This document shows, piece after piece, positions 1 through 64,000 of a stretch of DNA of 64,000 nt. Every line of letters starts with the position of its first letter. Within the stretch, counting starts at the first letter, position 1. Source of the stretch: Trypanosoma brucei (taxonomy: Eukaryota). The notes below the pieces were generated by a model. It saw only the letters and a list, made by a program, of their open reading frames with translations, ran no database searches and was not told where the DNA came from. Location of the stretch: the NCBI GenBank assembly GCA_000002445.1, contig CM000207.1:1376001-1440000 (forward strand), given 5' to 3'. A program made the position numbers and the translations under genes.

Positions 1-67
1 AAATCATAAGCACTAGCCGTGTCAACTCACAGCAACTACAGAACAAATTTGGCCACACAACCCGGTG

Positions 68-1198
68 TTAAAAGCATTTGCTGTGTACGATGCTGGGTCC
101 CGACTCGTCGTATTCACTCTTCGTTATCCACATCGACTGGAAGGTTGTTAGTGATGAGAGGATGGAACCGCCAATCCACACGCTATACTTGCGCTCCGGT
201 GGTGCCACAACCTTAGGCTTGATCGATGACGGTGCAAGATTGCTGATCTCCTTTCCAAGTCGCTCAGGTAGGTTCTTGAACATCGTGGTACCGCCAGAGA
301 GCACAATGTTGCCGTAGAGATCACGACGCACGTCAATGTCACACTTGTTGATGGACTGAAAGGTCATCTCATGGAACCCAGGAGCCTCATCAAGTCCAAT
401 GAGAGCAGGCTTAAACAATGCCTCGGGACAGCGGAAACGCTGGTTCCCCACCTGCATAACATTGCCATCAGGAAGTTCGAACGGTTCTTCGCTGACAGAT
501 TTAGCACTGTTCGTCATCTCTTCGTCGAAGTCCAGTGCAACGTAGCATAATTGTTCCTTAATATTCCGCACGATTTCCTTCTCAGCGGAGGTGGTGAACG
601 TCATACCAGTCTCCATTAGGATCTTCATGAGATATTCCGTCAGGTCACGACCAGCCATGTCCACACGACGGATGGCATGAGGAAGAGAATAACCCTCATA
701 TATGGGCACAGTATGTGTCACACCGTCACCAGCGTCGAGAACAATGCCAGTGGTACGGCCAGAAGAATACAGTGACAACACCGCCTGTATTCCGACGTAC
801 ATGGCAGGTACACCAAATGTTTCAAACATAATCTGCGTCATTTTCTCACGGTTTTGCTTGGGGTTCATAGGCGCCTCAGTCAGTAGCACGTTGTGTGACT
901 CAGGGTTGACGCGCAACTCGTTATAGAAGGTATGGTGCCAAACCTTTTCCATGTCATCCCAATTGGTCACAATTCCGTGCTCAATGGGGTACTTCAGCGC
1001 AAGCACACCACGTTTCGCCTGAGCTTCATCACCAACAAACAGTTTCTTGTTTGCACTTCCCATCATCGCTTGCTCATTTTTGGGGCGGCCGACGATGGAT
1101 GGAAATACGTGGCGAGGAGCATCATCTCCGGAGAAACCCGACTTCACCATACCCGAGCCATTGTCACAAACTATAGCAGTTTGTTCCTCGTCCGACAT
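68..1198 (-). CDS. ACT: Actin (376 aa). The ORF-track start at 1234 is a TTG; the true ATG ([16 protein letters not shown]…) is at 1196-1198.
   Basis: Full-length actin over 376 aa; the sequence matches T. brucei actin nearly residue for residue (…[34 protein letters not shown]… ending …[10 protein letters not shown]). I confirmed the ATG by reverse-complementing 1196-1198 (cat). Only one copy lies in the window; the second tandem copy known in T. brucei would sit beyond the low-coordinate edge. Confidence 0.95.
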
Positions 1199-4100
1199 TA
1201 TTTTATGGCAGTAACGAGACCTTACGTAAAGCAAAACTAAATAAGAGCGGAGACTGCAATGCAGAGTAAAAAAAAAACATGAATTTCAGAAGACTTTGTT
1301 TTATAAATGTAACAATTTTTTGTACTGTTATGTCAAAATCTTTTTTCAATTACGGATATTTACGCAGTTATTAACTTGCAGAATGGCGGTAGTTCATAGG
1401 ATGTCATTTGATGGTAACAGCGTTTATTCTTCGCATTCGTACACCTTGATTATTTTGTAGACATCCCTCTTGGCTCATATGTTCGATATCTTATCTTTTG
1501 TTGAACCCAGTGTCGTAGAAACCAGTCGTTTTTTCGTCATCTTAATGTTGGTTAACGTTCCGTGGTAACTTCGTTGTCCCTGGGGGAAAGCGGCCGACAA
1601 TGTATATGTTCTCGTGGCTAGCGTCAACTTTGTGGTCGTTTTTTGTTATTACATCCCCGACGACAAGTGAAAAAGATGGGTGGCGTACGCGGCCGTTTGT
1701 CCTAGTTTAACAGAATGTACCGCCTATTTCACACTTATGGGTATTGACTGAACGCCGCATGCAAGATGTTTTAAACACCTCCAGGTTGAAGCAGTGTTAA
1801 CCAACCACGCCTAATGTTTTGAATGTCACGACCTTTGAGCATTTGGATACTGCAACCAAATAATCAAGCCGCATCATTATGATGTGACTGAGGAAAAAAG
1901 AAACAAAAATGTCCCGCTAAGGTTCCACATGCTTCACCAAAAGCGACCTTAAGCCAACAAGTGGAAGATGACAACAGCATCCTCAGGTTGCGAGAACACA
2001 TTGTTTCGAACACCATGTGTGTTTTCATAGTGTGTAAGTACAGCCCCTTGTCTGATTACCACGAAAACACAAGTGAGTTAGAAGCCTTACCATCTGGTGA
2101 AAGGTCAAACTAACTCATATACGTTCCTCCTTGTCGTAAAACAAAAACAACCAAATCGATTACTAAACAAATAGCAGAACAATCTACAAACAGAGGGAGA
2201 CACTCGGCGGACAATAGTAAATGAATAGTAGTTAGTTGAGAAAAGCATGTGTCCACCTTCCAACACGAAACAGTAGCACACAAGTTGTTGTTACATGAAA
2301 AAAGTGAAGCGAAAATATACGATGCCTCTTTTCCTGCATACAAAACCTGGGTTCCGGATAACCTGGCAGTACAAAAAAAAAAAAGTCGAACTACATCGTG
2401 CGTCAAGCTATCGCTGCAACAAACCCTCCCATATGATATTCAAAACCCATAAGATATATATTTCACCTACATACCGTGGGGAGAAAAAAACCAAATTAAA
2501 CGGGGTCAGGAAGATGCAGGTGGAATACCCGAGTAAATGCGAAGCACCCGGGCACGGTCGTCCCATATTCGAGACACAGTTTTAAAAACAAAAAAGCTGA
2601 TTAGATAGATCACTTTAACAAGGGGAGAATAGCCCATAACCCATTCACACCAGTCGTTCACGTGTAAAAAAAAAAAGGAATAGGTGTGAGAGTTTCTCTC
2701 TTACAAAAAATAAAAATTAAAAAGCAGGGACCCCGATGAGTGCTCTCTGTCCAGTAAGAGTGCCCCAACAAAAAGGTTACATCACAGAAACACAAAGTCC
2801 AGGGAGAAACAGGGTTAACGAGTGCATAGTGTAATACTTTTAAAACATAAAATTCGAGACAAATTGTGATTAATGCATGTTTCAAAAAATAATTTTATTT
2901 CCACCAGCATAAAGAGGAAAGTTCCCCATTCACCTCATGTTACAGCAGCGATAACGCTAGGAAACGCACTGGTCAGTTGATTTCCGTTCCGCTGAGTTTG
3001 ATAAGCTCAGGTGTGAATTAAAAACGTACTCACGACAATGCCGATGGTAAATCGGGTGAATAAAACATCTATGTATGCTCGAAAAACACATGACATTATA
3101 AATACGTCTCCATAGTGCCTACGGAGTCAAATCGAAGGAGGCTGTTGACGGAAATACACTACAAATCGTCAGTTTGAATCATTGCAGCACACCAATGAGA
3201 TCTGAAAGATGCAAAAAAAAAGTATATGTGTTTCTATGGTACTATCCAAAATAATAACTGCAGAACGACGTCTCAACAAAAGAAATCATAATTATAATAA
3301 TGTTAATTTAATAATGACAACATTAACTTCAGTATACTATATTTCATCATGAAGATTTTAAGGGTAGAAATCGGGTACAACACGCATCCGGAAATGTTGG
3401 AATCAACCCTTTATTCCCTCACCTGCATCGTTGTACAAGTTAATACTGAATGCGACATGAAAGTACGTCACCACAGACAACGTCACCTCAAAACGGTACA
3501 GACACTCCCAGCCGGTTGGGTTAAACAACGCCATGCTGAAACTTTTACCCAGAGCAAGTCTACATGCAACATGCTGTTAGGGCACAAAAGTGCATACAAC
3601 GACGTTACAATGATTTAGGTCGATTTTTAAAAATATGTTGCAAATGGTAAAGATGGAACGAGCAGAAACCTTGTCCAATCATCCGAACACTGTTATACAC
3701 CAGAAGTTTTAACAAATAAAAAAAATAACGATCACCCACTTTGCGACAATTATCCCTTAAACCCATATACTTACGGGACAATAGAAGACACATTTCTCTG
3801 AAGTAATCCGAAGTGACTCATCCGCATCATTAGGTCCCCATAAAAACTACAATGGTGGAACCTTCAGAAGTGAACGGGATCATCCACATATGCAAAGCGG
3901 ACGAGTTTAGTCATTCAATTAATCATCGGCATGTACTGTGGACGTCCGACGACCTATTTCCTGTGTTCCGGTGAACATTCAAGTGCAACACGATGCCCAC
4001 TAGAAGATCCCTCAAAATCTTCTTTGCATGGAAAACCCAGAAAAATACTTAACCATCAGAACGAGCGGTGAATAGCGACATCACACTAATTACTCATCTA

Positions 4101-4555
4101 CCACTGGGCAAGGGCGGGTAGAATATTTTTTAAAAAAAATGAATGTGATGGAGCCTGTGCATTACCTTGATGCAGTAAATGGCACGCCCAAGCACTTGCA
4201 CCGAAACGTTCACCACCGAAGAAGGGTATTATACGCGTAACAAATGTGGGCGTCTTTTCGGTGTATCCACCAAAACCTTCTAGCAGTGTACTGTATTCCC
4301 AAAGGGGGAGCAAAGAGAAATGAAGACCGAACTCATCATAGGGAAGCGGATCAATATTGATACATCAAAGTTGGGCTGTTGGTTAAAAAAAAAATGGAAG
4401 TTCACCGACACAAAAGAAATCTACAAAGAGCCACACCACCATCAAAAAAAAAAAGAAGGAAAGTGGTGACATGGGTTTATTTAAGTTTTCTTTACATCAC
4501 CACTCGACAACAACGCGAACTCAAAAAAATGGTGCGAAAGAGGCAGCCAAAAAGT

Positions 4556-4834
4556 TCACCAACGATCGCTCTTGCAGACGGCATCAAGTGGAGCAGATGC
4601 TTCCTTTCCTTCCCGAGTTTTACGCCACCATAGTGTGGCATACGAGGGACCCGGGACACCGATGGGTTTGAATGGCATATTTCCAACCATCCCACTCACA
4701 CTCATGAATCGGAACAGAGTCAACTGGTCGCAGCGAGGGCAGTGGTCATTGCGAAGTGTAAGCTTCCTACAATAGCTGTTCGATACCGCAAATTCGTACA
4801 TGTAACCACAACGAAAGCACGAAAACAACGCCAT
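4556..4834 (-). CDS. Putative small zinc-ribbon-like protein (92 aa), speculative
   Basis: ATG at 4832-4834. Motifs CFRCGYMYEF … x17 … CPRCD (CxxC-x17-CxxC). On the minus strand a polypyrimidine tract (ttctccccgtctggactttctcacttgcgtttgtgttg…ccttcgcctttcaacttctctgttAG) ends in an AG about 12 nt before the ATG, the classic trans-splice acceptor arrangement. I recognised no homolog. It lies in an otherwise gene-free region. Confidence 0.2.
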   Translation of the reverse strand: MALFSCFRCGYMYEFAVSNSYCRKLTLRNDHCPRCDQLTLFRFMSVSGMVGNMPFKPIGVPGPSYATLWWRKTREGKEASAPLDAVCKSDRW

Positions 4835-4950
4835 CCTGCCGATATCCTAACAGAGAAGTTGAAAGGCGAAGGGGAATTTTTTGCTTTCAACACAAACGCA
4901 AGTGAGAAAGTCCAGACGGGGAGAAAGGGGACATACTTCTAAGAAAATGC
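4835..4950 (-). promoter_or_regulatory. Polypyrimidine tract plus AG dinucleotide (candidate spliced-leader acceptor) upstream of small ORF 4556-4834
   Basis: The plus strand is purine-rich (gaaaggcgaaggggaattttttgctttcaacacaaacgcaagtgagaaagtccagacggggagaaagggg), so the minus strand is a long C/T tract followed by AG. Confidence 0.3.
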
Positions 4951-6650
4951 GTGCTTCAGCATCGCCTAGGTCATGCAGGCGCACGCACACATATACGTAG
5001 GCACCGGCAGCGCAAGGGTTTCAGCATAGCCTCCAAGCGACAGAACCAACCAAATACCAACCAACAAACGGTACAAAAGTCACCCATCACCCACCAAAGG
5101 AGCCACACCAACGGTGGCAACTTCTTTCCTCCCTCTCCAGCCCCCCCCCCCTTTAAAAAAAGGGGGGCGCTCATCCTCGCACGATTGATAAAAGGAGGTA
5201 CGTCACACGCCCCCCGAGTGCCCCCGGCCCGACAAATACCCTTCAAAGATAAGACAAAAGACCAGCGGCGAAGTGGGGGGCCACACACACACACCGCAGC
5301 CGAAGCAACCCACCAGATTTTGTGGTGGCCCTCCCGTTCAAAGCGACCTGCACCAGCGCCTTATCATGCTCGACACCCAAACCCGCCGACAGGCGCCGAA
5401 GGACCGACACCGTAACTATGATCCGCATTCCACACCTGAGCCGAACCCCAGTAAAAACAAACAAAACACACGAAAATACGGCCCGCCCACGAGCGGAGGT
5501 GGGTGTGGACGGCCCCGCGGCAACAGATACAACCAGCATCCCAAAAACGCTCACAACAGGCACCGGCTCCGCCCACCACTCACGACGAGCCGGTCCGCAC
5601 ATGAGGTTAGTGGAAGAAAAAAAAACAACGGTCCAGCACAACGCCACTAGCACCAACACCAGGCAGGGCCAAACCTTTGACGAAGCAGTGCTCCACGGGC
5701 ATGGGACCCACGCGAGCCTCCGGTTTCTCGCAAAAGTAAGAGGTCATAAACATTGGCCCCACAGCGGGGCCCCAGCCGCGGTGCCAAAGCAGCGACAGGC
5801 CAATCCCCACACACGCGGAGTCCCCACCGCCACTGGCGTACGAACCTTTAATTGTTGCGAATGCGGCGGCCAGCCGCCCCCATGCACCCCGGGCCCCGAG
5901 CATCAGAGCAGCCGGATGGCCGCCCAGCATCGGAGAGAAGGCCGGTGGCAACACCACCCACTGTCCCTGGGGATGGGGGAGGGACAATGAACGAAATACC
6001 CATTCAACACTTTCCTCAACGCGTGGAGAACGGTGACGGGACCAAATGCAAAAAAAAAAAAGAAGAGCGCACACTAACCACATGATGCGGGCGCACGGCG
6101 TCGGCGGAACCGCCTGCACGGGGTGGGGGCATAGCGGCAGGGAATGGCGTAGGCGTCGCGAAAGATCTAAGGGCAATAAGATGTGTTGAAGTCAAACCTG
6201 CCGAACGCCTGTTCAATCGCGAAGACCAGACAACATTCGTGTCAACATATTTCCACAAATCAACTATCCTTAACCAATAACGGCTGAGGACGTTGAATTC
6301 GACGGAGGGCCGCTCATTGTGGTGTGGACATGAGTTCCCGCAGCCGACCGTGGAACCGAGCCACCGCTTCTGGAAAAGCAGTCGAATGCGCGGTTCGATG
6401 GCGCCCGAGAGGGGAAAAGAAGATCACCGGAGTGCAGCTCTTCCCTCGCATTACTTAGACACTGTATGAAGTAGGAGGGGCTGTGGTGGAGGCGGAAGAA
6501 AGGTAGCAGCAGCGGATTCACCGGCAACACACACAGGGCAAACGTCAGCGGAGGCCGCGACGGGCCCATTCTGGTCACAACCTCCAGCGCATCATTCACA
6601 CGTAGCAAGACTGACCCGAACAGCTTGGCAATAAAGCGGCGTGCAAGAAT
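4950..6650 (-). promoter_or_regulatory. GC-rich island, CA-rich on the plus strand and GT-rich on the transcribed minus strand; candidate GT-rich Pol II initiation element or non-coding island
   Basis: Long runs of caaccaaataccaaccaacaaacgg…, ccacacacacacaccgcagccgaagcaaccc…, aaaacaaacaaaacacacg…. The many overlapping ORFs on both strands (5322..5990, 5607..6176, 5243..5659) lack stop codons because of GC content and have no protein-like composition. Confidence 0.3.
5149..5169. repeat. Homopolymer hairpin C11-TTT-A7-G6
   Basis: ccccccccccc ttt aaaaaaa gggggg read directly. The C-run and G-run are complementary (stem up to 6 bp, A/T-rich loop). Further C6/C5 tracts at 5200-5230 give G-tracts on the minus strand. 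Confidence 0.8.
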
Positions 6651-9600
6651 CGCAGAAAAGATACGGGTGGTTCCTAAGGCGGAGCGGGTGGGAGAAGCTA
6701 AACCATTTTATAATCCACACTAAGAATCAAGGCACAAAAAAAGCATCTCCCGTGGGGGAAGAGCGTGTTGACGACATTTTCCCGGCCAAAGGGCCCAACC
6801 TTATCGACCCAACAGCAGAAAAACTTTCTAGCACCTCGAAGAAGCAACAACGGTGGGCAAGGTGAACTCAGCGGTGAAAGAAACGACCCCAAGGCAACAC
6901 GAATACAAAACAGAAAAACTGGAAGAGGCCGAGGCAGGAATGTGAGACCTGGCTGCCGCGGCACTTGCACCACGGACGTTGAGCACATTAGTTGTAGGCG
7001 TCAAAGAGCAGAAGCCAACAAAACGGCGGTAAGCAGATGCTGTTGCGGAAATGTACTAAAAGAGGCTCAGAAAGATACGGCGAGCTCCGAGGGTGGAATT
7101 ATCAGGGGTAACAAACTATAAGTCTAAGTTGTTTGATTACGGAGGAGCGGAGGTTGACACAGAGTGACGTATACGCTGGAACTGCACCTAGAGAAGATTG
7201 CACACACGGAAAGAAATTGTAGAACCTTGTTTGGAAAGAGAGGAAATGCTTCGTGAGGTTTTATAATCACCGCGTGGAACACGGCGGAATACCCGGGCGG
7301 GGGTGAGAAGGGCGGTAAAACATCACTCTCGGGAGACAGAAAAAGCTTGCAAAAGAGGCGGCGGCAGCCCGAGAAGCGGCCCTTAGAAGTGTTTTCTCCA
7401 AGTCGATGAGGGGTTGATTGGCAGTACACTGAAAGGTCACTTTGATCGGTTGCTTACATCAAAGAAACCGCCGTTTATGCCAAAGCACCAAGCAGTAGAC
7501 ACCAAGTTTTTGACGTTTGGTGAAACAAGGTGGAGAAATGGGGAGACAGCAACTGCTTTCATGGATCGTGCAAGAGCGACCGGCTCAATGGATCGTCGGG
7601 GGATCACTCACTGTGGTTTTAAATCGCTGCGATGCGCATCTCCGCTTAGCGAGACGGATAGGACAGTTGCCGCATAACCGAAAATCCAAAATGAAGATGA
7701 GCAACGCGTAGCCAGGAGATTTCCTCGACCTTAGGGGTGTGGCGGGAATTTGTCCTCGAACCACTTCTGGTCGCTGTGATAATGGAAGCATAATAAGAGG
7801 CACTGATCGGAGCACAGGGATTAAGCATACCTTCCTTGCAAACGGTCCAATCGTCATACGCGCCGGCAGAGGTCTAAAAAAATTTTGAGCAAACGCCACG
7901 GAGGGAGCCTCGGTTGTGTGCCAATGAACGGTCGAAAAGACCTTTCGTGGAAATTTCGGCTGAAGAGGAATGCACAACGTCTCGGTGCTGCCGCGCAGCT
8001 GAATGGACTTTTGAGTGCCTGAGATGCTGGTAAACAAGCCGAATGCACCTAATATATCGAGCCTTACTTCACAACTGGTTAAGATCGCCGTGAAGCGTGT
8101 TCAAAAAATTTTAAGCCACCAAATCGAAACCTCCCAAGCCGTTTACAGATTCCTCAGTGTGGTAGGGTCGTGGGTACGACATTCCGTGGCTGTTTTCATC
8201 TCGCGTTGGCCCCATCGCACGGCAGGGACGGGAAAGAACTACGGTGTTTGGATGTCTTTGAGCGTGGTTGGGGAAACCCCACTGCTGCAGAGCGCTACTC
8301 GAGTTACATCATAGCAAGCGCGTTGCGAAAGGCGCGGAGAGGGGAGGCCCTCTTTTTAAGTTCCCCCGCTTATTGCCGCAACTGTGACGCGCAACGTTGC
8401 ATTTTGTGCTAATGTGGAGGCTGTGGGACAGGAAAATGCGACGTTGCGAAGCCGCACCCTGTCGTATGCGAAGCCACCTGGTTTTCCGAGTTGACAGCCG
8501 CTCGCCACGAACGGAGGGCCCTCTTTATTGTAAAACCCAAACAAGGAAGCAGAGTTCAAGACGTGAAAATGGGGGAACACCGGACGGTCGCGTCGGGAGG
8601 CCGCTGTGAGCGACAAATACGCTCTCCAGCGGAAACATCGACCTCGTCATCAACCGACAGTGCGGCGCCTTTGGTTTGCTTTGTTTCACAAGGCGTGCAT
8701 GCGCACATCGCAGCCGCCACGCAGCCTTTTTCTTCGCACAGGTTTTGTTGGTGCGGAATGAGCGCCCAAAAAGGTTGGTGCACGTAGTAATGGCCAAACT
8801 TAACCGAGGTCTACGCAGTTCGAAGGCGCCGCACATATATGCATATGCGTTGCGCCATGTTTCCCTAAAGTTGTCCAGTGGGTGAGCGTTTTTCTTTTTT
8901 TTTTCTTCACGTATGATGGCCGCGCCTGACTACCGCTGGCTTTGGATTTGGGGAACCGGCGCGCACTAACGAAATGCTGATCGCCGTTGCGTTCGGTGTT
9001 CTCGTTGACTTGTGGGATGTTTACGAACGCGAACTCTGTGGAAAGTTGAAATAATTAAGACGAAAATGCCTTATGGCAGCGCTGCGGATGATCAGGGAGC
9101 TACAGAAATGGAGGAAGAGGAGAATGTGATCGGGAATTCTTTCTTTCCCTTTAGTGACGTACACGGATGGTGGTTGGGAAATTGTTGGGATACGCTTTAG
9201 GAACGCCTCTGGCGGTGTCCGAAGATTTTTTTTTTCGTGCTGGACGAGGCGGGGGATAACTACACCAATAACTTTTTTTTTTTAAAGGAAACAGTTCGGA
9301 AACGGAAGTATCTCTATAACTCAATATCAGGGTACGACAAAAATCTGAACGCGCGGGGTAAATATAAGGGGGTGCGGTCTTCCTCTCAACTCATCACTTC
9401 CCCCTGTTTGTTTTACTGCTGCCTTCACTCCATGACAACGTCGGTATCATAGGGCAAAAATGCAAACATGTACTCTCCCGTATGGATGGGCGATCATGGA
9501 GCACATCACCGCACGCGATTGATTATTTTCCACCACCAAAACGAAAAAAAAGGGGGAAAAAAGACATGCGTAGCGCACAGTGTGTGTGAACACAGCGTTG

Positions 9601-11054
9601 AGTTCCAAAAGTTCCGCTTCACCACCTCATTGCGTTTTCTTTTCTCCCCCTTTCCTCAAACCCTCCAGATGCACGAAGATATCGGAATGAAAAGTAAGAG
9701 AGGGTAGAGACGTCCGATATGTGGCCCTGCAAACGCTAAATGCGACACGGCCCACAAAATGTGATAATATTCAGTTTTGTCACAATATACTGAGATCTCT
9801 CATACATTGGTCCTTTACCGCTCGAACCAATGGTGTGTGCCTTCATTTCCACTTTAGGCTTCACTGCCGTTATTCCGGTGATGATCAGAAGTTTGTATGA
9901 CTCCAGCACTGCGGATAATTCGCATTAGATATTTTACAGTAATTAGTGAGGCATTGATGACCATGTTGCCTTTAAGAACTGTACAGCATATTAGCAACAA
10001 TGACCTTATTCGAAAGATGGAGGGTATACCGCCCGTTCCTCTTCCCCTTCTCCATCCTTGTTGTGGGCAGAAAATAGCCTTGTGACCTGCTTCCAACAAG
10101 ACCTTTCATCTCCTACTGACTGATAAGGTGTTAACCGTAATGCACCGCTGCCAATATCAAAAATAAAATTAAAAAAAACCGCCATAGCCCTGTTCAATCC
10201 ACCTTTGCGCTATGGAAGGAAATTTGTCATCATCGTGCACGTTAAAACTTTTCCTCCCGATCCATAGCACCTGCATTTGCGAAGCCAGTACCATTGGGAA
10301 TTTAAAATAGTTTCATCACCCCTCCCCGCCTCGGTAAAACACCCAAACGGACCACGCATTGGCGCGTGAGGCGGACTCCAACAAGTCACAGACGTACACG
10401 CACATACATACATGAGAGTAAATGAGGCGCAAACCTACTTCTGTCTATCTTCACTTCCTTGGTTTTTAGCTTCAATAACCATGCGTGCTCCAGTCAATCG
10501 ATGCAGCAGTGACATTTTCTTGAATCAGCCTCGTATCACTGAATTGTGCAGCAAATGTACGCGCGAAACGCTGGGGATACCTCCGCATAAAGACATAATC
10601 GTCTCGTCCATGGGATCGCTGCGTGAGACTTTTTCGTGCGTGGGCAAGAGCTCTGCGGCAGAGCAAAGGCACGGAGGTGCAAATGCGATGTTTAACTGCT
10701 TTCATATTTATCAATGTCCTTCACATCTAAGCCATATCACCAAACTTTATCCTAACTGCTAAATGTATACGTGTGAACTCAAATAAACGATGATGTGGGA
10801 ACAAAACGGCAAATCTCCATTGGACCGTATTACATCAGGAGAAAGTTACCAAGTGAGTGTCGTAGAGCATTTCGAAACACTATTAGTGCTATTATTACAA
10901 AAACCTCACGTATTGTGTTGATGACGTGGTCATAATGACCAGTATTCTTGTTCCCCTTTCCCCCCTCCCCAATCCACCACACCGCTTTCTTTCTTTTCTT
11001 TACGTAGGGGTGAATCGCAACAGCCAAGTCCCGGTGAAACACCGATCGAGCTAT

Positions 11055-12338
11055 TCATTTCCGTTTCTTATTTTCCTCCTTAATGGCATCGAGCCGTTGG
11101 GCGAGTGGTGGATGAGAGTAGTGCAGCGCAGCGAAGAGCGGATCGGGTGTAAGCAAGTTCTTATTCTCCTTGTGTATAACCATCAGTCCTCTTATAAGCG
11201 GTTCACCATACCCAGAACTAACGGCGTACCGATCCGCCTGGAACTCAAATTGACGAGTCACGAGTGACACAAGATAACCCAGGAGTGTGTTAATGGGCTC
11301 CAAAAACACTTGGCTGAACAGCTCGAAACCAATGAGCGGATTGGCATCGCTGAACCCAAACTGCTTGTACAAGTCAGTGTTGAAAATTACGGCCTTTGCG
11401 CCGTATGATATACACCACGTTTGAGCAACCATAAAACCGAAGAAGAATTTGTCGTGGGAGTTCTTCCAGTGGCCGAGCTCGTGGCAAAGAACGGCAAGCA
11501 GCGCGTCGTGATCATCCTTCGTCTGCTCAACGATCGTATCATACAAAACAATGTGCTTCGACCAAAAACCATAGAAGTACGCGTTGCTGTGACCCGAGCG
11601 CCGCGAACCATCAACTTCGTATAGTTTCTTCAAAGGAAACTTGTGCTTTTCAGCGAGTGCATATATCTTCTTCCCCAACTCACCGTCCTTCGGTATCGGC
11701 GTGTACGTGTTGAATAGGGGCTGGATGAAAGTGGGGTAAACGAAGGTGAAAATGGTGATCAGGCCCGTCGCACCGAGGAAAAAGTAAAATGGGAAATCCT
11801 CGCCGAACAGTTCCACCACCTTGAGGATGAGCCCACTGGTCAGAACGTGCAACAGAGTCAGGCGAAGCAGAAAATACTTGGCAACGTCCAGAAAGAATTC
11901 CTTGCGCGTCATTTTGTTGAACCCATGTTTCTCCTCGATCACAAATGTTGAGTAGTATTCAAAAGGAAGGCTTATGAGTGTCGTTAGCACATCCGTTGCG
12001 ACGGCGTAAACGTAGCAATGTGAAAAGGAGCCCGTAGCCCCTGGTAATAGTTGGCCAAGGGATCCGTACAACTTGGCGGGCAGTTTTGCCAGCAGGGAGA
12101 CGTTGCTTATGACAATGTCCTTTACGTGCAACAAGATTGAAAAGCTGAGTTTCTCCCTTTCGTACTCCTGAGTGGTACGGAACTCCTTCTCTTCCACGAC
12201 GCCGACAAGGTGTTCAGGCATCTTTGCATTCGCGTATGCTTTACGCTGCCGGCGTTGAAGGTAAAGGTCCCACAGCGCCAGCGCATTGAGGCCGATCAGC
12301 GCCGTACCGTAAAATGTCATCCCACCCCACGCAACCAT
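11055..12338 (-). CDS. STE24: CAAX prenyl protease 1 (STE24/ZMPSTE24, M48 zinc metalloprotease), 427 aa
   Basis: ATG confirmed at 12336-12338. HExxH zincin motif LCHELGHW; multi-TM N-terminal half; length and layout typical of Ste24. The C-terminal …HYSHPPLAQRLDAI… is the conserved M48 tail. Confidence 0.88.
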   Translation of the reverse strand: MVAWGGMTFYGTALIGLNALALWDLYLQRRQRKAYANAKMPEHLVGVVEEKEFRTTQEYEREKLSFSILLHVKDIVISNVSLLAKLPAKLYGSLGQLLPGATGSFSHCYVYAVATDVLTTLISLPFEYYSTFVIEEKHGFNKMTRKEFFLDVAKYFLLRLTLLHVLTSGLILKVVELFGEDFPFYFFLGATGLITIFTFVYPTFIQPLFNTYTPIPKDGELGKKIYALAEKHKFPLKKLYEVDGSRRSGHSNAYFYGFWSKHIVLYDTIVEQTKDDHDALLAVLCHELGHWKNSHDKFFFGFMVAQTWCISYGAKAVIFNTDLYKQFGFSDANPLIGFELFSQVFLEPINTLLGYLVSLVTRQFEFQADRYAVSSGYGEPLIRGLMVIHKENKNLLTPDPLFAALHYSHPPLAQRLDAIKEENKKRK

Positions 12339-13447
12339 CTTTTATTATCTTTTATTTTTTCGTTCACAGCCTTTAACTTTCCGCCAGTTTCTTCCCTCTT
12401 TGTTCCACTGCAAGTCGGAAACCCTTTGTCAAAGTCTGATAGTTTGGGAAGAAAGGGTAATAATGACATAAAAGCAAAGGTGAGGAAATCAGAAAAATGA
12501 CCAATCAGTCGCATCACTGGAAACGGTGTCGATGGCTATGGAGAGGGAGAGTTTGTATTTGTGTGGAAATGTGCCAATTATGAGTAGAAGCTACAATGGG
12601 TGCGTTTCAGCATTTCCTGCACGGAATAACTCACTGGATTTGTCGACATAAGCCCACATACCGAGAAATCGGAAGTGAATTATGGATCCGACACGCCACG
12701 CATCAAAGACTTTCCTTAAAGAGTAACATAGTTATGGCAACGCCAGGGCACGAAAACGGTGCCGTCACGAAGTGGGAGCATCAAATGTTACTAACCACCC
12801 GCCACGACACCGTTAACAACCCTGTCGGCGCGCCGTGTGTTTATGTGTGCGTGCGTGCGTGCAAGAACAAAAAGGATGGAAGGTTTCCGCCATGCAGACC
12901 CCTTCCCTCCTCCAACCAATAGCGGGGCCACTGACGGAAAAACCGCTACAAGGGAATATTGATATTTGGTGTTACCACATGCGTTAGCACCCTCCCACCG
13001 CATGTATTACACAATCCCCTTACCGCGCATGCCGCCGCCGCCCCTCATGTATGTTGTTTCACTTCCCCATAGCCACCGCTACATATGTGTACTTGTATAC
13101 ATATTCGTTAACAAACATTCTCGTCTTGGGATAGCACCACGACAAAAAAAGGGAAGAACAATGGCACATATACCTTCGTTGGCGAGCCCGCATCTATGTG
13201 CAAGACATGCGGGGGTGTGAGAACGGTGACAGATACAATCACTGCAATGTGAAACCTTGATAGGTACAATAATTCTGTACATCCTTCGCCGAAGCTTCGT
13301 CTAAAAACCACCACCCCCGCCACGAGAATGGCCCGACTATAACAACGTGGGCACACCTCGCAGACGCTTAGGGAGGAGGCGTTAAAACACAATCACTTCT
13401 AACTCTCACGTTCATAGTTTACTTCTGTACAAAAACTACCTAATCAT

Positions 13448-14485
13448 TTACATTTCCTGCCGCATTTTTTTTGTCAACCGCGCAACCTCAGGTGATGTGT
13501 CGGGATGGTTGTCAACACGGTACCCTTCGAATCTCAGGTGAAGGTCAGCACCGTGCTTGATCAGTGCGCGTGCAAGTGAGACGTCCTCAATTGCCATGAA
13601 GAGCGGTGGTCGTCCGTCGCTCTCACGGGGTTGGTTCGGGTCGGCGCCGCACTCGAGCAAAGATATTGCGGCTTTGGGCTTCTCAACGGAGCAAGCGTAT
13701 TGAAGGGGTGTCATTCCGGGGACAATCGCCCTTGCAATGTCATATTCGCCACTAACTATGAGGTGCTTGATGGTATCCACGTCCTCGTTCAGAAGTGCCT
13801 CTTTCATCTTCTGCGCCGCCAGTGCCAGTGGGGCCTCATCGATGGCTCTGTTCAACTCCACAGAACGGTGGAACCACTTACCTGAAAGGGCTTCGTCTTC
13901 GTCCAGGTCAGTCTCACTGTCGCTATCGCGACCCTCCGCGCGCCGCCGTTGACGCTTTGCCTCTTGAGCCTCACGGAACCTCGCCTCGCTCGGGAGACGG
14001 AGGGACCACTTACCCGACCCATCGGCACGGCGCACGGCTATGCTGTTCTTTAGGATCAGAGGGGGGAATGGGATATCAACATTTTGATCAATGTCGAATG
14101 CCTTTTCAACGCAGAAGATCAATCTGAAGAACTCCCTTCTTGGATACTTTTTTGGTTCCGGTTTAAGGCAGAAGACCATGAGCGCTATATCGCGGAAGGC
14201 CTGCTGTCCAACCCCCCCGCAGTTCATGATGAGCACCCAGTCGCCGTTGTTGGAGCCTATTTCGATGTAGCCCAACGTGTGTTCAACGTCTTGCGTCGTT
14301 GCGAAGTCAAAGTACCAAACAGCGCTATCCGTTTCCCTGGCAATTTTGCACAGAGACAGATACGGATCCCCATCTTCCCCGAAGAGGATAACGGGTGTGC
14401 GGCAGTCGGCGTTCTTCATTCCTCTTTGCACATGCTCGAGTGGGACGAAATCGGGAGGAATCTCCACCACACCACCTTGTGCCAT
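13448..14485 (-). CDS. Conserved hypothetical protein with C-terminal ankyrin repeats (345 aa)
   Basis: ATG at 14483-14485. The C-terminal third has ankyrin-type repeats (…TPLQYACSVEKPKAAISLLECGADPNQ…GRPPLFMAIEDVSLARALIKHGADLHL…). An acidic, serine-rich linker (RDSDSETDLDEDE) and an N-terminal domain of unknown function precede them. Confidence 0.6.
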   Translation of the reverse strand: MAQGGVVEIPPDFVPLEHVQRGMKNADCRTPVILFGEDGDPYLSLCKIARETDSAVWYFDFATTQDVEHTLGYIEIGSNNGDWVLIMNCGGVGQQAFRDIALMVFCLKPEPKKYPRREFFRLIFCVEKAFDIDQNVDIPFPPLILKNSIAVRRADGSGKWSLRLPSEARFREAQEAKRQRRRAEGRDSDSETDLDEDEALSGKWFHRSVELNRAIDEAPLALAAQKMKEALLNEDVDTIKHLIVSGEYDIARAIVPGMTPLQYACSVEKPKAAISLLECGADPNQPRESDGRPPLFMAIEDVSLARALIKHGADLHLRFEGYRVDNHPDTSPEVARLTKKMRQEM

Positions 14486-14939
14486 TGTAAAATCCCAAAC
14501 GTTCTCTTCTTTTTCTTCCTGCTTTGGAATACCTTTTTAGTTCTGAAGAGCTTTAAACAACAACAACAACAACAAAATAAAAAATATATGCGCTAAAAGG
14601 ATCGGTTTTGTAGAAGGAATTCACGGAAGGGATGCGGATACACTCAGCGACGGAAAGGAAAGAGTAGCAGTTGAAATGATTGAACATGTGAGGGAAAACT
14701 GGGCAATTTCACGTAAGAATACACCTCAACTGCAACCCTAATAAATCCCAGAAGCAACTTCCCGCTCGTAAACACACATATTTGAAACCGACATACAATG
14801 GTCCAGTGTTGGGTGGGTAGCGCGTTCCTCTGAGACGCGTGAAACAAACATTAAAATTGTTCACCTGAAGGCCCAGATTTCTCGTCACATGTATCCCTCT
14901 TCCGCCATTCACACCCTTTGGTACACAGACACATCCGTA

Positions 14940-16010
14940 CTAGAGTGGTGCGCGCAAGCGGAGTGACTTCCTTCGGAGACTTGCTATGTCCTTCACGCCG
15001 CAAGCAAACATGGCGACGACGAGTTCCCTTCTGAGGCGCTGGATCACCTTGCGCACCGCTTCAGGACCCTCCAATGCAGCTTTGAGAAACGGAAGGGCGG
15101 CCGTCGCGCACTCCGCTCCCATCATAAGTGACTTTGCGATGTCGAGACCGGTGCGAATGCCCCCGCCTGCGATAAGATGGAGTCCGCCCTTCTTTGCGAG
15201 GGGCGCGCACTCCGTCAAGCATTGGTCCGTAGTCACGCCTACATCACGGAATATGAAGCCGAGGTTTTCCTCCTCCACTGTGTAGGGGTGCCGCCTTCCT
15301 TCAATCCATGCCCAAGAGGTACCACCACAACCCGAAACGTCAATATACTTCACACCGGCACGCTGAAGGGCGACAACGCTTTCATAGTCGATTCCGTGCC
15401 CAACTCCCTTAACGATCACCGGTACTTTAACTTGGGGAAGGAGGGCCTTTAGCTTTTCCAGAAGATTCTCAAAATTAGTATCCCCCTCGGGTTGACATGC
15501 CTCCTGTGTGTGATTAAGGTGAATGAAGAGTCCATCCGCCTTTACGCATTCGATAAGCCTGTTGACATCAGCGGCACCGAAGCCGTAGTTTAACTGCACG
15601 AGTCCAATGTTCGCGAACATTTGAACGGAGGGGCAGAACTGCTTGACGTCAAATGTGTGAACCGCCGCGGGGTATCGATTAACAACGCGCATGCTTCCAA
15701 CTCCAAAAGGAATGCCCTCTGCTTCACAAGCTTGCGCCAAACTCATATTTATAGTCCGACCGTGCGACTCACCACCAGTCATAGAGGAAATAATGAAGGG
15801 AAAGGAGAGACTCCGCCCCATGAAGGAGCAGCGTGTGTCGATGTTTGCCATGTTGATCTCAGGAAGTGCGGTGTATGGTACAACATACTTGTCCCATATC
15901 GAGCGCCCATTCTTGTAGGGTTCGACATTCCTCTTGAGGCAGATATTTATATGGTCCTTTTTGCGGTCCATAACTGCAGCTTCCTTGTCTGCATTCCTTG
16001 ACTCGGACAT
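14940..16010 (-). CDS. IDI: Isopentenyl-diphosphate delta-isomerase, type 2 (FMN-dependent, IDI-2), 356 aa
   Basis: ATG at 16008-16010. Motifs of the type-2 (TIM-barrel, FMN) enzyme: …[13 protein letters not shown]…, …[42 protein letters not shown]…, …[20 protein letters not shown]…. Confidence 0.85.
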
Positions 16011-16328
16011 CTTTGCTTCACCTGTTTCTTTCTTTTAAACTTGTGCTGCCAAATAGGTGAAGAAAGAGTAATTGCGACGGCAGCGGCTACCCCGAATGTG
16101 CACACACGCGCATTTTTTTTTTTTTACACAGTCCCACCAATGTGACGTGTGACAAGCAAAAGGTGAAGTAAAATTCGTAGTGGGCCCAAATTTTCAAACG
16201 CCAACACTACATGAATGAATGCCCGTGGGTTATAATCGAAAAGTCATAGTGATACTCCTCTCTGTTTGATGATCCCACTGTTTTCTTGTCTTCCCCATCC
16301 CCACTAGCTTAAATTTTGGAGCACCAAA

Positions 16329-18086
16329 CTAGGCGTCGCGGCGCGTTCCAAGGTATTTTATGTATTCATTAACGCATTCACACAAGGTCTCCGCAACGAC
16401 GATCTCAGTTAGCCCATCGTCCTGCTGCTGGCTGTGATCATCAGACTTTTTTACACGCTTCGTTTCTTTGTCAAACGACCAGTTCGCCGGCACTGGGTAC
16501 TTTATCATTTCAAAGAAGCGCTTGAACTCCCCCTTCGCCTTTTCGCCAGTGCCGTCTAGCCAAAATTCACAATCACCCGTCGGCGTCTTCACATTTACCG
16601 GGGGGAAACCGAGGCATGAAGCAATAAAGCGCAGTGACACATTCCCCCGAATACCGCTAAGCAGCTCTCTCAGCCACCGGAGACGGCATTTTGGAAGAAA
16701 AATCTTTACCAACGAATGCATTCCGTGTGGAAAATGGGGAAGAGTGCGCGCTATCGTGAAACAGTCTCCTTCTTCGCATGCCCCACAGAGCTTCAGAGTG
16801 TTGCGAACATCCTTCTTCCTAACCCGCGGCCCCGAGCTCTTTTGCGCCTGCTCACGCCTCGATAAGGTTGTGGTGGTGTAGTGGATTAACTCCGTGGCTA
16901 GAGCATCAAACTGACCACCGAGTGCGAGGTAAGCAAGTCGATAGCAAAAGAACTCGGATACAGAGTCACCCACACAATCTGGGGCGTCTTCGTACATCTT
17001 TTTTAACGAAGCTTGACACTGGTTAAACTCCCCAATGTCACCCAGCTCCAATGAAATGAGGGCATGCTTTTCGTACACCTCGATGGCGAACTCGTCCACA
17101 ATGTTTTGCACGCAAAGATCTTGCCGCATTCCCTTTAGTTGGTCACTCAGATAACGGTAAGCCTTGAGGGGATCCGGGTACTTTTCCTTGTCGTTTGCTT
17201 TCGCTTTTATGAACCTAAATGCATCCACGAGCACTTCCCGTGGGCGGATATCATCAGCCGCGGGTTCGTACCTCGAGTAAAGTCTTTCAAGTTCCTGTGA
17301 CTTCCCAACAAACTGCCGCTTCGGCTGTGTTACTTCATCAAGTACAATCATTTCTTGTAAGAATCGGTTAGTGCTCGCCCTCGCTTCCGCCGTTGGCCCC
17401 TCGTCAGACTCCGCTTTGTGTGCGCCGTTTTCTGAACGACGCACCTTCGCATTTGGGGGACAGTCTAAGTGATCTCTTGTGGTTTTTCCACCCAAGACAC
17501 TGTCCCTGGCCGTTTCCATCGGTTTAGAGACGGGACCCCCGTAGGATGCTAAGGATGATTGAGTGTGTGGTTGCTGAAGCTGCTTGCGGCATAGAGCCTG
17601 AAGTTCCTGAATAATTTTAATTACCTCCAGAGGGGTCACCGCCTCGTAGGTGCGCGTACCGGCCATGACATCCATATCAAGTCTTTCAAACGCTTGATTA
17701 AGTAAAGGATGGAGTGGCTGAGGGATCCGTCGCATACACTCTCCGTACAACTCGGTGCGATGATGAGAAGTCACTGCTCTCACTGACAGTCTTGGTGGTT
17801 CATTACCGCCACCACGAAGCATCGTCGGCCTCCTGTCTTCAGCGTCAGGCGGCATGACTAGCGATACAGTGGCCCAGTCGACTGCAGAGACACCGCCGTG
17901 AATGCGCATCACGTCTTCAACAAGGGCAATCACCCAACGCTCGTAACGCTGCCGCTGTGCTTCGTCACCCTTCGTTTTGGCAACGTGCGCGGCATTTCGA
18001 ACCCATTCGTTGAACGAATCTGTCACTGAGACACCGCGTGATGTAAAAAAAAAAGTAGAGAGGCAACTACCGTCCTTCGTCTTCAT
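16329..18086 (-). CDS. SAC3/GANP-family (PCI-associated) domain protein, 586 aa from the first ATG
   Basis: The ORF-track start at 18125 is a TTG; the first ATG is at 18084-18086 (MKTKDGSCL…). The central region (…YLSDQLKGMRQDLCVQNIVDEFAIEVYEKHALISLELGDIGEFNQCQASLKKMYED…FFCYRLAYLALGG…) resembles the SAC3/GANP/Csn12 helical domain. The N-terminus is low-complexity. Confidence 0.5.
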   Translation of the reverse strand: MKTKDGSCLSTFFFTSRGVSVTDSFNEWVRNAAHVAKTKGDEAQRQRYERWVIALVEDVMRIHGGVSAVDWATVSLVMPPDAEDRRPTMLRGGGNEPPRLSVRAVTSHHRTELYGECMRRIPQPLHPLLNQAFERLDMDVMAGTRTYEAVTPLEVIKIIQELQALCRKQLQQPHTQSSLASYGGPVSKPMETARDSVLGGKTTRDHLDCPPNAKVRRSENGAHKAESDEGPTAEARASTNRFLQEMIVLDEVTQPKRQFVGKSQELERLYSRYEPAADDIRPREVLVDAFRFIKAKANDKEKYPDPLKAYRYLSDQLKGMRQDLCVQNIVDEFAIEVYEKHALISLELGDIGEFNQCQASLKKMYEDAPDCVGDSVSEFFCYRLAYLALGGQFDALATELIHYTTTTLSRREQAQKSSGPRVRKKDVRNTLKLCGACEEGDCFTIARTLPHFPHGMHSLVKIFLPKCRLRWLRELLSGIRGNVSLRFIASCLGFPPVNVKTPTGDCEFWLDGTGEKAKGEFKRFFEMIKYPVPANWSFDKETKRVKKSDDHSQQQDDGLTEIVVAETLCECVNEYIKYLGTRRDA

Positions 18087-18350
18087 TTTCCATATGCTGA
18101 CTACCTGCTTCTTCCTTCTCCCCAACCTTTCCTTTGTATCTTATGCAATAAAATACTTATCATAACAAGGAAGGAAGGAAAAGGGCAAAAACAGAACAAC
18201 ACTTGTTAGAAATTGCGTGTTGCAGCAACAGCACAGCACATTACAGCAACAGGCCGCAAAAGAACAATGGACAAGTTTTGCGCTTGACAATTGTAGCACC
18301 GCCTCCTGCGGGATGCAAGTTAAATCGTGACCTGGCAAATGAGCTCGAGT

Positions 18351-19475
18351 TTATTCGTTAGACGTTTTAACCACTATTTGAAGAACGTCCTCGTCTGCCA
18401 GTTGATGTTGTATTCCCACACGCTGCGGTTGGTGCTTTGAGCTAGTACCCCAGACAAGGGCGTACTTAAACCGTGAGACAATGTCCTTATGAATTCGCCT
18501 GCATATATGACCTACGGTTGCGTCCCTTTTGACCACGAACGGTTTTGTAAAGTCGGGGTGGCTACCGTGCTTCTTCGTGTAAATACGGATGATGTTAAGA
18601 TGCTCCCAAATTTCGTCAATGACCTCGTCTACATTTAAGTCCCAGTGAAGTGAAAGTACCACTGAGTGGGGCAGTCGACTAAGCCGGTCCATCTCCTCCA
18701 TTGTAATGGTATCTATTTTATTGTATATGTAGAGACAGGGCATGTACTTTCTGTTTCCCTCAATAACATCAATGAACTGGTCAATTGTTATATCTTCCCG
18801 TATAATGACGTCCGCGTTGTGAATACCATAATCCTTCAGAATGTCCTTCGCTAATCCTTCAGACATACCTTTCGTTAGTTTTACGGTTGATGTAAAGCCA
18901 ATTGCATTCATGCTGCATGAGGGTTTCTTCTTGAACGTCACGTCCGGGAAACTTTGATTAAGACGGATACCAACCGTCTCCAACTCCGCTTCAATTTTTC
19001 CCCGCTGTGCCTCCGCCCTAGCGGCATCTAACATTAAGATGATCATATCGGCAGTTCGAGCCGTTGCAATGACTTGTCTCCCACGACCCTTACCCTCCGC
19101 AGCCCCCTCAATGATACCGGGTAAGTCCAAAATCTGTATTTCGGTTCCCCTGTGCATTAGTTTCCCTGGAATACATGTGAGTGTCGTAAATTCATAACCC
19201 GCCGCCGTACTTTCTGTTGTTGTAACGCGTGAGAGAAAAGACGACTTGCCAACGGATGGAAAACCCACGAGAGCACACCGAACGTCGCCGCTCCGCCGAA
19301 CTTCAAAACCATCACCACCACGTGCCCCTGCGGCCCTTGTGGCGTTTTCCATCATTTCCGTTTTTATCCTCGCCAGTTGGCCCTTCAAACGACCAATGTG
19401 GTATTCTGTCTTCTTGTTCTTTTGTGTGCGGGCAATCTCCTCTTCGATCGCCTTCCGGCGTTCAAGTAAGCCCAT
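18351..19475 (-). CDS. DRG: Developmentally regulated GTP-binding protein (DRG, Obg-family GTPase with TGS domain), 374 aa
   Basis: The ORF-track start at 19493 is a GTG; the ATG at 19473-19475 gives MGLLERRKAIEEEIARTQKNKKTEYHIGRLK…, matching the DRG N-terminus (human …IAEIEAEMARTQKNKAT…). G1 is GFPSVGKSS, G3 is DLPGIIEGA, and the C-terminus has a TGS domain. Confidence 0.9.
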   Translation of the reverse strand: MGLLERRKAIEEEIARTQKNKKTEYHIGRLKGQLARIKTEMMENATRAAGARGGDGFEVRRSGDVRCALVGFPSVGKSSFLSRVTTTESTAAGYEFTTLTCIPGKLMHRGTEIQILDLPGIIEGAAEGKGRGRQVIATARTADMIILMLDAARAEAQRGKIEAELETVGIRLNQSFPDVTFKKKPSCSMNAIGFTSTVKLTKGMSEGLAKDILKDYGIHNADVIIREDITIDQFIDVIEGNRKYMPCLYIYNKIDTITMEEMDRLSRLPHSVVLSLHWDLNVDEVIDEIWEHLNIIRIYTKKHGSHPDFTKPFVVKRDATVGHICRRIHKDIVSRFKYALVWGTSSKHQPQRVGIQHQLADEDVLQIVVKTSNE

Positions 19476-20167
19476 CGCTGCTGTTGCGCCCACTTTTCGA
19501 GTCTGTTACCAAAACCGTAAAGGTATATGTAAAAATGCGAAAGGGTAAAACATAAATTGGTGTATGGCAGTAGATGGGGAAAGTAGAGCAAGAGACATGT
19601 CGAACGAGTAGTAAGTCATTTGGTCGTTCCAAAAAAAAAAAAAAACAAAACAAACGAGCCTCACATGCATGCGAGCAGTAAATGCACATATATATATATA
19701 TATGCATGTATATATATAGCGGTTTTACGCCGCGCTCCTAAAACCCTGAATTATGGATTTACGGCGGGGGAACACGGTAAAAAATGGGTCAAGTACATCC
19801 TTCAGGATTAAGGGCACGCAACTCATGCACAACACGCTCTAAAAAGATGCAAGGAATACGCACAAGTATAGATGGAGAGACGGGTTTATCGACGAATACG
19901 GGCCGAAGGGCACAGTCAGACAGTCACGCAAATGACCTCGTAACGCAGCGTGTCGCCCCGCGCATCTTTCGGATTTTTCCAGTTTGGAGATGGGTGTTGC
20001 TCCAGAGGCCACGTTCCACTGCCGGCTCCTTCTCCTCTCCTTCTTGCACCACTGCACGAATTTAAATTTTTTATTTACCACATATAAAACTGCTGAACCC
20101 ATTTTTCTTCTCGCCCTTTCCGACTACCCATGGAGCCCTAACGCCATTCCCTGCAACTGCAGTTATG

Positions 20168-21385
20168 TCAAGCCTTCACTCCGTCTTTTCCGGCCCCTGC
20201 CAACCCAATGGAGGCCGCTTCCACCCTCGACGAAGTAAACCCCATGAAGCAGGGCCTTGGGGTAAACTTATGCTTGGTGGCTGCTCTAGCTATTACCTCA
20301 TTCTCTAGGACTGCGGGCAGCCACTTATTGTCGATGATTCCTCGCAGTTCCTCCGCGGACGTGGCGGTCATCCGTTCCCGCCTCACTGGTGACCACGTCA
20401 TGTACGGCGTATGCCTCACATTAGCGCCCATGGCACGATGGTCTTCTAAAAGCGCAAACAATATCAAAGCAAAGTGAGCCAACCCCTCTTCCTTTGGTAA
20501 GATGCCACGTGTCGCCGTAGCGCAGGGTCTTTTCACGCCGAGGGCAAGACTCGTAATGGAAGCCTTGTTGCCGGCCCACGGTTGCGTGCCATGGGAATCA
20601 CAGAGGCAAAGTGTCCACGCCTCAACATAGGGACTGTCGTCCCTGTTGCGTGTATCGTGCGGAAGCGAGAAAATGGACACCGTATAATCGCCTGATGCGA
20701 TAACATAACCACAAACAGGGTTAGATTCGTTCGTCCTACGGCTTCGTTTCAGGTACGGTCGGCACAACTGATCTACCAGACTTTTCGCCCTCTCGTACTG
20801 ATTGTAGAAGAGGACTTCAAACTCATCACTATTAACGCGGCTCGGGAAGAATTCGTGAAGCCGTAGACAGGCGTTCAAGTCACTAATAGTTGGTCGGGCT
20901 TTTTGCTGCGGCCATGCGGGGGCGGAGAGTTGGTGTAACCATGCAGATATGTATAACAGATAGTTAACTGTTGAGACATCCGAGCAGTCTTGCATCATAA
21001 CAGCAAACCCTAGGGAGGAAAGCGTAACTGCTGCCACAGTTGAGAAGGTTTGACAACAGTCACCTGTTAGCGGTGGTAGGAGATGTCTCGCTTTCCCCTC
21101 GAGGGCATCAAACTGTGAATAAGTGCCCCTAACGCAGAAAATAACGCCTGGAACGTAGAAGTCATACACGTTTCCTCTACGAACAGAAATCTCGTCAAGA
21201 CTAATATCGGTTAGATGTCCCTCCTTGCGCTTGCGGCGCTCCTCTTCGCGAAGTGCTCTGCGGCTCTTGCCATTTTTCTGCTCCCCGTTAACTTGGCAGT
21301 CGGCCGGAACGTTACTCGTCACCGGTTTTTTCCTATCCCCCACTCTAAAAGATTGGACGGACACGTCGGAGCCGTCTTCACTCAT
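20168..21385 (-). CDS. Conserved hypothetical protein (405 aa)
   Basis: ATG at 21383-21385. The N-terminus is basic and KR-rich (…RRALREEERRKRKEGH…). I recognised no domain with confidence. Confidence 0.65.
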   Translation of the reverse strand: MSEDGSDVSVQSFRVGDRKKPVTSNVPADCQVNGEQKNGKSRRALREEERRKRKEGHLTDISLDEISVRRGNVYDFYVPGVIFCVRGTYSQFDALEGKARHLLPPLTGDCCQTFSTVAAVTLSSLGFAVMMQDCSDVSTVNYLLYISAWLHQLSAPAWPQQKARPTISDLNACLRLHEFFPSRVNSDEFEVLFYNQYERAKSLVDQLCRPYLKRSRRTNESNPVCGYVIASGDYTVSIFSLPHDTRNRDDSPYVEAWTLCLCDSHGTQPWAGNKASITSLALGVKRPCATATRGILPKEEGLAHFALILFALLEDHRAMGANVRHTPYMTWSPVRRERMTATSAEELRGIIDNKWLPAVLENEVIARAATKHKFTPRPCFMGFTSSRVEAASIGLAGAGKDGVKA

Positions 21386-21719
21386 GTCATCCCTTTTTTA
21401 TCGTGTGTGTTTTGGGTGTTGGTAGAGGCATTTTATAGTAAACCGGAAGTGAAAACATATGGAGAAGCAAAGGAGGCGAAAACAAAACAAAAACAAGGTG
21501 AAGGTGGCAATTCCTCTCTCCTTTTTACCAACTGTGCACAATGGACGTGTGCAGGAACAAACCGGGAAATGACACCAGCAACAGATATGAGAAAGAACTC
21601 AGTCAAGCTCACACGTTGCGGTCCATGAGCGAGGCAATCGTGATAATGATAATGTGGGAGGGGGACATTCATAGTCTATTCTTCCTTGCTCATTTCCTTT
21701 TCTTGGTATTCTTTCAGTA

Positions 21720-22292
21720 TCACTTCTTGGAAAGAGTCTTTTGAACTCGCTCCATCAAACTCCTGCTGATATCCCCAGCACCTTCGGCAATTACAACAGC
21801 CGGGCTCGTCCAGTCCGGCTTCCCCTTCACAACCACGTCCTGGTTGAAACGAATTACACCAGCATCTTTGTCCCAGTGAATGTCTGGGTAAATACGTTCC
21901 AACTTGATTAAAGTGTCCAGTGCAGCGATCGGTGTTTTTTGGTCATCGGTCTGTAGAAGTTGATTACGTTTGTCTTTGGCGTTCCGCAGCTGTGAGCTCG
22001 CGTGTTTGAAGAGGGATCGATCACGTGCTGCCTGCATGGATGGCAGTCGCGCTTTCGCCTCCAACTGTGGTGGAAGCTTTTCCTCGTTGTCGCGAAGGGC
22101 AGTCACTTCCTTAATAAAGGGAGTTCGGATGATCTTAACATTTGGATTGCTGCCGGAGAATCCTTGAAAAAGAACAAGAAGCCCCTCGGATGAATTATAC
22201 GTGTAGACCGTACCATTCACGGTGGTATCATCAGCCAACGTCACGGAAACGCCCAAACCAATCAGCTGGGAGTCGTTGTTGCAGACAGGCAT
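21720..22292 (-). CDS. LSM12-like protein (Sm-like N-terminus plus AD/anticodon-binding-like domain), 190 aa
   Basis: ATG at 22290-22292. The N-terminal region GLGVSVTLADDTTVNGTVYTYNSSEGLLVLF…NVKIIRTPFIKEVTAL has Sm-fold-like spacing comparable with LSM12. A C-terminal region follows (…IYPDIHWDKDAGVIRFNQDVVVKGKPDW…). The assignment is tentative. Confidence 0.5.
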   Translation of the reverse strand: MPVCNNDSQLIGLGVSVTLADDTTVNGTVYTYNSSEGLLVLFQGFSGSNPNVKIIRTPFIKEVTALRDNEEKLPPQLEAKARLPSMQAARDRSLFKHASSQLRNAKDKRNQLLQTDDQKTPIAALDTLIKLERIYPDIHWDKDAGVIRFNQDVVVKGKPDWTSPAVVIAEGAGDISRSLMERVQKTLSKK

Positions 22293-22847
22293 GAAACCGT
22301 CGGAAACACTACGGATTAATTTACGGGAGGGTTTCTCTTCTCTTGTTAACTTGGTTGTTTATTACAAGCTTGAACTACTTCAGCTACCAAAAGTAACGGG
22401 AATACGCCAAGTACCAGTAGTAAAAAAGTTACAGACAACACCAACAAAAAAAATAATTGCGAAAGGATTTTAATGCGAACTTCAACATTCAATCCCTTGG
22501 AAGAGAAGTGAGCGGCATACAATACTGTCGAACAAGGGATCCCGAAAAGAAGTCTGTTAAAAGGAGGAGAAAAAATCGTGGATGGAACCAACAACAAAAA
22601 AGCTTGCATTGTCGCACACGTGCCACACCAACTGTACGAGCCGCACATCCATGCCGCAAAAACGGAACAGCCCAACCACATTGATTTGGTTGCTGTTTCA
22701 TTTTTCGCCTTTCCTTTATTTCTTCTTTCATCTTCCTTCAAATATTGTTAACGTGCTTCGACCCTTAACTTGTGTGTAAAATGTAAAGATACTCCCAGTT
22801 CCTTTCTTCATTGGGGTTCCCCTCCTTTTCATCCAACCCCATTAGTA

Positions 22848-23609
22848 TTAAGCATGAAAAATGTAGTGCATACCTCTCTTAGCATACACAAACACGCTTT
22901 TTGTTTTAGCATAGTTGAGGATTTCTCTGCTTGGGACTGCTGTAGTGCCAATGAAGAGGTGGGAACGCTTCGATAAGAGCTGTGCGTACAGTTGCTTCAG
23001 CTGACGGTGCCGGTCCCCTTCTGGTGGTTCTTTCGACCACTCCTTGAGGAACTGGCATGCCCCCGCGAGGTTATTTATTTGCGCTGGTGAGAGCGTGTTG
23101 TGACAACTTACCAGGCCGGAGTCGTTGGGTGCGCTTAAGATTCCATCAAACCATATCGTTGTCGGAATTTTGTCAGGGCTCTTCGCGTTGAATTGATTAC
23201 GCACCTCTAGATCCGCGGCCCGGAAGACAAATTTATAGTCTATGGGATCCACTCGGTGATCCATTGTGAAGGGGGAGCCTGCGCTGCAGCAAATAGCCCT
23301 CATTGTGTTATAGCTGGCGTTACTTTTCGCACGCCGTGGCAAAAGCTGATACAGGTTATCATCCTTGTGAATGCTTACCAGTTCAGCCCAATCGTCAATG
23401 AGCAGCGGCTGACCTACGGGGTGTTGAGGAGGGATGGCCCCGTATTGCCGCATTACGGTCTGCTGCTCAGGTGTTATGGCTTCAAAGACAAGAGATTTCG
23501 CCTCGTAAGCATCAAACACGCGGTTGTGGAGCTTCTGTTGCGTCACATTCCCCGACATGTCCCTCAGCCGAACCACTAAAGTTTGAAGAGTAGTGTTGAG
23601 TAGCGACAT
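22848..23609 (-). CDS. Conserved hypothetical protein (253 aa from the first ATG)
   Basis: The ORF-track start at 23639 is a GTG; the first ATG is at 23607-23609 (MSLLNTTLQ…). No recognisable domain. Confidence 0.6.
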   Translation of the reverse strand: MSLLNTTLQTLVVRLRDMSGNVTQQKLHNRVFDAYEAKSLVFEAITPEQQTVMRQYGAIPPQHPVGQPLLIDDWAELVSIHKDDNLYQLLPRRAKSNASYNTMRAICCSAGSPFTMDHRVDPIDYKFVFRAADLEVRNQFNAKSPDKIPTTIWFDGILSAPNDSGLVSCHNTLSPAQINNLAGACQFLKEWSKEPPEGDRHRQLKQLYAQLLSKRSHLFIGTTAVPSREILNYAKTKSVFVYAKRGMHYIFHA

Positions 23610-23980
23610 TTGATGTATTGTTAACGCATGCAGGTGCACTCAACTTACGAACTAAAACTACTGTGATGGTGGCACACAATGTCGGGATAAAAAAGAGTGT
23701 TTGGTCATAATGATAATAGCACTCACGCGCAGTTATACGGCAAACCGTTATTCCTCCTTCACTGTTATTACTTAATTATTTTTCACTTTTGCAAGATGGT
23801 CGGGAAGGGCAAGATGAAAAGTGGGAGGAATAGGTTGTGGAACGGCACCTCAATGCCGTCCTCCTTTCGAGCTACGGAGGTAAAGCAACAACAACAACAA
23901 CGAAAACCACCTCCCCTCTCATTTTTATTTGTGGTTCAAGTTCACAACTGAAGATACCACCACCCCAATGATTTCGCAAT

Positions 23981-25069
23981 TTACACGTGTAGTAGCTGCG
24001 CCTCATTCCCAGTTGTGATTGCTATCCACTGCTCGTGTTGGGAGGACCACGAGATGTTGTTGATTGGATTCTCCACTTTACAGCTCATGATGCATTTCGC
24101 CTCCACGTTTGGTAGCTCGTTAAGGTCCCAAATGTTCGCTGTGCCATCCTCCCCTGCGCTGCAGAGATTTATCATGGAGTTTGGCGCCCAACAAACGCTG
24201 TTAATGGGTTGTGGGTTTGCACTCTTTAACGATGCTACCGCTACCGCTGGGAAGCGTATATCTATAACGATCACCTCCGTTCCTTCAACCCCAAATGTTG
24301 AAATGTATGTCCGATCAGAATTGTCCCAAGCCACTCGCAGAAGCGGGAAGAGGGAACTTGACTCATAAAGAATGGTACAATGCTCAATTTCACGCAGGTC
24401 AAAAACTCGGACAGATCCGTCTGCGCCGCAGCTAGCAAATGTATGGGTTCCCTTTGCGAAGGCAATGTCATACACATCTTTATCGTGTGCAATGAGCCGC
24501 GTGTTTTTTCCAGTTTCCAGGTCCCATATGGTCACTGTTGTGTCTACGCTGCAACACCCTACGACATTCGGGTCATCGGTATTCCAGTCACATGAAGTAA
24601 CAGGAAAGCAGAGATCATTCGGTTGTTTACCATATTCGAACGCCATCTTGAACGAAACGTGTGAGTCGATATGATCCATTTTTGATGGAACGCGGCGCGG
24701 ATCATCGACCTCTCGGTGTCGCTCATCGCTGCGTTCATTGCTTTCTGGAGGCCCCTCCTTCACTTCCCAGAGTCGCATATAATCTGCCGTCGTGATGATC
24801 AGATCTGATCCTGCCTTGGGAGGGGCAAACATAACCTTCGTTGGTGGGTAGCTGTGACTCCACGTTGCTCTGCAAACTAACTCCCCCTCATCATTCTTTT
24901 GCACAATATCCACATAGTTCTTAAATTCCTGTATGTACGATGAAACAGCAAAGCGGAATGGTGCATTTTCTCTCGTGCTCCATGACACGCCGTTTGCCAA
25001 CCATCCCGTATTGTACGAAAGGATGCTTGGTCGCTGTTGTTGTTGTTGTTGCGGAATCTGGCTTCCCAT
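23981..25069 (-). CDS. WD40-repeat protein, DCAF7/WDR68 (HAN11/TTG1-like) family, 362 aa
   Basis: The ORF-track start at 25075 is a TTG; the ATG is at 25067-25069 (MGSQIPQQQQQQRP…). The segment …FRFAVSSYIQEFKNYVDIV…ATWSHSYPPTKVMFAPP…DLIITTADYMRLWEV… parallels DCAF7 (…YPTTKLMWIPD…DLLATSGDYLRVWRV…). Multiple WD repeats follow (…SCDWN…, …GSVRVFDLR…, …NSVCWAP…). The N-terminal Gln6 is encoded by (CAA)6. Confidence 0.8.
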   Translation of the reverse strand: MGSQIPQQQQQQRPSILSYNTGWLANGVSWSTRENAPFRFAVSSYIQEFKNYVDIVQKNDEGELVCRATWSHSYPPTKVMFAPPKAGSDLIITTADYMRLWEVKEGPPESNERSDERHREVDDPRRVPSKMDHIDSHVSFKMAFEYGKQPNDLCFPVTSCDWNTDDPNVVGCCSVDTTVTIWDLETGKNTRLIAHDKDVYDIAFAKGTHTFASCGADGSVRVFDLREIEHCTILYESSSLFPLLRVAWDNSDRTYISTFGVEGTEVIVIDIRFPAVAVASLKSANPQPINSVCWAPNSMINLCSAGEDGTANIWDLNELPNVEAKCIMSCKVENPINNISWSSQHEQWIAITTGNEAQLLHV

Positions 25070-25716
25070 CCTCAAATTGATGGATCCCTACCCCACAACA
25101 ACCGAATAAATACACAAAAACCTAAACCCAGAAAAAAAAATTAATTAAAAAAAGGAAATGACGCCAAACCTTGTGCTTACATGTGTTTACAGGTGATTTG
25201 GAGATAAGGAAACAAGGGAGGCAGAAGAAAACGTTTATCGTGCAGGAAATATTAGATGGGTGAATTGTCAATCAGAAGCTTCGGGTGGTGATGAAAAATA
25301 CCAAAAACTTACAGAGGGCGCAATCTAAAGAAGTGCTAAACATCAGGACTGAATGCTGTTTTGCAGCACTGCAGTAACAATAATGGTAGAAAGGCCAATT
25401 GATGTGGTCGAAAACAGGAAAGGAAAGAAAATAAACAAAAAGGGTTCCCCGACTGTCACTTCACAAAAAAAAAAAGTACCCTCTTTTTCTCTATTCCCTT
25501 ACTGCAACACGCACCTACATGATTTTTTTTTCTTGCAACAAAAAAAAGCAGAAAGAAAGAGGGTACATTTTCCTCACTTACCCACAGAATAGAGTTCCCG
25601 TTCCTTTCTTATGGATACGGCGTGCAGACCCGGCTCCCCGTCTCACTCCCTAATCCCACCATATCCCTTTTTTTTTCATCTTCATTTCCGCTTTTCTTTT
25701 CTTTTTTTCCCCCTCT

Positions 25717-25971
25717 TTAGTGCTCTTCATTCAGCCGTTTCTTGAGGGCTGCCACTTCCGCCTTGAGGCACGCGTTCTCCTGCTGGAGCGCTTCGTAATC
25801 CGCAGTGGAGGCGCCACCGAGCACTTTCTTAATGAAATCAACCGGATCATCAGGCTTTTCGGGTTCCTCATAGAGGTTAACGAGCACACGCGTGAGAGTG
25901 TCAATCACCTGCTTTCCCTCAAGGTACTTGCGGAACTCTTCCTTTTTCGCTTCGCTGGATTGGTATGACAT
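25717..25971 (-). CDS. MYCBP: c-Myc-binding protein (MYCBP/AMY-1) homolog, 84 aa
   Basis: The ORF-track start at 25998 is a TTG; the ATG is at 25969-25971 (MSYQSSEAKKEEFRKYLEGKQVIDTLTRVLVNLYEEPEKPDDPVDFIKKVLG…). This parallels human MYCBP (…KREQFRRYLEKSGVLDTLTKVLVALYEEPEKPNSALDFLKHHLG…). It ends in a coiled-coil tail. Confidence 0.75.
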   Translation of the reverse strand: MSYQSSEAKKEEFRKYLEGKQVIDTLTRVLVNLYEEPEKPDDPVDFIKKVLGGASTADYEALQQENACLKAEVAALKKRLNEEH

Positions 25972-26045
25972 CCTTGTTTTGCTGGCCTGGCTGCACAAAG
26001 TAACGTAGCTTCACTTTATTCTATTTTCAATATCGCAAGAAGCCG

Positions 26046-26061
26046 TGTATGTATGTATGTA

Positions 26062-26095
<34 letters not shown>
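26046..26095. repeat. Compound microsatellite (GTAT)5(GT)~15
   Basis: gtatgtatgtatgtatgtatgtgtgtgtgtgtgtgtgtgtgtgtgtg read directly, in the intergenic region downstream of MYCBP. Confidence 0.9.
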
Positions 26096-26096
<1 letters not shown>

Positions 26097-27129
26097 AAAT
26101 AACGGGAAATTAAAAAAACAAGAAAAAGGAGTTGCAGAGGATAATAGAAATTCGATAACAGTAACAAGCACAAACAGATGTATAGGGAACCACTTCATAT
26201 AGTAGGAAAGATAGAGTTAAGGGAATGGGGAGGAAGGGAGAAGTAGGAGTGGGAACAGAATAATAAGGGGACACTCCCAACGACAGAGCCTTCGCATTAC
26301 CCAACATTCACAACATCGTCGCCCTCCTTCCTCCAAGCAGAGACGGTGCTGCAGCACATACAGAAGGAAACGGTAGTCCGCATTCCCTCCACCTCAGCAT
26401 CACTGCATCGTTGCAGCTACAAATGCGTGCATTTCCATACCATAACATATATGTCAACAGAACAAGGCGCTGTCGTCGCGAGAGATATATTCGCCCCTTT
26501 CGGCTCCACAGCAGCCTTTTGGGGACAGTCACAGAGTAAACGCAACACGTGAAGGGAAAGTACTGAATTACCTTTCTACTCCCCTCCTCAAAACTCGCGA
26601 TCCTCTCATCCTCTCCCGGATAAAATGAATGCGCACTCCCAGTCATGCAAGGGATAATGTGCCCCCTCTCTCTCCCTTTTCCCTTCTCCCTAGATTATTT
26701 GTCCCCACATACTGCACCCACTTGATCACCAACAATGCTAGTCTTCCTTTCGGCCAATTGCCTTCACGGCTGCTAGCATTTGCTTGTTTCCTCCCGCGTG
26801 CCTCTTCGGCTGCGCTTTGCACATGCACATAAAAACGATGACCACAGCGATAATGTGCGCTAAAGCGACAAGAGCAACGAAGTACCACGTCGCGTCCCAC
26901 TCCGCGTGCATTGATTAACGGTACTCCTTAACAAAAGAGGAATTGGGCAGTTAGATGCATAAGGTCACGAAAAGTGTCACAGGGGGGTGGCAAAACAGTG
27001 AGAATGCGCATGCACGCACAAAGCAAACTTAACCAAGTTAGCGTGAGGAAACGACGCTCGCATCATCCAACGCTCCACAACATCAACGGACGCATCGGTA
27101 ACCCAACATTACAAAATCGACGCGAACAG

Positions 27130-27864
27130 TTATGGCACCCGCACGTGCACCGCATAATGTTTCTGGAGACCCTTCCTTGTTGTTCTTTGGGCGTCTTCAC
27201 TGCTGTTCGCAGCGTAGTCCAACATCTTTCGGACCATTTCATTTCCCGCCAGCTCTTCTTGGCTCAGCTGCCGAAACAGTGGGCAGCCGTCAAGGCATGT
27301 GACCATCCATCGCTCCAACTCCTCAACATCTGACACTGTAAAGAGAAAACCGCCAACTTTCAGCCAATAGGCATATTCTTGCACAAGCCCAGGGGAAATA
27401 ATGCGCCGGCGGACGTTCTTCCGTTTCCAGTGTGGGTCCGGGTAGCAGAAGAAAAGGGCCTGAAGTTGCCCCTTGTTGAAGCAGTTCGATCCAAACTTCA
27501 TAACATTGAGTTGTTCAAACCACACATTACGGTAGTGGTGCGAAGTGCCATCGGTTGCCGCCCCCTCGCGCAGTTTCATTACTTTATTCTGCGCAAACTC
27601 CACAACCTTTGGACGTATCTCAAGCCCCAACATACACATGTCAGGGAAATCCGGTGCGAGTGAAAAGAGCATTCCACCAAAGGCACAACCGACATCAACG
27701 AGAGTAATCACCGGGTTGTCCATTCCCGGGAAAAGCGTGGTGCATTGTTCCTGAAGTTCTGCTGGGCAATCCGGATGGTTATCACTATTTTCTGCGAGTG
27801 GGTTACGATGAGGTCGCGTGCGTATCGGTAGTCGCGTCCACTTCGGTTGTGTTGTGGAAGTCAT
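27130..27864 (-). CDS. TRM8: tRNA (guanine-N7)-methyltransferase (Trm8/METTL1/TrmB family), 244 aa
   Basis: The ORF-track start at 27900 is a TTG; the ATG is at 27862-27864 (MTSTTQPKW…). SAM-binding motif …ITLVDVGCAFGGMLFSLAPDFPDMCMLGLEIRPKVVEF…; conserved …ALFFCYPDPHWKRKNVRRRIISPGLVQEYAYWLKVGGFLFTVSDVEEL…WM…. Confidence 0.85.
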   Translation of the reverse strand: MTSTTQPKWTRLPIRTRPHRNPLAENSDNHPDCPAELQEQCTTLFPGMDNPVITLVDVGCAFGGMLFSLAPDFPDMCMLGLEIRPKVVEFAQNKVMKLREGAATDGTSHHYRNVWFEQLNVMKFGSNCFNKGQLQALFFCYPDPHWKRKNVRRRIISPGLVQEYAYWLKVGGFLFTVSDVEELERWMVTCLDGCPLFRQLSQEELAGNEMVRKMLDYAANSSEDAQRTTRKGLQKHYAVHVRVP

Positions 27865-28425
27865 TACAACCCTCAAGTCAGGAAGGGGGAGGGTTAACAA
27901 CTACACCTCGGATGGGTGGGTGAACTGTATGGAGGTAAAATATAATGCAAAGAAGGGGAATGAAGCATTTTTTTTTAAGTGGTATGAACAGACGGGAGAG
28001 GCTCTTTCTGATGCAGTTTCACAATGGAACAGGGTCGGCAGAAGCAGCAAACATTCGTGCGTACACGCACGCACACCCACAGAATGCTCTATATATGGTG
28101 TTGGTGAGACAAATCAGGTGAGCAACAGGTTGAAAAAGGAACAATAAGGTGGTAGAAGCAAAACAAGCCACCTCCACACAACACAGCAAGAGGGCTGACA
28201 CAAAATATGAGGGGTTGACACAGCAATGAAAACACTATACGCAGTCTTGAACGTATCAGCATATAGATAAACAAACATGTTCCAAAAGTCTCCGAGTGCC
28301 CGGCACATTAGGAATCTGTGGGTTGGTCCCGCAATGTGAACAGGTGCCCGTGGGGATGGTACCTCTACAACTCGGAGGCCAAGCACGCGACAAAAAGAAA
28401 ACAACAAAAAAACTGATGCCTTTAA

Positions 28426-29571
28426 TTACTCGATTTTATCTCGGGAGTGTTTCCTACCTTTAATCCGCTTCCGCATCACTGCATTTTCTGCAACTAGTAT
28501 TTCCAATTCAACCGTTAAGCGCTCAATGAGTGTATTGTACTCTTCCTTCTCCTCTCTAGATGAGTTCCTCAAATACGCCAGCTCCGCGTGCAGCTCCTCC
28601 CGTTCCCTTCTACTTTGCTTCTCTACTGCCATGCATTTTTCCTCAGCGGCCGCTAGCTTCTTGACAAGTGATTCTGTTGTTATATCACCACACTCACCTT
28701 CTCCCTTTTGTGTGGTGATGCTAACTGCGGGGAGGGAGCTACGGCTTATGTCTAAAATATGAGGACCTAAAGATGCCAACCCCGCCGGTGGTTGTGTTTG
28801 ACTGGGCGACTGCGGCCTGCTGGTGTTGTCCTCTTTCTCCGCTATGAGTCCCTGCGGTTGTCTCGGTTCCTCCGTCTCCGCCGTATGTTGTGATGGCACC
28901 TGTTTCAGGTTTTTCTCTTCGTCCCCCTCGTTTCCGCATGCACTTAACTGTTTTGTTAAGTTGAGTATACTTTGGTGCAGGTCGTCCACATTCTCCGAGG
29001 ATGCATCTGGGAGTGCTGGCGACGTTCGCTCCCCTCTCGCAATCGCGTTGTTAACGTGAAACGCGACTTCGCCGATTTTAGCGGCAAGGTTAACTTTCTC
29101 CCTCAGAAGTCCATTAACTAAAGCACAAGCTTCGTCTACGGAAAGCAGAAAGGCATTTTTCTCTTCGGCCATTTTGGCTTCACTGTAAAGTGCACCGTTA
29201 CGAGTTTTCCTTTTGGCAGAGCTGCGAGAACCTGATGACTCTCCCCGCTCCCTAACAGCCGAAGCAACTTCTCTGAGGGATATGTTACGGCACATGTCGA
29301 TCGCTGGTGCCCGCTTCATGGCTGAGCCCAAAGTCGTGAACGCGGATGCAATGACTTGCCTTTCCAGAAGTGAAGTATATTTCACCATTTCCATCAGTGC
29401 AGAAGATATGTCGGCTATGCGCTTGTCGCGGTCCAAAAGTTCTGATTTTAGTCGTTTCTCTGTCATTTCACATTGGTTCTCTAGGAAAATGCATTCATCT
29501 ATAACTTCCGAAAGGTTCTCTTTGACCTTTCGCAGCTCTTCTAAAAGTTTGGTAGTGTCAACCTCACACAT
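28426..29571 (-). CDS. Coiled-coil hypothetical protein (about 381 aa; alternative upstream ATG at 29706)
   Basis: The ORF-track start at 29704-29706 is an ATG, but its first 45 residues (MCISVASFTSFCLFFGSGF…) look like translated pyrimidine tract. The next ATG (29569-29571, MCEVDTTKLLEELRKVKENLSEV…) begins the heptad-rich body, which has long predicted coiled coils and no enzymatic motifs. Confidence 0.55.
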   Translation of the reverse strand: MCEVDTTKLLEELRKVKENLSEVIDECIFLENQCEMTEKRLKSELLDRDKRIADISSALMEMVKYTSLLERQVIASAFTTLGSAMKRAPAIDMCRNISLREVASAVRERGESSGSRSSAKRKTRNGALYSEAKMAEEKNAFLLSVDEACALVNGLLREKVNLAAKIGEVAFHVNNAIARGERTSPALPDASSENVDDLHQSILNLTKQLSACGNEGDEEKNLKQVPSQHTAETEEPRQPQGLIAEKEDNTSRPQSPSQTQPPAGLASLGPHILDISRSSLPAVSITTQKGEGECGDITTESLVKKLAAAEEKCMAVEKQSRREREELHAELAYLRNSSREEKEEYNTLIERLTVELEILVAENAVMRKRIKGRKHSRDKIE

Positions 29572-29865
29572 GCCGCAGGAAACCACTCTCTTTTTCTCTA
29601 TAATTGGATTTACTGTATTCTGGGGCGCGCTTAATAATTTGTTTTCCCTAAAGCCTGAACCGAAGAACAAACAGAAGGATGTAAAAGAAGCTACGGAAAT
29701 ACACATTTCCCCCCTTAGTTATGTTGGTGCGCAGAAAGGTGTAGGAGAAAGTATATTTTAGCGGTGAGGATCACCACGTCTGTGCGCTAGTTTGGTTGGC
29801 GCTGCGTAGGGGGCGATAATTTAGTCAGAGCCATTGGAGGGACCACAGTAAGGGGAAAGTTGGCT

Positions 29866-31221
29866 TCACCGCCCTGGAATAATGCGTATGCTTCGCCTGA
29901 AGCTTTCGTCGTGCGCACTCACACGGCTAATCGGCCCTTTCTTACGGCTGATGACCGTGCTGTCCCCACACGGTTTCCTGTTTGAAGGCGTGTTCTCCAC
30001 AGGTTCACCCTGCAACTCCTCCATAACTTCCCGCATTTCCTCCGAGTAGCGAGCCACTACGTCAGAGCTCTTTACGTCATGGGTCCACACGACTTCGTTT
30101 TCCTCATTGCTAGCTTCTGTCCCACTTCCTGCACCTCCGCCAATCCTTTGATACTCCTTCCCACTTACCGCCTGCCGCACTTTGTTGGGTAGCTTATCCA
30201 ACGTGATGCGACCCAAGTTTCCTAACTGGAAATCGTGTATGAGGAACTTTTGCGCGCGCGAAGGGTCTAAGTTCCCCAAATCAGTTTGACCGCTCGTTCC
30301 ACTTCTTTCACAGATCATGGAAATGCAGTCGTCAAAGCTAATGGGAGCTCGCGGCAGGTGCAGACATTCTGCCATATGCTCCCCCACCCCAGCCGCACTA
30401 AGGACATCGTAGATGTATCGAGCTACAAGGGAGCGTGGTAGCGTGATATCGTTGGTGGGGATAATTCCGCATGCGGCCAGTTTCAAACCTGCCTCTTTCG
30501 CAAAGCATCCAGGGAGTGTGAGACCTGGAGAGTCATAGAGAACAATGTTTGGATCTTTACAAACAGGGACGAGTTTCACGCCACGAGTTGTCCCTGGGGC
30601 AATACTCACAGCCTCCGGCGTACGTGGCCGCCTGAAATCCTCACGGTGAAACTGATACTCGTGTGCCAACCTAAGGGAATTAATTAGTGTGGATTTCCCA
30701 ACATTGGGCATTCCAACTACGAGGCCCACGTTAGCCGTTGTTTTGAATCGCTGCGCTGGGAGAATATGTGTCACGAAGCGTTGCACGGCCTCAACGGTGT
30801 CTCGCCAGCTTCGCTTTGCGCTAGTGAAGAGGGCGAAATTCCCTGTTCGCTCGTAGTACTGCTGAATGACCCGGTTACAGTCTTCGTTGGACATTTCAGC
30901 CTTGTTAAAAACAATCAGCCGCGGGCGATCAATGATAATCTTTTGAAGATTCGGGTTTCCCGTCGTAAATGGAAGCCTCGCGTCTCGTATCTCCAACACA
31001 AAGTCGGCGTCCTTCACCTTCTCTGCGAGGGTCCGCGAGGCCAGCTGCATATGCCCAAGGTACCACGCAGCTCCCTTTTCGTTAATGTCCACAAACGCTT
31101 CGCGGGACATGCCCTTCCTACTGGAATGGTCCATAGATTCCTTATAAGATGCCAGCACCCGCTTCACATTTCGCATAAACACCGGGTCATGAACATTTCG
31201 GCAAGTGAGTCCACGGCGCAT
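29866..31221 (-). CDS. MTG1: Circularly permuted YlqF/MTG1-type GTPase (probable mitochondrial ribosome-assembly GTPase), about 451 aa
   Basis: The ORF-track start at 31461 is a GTG. I chose the ATG at 31219-31221 (MRRGLTCRNVHDPVFMRNVKR…, basic presequence-like). Alternative starts are M96, M110 and M118. The permuted motif order is G4 (LIVFNKAEM) before G1 (GMPNVGKSTLINSL) and G3 (YDSPGLTLPG). The N-terminal …WYLGHMQLASRTL…LEIRDARLPFTTGNP… matches the YlqF/MTG1 N-terminus. Confidence 0.8.
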   Translation of the reverse strand: MRRGLTCRNVHDPVFMRNVKRVLASYKESMDHSSRKGMSREAFVDINEKGAAWYLGHMQLASRTLAEKVKDADFVLEIRDARLPFTTGNPNLQKIIIDRPRLIVFNKAEMSNEDCNRVIQQYYERTGNFALFTSAKRSWRDTVEAVQRFVTHILPAQRFKTTANVGLVVGMPNVGKSTLINSLRLAHEYQFHREDFRRPRTPEAVSIAPGTTRGVKLVPVCKDPNIVLYDSPGLTLPGCFAKEAGLKLAACGIIPTNDITLPRSLVARYIYDVLSAAGVGEHMAECLHLPRAPISFDDCISMICERSGTSGQTDLGNLDPSRAQKFLIHDFQLGNLGRITLDKLPNKVRQAVSGKEYQRIGGGAGSGTEASNEENEVVWTHDVKSSDVVARYSEEMREVMEELQGEPVENTPSNRKPCGDSTVISRKKGPISRVSAHDESFRRSIRIIPGR

Positions 31222-32209
31222 TCCTTTCCACTGCACTTCAAACCATTGTGAGTTCCGCACAAACAAAGTGTGCAAACGGATATTTATGCGCGCAGTAAAA
31301 TAGTAACAAGCCGCGATGAAAGGGAATGTAATGTGAAGTATCAAGGCCTCAACCACAAAGCAGAAATCAAAAAATGACAACCTGAGAGATAGCGAGTTAA
31401 TGCAGGTCTCTAGGGTCACAGAGGCTGAGCCCAACAGCTGCCTTCGGCAGAAAATCAACACGATAATTAGAAGATTAATACCAACAAAAAAGAGACCACC
31501 TCTCCAGCTCGCCTCAGGGTATCAAAAGCGACAACCGCTGCACACACACACACACGGCACAGGTGTGTGAATGACCAGCTTCGCTTATACTAGTCATAAA
31601 TGACTAGAAGCCAGTGGTTTCCGTTTCCATAAACCCCGGGTCTTCCCTCTTCCCCTGCTCAATGTATATCTATATTTCATTCTTCGGTACACCATAATCA
31701 AAAACATGTAATTTCACCCTTCCCCTCCCTGTCATCAGTATCGTTAGAGCTGCCGCACCCCTCCGCAAAAGAGTTTATGCAAATTACATGTACACCTTTC
31801 CCCCCTTAAGTACCGATTTTTCACAAGGGACGTTACTCTTTGAGAATTTCACCTGCGATACACCTGTATAGACGCGCCCACATCATACTTCTCGCGCACG
31901 CACTTAACTTTGTTTGGTTATGCTCAACAGGCTAGGGGGGAACTACAAACAGGTACACGTCAAAACAACCTTCCTTGCAGTCTGAGTTTTGATAGAGAAA
32001 TGCCACAGAGGAAAAGGGAAGGGGGGGGGGAGGGCACTGAAGTTGTTATCATCAATTAGAGCAAAAATCTGTGAACGTAACACAGAGTCGCGGTCAAACA
32101 AACAAAAATGATGGTTCGTTCCCCCCTCATTAATGAGAGAAAACGGGAAAAGTCGCTTTTGTATTCCCCTGTGAAGTTGTCGTATCTTAGAGTGCATTCC
32201 TACGCCGTT

Positions 32210-34069
32210 TCACAACACACCCAAGAAAGACAAGGATAAGGATGTGGTTAACATGGTTATTGTGTTTCCCAGAAAGCGATAGCCGTAGCCGGCACAACGC
32301 CGCCTCCCGCAGCTGGGTGTGGCAGCAGGCCTGTAGAGTTGCACGAGGAAGGACCTCCAGCACCTTCTCTGGAAAATGTAAGCGATAAAATCGAGAGCCG
32401 TAGTAGCGGCGAAGGCACCTGTCAGCGCCTCAAACCTGAAGTGCCGCCACTCGTCCGTGTCGAGCAGATCAGCTCGGCGGCGGAGCACAGATGAGGAGGT
32501 AGGAATAATGGCAGCACCCATCGTTTCGTACCACGTTATCCACGCCGCCTGAAAGGGCAATAAAGCCCCCAGCGGTAGCAGGGCAAAACTGCCCCTCATC
32601 AACTTACGAAGGGACAACGGCCCCGGAAGTACAGGACCAAAGTGGTGAGCAACTACGGAGTTCAGTAAGGGGGTTGTGGTGATGTGGGCCACAGCATTTG
32701 CTAACAGCCACACAATACAGACATAATAGTAGGGATGCCGAGTGTCGAACAAGTGGGTGTGAACAAGTGGTGGCCCAAGTGGCCCCGTATCCGACTGTCG
32801 ATACAGTAGGCTCTTCAGTGCAATAGAAGTTGTTATTACCTGTGTCAAGACGCAAAGCATGTCCCGTGCAAAGAAACCCGCTGATAAAGACCATACCGAC
32901 CCGCGACGCAGAACCACACCTAGCTGGTACTCTATCCACCTCAATCGCAGTGGTGCAATCACGAGTCCGCATAAGGCAAACAGAGCCCCTACGGATGCGA
33001 TGTTAAGCCCGAGGTCACTGTTGACCACTTTGTTCGTATTGGATTGAATTAGCCACATGTACATGGAATCCACATCAGGGTTATGGGGGTCACCATTGGC
33101 GCTCGTGCTGCGGTACACATCAAAACACCCTTCCACTGTTGGTGTTTTTTTTCGGGTTGCCCTCTTAATTGGAGTCTCGGGTGCATCATTGCCTTTTAAG
33201 GTGAAAACATCACCGAACGCTGTACGAGCGTCTTTGAAGTTAAACCGAGTGTTGTCCAGGAAGTCGAAGGAGCGAAATGATGACGCGGGAGGGAACAGGT
33301 CCACTACCCCACATCTTTGCCACAATTGGATGATCAGCTCCGTGCAAACCACCTCCTCCTCGGCGTTGACACCATCCACGGTAAAGTGACTGCCACCATA
33401 ATCCACTGAGGGAAAACTCTCACCATCGACTCGGTCCAGGTGAGCGAAGTACGTTTCTATCAAGAACTGTGCAGCATCGTGGTAGACCACTTTTATTCTT
33501 AATAGTGCCTCTTTATCGCTCTCGGAAAGCTTACCGGCTAACAGTTTATCAATGTCGCTTGTCTCCCCTTTGAGAAGGTTCAACTTATGAGCTGCTTTGA
33601 TGCGGTCCATTTTGTCCGGTGGACTTAACACCATGGGAGGAAACATCAGAAGGTCCCTTTTGTAGGGTCGACTGTGAAAATCCCGCAGATGGCTCTGCAC
33701 GTACTCTTCAAATTTATGCATGTCACTCCCCATGCTTAGTGGGCGCACGGCTATATGCTTGGACGACGACCTTGCGACACGGTTCTCCAGGGGACGGAGG
33801 GAAAAACCACTGAGATTTGCCTCAGCGACATACGTCCCAGAAGGCGAAGAGGGGTCCTTTGGGTTGATAATACCCCTCTCCCTCCCTCGTTCCACTTCCC
33901 CGTCATTCAACTTTACAACCATTGCGACGTGGTCATATCTGCTCTCGGTTTTCGAAAGAAGGCAAATCGCAATGCCTAGAGGATGCCGCATCTCCCAGCA
34001 GTTGCGGTCCATCAGTAACACATCCCCAGTATGGAGGCTCATAGGGCTCTTCTCCGAGTCCTTTGCCAT
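32210..34069 (-). CDS. Membrane protein with N-terminal permuted-papain (YiiX/DUF830-like) domain and polytopic C-terminus, 619 aa
   Basis: ATG at 34067-34069. The N-terminus …LHTGDVLLMDRNCWEMRHPLGIAICLLSKTESRYDHVAMVVKL… resembles the YiiX-type permuted-papain amidase signature (GD[IL][IL]…H[VA][GA][IM]). The C-terminal ~250 aa contain several hydrophobic helices (…ASVGALFALCGLVIAPL…, …YVCIVWLLANAVAHITT…, …GSFALLPLGALLPFQAAWI…). Confidence 0.6.
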   Translation of the reverse strand: MAKDSEKSPMSLHTGDVLLMDRNCWEMRHPLGIAICLLSKTESRYDHVAMVVKLNDGEVERGRERGIINPKDPSSPSGTYVAEANLSGFSLRPLENRVARSSSKHIAVRPLSMGSDMHKFEEYVQSHLRDFHSRPYKRDLLMFPPMVLSPPDKMDRIKAAHKLNLLKGETSDIDKLLAGKLSESDKEALLRIKVVYHDAAQFLIETYFAHLDRVDGESFPSVDYGGSHFTVDGVNAEEEVVCTELIIQLWQRCGVVDLFPPASSFRSFDFLDNTRFNFKDARTAFGDVFTLKGNDAPETPIKRATRKKTPTVEGCFDVYRSTSANGDPHNPDVDSMYMWLIQSNTNKVVNSDLGLNIASVGALFALCGLVIAPLRLRWIEYQLGVVLRRGSVWSLSAGFFARDMLCVLTQVITTSIALKSLLYRQSDTGPLGPPLVHTHLFDTRHPYYYVCIVWLLANAVAHITTTPLLNSVVAHHFGPVLPGPLSLRKLMRGSFALLPLGALLPFQAAWITWYETMGAAIIPTSSSVLRRRADLLDTDEWRHFRFEALTGAFAATTALDFIAYIFQRRCWRSFLVQLYRPAATPSCGRRRCAGYGYRFLGNTITMLTTSLSLSFLGVL

Positions 34070-34435
34070 GGTGAAGCTTACGAGACCTTGCCGTCGATGT
34101 TCGCTCCCTCCTGGAGAACAGAGAGAACTTTAGGGCACGAAAGAGCAAAACGGAGAGGTTGGTGCGTTAGTCAGAAAAGAAAAAACAAAGAGGTTTCCTA
34201 CACTTTCCATTTGCATCGACGTGTTTGCAGGGGGTGGCAGGGTGTTGACTAACATCAGGACGGTAATGAACAGGAATAGGAGCAAGAGAGGGCTCACGCT
34301 GTCTGTAAACAAACACTCTTCCCACTTCGTGAGGAAATTGGTAATATATACAGACGGTAACGTACCCGTGCACATATGTGCACGGGTAAATGAGCTTATA
34401 AGGCATTTGTGAGTGGAAGAATGCCTTACCTCAAC

Positions 34436-35575
34436 TCAAGTTGGGCTCAGCGGCTCGCGTTGTTGCTGCATCGTCATCTTCCAATGATACGACAGGGACA
34501 GATCTTCATGAAGTCTGAGCAAACTTAGCCGCGTCGATTGGTCAACCTGTGGAAATCCCCTTCTTTCATATGAAGATTCGTCGCCTGGGCACGCACAGAA
34601 GTATAATCTGTTCACTGGAACACAACGTGACAGACAAGTAGAGATTATACGCCGAGAAACGGGGTTGTCTGCGCCGCCTACAAGATCCATTTTTGTGACG
34701 GCGACAAACAATGACGCATCATCTTGGAGGGCACGAATAGAGCCGATCATGTCCCTCAGGGACTCAACAACACCCCCCGCGGCCGGTGCTGCAAAGTAGC
34801 GTGACTTCAACTGGAAAACACTTCCCCACCCACCGTCCTCCACCAAGTCGGTTGCGGGTACCACCAGAACAGAATGATGTGGTTTGTTCTCAGGAACTGG
34901 GGAAAGTTTTTCGAGTTCCTCTGCAGTCAGTGCGCCGTCACCTTCAATCCTCGTCTTCCATGGGATGCCAGCGAATAGCTTGCTGAGAAGCAACTGATTT
35001 TCATTCCCATAAAATTTACCCGGAGTGTCAATGCATAAGAACGTCGGTGCCCTTGGGTGATTGGGCAGCGGGTCAACAATGGCAGTACCACAGTATCCAC
35101 ATATCCCCACAGGTGCCGCGGGCCACATTGTATTTCCTGTTACCGCTGCCCGGTAACAGTTGATAAGGGACGACTTCCCCACCTGTGGGCAACCAATGAA
35201 TAATACACGCATCGTGTCGCTTACCACCTCTGTTACGGGCAATTGTCTATATGAGCCTCCGCACTGCGAGCCACCTCTACCGCACATGGAGCCATTGCGC
35301 ATTGGGGAAGTAATCAAGCGACTAGATGGCCTCCGCATAATAGTTCCACTTGCCGCGGCATAACTACCGTTATTGCAAAAGGATGCAAGGTTTGCGGGCT
35401 GTGGTGGTAGTCCATACCCGTAAGTTCCTGTCGTCTCCGTCGAAGCAGTCGGGGTTCCCAAACCCGACTCCGATGACCGGGGGGGCGTTGCAACTAACGA
35501 TTGAGACTCCGAGTCACTATCCGACGCAATAGAAACGGACGGTTTCTGAGCACTCGCCTTTGACCAAAACGCCAT
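34436..35575 (-). CDS. Uncharacterised P-loop GTP-binding protein (379 aa)
   Basis: ATG at 35573-35575. G1 is LFIGCPQVGKSSLIN, G3 is CIDTPGKF, and G4-like is VAVTKMDLV. The N-terminus is S/T-rich and low-complexity. It is not a canonical Ras-superfamily member. Confidence 0.6.
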   Translation of the reverse strand: MAFWSKASAQKPSVSIASDSDSESQSLVATPPRSSESGLGTPTASTETTGTYGYGLPPQPANLASFCNNGSYAAASGTIMRRPSSRLITSPMRNGSMCGRGGSQCGGSYRQLPVTEVVSDTMRVLFIGCPQVGKSSLINCYRAAVTGNTMWPAAPVGICGYCGTAIVDPLPNHPRAPTFLCIDTPGKFYGNENQLLLSKLFAGIPWKTRIEGDGALTAEELEKLSPVPENKPHHSVLVVPATDLVEDGGWGSVFQLKSRYFAAPAAGGVVESLRDMIGSIRALQDDASLFVAVTKMDLVGGADNPVSRRIISTCLSRCVPVNRLYFCACPGDESSYERRGFPQVDQSTRLSLLRLHEDLSLSYHWKMTMQQQREPLSPT

Positions 35576-36259
35576 CAGAACAACCTCAACAACAAATTTC
35601 TTTCCCTTTTACCTCCTTATGTCTATATTCTCGCACCGTGGCGAATGGAGTTGAATGTATAGGGCTCCACTGTTGTACTAAGGGGGGCGAGGCAAGTAAA
35701 TGTGTTTAAGAGAAGACAGACGCTGATATTTCTTAACCCCTGACAAGCGGTTGCCGTTGAGAGTAGCTCCCTAAGCTGCCCAAATCAAAACGAAACAACC
35801 CATCTACGTAGACAAATGCGAGTCAGGCTATCCTCATACGATGCCACTTGGAAGCTAATGGAATTAGTTGCATCGGCCAAATAACTTGCCCTCACAACAT
35901 TCACTTTTGCGCAATAAACGAAGGCAAAAAAAAAAAACAACGCCTTTCCAACCCCGTGGAGGGACCCCGAGGTAAAACCACTCATCGCCGGTTCATGATG
36001 CTGAAAAAAAGAGACCGGTCCCAGAAACCCGGCGCTGGAAAGAGTGTTTTTTTTTTGTAGTGGGAGTTGTCCTTTGCTTTTCCAATTAATCTGATGAAAT
36101 AGAGCAGGGACCAATGCACTTGAGTAACAAACCCGCGCAACGCAAGAAGTCTAAGGTGACGTAACACAACAAACGAAAAGCGCTGTTGTGATTGGGCTAA
36201 GAAATGATCTATGTGTGACGTTACCGTAATCTTTACATAATGCTACCGAGAAAAAAATA

Positions 36260-36264
<5 letters not shown>

Positions 36265-36300
<36 letters not shown>

Positions 36301-36310
36301 GTATATATAC
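36265..36310. repeat. (AT)n microsatellite, about 16 units plus a degenerate tail
   Basis: atatatatatatatatatatatatatatatatgtacgtatatatac read directly, intergenic. Confidence 0.9.
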
Positions 36311-36601
36311 AAGGAGAGGTTCGTAAGCCATGCAAAACATCATAAAGGAGAAACAATACGTTACAAAACTGAAGGACGGGCGAAAGCTGAGGTAAATGTT
36401 TCAAACACGTGCAGAGACGACTTCAACGCTTCTATTCCTTTACGCTCATCCTACTTCTTTTGTCCTTGTCCTTACATAGTTGTCGTGTAAGCGATCATGC
36501 GCGATTTACTTTACTGCTTCCAAATCGTTCAAATGGGTTGGGTTTACATGGGCACAGAGTTTTATATTCCTCCAACCGACAGGCACATCAAAGCAGTAAC
36601 T

Positions 36602-37633
36602 TCAAGCCGTTGGAGGTTGATCTTCCTCCTTCCCGGCCTCGGCTTTGGACTTGTCACACGCACTGGATGATGAGAAAAAGGAACTTTTATCTGCATCGTC
36701 ACTCTCAAGCACAAACGAGCCATACCCGCTAAGAGAGTCTAGCAAAAGGGCGTCCGGTGGAATACGACTCTCTGGTCGTCCACCTGGAACAACATACACG
36801 TCACAGTCGTAATAATCGAAGTATAACTGCTTGAGACGGTTGATTTCCCCCTCGTCGAGGAGGTCCTGGTGAGAGGCTGTGGTTTTCGAGAGGGAGTGCT
36901 CTAAATCACTTTCACCACCTTTCGCCTGCCACGACTGCGTGGATGGACTGGTGCACTGAAATCTCTCCAGCGTGTTCTGCCGGCGACAGAAACGGGAAAC
37001 AACATGCATTCGCGACTCCAAGGCCCGAACGTAACTTTGGATCGTTACAACAAGAGTTTGAGCAACCACTGCACACTGAGCCAATGCTAACTCTGACGTC
37101 ATTTTGCGACGCCCCGGCATCGGTTTATTCGCTTGAGTAACTGAGGCCAAGTAAGTACTTATTACAGTACGAAATGCTTGCGTCTTGGCGACATTAGTGC
37201 GCGCGAGTTCTTCCTTCAATTGTCGCTCATGGGCTACACAGTCCTTCAGTACAGAGAGAGCACAAACAGCGTTAAAGCTCCCGTTTTCCACTAACACAGC
37301 GTTTCCAGATATTTCAATAGGGGTCGATTGGGTATCTGGTTGCACATTCAACTTTGACAATGCCTTTGCCTTGTTTAACTTTACTACCTTCGCTTCATGC
37401 AGAGCCCTTACTCGACTACGCCTCCGCTCCTCATCTTGATCACTCTCACCTTCCAAGCCATCAGCATGCGACACTTTGGCTGGTTTTGCGGCGTGCGTGG
37501 TGAACTTCTGCGGTGCTGGGCGAAACCAGCGACGTTCCCCCTTGATAGGCGTCGCACTCCCATGCTTACCACCTGATGGTACAAGATCGCTAAACTTCAC
37601 TTCACGCGGCTGTAGCGCCGGCCTATTGTCCAT
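36602..37633 (-). CDS. Conserved hypothetical protein (343 aa)
   Basis: ATG at 37631-37633. A long clean ORF in the same orientation as its neighbours. No recognised domain. Confidence 0.6.
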   Translation of the reverse strand: MDNRPALQPREVKFSDLVPSGGKHGSATPIKGERRWFRPAPQKFTTHAAKPAKVSHADGLEGESDQDEERRRSRVRALHEAKVVKLNKAKALSKLNVQPDTQSTPIEISGNAVLVENGSFNAVCALSVLKDCVAHERQLKEELARTNVAKTQAFRTVISTYLASVTQANKPMPGRRKMTSELALAQCAVVAQTLVVTIQSYVRALESRMHVVSRFCRRQNTLERFQCTSPSTQSWQAKGGESDLEHSLSKTTASHQDLLDEGEINRLKQLYFDYYDCDVYVVPGGRPESRIPPDALLLDSLSGYGSFVLESDDADKSSFFSSSSACDKSKAEAGKEEDQPPTA

Positions 37634-37948
37634 ACTAGTGAATACTGTCAGTGGGTAGTAGATTGAGAGCGAAGGAGGGGGTCGTTTGAGAGAACAACAC
37701 CTGCATGTGTATGCATACGTATAGGCACCTGGTTACGCATAAACTTGTGTCGAAAGGCGTCCCCCTTTCTCACCAAGAAAAAAAGAGAACTAAACGCAAC
37801 AAAGGGGTATATATAAATGTGCGCAAACAATGCACAGGCTCACGCACGAATAAGCGAAAGTCAGGTGGAATATGCGGAGCAAGATATGTATGCGTGCTGT
37901 GCACGTACGGGAAGAAGGGAAGCGGACCGAACGCCATGTGTCCCCTGT

Positions 37949-40069
37949 CTAAAACAGTTTCGATAGCAACTCAGACCACTGTTCAGGTGTTCGCACCATC
38001 CATTTCATCGGTCGGTCTGACCATGCTCGTCCCTTTAGCCCTTGCTCAAACGTCCTGAAGCCATTTTTTACAGCCGTCATGGAAATTTCAATGAGATTCT
38101 TTCGCTGTGAGGCACCGAGAACTGTGAAACAGCGGCAGGCGGCAACTCTGCCCATCAGGTTGTTTGCCACAGTCCTGTACCAGTGTTTCACCGCAGCTCG
38201 TTGAGGTTTACTGAGTTCATCATCTGTTGAAGCGATGTTCGCTAGTTTATTGCTTGAGGATACGGATGGGAAGCACTCAGACCACCAGGTGGAGAAATCT
38301 TTTAAATATCGATCTTTGGCGCTTTCAAGCCTGTTAATAATACCAATTACAATAGGTGGTGGAGCCGGTATACTGTTCCTCCCTTTGTCTCCATCAAGCG
38401 GGGGGTTACTACTGTAATACCTTCGCTGCTGGAAGCACAACTCCTTGCGGTACCCCTCTGAAAGTAGCAATATATTGTTCAACATGAATATGGGTGGAGA
38501 CATGCACTGCTTTTGATTCAGTGAAGCATTTGGTTGGTCCGAAAATGAGGAGCTATCGCCCCGCCGTACTCCGCCAGATTTTTCCTCTAGCAAATCCATT
38601 GCGGCTTCAGCAATGACCTCCAGATCACGTATGGTGCCGAGCACACCATCGACCATATAAGAACCCAAAGTCTCTAACGCCTCTGCCTCGGAGAAACTAC
38701 TCAACCTCGGATCGTGTAACACCACTTTTATGGCACCGTAGTAATTAGTAAGCAGCATCTTATGCATGTATATCTGATTTGTGGCCGATACGTGAGCCGA
38801 ACAATCTGGTGAGGGAATCCATTCCATGCGATGCAGTCGGTGAGTATAGTTCTTTAGTGAAGCAGCGCTCAAACTGCCTTTACTTTTGTTATATTTTTCC
38901 ACCAAATTCCTTAATCTCGCAATAAAAACACTCACCCCCTCGTCCACTCTGTCAACACACTTGTACCTGCTACCTGGCAGTTTTTCAGCAAAGCCTTTCC
39001 ACTTCCACAACCCTTCCAACAGGTCCAGTCCAATGAGAATCATATTGGTGACGCTCTGCTCCTCCCCCCAGAACCCGACGCCTTCACCGCGCGACAAAAC
39101 AAATGCAGAATTTAGATCTGAAAGGGCCTCGTGATCAGCCTTCACAACATCTAAGCAGCTTTCTATCACCCGATTGAACACCCGTATGGTTAGGTCCGCG
39201 GGCAGCTCCACGACATCAAAGGAGTTGTCCAAAGGCTCCAATACGCATGTTTTCAGACACTCGACGGCTTCGGTAAGCACTGAGAGAGCCTTCGCAGACG
39301 CCGAAAGCAAGTAATGTTTTCCCTTCTTATAGCGTTTGTGTACTGGCGCGAATCCACATGTCGTGGCAATGGCCCGGTAATGTTGCAGTTCTTCCTTTTC
39401 TTTGGAGTTGTCAAGCTGAGCTTCCACCAGTCGGCTTATGTTTTCTTCTAAAATACGCCTAACGTCCTGGGTGATAACCTTAGTCCTGTTGAAGTTTTCT
39501 CCTAGCTTGTGTATGACGCGGTCTACGCCATGTAGTGCCTCAGGGTGATGAAAGAGCACGGAAAATGCCGATAATGAAGACACTGTCAACCTTGTCCTAA
39601 ACTCTAAGCTTTCATCCCGCTCACCTGCCGGCTTTTTTTGCATAGACGTCACGAAAGCGTCGATCACCGCCTCTTCTGACAGCTTTATCACACTATTCAA
39701 ACTTCCCTTAATGCTTGACTCAATATTGCTACCGAACCCACTAGACGGCTGAGACTCGATGTAGTCGTTAGTGAACACGAGATAATCGATACACTTGCAC
39801 AGCATCTCAGGGCTCTTCTCCTTGCCGGCTAACACCAGTCGTAGGACAGGTGGTGGGTGGTAGCACCGCGCAGCCCTTGAGGTTTCCTCTATCATGAAGG
39901 CAATGTTTTCCTGCGCGACTTCCCATGGTTGGACATCCGCTACGATACGGTGGGCGCGTTGAGCAACCGCACGGGAGGTATTTGCGAAATCATCAAGTAT
40001 TTTGGCACTTGACTCCTGCAGGGAAGACAAGACGTCAACTTGTTTTTCTAAAGCGGATATAGTCGTCAT
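37949..40069 (-). CDS. EXO70: Exocyst component Exo70-like protein (706 aa)
   Basis: ATG at 40067-40069. N-terminal coiled-coil (MTTISALEKQVDVLSSLQESSAKILDDF…) followed by a long helical-bundle body. The C-terminal motif …IFMLNNILLLSEGYRK… resembles the conserved Exo70 FLLNN…Y segment. The assignment is moderate. Confidence 0.5.
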   Translation of the reverse strand: MTTISALEKQVDVLSSLQESSAKILDDFANTSRAVAQRAHRIVADVQPWEVAQENIAFMIEETSRAARCYHPPPVLRLVLAGKEKSPEMLCKCIDYLVFTNDYIESQPSSGFGSNIESSIKGSLNSVIKLSEEAVIDAFVTSMQKKPAGERDESLEFRTRLTVSSLSAFSVLFHHPEALHGVDRVIHKLGENFNRTKVITQDVRRILEENISRLVEAQLDNSKEKEELQHYRAIATTCGFAPVHKRYKKGKHYLLSASAKALSVLTEAVECLKTCVLEPLDNSFDVVELPADLTIRVFNRVIESCLDVVKADHEALSDLNSAFVLSRGEGVGFWGEEQSVTNMILIGLDLLEGLWKWKGFAEKLPGSRYKCVDRVDEGVSVFIARLRNLVEKYNKSKGSLSAASLKNYTHRLHRMEWIPSPDCSAHVSATNQIYMHKMLLTNYYGAIKVVLHDPRLSSFSEAEALETLGSYMVDGVLGTIRDLEVIAEAAMDLLEEKSGGVRRGDSSSFSDQPNASLNQKQCMSPPIFMLNNILLLSEGYRKELCFQQRRYYSSNPPLDGDKGRNSIPAPPPIVIGIINRLESAKDRYLKDFSTWWSECFPSVSSSNKLANIASTDDELSKPQRAAVKHWYRTVANNLMGRVAACRCFTVLGASQRKNLIEISMTAVKNGFRTFEQGLKGRAWSDRPMKWMVRTPEQWSELLSKLF

Positions 40070-40486
40070 ACATCAGAGATGTGACGAGACAGAAAGCCAC
40101 GACTAGCCCCTTTTTATATAAGCGGCTTCCAAAACATGAGAAAAGAATGGGTATTAACCAGAACAGTGGCAACAATGGGGATAGGAAGGTTATGCGGAAC
40201 TGGGAGTATAATATGATGCACAAGCTGCGCGATACAGACAAGCGTGTACGCACACACGCACCAAAGTATAATGTAGGGGGGAGGGTTAAACAAGAGACCA
40301 GACCTCTTTATTTCAGTGTAGGTGCCGCTCCCCAGCAACACGATGCCATTGGTGACGCCCCTGGTGAATGCTACGCCCTTCCTTCTTTGGTAGGAATCGT
40401 ACAACCCAAAGAACACACGTACACACATTCCCCTTCAACTTAACGACGGTGAACTGAGCGGTCATAACGGTATACGTCGGGTTGTT

Positions 40487-41899
40487 CTATGACGGAAGAT
40501 GCCGGCGAAGAGAAGCTGTGAGTTTTTCTCCAAACGATTCGTCGCTGAAGCGCGCAATCGTGGCCATTCCACACTCCTGAAATTTTCGGTACGTTTCAGG
40601 CTCATCGTTCTTGATGCGAAATATCTCTGCCATACAGTCTGCGTACTCCTCTGCGGTTGCGGCAAGAAACCCAACATTCGGTGAGGTGATAATGTCAAGG
40701 CACACGCCACCGCTCCTGTGGCCTAGCGGAATGCAGCCACATGCAATGTATTCCACAAGCACAATTCCAAAGTGCTCGTCTTCCATTGTGTGCAGCCCAA
40801 TGCAACACTGAGCGAGACTCTCACTGACCTCACTAAAGGGAGCGCCCACCCGCACATCAACACGATCCGCAATGCCAAGCCTTTGGGCTTCAACCTTCAC
40901 CGCCTCTGCCCGCTGTTTGTCTTCTTCATTCCGCGCCCCACCAATCATGATAAGCTTGGCGTCCGTTGGTAACCGAGGAAGCGCCAGTGCAAATGACTGA
41001 AGCTGAAGCATGTGGTTTTTCTCCGGCCTGAACTGTCCAACACTCACAACTGTATTGATTCGCTGATGGGGAAGCTTCCGTAGCGGCATAAAATGACTGA
41101 CGGCACAAGGAGGGTATACAAGCACTGGCACGTCATGGCCCCAAAGCTGCTGTATATGCCCCTTAGTCCATGTAGAGTTTGTCATTACTAGATCAGGGAA
41201 TTTCCCCATCCACCTGTAAATGTGCGCAAAAAGCTTGTAGTACAAAACCTTAGCCTTACGGAGCACACCGTGTCGCGCCACCGCACCCTTGTTGTTGTAG
41301 CGCATTTCACCGTTTTCCACCCGCTGCGTCATAACAGGCGTTATAATGGGGTAATGTGTGTACGCTACGATGCGGGACCCTGCGAATATGGAGAGGAGTG
41401 GATACACGCCGGGGATCCCGACGCTCTCAATCACAGTGGGAGTCATCGTATTGACAACACACGATTCATAAAAGAGTAAAATACTTCCACATACCACCTG
41501 CAGAAGCAACGTCAAGAACGGGTACCTTCCACCATCGAGCCACTTCGTCATGCTGGAGCGCAGGTGCACCACTTTTATGGGTCGCGGTAAGGTGATGTGA
41601 AACTGTTTCTGAACCACTCGAGCAAGATACTCCTGCGGCGGTTCGCACCTACCATCGTCGCTCTTCCCGCTGGTCTGAGTGCAGTAAAGCACGTAGAGTC
41701 TATCAATACCATTCTTTATATCGTCTTTCTGAATAGAATCGATTGCAACCCATAAAACACGCTCACCTCCTCCACCTGCAGCGGCAGACGGGTGTAAGAA
41801 GCCAACAGCGTTCCGTGGGTAGAGCGAAAGTCCACGTCGTGCAAATATTGCCAGTGCCGCCAGGAGGCATAGAACTAATAACGGTGCGGTGAGTAACAT
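40487..41899 (-). CDS. ALG11: ALG11 GDP-Man:Man3GlcNAc2-PP-Dol alpha-1,2-mannosyltransferase (GT4), 470 aa
   Basis: ATG at 41897-41899. N-terminal TM helix. The ALG11 N-domain signature …GFLHPSAAAGGGGERVLWVAI… is diagnostic. The C-terminal GT-B/GT4 domain has …EHFGIVLVEYIACGCIPLGH…. Confidence 0.9.
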   Translation of the reverse strand: MLLTAPLLVLCLLAALAIFARRGLSLYPRNAVGFLHPSAAAGGGGERVLWVAIDSIQKDDIKNGIDRLYVLYCTQTSGKSDDGRCEPPQEYLARVVQKQFHITLPRPIKVVHLRSSMTKWLDGGRYPFLTLLLQVVCGSILLFYESCVVNTMTPTVIESVGIPGVYPLLSIFAGSRIVAYTHYPIITPVMTQRVENGEMRYNNKGAVARHGVLRKAKVLYYKLFAHIYRWMGKFPDLVMTNSTWTKGHIQQLWGHDVPVLVYPPCAVSHFMPLRKLPHQRINTVVSVGQFRPEKNHMLQLQSFALALPRLPTDAKLIMIGGARNEEDKQRAEAVKVEAQRLGIADRVDVRVGAPFSEVSESLAQCCIGLHTMEDEHFGIVLVEYIACGCIPLGHRSGGVCLDIITSPNVGFLAATAEEYADCMAEIFRIKNDEPETYRKFQECGMATIARFSDESFGEKLTASLRRHLPS

Positions 41900-42281
41900 C
41901 GCAGTCCTGCGTCAGCGGCTATTAGTGAAAGGTTGTACTAGCTTGGTAGTATGCGCAGATTGCACGTAGTGATGAGGAAGGAGAGCAGGCGCACACGGCA
42001 TTTGATAATAATATAATAACAGAAAGGGAAGAAACATGACGACCCCAGAACTTGGAATGCCCATGGCAGGAGCAGCTAACGTGGTTGCACACTGCCGACA
42101 GAAGAACGAAAGAGGCAGCACCTCAGGGAAACAAAGAGAAAAAGTGAAACAACAAACAGATAAATAAACGTCGCATCAGAAAGCCATAATGCTGATTTAC
42201 CATTGACCAGCTATCACATAGAAAAGCGAACCACCAGGAGGCTACATAACCCGCTTTCAGATCGCATAATCTTTTCTTCAA

Positions 42282-42536
42282 CTACGCCTTGATGTCGGTC
42301 TTGAAGTGGTTCCTAATCCTGCGGTGGACAACCTTCAAGTAGCGACAGCGGCCTGTGCCAGTGCGGCGTCGCTTGATGGCCTTCACTGACCAGTTGTAGC
42401 GCCGGCGCTGAGCACGCGGGTAGGCGCAAGCAGCACACCGCTCCCACTGCACGTGGTAAGCGTTGCGGCCACAGCGGCGGCAAAGGATGTGCGTGCGCCC
42501 ATGGCGCTGCCCCATCGATGTGGTACCTTTGGTCAT
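42282..42536 (-). CDS. RPL37: 60S ribosomal protein L37 (eL37), 84 aa
   Basis: ATG at 42534-42536. MTKGTTSMGQRHGRTHILCRRCGRNAYHVQWERCAACAYP…RRYNWSVKAIKRRRTGTGRCRYLKVV… is a near-canonical eL37 C4 zinc-ribbon sequence. Confidence 0.93.
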   Translation of the reverse strand: MTKGTTSMGQRHGRTHILCRRCGRNAYHVQWERCAACAYPRAQRRRYNWSVKAIKRRRTGTGRCRYLKVVHRRIRNHFKTDIKA

Positions 42537-42895
42537 CTCCGCTAGCGATCAGCAAGGGCCCTTTTTCAGTTGGCGGTTTGAAAAGCGTAATTGGTTATTT
42601 TCAAATAAAAGGAAAGTGAAAGGGGAGGCAGGTGCGCGAAGAAATGAGCAAGCGGAGGAAAACGAGGCACAGGTGGGTACAAGTCTAGCAGTCGTGCGGG
42701 GCATATGCGTACACATATCCCTGTACTATATACTGTTAAACGCTTGTGAAGCTGTCGAGGCTCCACCACACAGTCCGAACATGAATACGCACTCCAAAAA
42801 AAAAGGGTGTGAAGGAACTTCGAGTGCGAGCGGTAACACGTACCACCCTCAACAGAATGCGTCCCCTAATACCATGGGACAGGGAAGAGCCCCAG

Positions 42896-44596
42896 CTACC
42901 TATTTATGGCAGCTGTGCAGAGCCATGCGTTACAAAAATCATCTCCATTCTTATCAACCTCCATTTCACTTTCAGTTTTGCGGTTCGTTGCTTGGTCAAT
43001 CACGTCCAGTGTCGTCCGAACAGGTACGTGCCAGTGTGACGGAGAGAGTTGACCGCGTTGCACCCAAACGGCATACGGACGAGGCAGCGACAGCAACAAA
43101 CTCACAGCCCCCGTTGCCCAACTAAAACGTGCTCTATACGTAACAAGGTGCCTTTGTCGCCAACGCAGGAAAGAGCGGCGACTGAGCAACGAAAAGTGAT
43201 GATCGCGCATTTGGTCATTGGAGACGACAAGACAGTTTGGCCTGTGAATGGCGGCGAACAACCAACAGTAGTCATCGTTGAGAAAACCGGGACAAACAAT
43301 CAGTGAAGACTCTTGCCCCCACTTCTCCAACCACACCAAATTCTCCTTGGAGGGAGACCTAACATGCCGACTGTGCAGCATCACCACCGACTTTTTTCGC
43401 AGCTTCTGGGCTTCAGTTAACATCTCATCGATGAGGGAAAATTTCGGAGGCACATCAACGGGAAGTGGTATTTCACAGAGTTCATATTCTGGAAGAGTGG
43501 ATGGATCCACACCACGTGACCGCAGTAGTGCCTCCTTTGCTCCGCGATACCAATTACTGAGGCCATAATACCCTACATTGGCCCCATCAATCACGGCATC
43601 ATAATCAAGACGAGAAAGCGTGTCTTTGAACACCGCAAATTCTTCCCACCGCTCCTTTCGTTCCGTCAGCTCGACGACCTTCCCAGGTTCGTAGTGGCTT
43701 CCACTTTCCACCCTCGGGGCGATGAGCTTCGTTTCAATATCGCGCAGTAGAGTCACTCGGTCATCCGGAGCAAAGTCGAATGTGTGAACCCTCGTGCTGC
43801 ACCTGCAGCACATCCCTGTCTCATCATTCACTTCCGTTAACTCCCCGCCTAGAAGTTGTTGCAGTGCTTCCCCATTGGTTTTTCCAACGACTGGGTGGTG
43901 GTCGACCATACACTCCAAAAGCTCCGTGATGAGTGCCGAGATATCAGTCCCCTTCGCAGCACTTTGCAAGCAACGCAGTAACTGCTTGTAATCGACATCC
44001 CAGAACTCAAGTTGTTTCTGCCGTCCCATCCGCAGCGCTTTAAATGCTAACGTTGTATCGCCGGTTCGCGCCGCATGCTCGAGAAGTGGGGAAAAAAGCC
44101 GCCGCTTATGAGAACCTTCTGGAAGCATGGATATGATACGTTCTGCGAGACCCAAATTCACCTCATCGCTTTCGGTGAGCAGACGCAATGAAATAGTGGC
44201 GACCTTCTCATCCATGACTTTGGAGCGCAAAGACGCCTCGGCCTGCAGAATCTGCTGCAGCAGCGCCTGCCCTTCGTGCAGAAGTCCGTTTTCCACGAAC
44301 GAGTAGAGTACCCTCGCCACTGAAGAACTGCGGGGAAGGATTCGATGCTTCTCAGTACATTCCTTGAGGAAACTAGAGAGCACGCCAACAGACGTCCTGT
44401 CGGCCACCGCACGGCACCCTAACTCCGAAAAGGATTCGTTCACGAAGTCTGAAGTCTTCAAACGGCGCTTCAACTTCGTCTGACGGTTGTTCTTTATAAT
44501 CAGCTCCTGCACTGCAGGTAGGGCACTAAAATCCAGCGGGATGTCATCTTCCCTCCGCACGCGTTGACGCGGAGGTCCAGCGCAATCTGAAGACAT
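42896..44596 (-). CDS. PRORP: Proteinaceous RNase P (PRORP; PPR-like repeats plus zinc-binding module plus NYN nuclease), 566 aa
   Basis: ATG at 44594-44596. NYN-domain motifs …AVIDGANVGYYG… and …CPGFLNDDYCWLFAAIHRPNCLVVSNDQMRDHHFSLL… parallel plant PRORP (…DGANV…, …NDDWYWLYA…, …TNDEMRDH…F). The central CxxC (MCCRCS) fits the zinc site, and N-terminal helical repeats are consistent with PPR. The paralog (nuclear or mitochondrial) is not assignable from sequence alone. Confidence 0.7.
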   Translation of the reverse strand: MSSDCAGPPRQRVRREDDIPLDFSALPAVQELIIKNNRQTKLKRRLKTSDFVNESFSELGCRAVADRTSVGVLSSFLKECTEKHRILPRSSSVARVLYSFVENGLLHEGQALLQQILQAEASLRSKVMDEKVATISLRLLTESDEVNLGLAERIISMLPEGSHKRRLFSPLLEHAARTGDTTLAFKALRMGRQKQLEFWDVDYKQLLRCLQSAAKGTDISALITELLECMVDHHPVVGKTNGEALQQLLGGELTEVNDETGMCCRCSTRVHTFDFAPDDRVTLLRDIETKLIAPRVESGSHYEPGKVVELTERKERWEEFAVFKDTLSRLDYDAVIDGANVGYYGLSNWYRGAKEALLRSRGVDPSTLPEYELCEIPLPVDVPPKFSLIDEMLTEAQKLRKKSVVMLHSRHVRSPSKENLVWLEKWGQESSLIVCPGFLNDDYCWLFAAIHRPNCLVVSNDQMRDHHFSLLSRRSFLRWRQRHLVTYRARFSWATGAVSLLLSLPRPYAVWVQRGQLSPSHWHVPVRTTLDVIDQATNRKTESEMEVDKNGDDFCNAWLCTAAINR

Positions 44597-44668
44597 GCTG
44601 AAGCGGCCTTGTCAAAGCCTCCCCAAGTAACGGAGGGAGTGCGGCGGCATTTTGTAAGAGGGTAACAC

Positions 44669-44702
44669 AAACCCCCCCCCACACACACACATACACACAC
44701 AC
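44669..44702. repeat. C9 homopolymer followed by a (CA)n microsatellite
   Basis: aaacccccccccacacacacacatacacacacacgc read directly, intergenic. Confidence 0.85.
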
Positions 44703-45065
44703 GCAGAAATGGTACCAGATGAAGTGGAGAGAGCAAAGTGGAGAAGATAGGAGGAGAGGAAGCAGGTGCAAATGTGTTACATACTTCCTGTGATGACATG
44801 TTAGGCCAAAGACTGAAAATTGTCACTGGTATAAACGAAAATGTGATTGTTCCAGATGGACATATACATAGGTCTAATCGTAGCGGCATATGGCCTCCAT
44901 CAAACGAGTGGGCAGACTGACCGTCCGATGGTTGGTAGAGGTCGGCGCTTACAATCGTCAAACCTGCAAAATAGAAAAAGCGAATGCGAATCGAACAACC
45001 GATGAGGCGCTCTTCCGGGTAAAAACATACATGTGTCCTCAGCTCTCTAGTGCGGTCATTGCTGA

Positions 45066-45575
45066 TCAGTTTAGGAGAACGCGGAGCGCTGCGATTTGAA
45101 ATATGTTGGCGAGTTTCTGCGCGGATTTCTTCACCTCATATTCTGCCTGTTTAACATCCCGATCCATCACCTTTACACGCTTCCGCGCTTTTTCCATCTC
45201 CATACGCCTGCGGCGGTTCATCTTGCGATCCTTATTTTCTTCTACCTTTGCGTCGTACTCGGCGACGACGTTTTCGTAACTGACTCGCATTTGACTCTCT
45301 TTTTCGCAAGCCTCATCGAAGTTGCGCAGCATCTCAAGTTGCTTTTCACTGAAGTAACACGAGAAGGAGCAGGGCGCCTCATGCGTGCTGTACAAAATTG
45401 CATTATTGAATGACTTTGGAGCGCTACCGTAAATGAATTCTAATTCCCCCTGTAACAACTGCAAAAAATCGGTGAAACTCTCACATCTGCGCAGCGGTGC
45501 CAACTCTACCGCTACATCCACGTACTCGCTGCAGGCATGCAGGTGGGGACGTTTAAAAACCGCAAGTTCCTGCAT
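45066..45575 (-). CDS. Conserved hypothetical protein (169 aa from the first ATG)
   Basis: The ORF-track start at 45629 is a GTG; the first ATG is at 45573-45575 (MQELAVFKRPHLH…). The C-terminal half is charged and coiled-coil (…RRRRMEMEKARKRVKVMDRDVKQAEYEVKK…). Confidence 0.5.
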   Translation of the reverse strand: MQELAVFKRPHLHACSEYVDVAVELAPLRRCESFTDFLQLLQGELEFIYGSAPKSFNNAILYSTHEAPCSFSCYFSEKQLEMLRNFDEACEKESQMRVSYENVVAEYDAKVEENKDRKMNRRRRMEMEKARKRVKVMDRDVKQAEYEVKKSAQKLANIFQIAALRVLLN

Positions 45576-46289
45576 TACAACTTGTAACAAAGTAAAGTTA
45601 CTACTTCTATCAACACAGACAAACTTCACCCGTTAGACACCAGTTATTAATTGATAAAAGTCGTGATGGCTCACCACTGTGGAATGTACGTTAGTATTCG
45701 TGTACAGGTGAAAGGAGAAAAAAATGCCGTAGAAAAGAGGGAGAATGCACCAAGAAGCGTGAAGGTGACAATGGTATAAAGTGATGGAAGGAAGTCACAC
45801 ACATCTTTCCAGCGAGATGAAAGAGTGAAACGCAACCTATCACATAGAGAGGTATGCAACTCTCTTTAAGGTTAAATAACATTCACAGATGACAACGACA
45901 AAAATAAAAAAACGAAAACTTGGAAGTAAAGGAAAAGGCACACGCACAAAAAAGAAAGAAAATTACCTCTGCCACCCCGTGGCTCAGCAATATGGTTTAA
46001 TTCATCCCGCACTCGTTCCTTCCTGTTTCTCATTGCGATTCGAAAGAAGTGTGTGCGGCGCCCGCCGCGGTCCGTCGTGTCCACCCGTGCCATCTTCAAA
46101 GGTAGGCTTCTCCTTTTTTTATATATTTGTGGGTGCACATGCATGGACAGCACCCCCGTTTTTTGTTGCCACCAGATCCCTTTAAAACTTCCCCCTCCGC
46201 TATGCTCATTCCTTCAGTCACTGACCACATAACTGAGTATATATATATTTTTTTTTTGGGGGGGAAGGTTTGCTGAAGAAAGGAGGTGA

Positions 46290-46784
46290 TTACTCGAGAA
46301 CTGCTGTGTTGATAAGGCCGATACTCTCCAGGGCGTCACAATCCTTGTGCAGCGCATTGATGTTGTTATATGCGTAACCGCCGTACATCTCCTCCAGGTT
46401 TTCGGGTAGAATATTGTACTCTCCGGAGCTACTTGGGGTGAGTTCGATGTCGTATTCGTCCTTGAAGAACTCCTTGAGTGCCTCATGGCTGTTAATGTCC
46501 GTTTCAACATCCTGTAGGGTACTTTCTTGGAAGCGCACAAAGTCATCATGTGTCCAGTAACCTTTTCCATTATCGAATCGGTCGAATATCATGCGAACGA
46601 GAACCACATCCTCCGGGCTCAGTAAAATCCTAAAACCTTCCTGTGCCGCGCGATTGTAAAGCTCCCTGCAGTTTGCACAGTACATTTCACCCATCGCCTC
46701 ATCGAACTGAAGGTCCTCAATACCTAAGCACTGCTTGTTGGCACACACCTGGAGAACAACCACATCATCATCGTCATCGGACAT
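46290..46784 (-). CDS. Conserved hypothetical acidic protein with N-terminal CxxxxC…CxxC motif (164 aa)
   Basis: ATG at 46782-46784. MSDDDDDVVVLQVCANKQCLG…YCANCRELY suggests a small zinc-ribbon. The rest is acidic. Confidence 0.55.
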   Translation of the reverse strand: MSDDDDDVVVLQVCANKQCLGIEDLQFDEAMGEMYCANCRELYNRAAQEGFRILLSPEDVVLVRMIFDRFDNGKGYWTHDDFVRFQESTLQDVETDINSHEALKEFFKDEYDIELTPSSSGEYNILPENLEEMYGGYAYNNINALHKDCDALESIGLINTAVLE

Positions 46785-47182
46785 GTTTTCCCTCTTGTGT
46801 CTACCCTATAGTGTGTCTACACAGGAGCAGTGCCAACTAACTCATTATTATTATTATTATTGATATTGTTATGGAAAATTGTAGAAAAGAAAGAAAAGTG
46901 GTGTGAAAATGCAGCTGATGAAACGAAATCATTAGGTGGTACTAGATTCCTTGTGCCACCTTTGCACCCCGGCACGGTGTGGACCGCTTAATGGATATGA
47001 TCTGCGAGAACGAAAAATGAAGGAACACGTTCCAAGGGGAAGCCAAAACCGAGAAGTTCACACCGTTCTGTTCACGTATTAACCTCCTTTTTTCAGCATC
47101 TGTGGCTGTCTTGGCGAATACCTATGCGCATATTACTTGTGCACGCACAACCGCTCGCTCAAAGGGATTCATCAGGTTGCCA

Positions 47183-48730
47183 TTAATCAGTCTGCAAAAC
47201 GTAATCAACAGTGCAGGTCGATACGGTGCCATATATACGCTGAACTTCCTGAAAGCAGGGGCGATGTGTTGTCAGTGGAGCCTTGTGTACGCGAGGATCC
47301 CTCAAGTTGACGGGTGACACTGCCCGCTCCCCGTTCTCCAACGTTGTCGCTGGTAACGTAGAAAAGTCCGTCAACACGGCACGATTCTTCGGCCCTGGGG
47401 CCACGTACAAGACCAGCGCCGCAGCGTTTATATAGTTGCGCCACCGCATCAAGATGTCTCTAACCTCCACCCTCCACCTAATTTCCTGCGCTCGACGAAT
47501 TTGTGACCCAATGCTCCCGTAACTTCCGCCTTCCTTCTCGTTGGAGGACTGCTTTCCACCTTGCTTCTTCCGGACAACATATCGCTGGAACGCTTTGTGG
47601 GCAACAGGCTCCCCTTCGATGAAAACACCCCCAGCAAAGTAACCCCCATGACACATAAGAATAACCCAAGGAAGAAAAGTAAAGGAACGAATTGAACCCC
47701 ACAGCTTCGTAGAAATGTCAGACGGCAGCCTCTTGCTACTTCCCCCTTCCTCTTCCTGTTTCTTTTCCTCCTGAATGGCGTCAAACTCTGCCACTAACTG
47801 TTTCGATAGCTCCGCCGTGGCACCACCGTCATCTTCCGCATCCCCATCCGCTACATCGTCCTCGTTCTCGTCGGATTCCACATCAACAAGAAGGTCTTCG
47901 TCTACCAACATTTTTGCCAAATTGTCGTCGACCTCCGGAAGCACAACAACACCATCACCTACATTGTCGGAGTCAGTTGCTTCTACCTTGCTTTCATTCG
48001 CTGACTCAATGGTGCTTGAAGGGGGCCGCCCAAACGTCAAAGCGACTACAACCGCACGGTGTAACGCCACCCGAACGGTGCACGGACACCCATCATATTC
48101 AACAACTGTATCAAAGAGCAAGTGCGCCAGCGGGGTATTTAAAACTGGGATGCATTTCCCCGAACCGACCACCTCCTGCGGTATATCTCGGCTTTTGCAA
48201 TCTGCATACGTGGTGAGGACTTTAACCTCACCAACCACTGTCGTTTCTTCATTCTCCACCTGGTGTTCTGTTTCCTCAGGTTTTGAGGAAGGTCCCGCCC
48301 CTACATTATCTCCTGTTTCCTTTTCTTGCCCCTCTTTCCCCTTGCGCTCCGTCTTCTTGCTTTTTGCCTTTGCTTTAGACCGCTTTTTCTTTTCCTCGCG
48401 CTTCTTTTCAAGTTCCCGTGCGACAAGGGTTGCCTCATCATTTCCATCCTCCCCCTCCTCTTCCCCAAAGTCAACGCCAAGGAGGGTTTCAACGGAGTTT
48501 GTTCGAGCAAGTATCATTTCATTTACTGCGCGCTCCAATTCGTCCACCTCCTTGAGTAAACGATCAACATACTCACCGCTGAATCCACTAATTTTTTCTC
48601 GTGCCTCCTTTAGTCGCTCCATGCTTGACATGTAAGCACCCTCAGCCTGGTACGCATTCCGTGGCTGAATCTTAAGGCACACTCGTGTATCTGCTAAGAG
48701 TTTCTCAACCACTGCGATGGGTGAGGTCAT
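47183..48730 (-). CDS. Vms1/ANKZF1-like protein with VLRF1 (eRF1-like peptidyl-tRNA hydrolase) domain, 515 aa
   Basis: ATG at 48728-48730. The C-terminal region …FTFLPWVILMCHGGYFAGGVFIEGEPVAHKAFQRYVVRKKQGG…GSIGSQIRRAQE…HRPCFQEVQRIYG… parallels the ANKZF1/Vms1 VLRF1 domain as I recall it (…RAGHFAGAIF…HKTFHRYTVRAKRG…, catalytic Gln in a GxQ/GSQ loop, …RRPTFQELQRV…). The N-terminal half is coiled-coil and Lys/Glu-rich. No ankyrin repeats are obvious. Confidence 0.55.
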   Translation of the reverse strand: MTSPIAVVEKLLADTRVCLKIQPRNAYQAEGAYMSSMERLKEAREKISGFSGEYVDRLLKEVDELERAVNEMILARTNSVETLLGVDFGEEEGEDGNDEATLVARELEKKREEKKKRSKAKAKSKKTERKGKEGQEKETGDNVGAGPSSKPEETEHQVENEETTVVGEVKVLTTYADCKSRDIPQEVVGSGKCIPVLNTPLAHLLFDTVVEYDGCPCTVRVALHRAVVVALTFGRPPSSTIESANESKVEATDSDNVGDGVVVLPEVDDNLAKMLVDEDLLVDVESDENEDDVADGDAEDDGGATAELSKQLVAEFDAIQEEKKQEEEGGSSKRLPSDISTKLWGSIRSFTFLPWVILMCHGGYFAGGVFIEGEPVAHKAFQRYVVRKKQGGKQSSNEKEGGSYGSIGSQIRRAQEIRWRVEVRDILMRWRNYINAAALVLYVAPGPKNRAVLTDFSTLPATTLENGERAVSPVNLRDPRVHKAPLTTHRPCFQEVQRIYGTVSTCTVDYVLQTD

Positions 48731-49084
48731 GATGCTTTTTCCAGAAGAGTGGAGACAATAAACCCTTCAATGTGCCGACGTCCCCACCTTCCTAGGCGAA
48801 AGTGATACGACATTCACGCGGCATATTAAGAAAACGAAGAGAAAGCAAATCAACAGCCGAGTGGTATAGCAGTAGTTGGTAGACGGAAACTCGTTAAGCG
48901 TAAAAGGAAACAAGCGGCGATAGAGCTACCTTTTGCGTTTGCTTTCAAAACAAAACAAATCAAAACACAACACTGATATAAATACCTGTATAGACGAGCT
49001 GACAACGCCCTTAAGAAGGTCTGAATCCGAGCAAGGTGTTGCGTCCACTTTATTCACACGATCGACACAGCACCACGCTTCCAT

Positions 49085-50785
49085 TCAGGGGCATCCCCCA
49101 CTCATTTCCTTCACATCTATGACACCATTGTTGTCGCCATACTCGCCACCGCTCAGCTGAACACCTTTACACAACCAACTTTCTGTTGGTCGAGCGTAGC
49201 TCGGTGCTGCGGGTGCGACACCGCTGCCGGTGCGTCTCACACTGCTTGCTCGTCGCGACACGTTACTATAAAAGTCCGCATTTACCACAGGAAGTTCTGA
49301 CGTTGGTACTGCCCTAATGAACGCCCCATAGTGATCTCCAGGAAATGCACAGCTTGCACCAACCAGCGGGGCACTACCCACCAGTACCTGCGGGGGTGGA
49401 ATACAATGTTTTCGACCTCTCCTTTCGTTAGGTTCAGCACCACATTTACTTTTCTTTTCCTTCAATTCGTTTTCGGTTTGCTGCACCGGTTCCAGCTTTA
49501 CGCAGTTTGCATCCCAACTATTGGAGTCGTGGTAATCTCTGCAACCATTACCGATGCCACGCGCCTGCAGTGAACGTGCAAACTGTTCGAGAACACTTCC
49601 AAGTGAAGACACAAGTGTTCCATCGATCTTGCGCGACCGTTCCTTTTTCCTGTGGTTCCTCTCAACGCTTTGATATGGAGTGGGGACTGATTCTGCATAC
49701 ATGATCGCTCTCCCAGTTTCGCCGTTAACTTTTCCAACTACGGCGGGCGCCCCGGAGGTTGTGGAAAAGTCCTCTTCGGAAACTGCCAAAGCGGGTGGCG
49801 GTCTTCGGGTGAGTCGCTTTGCGAGACACGCGGCAGCGTTAGGGTTTGGAGTCAGCAGAACACACCTTGCTTCGGTCACTGTGGGTAAATTGTGTAAAGG
49901 TTGTGATGGTGTAGTCATAGTCTGAGCTTTAACTTCTGTCATCGGTAGTGTGCTGGTGGGCATGTGTGGCTCCGGAGAGCTCAGAAGTTCCCCTGCCTCT
50001 TTTGTATTCGTCATCGGTCCCATCTCTGCACCGGATGCAGGCGCCGGATGCGGGCCCTCAACTAGACCACTAGCATAACTCGGGGAGCTATTTAAATTGC
50101 GGTCTTTGCTGCCAGGACACCAATTCTCATCTTCTTCAGTAAACCGAAACTGACTCGCAACATTATCATCGCTCCCAGCTGTTTGGGCGGATATAGTAAC
50201 CGAACTGGCCGTTTTGGGTGACGCAGGAGTAAGCACTGTCGAATAGTTTTGAGGGGATGAAACCCTTTCTGCACCAATATACGGGCCACATTCATGAGTT
50301 AGAAGTTCTCTTGCTTGTTTGATGGCAGCACGCGATTTTTCAATCATTAAGTCCCATTCCAATGCTTCCACATCTGTTGATGTTGCTGCCGTTGGTTCCA
50401 ACAAGTCTTTGCGTAGCAGGTGGGTTACTTCACAATCACCATCCGTTGGAACCTCCGGACCTGACTCGGGACGTGGAGGTTTATCAAGTACATAGTTTCG
50501 CAATAGGGGGATGTCCAGTGTGGATGATGGATACGCACCTTCTGTTGCAGGTGTTGACTGTAATACATCAGCGGCAGATCCTCCGTCTGAGCGTAATAAA
50601 TCACCGCCTGTACCAGACACTTCGGGCGTCGGCTGATACACTTTAGACGGTCGAAACACACGGTGTGACATGTGCACGGCGTTGGGAAAGTACGCAAAGT
50701 TCGCGGCAGCGTCATACGCTACGTCCCCTAAGTTGTCCTCCAGGGTTTCACCAAAGTAGTGCGCAAGGTATGGGTTGTTGCTCAT
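49085..50785 (-). CDS. Low-complexity S/T/P-rich hypothetical protein (about 566 aa from the first ATG)
   Basis: The ORF-track start at 50941 is a GTG; the first ATG is near 50783-50786 (MSNNPYLAHYFGE…; ±1 nt uncertainty in my position count). The composition suggests intrinsic disorder. No domain recognised. Confidence 0.5.
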   Translation of the reverse strand: MSNNPYLAHYFGETLEDNLGDVAYDAAANFAYFPNAVHMSHRVFRPSKVYQPTPEVSGTGGDLLRSDGGSAADVLQSTPATEGAYPSSTLDIPLLRNYVLDKPPRPESGPEVPTDGDCEVTHLLRKDLLEPTAATSTDVEALEWDLMIEKSRAAIKQARELLTHECGPYIGAERVSSPQNYSTVLTPASPKTASSVTISAQTAGSDDNVASQFRFTEEDENWCPGSKDRNLNSSPSYASGLVEGPHPAPASGAEMGPMTNTKEAGELLSSPEPHMPTSTLPMTEVKAQTMTTPSQPLHNLPTVTEARCVLLTPNPNAAACLAKRLTRRPPPALAVSEEDFSTTSGAPAVVGKVNGETGRAIMYAESVPTPYQSVERNHRKKERSRKIDGTLVSSLGSVLEQFARSLQARGIGNGCRDYHDSNSWDANCVKLEPVQQTENELKEKKSKCGAEPNERRGRKHCIPPPQVLVGSAPLVGASCAFPGDHYGAFIRAVPTSELPVVNADFYSNVSRRASSVRRTGSGVAPAAPSYARPTESWLCKGVQLSGGEYGDNNGVIDVKEMSGGCP

Positions 50786-51436
50786 ACTGCATGTGGCCCC
50801 TCGGACCTTGACACATGGAAGGAGGAGAGGGTAGAAAGAGAAGCAAAAAGAGGACAAAATCAAGAGTACTAGCGAACAGGCATAGTCACAAGAATACACG
50901 CAGGTGAAGCTGGTCCACCACACTAGGTAAAGCAAGAGCACACGACTTACAAGTAGGATACTTCACGACTTACAATGCGGACCGATAAAACGCGCAATTG
51001 AAGTGAAGAAAAGAAGGGGCTTGAGAAACATGGAAGAAGCGTAAGCTAAAATGAAGATGGGGGTTCAAACTTTGCTATCTGTACCACTTAGCAGTAGTAC
51101 TCCAATCTCCCTACCTCTCTTTGCATTATTTCTCCCTCTTCACTACCTCTCGGTAGTGTTTCTCTCTCTCCTTTTTCGCTTCCCTTCGAGTCACTTCTGC
51201 CCATCCCTCTTCCTCCTCTCAAATATCTCCCCTGCTCTAGGCAACGTGATTGAGGGATAAAACATCAGTGTATAAATTATCGGTCCGCTACTAATAACAC
51301 AGGGAATGCTTTTTGAATCGCTACAGCCCCGAGCACGTTTCATATCGACTTCATTTAATCAGATTATCACATCTCTCTTTTACCTTTTGTTTTTGCTTAT
51401 TCGTTTCATATATTACTTTCACTCACAAAATCAACT

Positions 51437-53137
51437 TTAAGCGCTTGAGGCGTGTACCTTTAGCACACAGAGGGCTTCTGTAACCTTCTCGTGCATTAGT
51501 TTAGGGTTGGAAAGGAGGGCTAACGCCTCCTTAGGGTTCATCTCAAGGAACATGCCAGTAATTTTCGGTGCGTGATCCGGAGCAAGCTCATGCACCTTAA
51601 TGTAGAGCCTGTCACCCAGAGCGGCGCGTTGTTCGTCCACCGACATTTGTTGCAGATCTTCAGCTGAGATGGGCGGCAGCGGTGGTGTATCGGGAGCGAT
51701 GGCAGGTGATGCCTGAGGAGTACGGGGTACGGCGGAGAAACCCATTGAGGGTGCGGTAAACATAACGCTGTGAGCCGCTGCTGGTGGCACCGTAGTGGCG
51801 AGTGGTGGTTGCGGCTCAGGTTGAGGTTGTGGCTGTTGTTGACGTGGGTGCGGACGGTTGCCCCGGCCGCCACTGCGGGCATTGCGTCTCTGCAGTGGAT
51901 GCCCCGGCATACCGAACGGAGGAGGATGCATATGGTGCATCATCATTTGCAGGCGTTGCTGGAGCTGTAACTTCAGCATGGTGAGGCGCTGGTCACGGCG
52001 CTGCGCAATGTTGACAACGAGAGGTTTCCCGTTCAGCATACGACCATTCATTTCACGGAGTGCGGCGTTTGCCTGATCCGCATTTTCGAAACTTACAAAG
52101 CCGAAACCGCGACTTATGCCATTGGCATCGGTCATCACACGGCAGCTGCGAATAACACCGTACTCTTTGAACAGTTCATTGAGGTCTTTTTCCGTGAACT
52201 CAGCGTCAAAGTTACGGACGTATAAGTTGTTTCCAAGTGACTGGCACTGCATGTATTTTTGGCGGAGTGCAATAAGCCGCTCACTTCTCGGTTGAGCTCG
52301 CTGCACGTACAACTTCTCCCCAGGCTGCGTAACACCTTCCACCTCTTGATCATGTGACGCCTCAATGGCTTTAACTGCGTCATCGTGTTTTTCAAAGTTA
52401 CAGAAGGCGAATGCACGACCGTTCTTGTCTTTGCATATCGCTGCGCTCGTGATGCCGCCAAACTTCGAAAAGAATTTTTCGATAACGTCTTTATCAACTG
52501 TGGGAAGGAGCTGCTTTATGTACACGTTCGTGAAGTTCGCCACAAGTGCGGCAAGACGGGCATTACGACGAATGAAATTGGCAACATACAGTGCTGCCTT
52601 ATCCGCATCGGCGTGTTCCTTGTCACCGTTCATTTTCTCGATGGCGGCTTTGGCTGCATCGTCGTCCTTGAAGTGGACAAAGCCGTAACCGCGACTTTTC
52701 CCGCTCTCATCGTCCATCACCTTGCAGGAAAGGATCTCACCAAACTTCTTGAATATCAAACTCAATTCCCGACTGTCTACCTCCTCCTTAAGGTTTTTGA
52801 CGAATATATTACCACTTCCGCTGTACCGCAGTGCTGGGTCACGCTGCTGCCACATGATTCGGATACACTTTTCACCCACTCGCTTGAAATTGAGTTCCTC
52901 CATGGCTTTCGACGCGCTATTCACATCGTCATAGTTCACATAACCGTATCCCAATGAGCGCTGCGTGATGATGTCACGGCAGACGCGGACGTTGAGAATA
53001 GTTCCATACGGTTTAAAGATGTCCACCAACTGTGGCTCATTAATAGCAGGATCGAGGTCGCCAACGTACAATGAAGCCACTTGTAGCGGCTTCGTGGCGG
53101 AGGGACCGGAGGGAACCCCCTGTGCAGCGATTGTCAT
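51437..53137 (-). CDS. PABP1: Poly(A)-binding protein (4 RRMs plus C-terminal PABC/MLLE domain), 566 aa; probably the PABP1 paralog
   Basis: The ORF-track start at 53167 is a GTG; the ATG is at 53135-53137 (MTIAAQGVPSG…). There are four RRMs (…LYVGDLDP…, …GNIFVKNLK…RGYGFVHF…, …NVYIKQL…, …NLYVRNFD…SRGFGFVSF…). A Pro/Gln-rich linker precedes the PABC helix bundle (…LGDRLYIKVHELAPDHAPKITGMFLEMNPKEALALLSNPKLMHEKVTEA…). The PABP1 versus PABP2 assignment is inferred only from proximity to actin on T. brucei chromosome 9, not from the sequence itself. Confidence 0.9.
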   Translation of the reverse strand: MTIAAQGVPSGPSATKPLQVASLYVGDLDPAINEPQLVDIFKPYGTILNVRVCRDIITQRSLGYGYVNYDDVNSASKAMEELNFKRVGEKCIRIMWQQRDPALRYSGSGNIFVKNLKEEVDSRELSLIFKKFGEILSCKVMDDESGKSRGYGFVHFKDDDAAKAAIEKMNGDKEHADADKAALYVANFIRRNARLAALVANFTNVYIKQLLPTVDKDVIEKFFSKFGGITSAAICKDKNGRAFAFCNFEKHDDAVKAIEASHDQEVEGVTQPGEKLYVQRAQPRSERLIALRQKYMQCQSLGNNLYVRNFDAEFTEKDLNELFKEYGVIRSCRVMTDANGISRGFGFVSFENADQANAALREMNGRMLNGKPLVVNIAQRRDQRLTMLKLQLQQRLQMMMHHMHPPPFGMPGHPLQRRNARSGGRGNRPHPRQQQPQPQPEPQPPLATTVPPAAAHSVMFTAPSMGFSAVPRTPQASPAIAPDTPPLPPISAEDLQQMSVDEQRAALGDRLYIKVHELAPDHAPKITGMFLEMNPKEALALLSNPKLMHEKVTEALCVLKVHASSA

Positions 53138-55544
53138 ATCCTTTTTTTTTTCTTTCCCTTCCTTCACTCTTTTTTATTTAACCTAATTTTCCCTCTCTTT
53201 TTTTCTTTTTCCTGCTGTGTGCTTTTGCGAGTTACGTATAGCTAAACTTGTACCTTTATCTTTAACAACAACAAAAACAAACTCCTTTCCTTTTAAGCAG
53301 AGATATACTTTGATTTCTTTCCCACCCTTTTTATTACTCGACTACTTATGGTTTGAGAAAGTGTTCTCACTAAAATAAAATAAAACAACAACACCAATAA
53401 CGACGTAAGGTTGAAGACAAATAAGGCAAATAAACTTGCTAACCTTGCCTATTCAGTTATCAGTTACCGCAATCCAACAGAGGTTTTGGCTGTAAAGAAA
53501 GAAATTGCGGCCAACGGGGAAAAAAGAGGAAGAAGAAGAAACAAAAAAAAAAGGACATAACAGAGCAGAATAGTACAACGCAATGCAAAAGATCGATCAA
53601 TGAAAAACATACTTAAAATACAAGTGGAACGCTACAGTTATCGAGTTATTTTATACGAGAGGCGAGGAATTATCGAAAAGAAAAAAAACAAGAAACCTCT
53701 CCCTCTTTTTTTCCATCACATTTCGTTTCCTCCTTTCTCTCTCTTTCTCTCTTTCTTCCTCTTAAAGCGAAAGTGATTAAGAGGGTGCAAAAGTGTAAAC
53801 AACCCACTACGCACTATCGTATTTGAGAGAGAAAAAAAAAAGGAAAAATACAAATGCAGAATTATATATTTGTAAATTGAAATAAATAAACAATTATATA
53901 AATATAATAATAATAATTGTCATTATTATCATTATTACTGTTATTTTTTTTTTTGTAAAGAGTAGCATAACGTACTAATTCATTTTCTCCCTTCATCGAA
54001 GGGTCGCACATTTCAGTGAATGTACGTGACCTTTAATTAAAAACAACAACAACAACAACACACAAACACGCAAACACAAAAAACAAAACAAAACACACAT
54101 ACACAAATAAATATAAATGGGCACATGCATTTTTATGTAAACCTCATATGCTCTTCATGAACATCAGCCGGTTTGGGCGCACACCACAAACTTCGCTCAC
54201 AGTTGAGCGCATTCCACCGGTACGGTAACATTTTGTGCGTACGCATACGAAAGGGAAGGACAAAAGAGATGAAGGGAAGAGTGTTGTCGGAGGGAAAAGG
54301 AAAGAAAGAAAGAAAGAAAAAAAAATGGAACTTATAAAATTTCTTGTATCACCGCAACACGTAGCAGGAAGATAATGCCTCCGTACGCTCAGAAGTGAAA
54401 ACTCGTTATGATAAAAACACGCATGAAAATAAACAGGTTTCGGGAGAAAGGTGTGGGAAATAAAAGAAAAAAACAACAACAAAGACAACACTCCACGTTC
54501 GTTTCATACTCACATGTTGTGGGGGGGGCGGAGGGGTTTAAACCCCTTTATTTCCTATTAGGATCATACATCAGTAATTTAAAAAAAAAAGAACAAAAAA
54601 AGAAGGGGAGGAGGCGAGCTATTATGCATTAAAAGCGAACAAAAACAAATATGCCGCTGGAAATGCGTGTAAGATAACCTTTCTATTCTTCCCTCTGACG
54701 ACTCTGAATAGGAAGAAGGTGATGGGTGAGGGTGCTCACGGGCGTAGCTTTTTCCTCAGTGGTGTTAAATCATAAAAGTAAATTGAAAAAACTTTTTAAA
54801 AAAAGGACCACGAACACGAAGGAGAGAGGAGGGGGGGGGGAAACAAAGTAAAAAAGACGGGGGTGTCCCATCCGATACAACTCAACCCTACTGCACGGGA
54901 ATGCAGACGCATATAGATACACGTGCATCCATGAGTGCAGTTACAAAACAAGAAATAAATAAAATAGATGACAACAAAAGGGAAAAATAAACAAAAAATT
55001 ATGCCTTAACCGGGAAAAATGGTACCGAGGGTAAATTTTTTTTTTAAAAGGACAAAAGACAAAAGCATGGCGCAGCCGATAGATTTCCAGAAACACGGAA
55101 AAGAAAGAAGGGAAGCGCGTTGAACCGAAGGTCGCTGAAAGGAAAACAAAAATAAAGAGAAAATAAGCAAAGTTAAGGAACGCCGCCCGAGGAGTGAAAA
55201 AGTAGCCTAGGCCACTTTAATGCGTCGGACCTTTTCGCTCATGCTTCTCTCATGTACATAACCGAGTGATCACGTAATGAAACCCCTTCCGTGTGTAGAT
55301 TTGACAAAAATTTACATAAGTGTAATCAGTTGCTCTTCCCTCCCGTGTAGCACGTGTACTATCGTTGTTAGAAGAACAAGACGAAATAATAACCAAAAAA
55401 AAGATGAAAAAGGAATATAGAGAAAGGAAAGAAAGATGGGGAGATAAGGTGACGCACCGTCATGGCGGCACCACTGTACCTGAAAACTCCCCGCTCTTTT
55501 TTTTTTAACTATAACTATCACCATCACTATCAAAAGCATTATTC

Positions 55545-56993
55545 CTATCTCGTTCCTGGCCTAGTCTGCTGTCCTGGGGGCAAAATGGTGAGCACATATT
55601 CTACAAATGAGGCCTCTGCAGTGGAGGCCATTGACTCCGCCAAGTGTGCCGCCTTGCTAGACTCACCCGCCGACGGCGCAGCGCAGCGAGTTTTCACCCA
55701 CTCCTCAAAGTTTGCTGTTGTAAAGATGTGACGCTTCCGGTAGTCTGATGGCCACTCTTGTATCACTTTGATAAGATCCTTCTGAAGTCTGCCCACAGCT
55801 ACACGTGAGAGATTTGCGGCCTCTACACAAAGTTTAAATTCTTTAACAGCATTGATAATGCGTTCACGCTGGCGTTCAAGGGCAATTTCATTGGCTCGCC
55901 TTCCCCAAACGGAACACCACATGGCGTCATCGTTCCTCGGATTTTTCCGGTGTTTCGCGTGCCGGCACTTCGCTGAGTCTTGTTGTTCAAACACATCAGC
56001 AAGTGCAGCCATAGGGGGTTTAAGCGACGAACGCTTCTCGTGCCTTATTACCATATTGCGACACACATCTCTAGTGCAAAGTGATTCATCTAGCTGGAAC
56101 TGTTGCTTGTAATTGACGTAGTCGAATCGATGACGCCACTTTTTAGGTAGCAGGGGACCTTGTTCCATATAGTATTTCCTCCCGTGCTTCCTGCTGTCAG
56201 TGGTGTCTGGCGAGGTTGTTATGTTGTAAAGCAGATCCCAACTCCTAACTGGGATCTTACGCAGCCGGTCTAAAAGGGTTAAGCGTGACCCAGGCTTGCC
56301 CTTAACTGTGGGAGGCAGTGCTGCTTTCCCGGGGGTGGAGTGATTACCGTCGCTGCTGCTGTTCTTTAGATCCTCTTCAACTCTCTTTACAGCCCTCGTC
56401 ACCGTTAAGTTTGCATCCAACGGGAAGCGACCCCTGTCCAAGGCGCTAACCAGTGAGTGACTTGTGTGAAAGGAATGAGTGCCGCTATCCACGCACCCCT
56501 GCGCAGACTCCTCCTCCGTCCACACTTCAAGGGCCTGCTTGTACAGACTGTTTGTTGTTGGGGAACTCGGCGTCTCACTGGAGGTATCGGTATCATCTTC
56601 CCCTTTCCTCACTGCATCCCCCGACTCAGGTGAGAGTTTTGATATGTATTGAATTTTTGCTATTCCTTCCTCAATTCCTCTTTCCAGCAGCTCTTCGAAA
56701 GGACTTTTCTCTCGATCCCTTTCCCTTTCCTTTTCCATTAGATCATCTTTGTCCGGGCGCAGCATGCCGCAACGGGGTGCAAAAACGGGAGCTGCACGTT
56801 TCATCAGTGACCGCATCGCGCTACTTTCATCTACAGCAAGTTTACGTAGTTTGATACCTTCACCACTGCTTCGGGGCTCCCTTCGTACACCGTGCTGCTT
56901 GTTCATGTTCTTGCTCACCTCTTTAGCCGTCATACTCGCAAAGTAGAGCGACACCACAGGTTTTGCTACCTCCGTACAGTGTGCCGTTGCCAT
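55545..56993 (-). CDS. Conserved hypothetical protein (482 aa)
   Basis: ATG at 56991-56993. A long ORF co-oriented with its neighbours. It has a charged, Ser-rich middle and no recognised domain. Confidence 0.6.
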   Translation of the reverse strand: MATAHCTEVAKPVVSLYFASMTAKEVSKNMNKQHGVRREPRSSGEGIKLRKLAVDESSAMRSLMKRAAPVFAPRCGMLRPDKDDLMEKERERDREKSPFEELLERGIEEGIAKIQYISKLSPESGDAVRKGEDDTDTSSETPSSPTTNSLYKQALEVWTEEESAQGCVDSGTHSFHTSHSLVSALDRGRFPLDANLTVTRAVKRVEEDLKNSSSDGNHSTPGKAALPPTVKGKPGSRLTLLDRLRKIPVRSWDLLYNITTSPDTTDSRKHGRKYYMEQGPLLPKKWRHRFDYVNYKQQFQLDESLCTRDVCRNMVIRHEKRSSLKPPMAALADVFEQQDSAKCRHAKHRKNPRNDDAMWCSVWGRRANEIALERQRERIINAVKEFKLCVEAANLSRVAVGRLQKDLIKVIQEWPSDYRKRHIFTTANFEEWVKTRCAAPSAGESSKAAHLAESMASTAEASFVEYVLTILPPGQQTRPGTR

Positions 56994-57319
56994 TCCAAAA
57001 AGAAAAAATTTGACACAAGCACTTTCTCTACTTTCTACTTCCCTAAGTTGGGTTCAGCCCTGCAGCCTCCTCTAAGTGAATAGTATTTTTTACCTAACAG
57101 TTTCCTTCACGTGTGCGTTAAAACAGCAGCGGGGGAACGCGAATACATGAAAGATATTACTCTGCGCAATTCAACCAAAGATGAGGCAGCCAAAGTACAA
57201 GAAAGGGGGGTAGAGTTGTGTGACTTACAAGCCCGTTCGGTTGCTGACACCGACGAGCGCAAACGTTAAACACAGACATATATGTGAAAAAAAGAAGAAA
57301 GTGGTGATTGGTGTCTTAG

Positions 57320-60220
57320 CTACGACCAAAGCTCCTCCACGTGGGTTGACATACCGCTCCTTTGTAGAGCCGCACAGTATTGTAGAATGGAGTTTTTGTA
57401 AACATTTTCCCTTTCCGCAGACGCCAGCGCAGCCACATCAAACGAGTGACCGGGCCGCACTTGCGTTGGGGCACCTGAGCGTAGGGTTTCAAGCGCTTCT
57501 TCAGCATGAACAATGGCACCTCCAACGACGCCTGCGGCAGCCTTCCGCAGCTCCAGTGAGGCAGAACTCATGTCCACCAAACAACACGCGGCTGTAACCA
57601 ATTCATCCGGTATGCCTACTCCAGGAGCCGTGTGGGAGACATTCTCCAACATGACAAACAACGCCTTTTCCAGTTGGATAACAACATCTGGAGCCACCAC
57701 ACCGAGTGCCTCGCTCCACTCGAGTGTTCTTCCCAGAAGATCGGTTAGCTCCTGCACTCGAATCACCTCGCAACTTTTCAACTCAAGAGATGTAGCACTG
57801 AGGTACTCCTTTAGAAATGCCACGTCACTGGAGTTCGTATTGTCCTTGATTTGTGTGAGCACCGCCAACCCAGTAACACACTCGGCAAATCGTCCTATAT
57901 CATTCTCCTTGTTGCATCGCGTGTACTCCATAAACAACCGATGGCTTTCATCTGCTAGTCCCTCCCAAGCACGCTTGTCATGCTTTTTTAAAGCAAATGC
58001 AGCTGATGCGAGGAGTGATGCGTAGCTGCAACGCAATCTGGGATTGAGTTGCATGCTATCGATGAGTTGTGCTTCCCAGTAAATTGTGACTAGTCCTGGA
58101 AGGGCACCGTACCCACATTTCCCCAGAACCACCAATAATTCAAGCAATTGCTCACATTCCTCATGGTTCTTTACTTTTTCGTCACCTCCACCATTGCTGC
58201 TGCTGCTATCCATGTGAGAAGCCTCCTTTATGTAATCTGCTACACGCGACGCGACGGATTGCAGTAGTACTTGAGGCACGCTAGTTCTCATTAGGGTAAA
58301 CATGGCTTGCAGCATTCGCCTGAGGTGCATCGGGCTGCACTCGTGCATCATCACTGACCGTATCAACACCATTTCCACCTGCTTAAGTGCAGATGGCACC
58401 ATTTCACAAGCAGCAAGCCCCTCAGCGAGATCCAGAAGCTCATCCAAAGTGCAGTTGTGCCTCATCGCTGCTCCAATTGCCGTATCAATGGCGTTAAATA
58501 CCCTGTCGAACCTTGCATCCAACGCTCCGTTTGGTGACTCCCTCCGCATGCGGGAAAGAAGCGGCAGCAGTGTATTCACCTCCCGCAGGGTCAACGACAT
58601 TTTCCCTGCCGCCGCTTTGTGCGACAGGTGATGCACCAAATCATTTACTAATGTATTACCACTCACGCGAGCGCTAGCCTCCTCCAGCCTGCTAACAAGC
58701 TCTGCCAGCCGGGCAGACGATTGTGCGCCCAATGCCACCCGTCGCATTCCCTGTGCGCTACGAATACCGAGGTTGTAGTGAATAAGGGCAGCCTTGTTGG
58801 TGCCTTCGGCGTGCCGCTGCAGCTCCACTAAAGGGATATAACCATCTTCACTCATTACCTGGGCACGGGGGCTATCAGGGTGGTACAATAGTCGTTTACA
58901 CCGCGCGAGAGCAATCTGCGATAACTGTTGATACTTTGCCAAAAACGACACTTGCTGTGGGTCCGAGTTTTCTTCAGACGCTTCGTAGCGGCGGAAGAAG
59001 GCCGCATTCTGTTCTCTGACTTCTGCACAGAAGTGCAGAATTATACACAGCTCGCTTTCATTCACGTTCTCCAATGCGTCCTTACACCCGAACGCCTCAA
59101 CACTCATCACCCGCGACAAGCCCCGCAGGATGCCAAACCGAGTCACTGCACCGAACGCATCAGAAAACATGATCGTCTTACCAATGTCGCTGCCACTCCC
59201 CTCGCTAATGAGTGCCATGATGCGCACAGCACCGAGAGCGGTGTGTGGTGATGGCGCGTTTGCCACGATACACTGCCCGGTACTGACCGAAGCATCACCA
59301 CAGACGTCCTGTGACGGGAAGAAGAGGGAAAACGGGACGCGATGGTTTACACACAGAGCCGCGCATGCGGTAAACTGCTCCAACGACGTTGCTGAGGGAT
59401 CGAAGAAGTCAAGGTCACGTCGTGCGTGGCACGCCACAACTTCTACCTCCCGCTGCAGGTCAAGTGGCAAAAACTCACTCTTGTCCCCGAGGTCTGATGG
59501 GTGTACCTTGCGGACGCAGAAGGTGGATGCGGCATCTAGCCATAAAAGAGCCTCAAGCATCTCCCCCGCAGTCAGTGAAGGGTTGGTTAAACTCACATCC
59601 GCTTGCGCACTATCTCCTCTCGCAGTTTCCTCCACTACGTCAGGCCAAATGATGTAACGGACATCTTCAAACCGATGACGTATAGCAAGCCAGTGGCGTT
59701 TTCGTCTCAGTCTTCGATCATAGTGCTCATAGTCCGGGCCCGCATTAAGCTCTGTACTCAATATGGTGCTCTTCATTCCGCTTGTGTCCATCAAAACATA
59801 TTCCCTGCAGAACGACACGAACCTTTCCCGAACCTCTTGAATCAGGCGCTTATCGAGAGAGCTCCCTCCTCGAAGGCATTCATCCACCGGCGACGGCATA
59901 TCGTCCTCTATGTCACCCAGTTCACAGAAGCTTGTGTCCATCTCCCTCCATGTTCCCGCCGCGCTCTCTAGCGTCACCTGTGGGTGCGTTAATTCCGACA
60001 CAGGGACGGAGAAGCTGAAGGTACGGCCCTTTTTATTTGTGTAGGTGACCTTTGTGGTGCCGGGAATTCGCCGCGGGACACCTTCCACTGCGCCCTGCTT
60101 CACCTGTGGGTGTTTTCCGAGTGGTTGCCTAAAACCCCCTCTGGAGTGTCGCCCACCAATCGTTATGTGCCGCATGCCAACCTGCATGGCTGAAGAATTC
60201 GGATGCCACCCTCGCAACAT
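57320..60220 (-). CDS. Large conserved hypothetical protein (about 966 aa from the first plausible ATG)
   Basis: The ORF-track start at 60394 is a GTG, and its first 58 residues are translated polypyrimidine tract (…APPPPTSYFSALPYFSPHLL…). The first ATG after the tract is at 60218-60220 (MLRGWHPNSSAMQVGMRH…). It is largely alpha-helical by composition, with no recognised catalytic motif. Confidence 0.6.
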   Translation of the reverse strand: MLRGWHPNSSAMQVGMRHITIGGRHSRGGFRQPLGKHPQVKQGAVEGVPRRIPGTTKVTYTNKKGRTFSFSVPVSELTHPQVTLESAAGTWREMDTSFCELGDIEDDMPSPVDECLRGGSSLDKRLIQEVRERFVSFCREYVLMDTSGMKSTILSTELNAGPDYEHYDRRLRRKRHWLAIRHRFEDVRYIIWPDVVEETARGDSAQADVSLTNPSLTAGEMLEALLWLDAASTFCVRKVHPSDLGDKSEFLPLDLQREVEVVACHARRDLDFFDPSATSLEQFTACAALCVNHRVPFSLFFPSQDVCGDASVSTGQCIVANAPSPHTALGAVRIMALISEGSGSDIGKTIMFSDAFGAVTRFGILRGLSRVMSVEAFGCKDALENVNESELCIILHFCAEVREQNAAFFRRYEASEENSDPQQVSFLAKYQQLSQIALARCKRLLYHPDSPRAQVMSEDGYIPLVELQRHAEGTNKAALIHYNLGIRSAQGMRRVALGAQSSARLAELVSRLEEASARVSGNTLVNDLVHHLSHKAAAGKMSLTLREVNTLLPLLSRMRRESPNGALDARFDRVFNAIDTAIGAAMRHNCTLDELLDLAEGLAACEMVPSALKQVEMVLIRSVMMHECSPMHLRRMLQAMFTLMRTSVPQVLLQSVASRVADYIKEASHMDSSSSNGGGDEKVKNHEECEQLLELLVVLGKCGYGALPGLVTIYWEAQLIDSMQLNPRLRCSYASLLASAAFALKKHDKRAWEGLADESHRLFMEYTRCNKENDIGRFAECVTGLAVLTQIKDNTNSSDVAFLKEYLSATSLELKSCEVIRVQELTDLLGRTLEWSEALGVVAPDVVIQLEKALFVMLENVSHTAPGVGIPDELVTAACCLVDMSSASLELRKAAAGVVGGAIVHAEEALETLRSGAPTQVRPGHSFDVAALASAERENVYKNSILQYCAALQRSGMSTHVEELWS

Positions 60221-60394
60221 GTTTATACAATTTGCCCCTAGTGGCGGTCCAACCTCCTCACACGCTTGCCTCCTTTTTGATGCTACGAATCGGAGGAGAT
60301 GGGGGGAAAAATAAGGGAGAGCAGAAAAGTAACTTGTCGGTGGAGGGGGAGCAACGGAGAAGTAGTGTTGCCGTACCAAACCAGCATATACCAC
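60221..60394 (-). promoter_or_regulatory. Polypyrimidine tract plus AG (candidate spliced-leader acceptor) upstream of CDS 57320-60220
   Basis: Minus strand: …cttctccgttgctccccctccaccgacaagttacttttctgctctcccttatttttccccccatctcctccgattcgtAG…, then about 60 nt to the ATG. Confidence 0.4.
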
Positions 60395-61176
60395 TAGTAA
60401 CTATCCTCCTCTCCGCTCAACAAACGGAGGAAACAAAGCGACAAGAGGATATACCTACAGGAACTGGGAGCCAAATGCTCAGAAAATCTGTCACAAACGA
60501 CCGCAAGTGGCTCTGCAGAGAAAGAGATGGAGAGGGCAAAGTGTACGTCCCGAGCCGATGGCTACAACATGACCAAAGGGTCTAGTTCATCAGCCAAAGT
60601 GATATATCGGGTGCCACAACTGTACGCATTCAGTTTCGTTCAGAAAAGTGTCTTAGTGATGATAAAACAATAATACGGAAGCAAATACAAGGAAAAACAA
60701 ACAAACAAAAATATACATTTAAGGGAACTATGAAGGAAGGGATAATTGTGATGCTGATAGTTACCGCAGAAAGAAAGATAGATACAAATGTATACAAGTA
60801 CCACCGCATTAAAAGTGAAAGATGTTAAGTGATGACCCCAACAGGCAGTAAGAGAAACTCACATGCGTGACGACACCAAAATGATCATTCACTCACTAGG
60901 GAAAGCAACAACAAAGGAGCAAAAACGTTACCCTGATACCGATGCGAAACAAAAACAAAGGGTTCAAGGACAACGCACTGTACGAATGGCTAAACCTTAT
61001 GCTTCAGAAGTGGGCAAATGCATCGCAATGAGCTTCGACACCCGTTACCAGACTAACAACGGTTAAACCACCGTGGAGCACGAAACGAGATATAAGATTA
61101 CGGTAACCGACCGTTAGGCGGAAACTTCCCGGTTTGACCTAAAGGGAGCAGTAACAAACCACAAAACAACACGAAA

Positions 61177-62271
61177 TCACCCTTGAAGTTTGGGCAGAAC
61201 GGACTGAGCGGATATACGCCCATTCGCATTGGAGAGGTCCTCCAACCTAACGTGCGGTCTATTCTCTGTGGTCATCGGTCCCCGCTTCGATACTACAACC
61301 CTCGTAAGGCACGGGAGAACGCTGTCCACCTCCAACGTTTTTGCTTTCTCCGTGGAGTACTCCATCGCTCGGTGACGCTCCTGTCGTTCCTTTCCTCTCA
61401 AAGGCTTGAAATACGGATGCCGCAGAGCCTCCTTTGCCGTTACACGCTCCTTTTCGTCATACTGCAGTAACCGACCAATGAGATCAATCGCCTCCTTGGA
61501 AGTGCCCTCCGGCAGCAGTCGGGCTACACCTGTTCCCTTCTTCTCGGAAAACTGGAAGTTTATCGGGGCTCCGAACTTCTTTAATGTATTCAACACATCC
61601 ACCGGCGGCGTCCCAAGCACATCGTGGATCTTATGGATTTGGTCCATTTCGGTCGTTCCTGGGAACAGTGGAGTCAGAGCGATGATCTCAAAAAACACGC
61701 AGCCCGCCGCCCAAAGATCCATTTTGTGGGTGTAATATCCACTCGTAAGGAGGCACTCCGGCGCTCTATACCAACGGGTCGAGACATACTCCGTTAACGG
61801 TTGCGAGACATGTAAACCCCGACAGGAACCGAAGTCCGCTAGTTTAAGTGTGCCATCCTCGCGCAACAGGATATTCTCGGGCTTTATGTCCCTATGAAAG
61901 ATGCCTTTGCGATGGGCGTGGTCGAGTGCTTTGAACAGTTGGTACATGAGGGTCATGACACAATGTTCGTCTAATTGGTGCCTGCGCCCCCGAATGAATT
62001 CATATAGGTTCATGTCCATCAATTCAAATACCAGTGCCAGACGGCCTGTGGTTTTGTCAAACATCACTTCGATAAGCGGCACGATGTTCGGATGGGGTTG
62101 CAGGCGCCGGACGGCTTGAATTTCGCGAAGGCGATTCACCTGCTCCTTCGACTGAAAGGGTTTTCTCATGCACTTGATCGCTACATATGCCTTCGTTTCT
62201 ACGTCTTGCGCCTTGAGAACTTCACTAAACGTCCCTTCTCCTTTCTTTCCTAATATTGCGTACTTTTGCAT
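61177..62271 (-). CDS. CMGC serine/threonine protein kinase of the RCK (MAK/ICK/MOK-like) family, 364 aa
   Basis: The ORF-track start at 62286 is a TTG; the ATG is at 62269-62271 (MQKYAILGKKGEGTFSEV…). Motifs: GKKGEGTFS (Gly loop), VAIK, HRDIKPENILL, DFG, activation loop TEYVSTRWYRAPE (TEY as in MOK/MAPK), and CMGC insert …DQIHKIHDVLGTP…. Confidence 0.85.
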   Translation of the reverse strand: MQKYAILGKKGEGTFSEVLKAQDVETKAYVAIKCMRKPFQSKEQVNRLREIQAVRRLQPHPNIVPLIEVMFDKTTGRLALVFELMDMNLYEFIRGRRHQLDEHCVMTLMYQLFKALDHAHRKGIFHRDIKPENILLREDGTLKLADFGSCRGLHVSQPLTEYVSTRWYRAPECLLTSGYYTHKMDLWAAGCVFFEIIALTPLFPGTTEMDQIHKIHDVLGTPPVDVLNTLKKFGAPINFQFSEKKGTGVARLLPEGTSKEAIDLIGRLLQYDEKERVTAKEALRHPYFKPLRGKERQERHRAMEYSTEKAKTLEVDSVLPCLTRVVVSKRGPMTTENRPHVRLEDLSNANGRISAQSVLPKLQG

Positions 62272-64000
62272 CGGTGCCCGCACCAAAAGAAAATCTCTCC
62301 GCTGCGGACTGTACTGCTTGTATGCACTACTACCTTTTCTCTACCGCTGGCGCTGCAACTGCAGTTATTTGCTTATTATTCCCTGCGCCTCGCGAGCCCC
62401 CTCTTACTTGTAATTCCGCTCCCAATCTGAGGCACGAGCACCCCGAGGAATAACAAGCGAAAACCTAAGTAACACTGTAATTACGTATATATGTATATGT
62501 ATAAACACTAGTAGTTCACCTTCGCCGAACCTTTCTTCTTTTCTTTTCCTTCCTTTCCCTTTCCTCGTTTATTTACTTTATTATTATTTTCTTCTTTTGC
62601 GGATATCCGTCCCGCACGTCTTTTAGGTAGGGGAGATGAGGATTTGCTTTGCCACTCCTTTGTTGTTTTTTTTTGGTATTTGCTTCCTCCTTCTTTACGC
62701 TCGGCTCCTTTTGTTTCCCCACTCTATCCTTCTAAATAAATAAGTATGATAATAATTATAACAACAATAACAATAATTATTACTCTTGTATGTATGAATG
62801 GTTAACCTGATTCTTTTTTCCCCCTTTCCCTTGCCTTTTTTATCTTCACCCTGTGTGCCACTAATATACAGCACCAATATAATTTAAATTATATGAGTTG
62901 TATATATATATATATTAGTGCACAAACAGATGTGAAAAGTGGATTGCCGTTTTGAACCGGTTTGTATATATGTATGTGCACGAATAGCTACCGACAAGTC
63001 TATTGTCTTGTCTTGTCTTTTACTTTTACTTTTCTTTTTTTTTCTTTTTCCCCCTCCGAATGTCACGTGTCAAAGGAAGGAGTTACTTCGAGGGGGTCCC
63101 GATCCTCATATCACCCCACAGAAGGGCGTTCGTGTCTGTATCCGTGTGTGTTTGTGTGACGGGGTGGGGGGAGGGGAGAGAATAGAGAAGAGGAAGAGAG
63201 TGTAAAAAAAAAAAAGATAAAATAAAATAAAAGGGGAGTATTGTAATCGGCAGCACTGACACAACCACTACGTGCCGAGCGACTAGTTTCCTCCCCTCAG
63301 GGGTAAATTCCTTTAAGAATCGAAAAGTAAGTTTGAAATTGCAGAAGAAAGGTGGAGAAGAGAAAAAGGAGGAGGAAAAAAAAAGAAGAGAAAAGAGAAA
63401 CAAAACTGATGTACGGCATATGTACAAAAAAGAAAAAGAAAAAGTGTAGAGAAAGTATTAGTAGGGAAAACGAAACATAAAAAAAAGGAAGGAGAATGCA
63501 ATGAACAGCACGCGAACCAAGGCGTACCGAAAAAAAAAAAACATATGTATGGGGGGAGGAACACGGCAGTAGCGGTCCGTGAATGATGTAAAGTTACGAT
63601 AATCGAAAAAAAAAACAATATAGCTGGAATAAAATAAAATAAAAAAATAGAAATCAATAAAACAAGTCGATAACGAGAGAGAAAAAAAATTAATTGTACC
63701 TAACTTATAATTCAATAACAACACGAAGTGACTCTCAGACTTTTATTTATTTATTTACTTTGAACTTTGGCATTATAACAATTTCTGTTTTTGCTTTTAC
63801 TTTAAAAGTTTGCTTCTCCTCTTATACTTTTTTTGCTTTCCGTTACACTGTTGAGGCTATATTTCCTCACTTTCTCTTGTTTTAATGTTCCCCCACTCTT
63901 TCATATCGTACCTTTGTTGACGGCCATTTTTTTTTTTCTTTCCTTCTCAAAAAAAAAAGCATGAAATCACATCCATAGGCACATATAAATAAATATATAT

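Follow-up and report, generated by a model that had tools for sequence, protein, structure and literature searches.

Evidence for an internal, head-to-tail boundary of two Pol II transcription units between STE24 and actin on Trypanosoma brucei chromosome 9, with a tentative account of its origin

The window, as we call the whole 64-kb stretch of T. brucei chromosome 9 analyzed here (its coordinates are those of Tb927_09_v4 minus 1,376,000), carries all its gene-like open reading frames (ORFs) of at least 180 aa on the minus strand. Two of these neighbors, STE24 (CAAX prenyl protease 1, Tb09.211.0680; minus strand, 11055..12338), recognized by its Peptidase_M48 domains, and actin B (Tb09.211.0630, 376 aa; minus strand, 68..1198), recognized by its Actin Pfam domain and exactly matched in T. 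brucei genomes, lie 9.86 kb apart, counted from 11055, where STE24 has its stop codon. Actin itself starts with the ATG at 1198, the start at 1234 being that of a TTG-extended ORF, and the coordinate mapping was checked against the published poly(A) sites and untranslated region (UTR) lengths of actin and STE24, which land on both stop codons. Spacing elsewhere in the window is about 0.16 to 2.4 kb, the next-largest outside the STE24-actin stretch being 53167-55545. The initial annotation had picked out an unusually long gene-poor gap in a co-directional array, and at 9.86 kb against at most 2.4 kb elsewhere in the window this observation holds.

The same annotation had seen no protein-like ORF in the gap apart from one candidate of 92 aa. 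A six-frame Pfam search of 1235-11054, in which stops were replaced by X, agrees with the first part, as it returned zero matches at an E value of 1 or below, whereas the candidate is a gene in its own right. The 92-aa ORF (minus strand, 4556..4834) is identical in 92 of 92 residues to the mitoribosomal large-subunit protein mL100 in the T. brucei mitoribosome structure PDB 6HIV, chain Bh (E = 9e-65), is matched also in 6HIX, 6YXY and 7AOI, and has a zinc-ribbon-like CxxC...CxxC arrangement. It is kept in other trypanosomes at 71 to 86% identity, with same-length homologues at 71 to 77%, and its DNA is 74.5% identical to that of T. melophagium, where the remainder of the gap does not align. 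Judged by this sequence identity, the ORF is a real protein-coding gene, one that was missed by ORF-length filters, so the stretch is no true desert. It divides the interval into 6.2 kb (STE24 to mL100) and 3.4 kb (mL100 to actin), which are still the two largest spacings in the window. Other ORFs in the gap reach 222 aa and lie over one another on the two strands of a GC-rich block (5322-5990 on the plus strand and 5607-6176 on the minus strand), and these are not intact across T. brucei subspecies, as a 270-aa gene of T. b. gambiense maps to ORFs that are split in the window. In the 2010 annotation the ORFs here, Tb09.211.0640 and Tb09.211.0650, at 5243-5602 and 5607-6083, are classed as "hypothetical unlikely," and no transcript was detected from them (Kolev et al. 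2010, Table S2).

The published transcript map places a series of processed minus-strand RNAs between the two flanking genes. The main poly(A) site of STE24 lies at about 10897 (PAS 1386897; Kolev et al. 2010, Table S13), giving a 3' UTR of about 158 nt (10897..11054), and in two STE24-carrying Logan contigs the match to the window ends at 10972 and 11009. Downstream of STE24 comes Tb9.NT.102 (6800..10777), a processed transcript of 3,977 nt present at 0.51 RNA per cell (Table S7), which has no recognizable coding content and no Pfam or Rfam match. An interval with no mapped processed transcript (4847..6799) then separates it from Tb9.NT.56 (4403..4846), an mRNA with its trans-splice acceptor at 4846 and its poly(A) site at 4403 (Tables S7, S9 and S13), which encodes mL100 and with which the processed mRNAs of the downstream unit begin. 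Three processed noncoding RNAs follow toward actin, namely Tb9.NT.55 (971 nt, 3360..4331, 2.11 RNA per cell), Tb9.NT.54 (984 nt, 2287..3271, 1.09 RNA per cell) and Tb9.NT.53 (868 nt, 1334..2202, 1.37 RNA per cell), all from Table S7. All five published transcript 5' ends in the gap lie immediately after an AG, against a background AG frequency of 4.2%, which again bears out the coordinate mapping; that of Tb9.NT.102 (10777) has a pyrimidine-rich tract upstream, and at Tb9.NT.56 the AG at 4848-4847 likewise follows such a tract.

In the catalogue of transcription units compiled from 5'-triphosphate RNA sequencing, a minus-strand unit runs from Tb09.211.1400 to Tb09.211.0680 and the next, likewise on the minus strand and classed as "Internal," runs from Tb09.211.0630 to Tb09.211.0040, the boundary being fixed only to the STE24-actin interval at the resolution of this table (Kolev et al. 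2010, Table S14). By gene identity the upstream unit closes with STE24 (Tb09.211.0680) as its last ORF, and the annotated ORFs of the downstream unit open with actin (Tb09.211.0630). Reads from 5'-triphosphate RNA were enriched at every site with modified and variant histones, internal ones included (Kolev et al. 2010), and the sites are said to coincide with the histone-marked sites of Siegel et al. 2009. The boundary is therefore already known, being listed among the internal Pol II start sites of that published map.

The transcript-free interval at 4847-6799 also holds the most G+T-rich sense-strand DNA and the most GC-rich DNA of the 64 kb. In 500-bp windows, sense-strand G+T content peaks at 0.672, which is 3.8 SD above the mean of 0.521 (SD 0.040), and the top seven values of the whole window all fall within 4801-5900. 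The surrounding block (minus strand, 4801..6100) has a GC content of 0.57 to 0.63, is G+T-rich on the sense strand, includes a run of 11 G residues at 5141-5151, and is on composition a candidate dispersed Pol II promoter. A G+T-rich sense strand is a reported signature of T. brucei Pol II start regions, and GT-rich sequence has been linked to initiation and H2A.Z deposition in this species (Wedel et al. 2017; Clayton 2019). By its content of k-mers from the synthetic GT promoter (Wedel et al. 2017), the block comes only second in the window and is outscored by a long 3' UTR at 53.2-55.5 kb, so the k-mer test is nonspecific. Taking composition, the transcript-free interval and synteny together, we consider 4847..6799 the most likely position of an internal transcription start region, and Tb9.NT.102 would then probably be the tail of the upstream unit, a zone in which transcription runs down.

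Could the polymerase simply read through, leaving the interval as a very long STE24 3' UTR or a passive spacer within one continuous unit? Every gene is co-directional, the sense strand at 1.7-4.5 kb is as T-rich as ordinary UTRs, and most of the gap is spanned by processed sense-strand RNAs, so the polymerase clearly crosses much of it. A giant STE24 3' UTR, which the initial annotation had named among the findings that would count against a boundary, is nevertheless excluded because the mapped poly(A) site ends the mRNA just 158 nt after the stop codon. Continuous transcription also sits poorly with a published map that splits the array here into two units by 5'-triphosphate RNA, with 2 kb lacking a processed transcript, upstream of which the RNA is two to six times rarer than those downstream, and with flanks that in three other trypanosomes close one unit and open another. 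We therefore regard run-through as very unlikely.

Some T. brucei unit starts adjoin tRNA, snRNA or rRNA genes, as reflected in the types distinguished by Kolev et al. 2010 (Table S14), and a boundary built around Pol III-transcribed genes or clustered small RNAs would have tRNA-associated unit boundaries as its precedent. Such genes, including a snoRNA cluster, had been suggested for this gap at the outset, and the searches did not bear this out: ARAGORN found no tRNA in the window, Rfam gave no match at gathering score in the window and none at an E value of 1 or below in the gap, and the class of the actin unit start in Table S14 is "Internal" rather than "next to tRNA." An organizing role for Pol III at this boundary appears exceedingly improbable.

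We conclude that the STE24-actin interval is, with high probability, a nondivergent (head-to-tail, or "internal") boundary between two Pol II polycistronic units of chromosome 9. Termination followed by reinitiation in the same direction had been proposed from the sequence alone; the same boundary stands in Table S14 and the sense-strand GT-rich block is present, meaning that a true transcription-unit boundary had been located without any transcript data. On the published map, STE24 mRNA is polyadenylated shortly past its stop codon and the polymerase runs on to yield the rare, 4-kb trans-spliced RNA of 10777-6800; 4847-6799 is then free of processed RNA, and the annotation opens a new unit ahead of actin. 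We propose that the upstream unit would terminate within roughly 5-7 kb in window coordinates, and that initiation may be dispersed over the GC-rich, sense-strand G+T-rich block at about 4.8-6.1 kb, a type of sequence that in T. brucei is reported to favor deposition of H2A.Z and initiation in one direction. The new unit yields first the mL100 mRNA (4846-4403), next the three short noncoding processed RNAs and then the actin genes.

Comparison with other trypanosomes, for which the initial annotation had called, supports a unit start at this place and suggests where it may have come from. In T. melophagium, STE24 is followed after about 8 kb by a convergent methyltransferase-like gene and LRRP1, then by a divergent switch, mL100, EMP70 and actin, and a GT- and GC-rich patch on the sense strand lies directly upstream of mL100, with the skew flipping further upstream. 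T. cruzi has LRRP1 divergent from mL100, which is the first gene after the strand switch, followed by an EMP70-like stretch and then actin, and in T. grayi the LRRP1 unit converges on STE24. STE24 ends its unit in both T. grayi and T. melophagium. We infer from this synteny that other trypanosomes have a short opposite-strand unit, made up of LRRP1 and the methyltransferase-like gene, between the STE24 end and the mL100 start, and that T. brucei is without it. Since T. brucei keeps both ends without the opposite-strand unit, the unit end and the unit start now stand head to tail.

In another reading, most of the gap would be what is left of an insertion or of genes in decay, such as a retroelement or pseudogenes, and its length would lack transcriptional meaning. 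The GC content of 0.49 to 0.63 and the many overlapping ORFs at 4.5-9 kb do resemble decayed coding DNA, EMP70 or a stretch like it occupies the mL100-actin interval in two relatives, and retroelement ORFs (RVT_1, RNase_H) occur downstream of STE24 in another Trypanosoma assembly. Against this, six-frame Pfam searches of the gap revealed no reverse transcriptase or endonuclease remnants of the kind left by ingi, RIME, DIRE or SLACS elements, no EMP70 and no other domain, and queries with EMP70, LRRP1 and methyltransferase-like proteins (tblastn, profile HMM and phmmer) yielded noise only. Tandem, dispersed or direct, long inverted and terminal repeats were sought in the gap, and a BLAST comparison was made with the other 54 kb of the window; both gave only short chance matches, with no terminal repeats, no repeats shared between the gap and its surroundings, and no repeat copies of retroelements in the window. 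Searches of the gap by tblastx and blastn against the STE24-downstream regions of T. melophagium, T. cruzi and the further Trypanosoma assembly, and against the divergent switch region of T. melophagium, returned zero matches. The decayed insertion entertained in the initial annotation thus finds no counterpart in the domains of the gap or the repeats of the window, and decay would in any case be compatible with boundary function, explaining at most the source of the DNA. As an account of the gap in its own right we judge it highly improbable.

Returning to the head-to-tail boundary, we suggest that it might be a relic left by the collapse of two strand switches, convergent at STE24 and divergent at mL100, with the small LRRP1 unit between them lost or relocated in the T. 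brucei lineage, leaving the terminator and the promoter in tandem. The ancestral order assumed here is the one seen in T. grayi and T. melophagium and, on the mL100 side, in T. cruzi. We hold this history to be plausible at somewhat less than an even chance. Outgroups that could tell loss from gain of the LRRP1 unit were sought in Leishmania major and Bodo saltans, and the STE24 neighbors are unrelated there. Cross-species synteny nonetheless points to a specific, testable origin for one such internal start and, if true and general, the collapse of switch regions would account for the emergence of internal Pol II start sites in trypanosomes.

The STE24-actin stretch is also the locus of the historical "actin promoter," the earliest claim of a Pol II promoter for a protein-coding gene in a trypanosome. 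Ben Amar and colleagues reportedly placed it, in 1991, about 4 kb upstream of the first T. brucei actin gene. Counted in the window, this distance would lead to about 5.2 kb, a position within the GT-rich block, which would make that block a candidate match to the cloned fragment. McAndrew and colleagues are said to have doubted, in 1998, that this cloned fragment behaves as a specific promoter when placed in a chromosomal context. Their work has since been cited in support of the idea that open chromatin could be enough (Wedel et al. 2017), and "the actin promoter" was described as the sole Pol II promoter of protein-coding genes identified by that time (Nilsson et al. 2010).

Set beside known systems, the boundary lies at the same place, ahead of the tandem actin genes, as the actin gene promoter of Ben Amar et al. 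(1991, Nucleic Acids Res 19:5857). It resembles the divergent strand-switch promoters of trypanosomatids in that the mL100 orthologue is the first gene after a divergent switch in T. cruzi and T. melophagium, but differs from them in that T. brucei is without the opposite-strand unit, the upstream neighbor being instead a co-directional unit that ends at STE24. The closest likeness is to the nondivergent Pol II start regions of T. brucei (Siegel et al. 2009; Kolev et al. 2010; Wedel et al. 2017), with which it shares a multi-kilobase, ORF-poor stretch that breaks a co-directional array, a listing as "Internal," a sense-strand GT-rich block and flanking processed RNAs of low abundance; it differs from these in nothing substantive, the STE24-actin locus being a catalogued member of that group.

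Gene-like ORFs in the 64-kb window all lie on the minus strand, with transcription running from high to low coordinates. Two neighbors in this array, STE24 (Tb09.211.0680, CAAX prenyl protease 1, minus strand, 11055-12338, with Peptidase_M48 domains) and actin (Tb09.211.0630, minus strand, 68-1198, whose true ATG is at 1198, the ORF reaching 1234 only through a TTG-initiated extension), are 9.86 kb apart, compared to about 0.16-2.4 kb for the other gene spacings. The initial annotation called this interval a gene desert with a single 92-aa candidate ORF, and interpreted it as a possible head-to-tail Pol II termination/re-initiation site. Our analysis supports that interpretation, and the gap is real and unusually long, but it is not empty: the 92-aa ORF (minus strand, 4556-4834) is a genuine gene, identical in 92/92 residues to mL100, a large-subunit protein in the T. 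brucei mitochondrial ribosome cryo-EM structures 6HIV, 6HIX, 6YXY, and 7AOI. Homologues in other trypanosomatids are exactly 92 aa long with 71-77% identity, and in a DNA alignment with T. melophagium mL100 is, besides actin, the sole part of the gap that aligns (74.5%, 267 nt), which together establish that the desert holds one real gene. Once it is counted, two gaps of 6.2 kb and 3.4 kb remain, and both still exceed every other gap in the window. For the ORF of NT.56, one of the published novel transcripts, homologues in L. major and T. cruzi had already been noted (Table S9; Kolev et al. 2010, PMC2936537). In Leishmania, the chain called mL100 (PDB 7AIH, chain BG) has 1347 residues, just the last ~76 of which match the T. 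brucei protein, suggesting a fused gene model or a genuine N-terminal extension.

Little else in the gap resembles a gene. Stop-masked translations of all six frames gave zero Pfam matches at E<=1, tandem, direct, and inverted repeats were without meaningful cases, and the gap bears no resemblance to the other 54 kb, so that an earlier suggestion of a decayed insertion found no support; tRNA or small-RNA genes, also proposed, were likewise not recovered, with no tRNA in the window and no Rfam family matched by either the whole window (gathering score) or the gap (E<=1). The longest gap ORFs, one of 222 aa on the plus strand and one of 189 aa on the minus, overlap inside a GC-rich block, where a 270-aa T. 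b. gambiense gene call corresponds to ORFs that are split in the window. Tb09.211.0640 and Tb09.211.0650 (within 4847-6799) and Tb09.211.0670 (7585-7857) are classed as "hypothetical unlikely", and no transcript was detected from any of them (Kolev et al. 2010, PMC2936537).

The supplementary tables of that study use Tb927_09_v4 coordinates. Its poly(A) site for actin B (1375842, 3' UTR of 226 nt) and for Tb09.211.0680 (1386897, 3' UTR of 158 nt) place the stop codons at 1376068 and 1387055 (Kolev et al. 2010, PMC2936537), which are 68 and 11055 in the window; window coordinates are therefore chromosome coordinates minus 1,376,000. As an independent check, the 5' ends of five of five novel transcripts fall directly after a minus-strand AG with a pyrimidine-rich tract upstream, against an AG background of just 4.2% of positions. 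The mapped 158-nt UTR excludes the view that the interval is simply a giant STE24 3' UTR. According to Table S7 (Kolev et al. 2010, PMC2936537), the gap yields five processed transcripts, all from the minus strand: NT.102 (10777-6800, 0.51 RNA per cell), the mL100 mRNA NT.56 (4846-4403, 3.01), NT.55 (4331-3360, 2.11), NT.54 (3271-2287, 1.09), and NT.53 (2202-1334, 1.37), leaving 2 kb (4847-6799) without any processed transcript. Table S14 closes one minus-strand unit, which begins at Tb09.211.1400, with Tb09.211.0680, and gives as separate a minus-strand unit of type "Internal" running from Tb09.211.0630 to Tb09.211.0040, so that a head-to-tail boundary falls precisely between STE24 and actin; every site earlier marked by modified and variant histones, internal sites included, showed enrichment of 5'-triphosphate reads, on both strands (Kolev et al. 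2010, PMC2936537).

Ranked by G+T on the sense (minus) strand, the top seven of all 500-bp windows in the 64 kb lie within 4801-5900, where G+T peaks at 0.672 (mean 0.521, SD 0.040); the block also tops the window for GC (0.57-0.63) and contains an 11-G run at 5141-5151. Nilsson et al. 2010 speak of "the actin promoter" as the sole Pol II promoter of protein-coding genes identified by then. Ben Amar and colleagues reportedly mapped, in 1991, an actin promoter some 4 kb ahead of the first actin gene, presumably at about 5.2 kb in the window and within this block, and McAndrew and colleagues are said to have later, in 1998, questioned its specificity. Wedel et al. 2017 cite McAndrew et al. 1998 as a source for the view that open chromatin could be enough. 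The block ranks second in the window for k-mer similarity to the synthetic promoter of Wedel et al. 2017, outscored by 53.2-55.5 kb, a region of long 3' UTR, and we therefore consider this comparison supportive but not specific. That region (53167-55545), at 2.4 kb second in length among the intergenic stretches, is low in GC (about 0.39), has the window's highest density of sense-strand k-mers in common with the synthetic GT-rich promoter, and includes the poly(A) site of Tb09.211.0940 at 53640 (3' UTR ~1.9 kb; Kolev Table S13); given that no unit boundary is listed there (Kolev et al. 2010), GT-richness alone does not mark a start site. At 8751-9250, sense-strand G+T is 0.418, the lowest among windows listed for the first 13 kb, with a G+T-rich plus strand (0.58); this may be due to chance, or the stretch may mirror the start region as half of one that was once bidirectional.

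The published maps show STE24 processed near its stop codon, then a long processed RNA of low abundance, then a 2-kb interval without processed RNA, and the mL100 mRNA as the first abundant processed product, with the 5'-triphosphate map declaring a new unit at the gap. We propose that the upstream unit would terminate within roughly 5-7 kb, and initiation would be dispersed and probably bidirectional in the GT-rich block at 4.8-6.1 kb.

Chromosome 9 of T. b. gambiense DAL972 and the 2018 assembly of T. brucei Lister 427 match the window at 97-98% identity, and gap length is equal in both. Within the candidate start region, ~85 gapped alignment columns at 5501-6000 separate both from the window, and T. 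b. gambiense differs by a further ~157 columns at 6501-7000; substitutions in the rest of the gap are 1-3%, with 9501-11000 unusually conserved (0.2-1%). Logan contig ERR7929159_2861 (L001, 1458-2683) carries an exact STE24 copy, matching the window until 10972, 83 nt past the stop codon, and beyond it an unrelated mitochondrial-carrier gene not present in the window; the contig is probably chimeric, assembled (from a transcriptome?) across a short repeat, though the junction could conceivably be a structural variant.

In T. melophagium, FMN_dh, Ank, Aa_trans, and STE24 are followed by about 8 kb without genes, then two opposite-strand genes, methyltransferase-like and LRRP1, a 2-kb divergent switch, mL100, EMP70, and four actin copies. 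The LRRP1 unit is likewise convergent on STE24 in T. grayi. In T. cruzi, LRRP1 and mL100 are divergent, about 1 kb apart, and followed by an unannotated EMP70-like stretch (L012 6827-8302, L013 6873-8300; a single tblastn segment of ~500 aa matches T. melophagium EMP70 at about 29-30% identity) and two actin genes, with STE24 elsewhere, again before a 5.4-kb gap. A further Trypanosoma assembly has, after STE24, small and retroelement ORFs or about 7 kb to the next gene call; in Trypanosoma assembly GCA_019425475.1 (L010 18251-21083), reverse transcriptase (RVT_1) and RNase H ORFs 7-10 kb downstream indicate that the end of the synteny block is a retroelement insertion site there, not in T. brucei. 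Across species, STE24 thus closes one conserved block and mL100 opens another. T. brucei keeps both ends without the opposite-strand unit between, and none of LRRP1, EMP70, and the methyltransferase-like gene has left a detectable trace in its gap, the 3.4 kb equivalent to the T. cruzi EMP70-like stretch carrying three short non-coding processed RNAs instead. T. melophagium mL100, too, has a GC-rich, sense-strand GT-rich patch immediately upstream, and the skew reverses at a greater distance; in T. cruzi the patch is only weakly present. Judging from gene order, the small opposite-strand unit may have been either lost by T. brucei or gained by the other lineage, a choice that L. major and Bodo saltans, with unrelated STE24 neighbors, do not decide.

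The sole modestly new idea to come from the STE24-actin gap is that the internal start site may be a collapsed convergent-plus-divergent switch pair. The feature itself is already known. For T. brucei in general, GT-rich elements on the coding strand were shown to cause both H2A.Z deposition and initiation by Pol II in one direction, and 57 non-divergent start regions have been counted (Wedel et al. 2017); a 2019 review by Clayton gives the same picture, re-initiation without a change of direction included.

What the first reader, a model, noticed from the sequence alone, without database searches (positions are those of the whole stretch)
4950..6650. A 1.7 kb GC-rich island that is GT-rich on the transcribed strand, a candidate GT-rich Pol II promoter element
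The plus strand is strikingly C/A-rich (caaccaaataccaaccaacaaacgg…, ccacacacacacaccgc…, aaaacaaacaaaacacacg…, caccaacaccaggcagggccaaacc), so the sense strand of this minus-oriented array is G/T-rich. Published work in T. brucei has shown that GT-rich elements at transcription start regions can drive Pol II initiation and H2A.Z deposition. The island sits in the middle of the gene desert. All ORFs in it overlap one another in several frames on both strands and have no protein-like composition, so it is not coding.
Basis: partly seen in the sequence, partly recalled or inferred. Interest (0 to 1): 0.5.

Follow-up and report, generated by a model that had tools for sequence, protein, structure and literature searches.

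The report
Known actin-locus Pol II start region
The GC-rich, G/T-skewed island is real and most likely marks the place, about 4 kb upstream of the Trypanosoma brucei actin genes, where RNA polymerase II restarts transcription inside a long one-directional gene array, but this start region was already mapped in published work, so the finding is correct rather than new.

Summary
The window is T. brucei TREU927 chromosome 9, 1,376,001-1,440,000. Two gene ends match published poly(A)/UTR coordinates exactly. All genes are on the minus strand.

The island is the window's extreme for GC and for plus-strand C+A. Every 500-bp window with coding-strand G+T >= 0.60 and GC >= 0.55 starts between 4901 and 5601. 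The skew is strong only in about 4950-6030; the rest is GC-rich and T-poor without G>C.

Kolev et al. 2010 end one Pol II unit at the CAAX protease gene (11055-12338) and start the next, typed 'Internal', at the actin gene (68-1198). Their transcript tables leave 4847-6799 without mature RNA, which is almost exactly the island. The first trans-spliced transcript begins at 4846 and encodes a conserved 92-aa protein.

The island holds 7 of the window's 16 coding-strand clusters of G-rich TSR-enriched 10-mers (Wedel et al. 2017), P about 2e-7, and none on the other strand. It is not a repeat, a decayed gene or a known ncRNA.

In T. cruzi and T. melophagium the same unit starts at a divergent strand-switch region. 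These two and T. theileri have a GC peak at the same position but no sequence similarity.

Verdict: real, interpretation supported, already known (the 1991 'actin promoter'; the internal TSS mapped in 2010).

The parts
4950..6034 (-). GT-rich, GC-rich core. Coding-strand G is 0.32-0.39, G+T 0.56-0.69, GC 0.57-0.63. This is the inferred initiation zone, the 5' end of the transcription start region of the actin unit.
   Evidence: for composition. for G-type TSR 10-mer clusters at 5139, 5281, 5805 and 5952 on the minus strand, with none on the plus strand.
5141..5151 (-). G11 run on the coding strand, the longest coding-strand G run in the window. It lies inside a G4-type motif (5131-5151) and forms half of a C6-T7-A3-G11 palindrome (5141-5170).
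   Evidence: In Wedel 2017 Dataset EV1, G10 is the most biased 10-mer at the 5' fifth of start regions: 132 on the coding strand against 17 on the non-coding strand.
5282..5294 (-). (GT)6 tract followed by G on the coding strand. It matches the TSR-enriched words GTGTGTGTGG and GGTGTGTGTG.
6035..6799 (-). GC-rich, A-poor (coding strand) flank without G>C skew. It lies between the poly(A) site of the last upstream transcript and the GT-rich core. Possible termination or buffer zone (inferred).
   Evidence: Weaker 10-mer clusters at 6338, 6361 and 6526. Poly(A) site of Tb9.NT.102 at window 6800.
4847..4935 (-). [quoted passage not shown] The mapped splice-acceptor site is 4846.
   Evidence: Sequence read. 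Published site at 1,380,846.
4403..4846 (-). Tb9.NT.56, the first processed transcript of the unit. Its ORF at 4556-4834 encodes a conserved 92-aa CxxC...CxxC protein.
5243..6083 (-). Annotated 'hypothetical unlikely' ORFs Tb09.211.0640 (5243-5602) and Tb09.211.0650 (5607-6083). These are spurious ORFs produced by the composition.
   Evidence: Kolev Table S2 lists them as giving no transcript. No Pfam hit.
6800..10777 (-). Tb9.NT.102, a long low-abundance processed transcript (0.51 RNA per cell) with no ORF above 116 aa. It forms the tail of the upstream unit.
11055..12338 (-). CAAX prenyl protease (Peptidase_M48), Tb09.211.0680, the last annotated ORF of the upstream Pol II unit.
68..1198 (-). 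Actin gene, Tb09.211.0630, the first annotated ORF of the 'Internal' Pol II unit.
1334..4331 (-). Three processed transcripts without a conserved ORF, lying between the 92-aa gene and actin: Tb9.NT.53 (1334-2202), Tb9.NT.54 (2287-3271) and Tb9.NT.55 (3360-4331).
   Evidence: EMP70 occupies this position in other trypanosomes but has left no trace here.

Best explanation
The island is the upstream (5') part of an internal, non-divergent RNA polymerase II transcription start region on T. brucei chromosome 9. This is the start of the unit that contains a small conserved 92-aa gene, three non-coding transcripts and the actin genes.

Proposed mechanism:
1. Pol II arriving from the upstream unit produces the CAAX protease mRNA and the long Tb9.NT.102 RNA, which is polyadenylated at 6800.
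2. New initiation occurs, dispersed over several hundred bases, in the G/T-rich (coding strand), GC-rich core at about 4950-6030. This core includes a G11 run and (GT)n tracts.
3. The first trans-splice acceptor at 4846 defines the first mature mRNA.

The element works through base composition and strand asymmetry rather than a fixed motif. This is the 'dispersed GT-rich promoter' model, in which such tracts favour H2A.Z-containing, unstable nucleosomes and directional initiation.

Shown: location, composition, strand bias, 10-mer enrichment, the transcript gap, a published TSS call for this gap, and positional conservation of a GC peak at the start of the orthologous unit in three other trypanosomes.

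Inferred: that initiation occurs within the island itself; that GT-richness is causal; and that the right-hand third acts as a termination or buffer zone.
For: Identity of the locus.
- The actin is 100% identical to 'actin 1, T. brucei' and groups with Q38E94_TRYB2.
- The ORF ends at window 68 and 11055 equal the published poly(A) site plus 3'UTR length for Tb09.211.0630 and Tb09.211.0680, with a single offset of 1,376,000.

Published TSS.
- Kolev 2010 Table S14 lists the units Tb09.211.1400->0680 and Tb09.211.0630->0040, both on the minus strand and typed 'Internal'.
- Their text says 5'-triphosphate reads were enriched at all such sites, which had been predicted from histone marks.

Transcript map.
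- No mature RNA is listed between the poly(A) site at 6800 and the splice-acceptor site at 4846.
- Kolev states that RNAs lacking either the spliced leader or a poly(A) tail, which they detected at suspected unit starts and ends, were excluded from the transcript counts. Such a gap is therefore what one expects at a start site.
- The AG acceptor and pyrimidine tract were verified on the sequence.

Composition.
- The combination of GC and G+T on the coding strand is unique in 64 kb.

Motif test.
- 12 G-type Wedel 10-mer hits, forming 7 independent clusters out of 16 in the window, lie in 3% of the sequence (P = 2.2e-7). There are none on the opposite strand.

Comparative evidence.
- In T. melophagium and T. 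cruzi, the 92-aa gene is the first gene of a unit at a divergent strand-switch region.
- In T. melophagium, T. theileri and T. cruzi, the 200-bp window of highest or near-highest GC in each roughly 20-kb locus lies 380-570 bp upstream of that gene (percentile 0.993-0.999).
- It is GT-skewed in T. melophagium and T. theileri.

History.
- Nilsson 2010 refers to 'the actin promoter' as the only Pol II promoter then identified for protein-coding genes.
- The reference Ben Amar 1991, 'The actin gene promoter of T. brucei', exists.
- From my memory only, it was placed about 4 kb upstream of the actin genes. That corresponds to window position about 5200, inside the core.
Against: - No chromatin (H2A.Z, H4K10ac), Pol II ChIP or TSS-seq signal could be inspected at this locus. 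Table S14 resolves the TSS only to the 9.8-kb gap.
- The GT skew covers about 1 kb, not the full 1.7 kb.
- The GC patch in T. cruzi is not GT-skewed (G+T 0.46-0.54), so GT-richness is not universal at this start.
- There is no sequence conservation across species, and divergence within the T. brucei group is no lower than in the flanks. It includes an 82-bp indel. Purifying selection on the sequence is therefore not demonstrable.
- Wedel reports that all twelve 1.8-kb fragments of two start regions drove transcription, and that activity depended on genomic context. A compositional island is therefore neither strictly necessary nor sufficient.
- Later work argues for sequence-specific promoters (cited). 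I could not read that paper, so I did not test its motifs.
Confidence: 0.8

Rival explanations
1. The TSS of the actin unit lies elsewhere in the gap, for example just downstream of the CAAX protease gene, so that Tb9.NT.102 would be the first transcript of the new unit. On this reading the island is only an unusually composed spacer inside the start region.
For: Table S14 uses only annotated ORFs, so it cannot place the TSS within 1235-11054. Start regions are 5-10 kb wide, and every fragment of two tested regions had activity.
Against: - Coding-strand-biased G-rich 10-mers peak in the 5'-most fifth of start regions. Here they cluster in 4847-6799, and no G-type cluster occurs in 6800-11054.
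- A 1954-nt distance between the poly(A) site at 6800 and the next splice-acceptor site at 4846 is far above the usual coupling distance (median 142 nt). This argues for a discontinuity there.
- In T. melophagium and T. cruzi, the unit begins immediately upstream of the 92-aa gene at a divergent strand-switch region.
Confidence: 0.1
2. The island, or at least its right-hand part at about 6035-6800, is mainly a termination or insulation zone for the upstream unit. In this view the skewed composition is a consequence of transcription-associated processes at a unit boundary (R-loops, G4 structures, mutational bias), not a cause of initiation.
For: - The upstream unit is listed as ending at the CAAX protease gene.
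- Kolev describes very low-abundance spliced RNAs without poly(A) at unit ends.
- Tb9.NT.102 is long and rare.
- The G>C skew on the coding strand stops at about 5850-6030.
- The island diverges as fast as its flanks.
Against: - Synthetic GT-rich sequences built from these 10-mers were sufficient for directional transcription and H2A.Z deposition, so causality has direct experimental precedent.
- The GC peak is also present at the orthologous divergent start regions of T. melophagium and T. cruzi, where no upstream same-strand unit needs terminating.
- This rival is partly compatible with the main explanation rather than exclusive of it.
Confidence: 0.2
3. The island is a decayed gene, a retroelement fragment or a member of a repeat family, and its composition is inherited from that ancestor.
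For: Several long overlapping ORFs exist, and two are annotated as hypothetical genes.
Against: - No Pfam match for the ORFs or for stop-tolerant six-frame translations at E <= 1, apart from one chance-level hit at E = 0.12.
- Single copy within 64 kb.
- No direct, inverted or tandem repeats beyond A/T runs.
- No Rfam match at E <= 1.
- No remnant of the ancestral neighbouring genes (LRR protein, methyltransferase, EMP70).
- The annotated ORFs gave no transcript.
- Not tested: similarity to trypanosome-specific repeat libraries (ingi/RIME/SIDER) or to the rest of the T. brucei genome, which the tools do not hold.
Confidence: 0.03
4. The island is primarily a replication-origin or ORC-binding site, or another chromosomal landmark located at a unit boundary.
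For: From general knowledge, not tested here: T. brucei ORC1/CDC6 sites and origins map to boundaries of transcription units.
Against: Nothing in the sequence specifically indicates an origin. This would coexist with the start-region role, not replace it.
Confidence: 0.05

Closest known systems
Non-divergent ('internal') Pol II transcription start regions of T. brucei (Siegel et al. 2009; Kolev et al. 2010, PMC2936537)
   Same: It lies inside a head-to-tail gene array. It is listed by gene ID as the start of an 'Internal' unit. The first trans-spliced RNA starts just downstream. No tRNA gene is involved.
   Different: Nothing differs in kind. Here the start can additionally be traced to an ancestral divergent strand-switch start that is retained in T. 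cruzi and T. melophagium.
GT-rich dispersed promoters of T. brucei (Wedel et al. 2017, PMC5579346)
   Same: G/T-rich on the coding strand only. It contains the signature words (G10, GTGTGTGTGG, GGTGTGTGTG, GTGTGTGGGG, GTGGGTGGTG). It sits at the inferred 5' end of the start region. No conserved motif is present.
   Different: It was not one of the regions they assayed (regA and regB are on chromosome 10). Activity and H2A.Z deposition are untested for this fragment. It is about 1 kb of natural sequence at GC 0.57-0.63, not a 210- or 416-bp synthetic concatenate.
The 'actin gene promoter' of T. brucei (Ben Amar et al. 1991, Nucleic Acids Res 19:5857)
   Same: Same locus and same direction. It lies upstream of the first actin gene. 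From memory it was placed about 4 kb upstream, which corresponds to window position about 5200, inside the core.
   Different: I could not read the paper. The exact fragment and its overlap with 4950-6030 are therefore unverified.
CpG-island-type dispersed promoters of metazoans
   Same: A GC-rich island of about 1-2 kb in AT-richer surroundings, with broad initiation and no TATA box or initiator motif. Wedel et al. draw this analogy.
   Different: Strong strand asymmetry and directional output. It serves a polycistronic unit, with no gene-specific regulation known. No link to DNA methylation.

Membership tests
Internal (non-divergent) Pol II transcription start region of T. brucei | Lies between two same-strand gene groups within a unidirectional array | tested here: met
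   All ATG-started ORFs of at least 150 aa lie on the minus strand. The gap is flanked by the CAAX protease gene and the actin gene, both on the minus strand.
Internal (non-divergent) Pol II transcription start region of T. brucei | Listed as a unit boundary supported by 5'-triphosphate RNA enrichment and histone marks | tested here: met
   Literature look-up, not raw data. Kolev 2010 Table S14 gives Tb09.211.0630 as the first ORF of an 'Internal' unit and Tb09.211.0680 as the last ORF of the preceding one. Resolution is the 9.8-kb gap.
Internal (non-divergent) Pol II transcription start region of T. brucei | Enrichment of H2A.Z, H2B.V and H4K10ac over 5-10 kb, with Pol II peaking at the 5' edge | not testable with these tools
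   No ChIP-seq tracks or coordinate tables were available.
Internal (non-divergent) Pol II transcription start region of T. brucei | First trans-spliced mRNA begins shortly downstream, and no mature RNA spans the start | tested here: met
   Poly(A) site at 6800, splice-acceptor site at 4846, nothing listed in between. AG and pyrimidine tract confirmed on the sequence.
GT-rich dispersed promoter element (Wedel 2017) | Enrichment of the published 10-mers on the coding strand relative to the non-coding strand | tested here: met
   17 hits against 0 for all words in 4950-6650. For G-type words, 12 hits against 0, with 7 of 16 independent clusters in 3% of the window, P = 2.2e-7.
GT-rich dispersed promoter element (Wedel 2017) | Position at the 5' end of the start region | tested here: inconclusive
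   Consistent with the transcript gap and with synteny. The extent of the H2A.Z domain is unknown here.
GT-rich dispersed promoter element (Wedel 2017) | Orientation-dependent reporter activity and induced H2A.Z deposition | not testable with these tools
   This is an experimental criterion.
Sequence-specific Pol II promoters (Cordon-Obras 2022) | Presence of the defined promoter motif(s) | not tested
   The paper is not held, so the motifs were unavailable to me.
Trypanosomatid retroposon or repeat family | Multiple copies, or reverse-transcriptase/endonuclease remnants | tested here: not met
   Single copy in the window. No Pfam match in six frames. No repeats. A genome-wide copy number was not testable.

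The most novel reading that the evidence does not exclude
The T. brucei 'internal' start is the surviving half of an ancestral divergent strand-switch promoter. A rearrangement replaced the divergent neighbour (LRR protein and methyltransferase genes) with the tail of another unit. The start site and its GC-rich, mostly GT-skewed composition persisted at the same distance from the first gene across T. brucei, the T. theileri clade and T. cruzi, even though all sequence similarity was lost. If this holds generally, internal start regions are fossil strand-switch promoters, and base composition rather than motif is the selected trait.
Probability: 0.45. Interest if true: 0.4.

Novelty: already known. 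Interest (0 to 1): 0.22.

Why it matters
The result shows that a reader working from raw sequence alone can locate a Pol II start region in a trypanosome, an organism long thought to lack recognisable promoters, from composition and strand skew. For the biology, little is added. The start upstream of the actin genes was proposed in 1991 and mapped genome-wide in 2009-2010, and GT-rich elements were described in 2017.

The modest new points come from the comparison with other species:
- The same unit start is a divergent strand-switch region in T. cruzi and T. melophagium.
- A GC peak, but no sequence, is conserved at a fixed distance from the first gene.
- The T. brucei island is about three to five times longer than its counterparts.

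This supports composition-based specification of start sites and offers a well-defined natural fragment (4950-6030) for testing it.

Tried and rejected
- tRNA scan and Rfam scans found nothing (gathering threshold on the whole window; E <= 1 on 4400-7000). No Pol III gene or known ncRNA explains the boundary.
- Pfam found no family for the island ORFs or for the six stop-tolerant frames. The decayed-gene idea was rejected.
- Self-BLAST, direct and inverted repeat search and Tandem Repeats Finder found only A/T runs. The repeat idea was rejected within the window.
- tblastn with EMP70, the LRR protein and the methyltransferase from T. melophagium and T. cruzi found no remnants of the ancestral neighbours in the window.
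- Cross-species blastn of the upstream regions found no significant similarity, except between the close relatives T. melophagium and T. theileri.
- Short Logan contigs carrying homologues of the 92-aa gene (L004-L008) had too little upstream DNA and unknown species, so they were not used.
- The Phytomonas and Porcisia actin loci do not reach the start of the unit.
- Not held: Ben Amar 1988 and 1991, Siegel 2009, Cordon-Obras 2022 and one review.
- The remaining Wedel 2017 datasets and the Staneva 2021 supplements contain no start-region coordinates.
- The bacterial promoter/terminator scanner and the phage, plasmid and E. coli collections were not used, because they are irrelevant to a kinetoplastid chromosome.
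Full report
WHERE WE ARE

All ATG-started ORFs of at least 150 aa in the window lie on the minus strand, the signature of a kinetoplastid polycistronic array. The ORF at 68-1198/1234 (minus) is an actin (Pfam PF00022, E = 7e-139). It is 100% identical to 'actin 1 - Trypanosoma brucei' and clusters with Q38E94_TRYB2. The ORF at 11055-12338 (minus) is a CAAX prenyl protease (Peptidase_M48).

Kolev et al. 2010 (PMC2936537) give the following in Tb927_09_v4 coordinates:
- Tb09.211.0630 (listed together with actin A, Tb09.211.0620): poly(A) site at 1,375,842 and a 226-nt 3'UTR.
- Tb09.211.0680: poly(A) site at 1,386,897 and a 158-nt 3'UTR.

These place the two ORF ends at 1,376,068 and 1,387,055. 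Those are window positions 68 and 11,055 with a single offset of 1,376,000. The window is therefore T. brucei TREU927 chromosome 9, 1,376,001-1,440,000.

THE OBSERVATION

The island is real. Region 4950-6650 has GC 0.58 and plus-strand C+A 0.60, with T at only 0.135. For both 900-bp and 1700-bp sliding windows, the maxima of GC and of C+A across the whole 64 kb fall here.

On the coding (minus) strand, every 500-bp window that combines G+T >= 0.60 with GC >= 0.55 starts between 4901 and 5601. None occurs elsewhere. The 26 ordinary intergenic segments of the window are T-rich but not G-rich on the coding strand: G is 0.17-0.26 and GC 0.37-0.52. In the island, G reaches 0.378. Within this sample, comparable islands do not turn up in ordinary UTRs.

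Two corrections are needed.
- The G>C skew on the coding strand holds only from about 4950 to 5850-6030. The remaining third is GC-rich and T-poor on the plus strand but not GT-skewed.
- The 'desert' is not empty (see the transcript map below).

The overlapping ORFs on both strands exist. They are a by-product of composition. They match no Pfam family as ORFs or as stop-tolerant six-frame translations. Two of them are annotated 'hypothetical unlikely' genes (Tb09.211.0640 and .0650) for which Kolev et al. found no transcript.

WHAT PUBLISHED MAPS SAY ABOUT THIS SPOT

Kolev Table S14 lists two consecutive minus-strand Pol II units on chromosome 9: Tb09.211.1400->Tb09.211.0680 and Tb09.211.0630->Tb09.211.0040. 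Both are typed 'Internal'. The boundary between them is exactly the 9.8-kb gap between the CAAX protease gene and actin. The text states that 5'-triphosphate RNA reads were enriched at all sites predicted from histone marks, including internal sites.

Their novel-transcript table, converted to window coordinates, gives the following, all on the minus strand:

| Transcript | Window coordinates | RNA per cell |
|---|---|---|
| Tb9.NT.102 | 10777->6800 | 0.51 |
| Tb9.NT.56 | 4846->4403 | 3.0 |
| Tb9.NT.55 | 4331->3360 | 2.11 |
| Tb9.NT.54 | 3271->2287 | 1.09 |
| Tb9.NT.53 | 2202->1334 | 1.37 |

The 1954-nt distance between that poly(A) site and the next splice-acceptor site contrasts with the usual tight coupling (median 142 nt). 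Kolev et al. also explain that RNAs lacking either the spliced leader or a poly(A) tail, which they detected at suspected unit starts and ends, were excluded from their counts. A blank interval is therefore what one expects at a start.

On the sequence, an AG dinucleotide (4848-4847) preceded by a pyrimidine-rich tract sits exactly at the mapped acceptor. Tb9.NT.56 encodes a 92-aa CxxC...CxxC protein (ORF 4556-4834) that Kolev et al. already showed to be conserved in L. major and T. cruzi.

TEST AGAINST THE GT-RICH PROMOTER DEFINITION

Wedel et al. 2017 (PMC5579346) found the following:
- Initiation peaks at the 5' end of H2A.Z domains.
- 10-mers at least sixfold biased to the coding strand are most numerous in the 5'-most fifth of start regions and are dominated by G and T runs.
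- Synthetic concatenates of such words drive orientation-dependent transcription and H2A.Z deposition, in a context-dependent way.

I scored the window with their 157 words (Dataset EV1). Hits are 158 on the coding strand and 56 on the other. The island has 17 against 0.

T-rich words hit every intergenic region, so I restricted the test to the 67 words with at least four G. Seven of 16 independent coding-strand clusters lie in 4847-6799, which is 3% of the window (binomial P = 2.2e-7). None lies on the opposite strand. They include:
- the window's longest coding-strand G run (G11, 5141-5151), where G10 is the most biased word in their data (132 against 17);
- GTGTGTGTGG and GGTGTGTGTG at 5281-5295;
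- GTGTGTGGGG at 5805;
- GTGGGTGGTG at 5952.

WHAT IT IS NOT

- It is single-copy within the window.
- It has no direct, inverted or tandem repeats beyond A/T runs.
- It has no tRNA.
- It has no Rfam match, even at E <= 1.
- It has no protein-family signal.

COMPARISON WITH OTHER TRYPANOSOMES

I used the 92-aa protein and actin as anchors.

T. melophagium (L001) has the order 92-aa gene -> EMP70 -> four actin genes on one strand. The two genes immediately upstream, an LRR protein and a methyltransferase, are on the opposite strand. T. cruzi (three assemblies, L014-L016) shows the same layout. In T. theileri (L017), a methyltransferase gene on the opposite strand lies upstream of the 92-aa gene (found by tblastn at 6146-6421), EMP70 and actin. 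An assembly gap hides the LRR position.

In T. melophagium and T. cruzi, the actin unit therefore starts at a divergent strand-switch region.

In T. melophagium, T. theileri and T. cruzi, the 200-bp window with the highest or near-highest GC of each roughly 20-kb locus lies 380-570 bp upstream of the 92-aa ATG. GC is 0.64-0.73 against locus medians of 0.37-0.45, at percentile 0.993-0.999.
- It is GT-skewed on the coding strand in T. melophagium and T. theileri (G+T up to 0.72-0.74).
- It is not GT-skewed in T. cruzi (0.46-0.54).
- T. melophagium also has a mirror-image block facing the divergent unit.

There is no sequence similarity between T. brucei and the others, or between T. cruzi and the T. 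theileri clade.

Within the T. brucei group (TREU927, T. b. gambiense DAL972, and assembly CM010680), the island diverges about as fast as its flanks, at 1.5-3% per 500 bp. TREU927 lacks 82 bp at about 5971, and homopolymer lengths vary. No remnant of the LRR, methyltransferase or EMP70 genes is detectable in the T. brucei window.

Position and composition are conserved, while sequence is not. This is the pattern expected for a dispersed, composition-specified start region. It also suggests that the T. brucei 'internal' start is the retained half of an ancestral divergent start.

HOW IT MOST LIKELY WORKS

1. Pol II from the upstream unit transcribes through the CAAX protease gene and Tb9.NT.102.
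2. Between about 6800 and 6030 lies a GC-rich zone with no GT skew. It may serve termination or insulation (inferred).
3. In about 6030-4950, the coding strand becomes strongly G/T-rich (G11, (GT)6 and many GGGG/GTG words). By analogy with Wedel's synthetic elements, this favours H2A.Z nucleosomes and directional, dispersed initiation (inferred).
4. The first acceptor site at 4846 yields the first mRNA (shown).

My confidence that the island is the 5' part of the start region is about 0.8. My confidence that GT-richness itself is causal is lower, about 0.5. All fragments of two tested start regions had activity and context mattered. The T. cruzi patch is not GT-skewed. A sequence-specific promoter model also exists that I could not test.

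RELATION TO WHAT IS KNOWN, AND NOVELTY

The locus is the textbook 'actin promoter' case. Nilsson et al. [quoted passage not shown] The primary reference, Ben Amar et al. 1991 (NAR 19:5857), exists but could not be read.

My recollection that it lay about 4 kb upstream of the actin genes is unverified memory. It would place the promoter at window position about 5200, inside the core.

The internal start was mapped genome-wide in 2009-2010, and the GT-rich concept dates from 2017. A 2025 paper restates it as the current view. The finding is therefore correct and already known. The only modest additions are the synteny and composition comparison and the delimitation of a roughly 1-kb natural GT-rich core.

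VERDICT

Novelty: already known. Interest: 0.22.

Noticed in passing
window 4556-4834 (minus); transcript 4403-4846: A conserved 92-aa protein with two CxxC pairs (zinc-ribbon-like) is encoded directly downstream of the island. Gene callers missed it in several assemblies, and only five relatives were found in the 5.8-billion-protein search. It is nevertheless 71-86% identical across T. melophagium, T. theileri and T. cruzi, and is the first gene of its unit in T. melophagium and T. cruzi.
   Followed up: partly
window 1334-4331 (minus); L001 10851-12584; L017 7034-8767; L016 about 7339-8888: An EMP70 (endomembrane protein 70) gene lies between the 92-aa gene and actin in T. melophagium, T. 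theileri and T. cruzi. The T. cruzi copy is seen by tblastn (E = 7.5e-40) but is not called as a gene. No trace remains in T. brucei, where the interval yields three processed transcripts (Tb9.NT.53-55) without a conserved ORF.
   Followed up: partly
window about 5971; also 5141-5170, 5617-5625 and 6050-6061: TREU927 lacks an 82-bp GC-rich segment that is present in T. b. gambiense DAL972 and in assembly CM010680. The lengths of the G, C and T homopolymers in the island also differ between strains.
   Followed up: yes
window 5141-5170 (minus strand): A C6-T7-A3-G11 palindrome can form a 9-bp hairpin or cruciform (DNA fold -11.5 kcal/mol, z = -2.35). The G11 arm also belongs to a G4-type motif (5131-5151).
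   Followed up: partly
window 44672-44702 (coding strand): A compact G9-(GT)n cluster carries 13 overlapping TSR-type 10-mers in a short intergenic region. It is not at a listed unit boundary. Short GT/G tracts therefore occur away from start sites, whereas the kilobase-scale island does not.
   Followed up: no
window 32021-32030 and 54831-54840 (plus strand): G10 runs lie on the non-coding strand, opposite to the orientation that is enriched at start regions.
   Followed up: no
window 53168-55544 and 62287-64000: These are unusually long, AT-rich intergenic stretches (GC 0.37) with dense T-rich tracts on the coding strand. No ORF of at least 150 aa is present. Their content was not examined.
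   Followed up: no
window 6800-10777 (minus): Tb9.NT.102 is a 4-kb spliced and polyadenylated low-abundance RNA with no ORF above 116 aa. It fills the space between the CAAX protease gene and the island. GC skew on the plus strand is positive here, so the coding strand is C/T-rich.
   Followed up: partly
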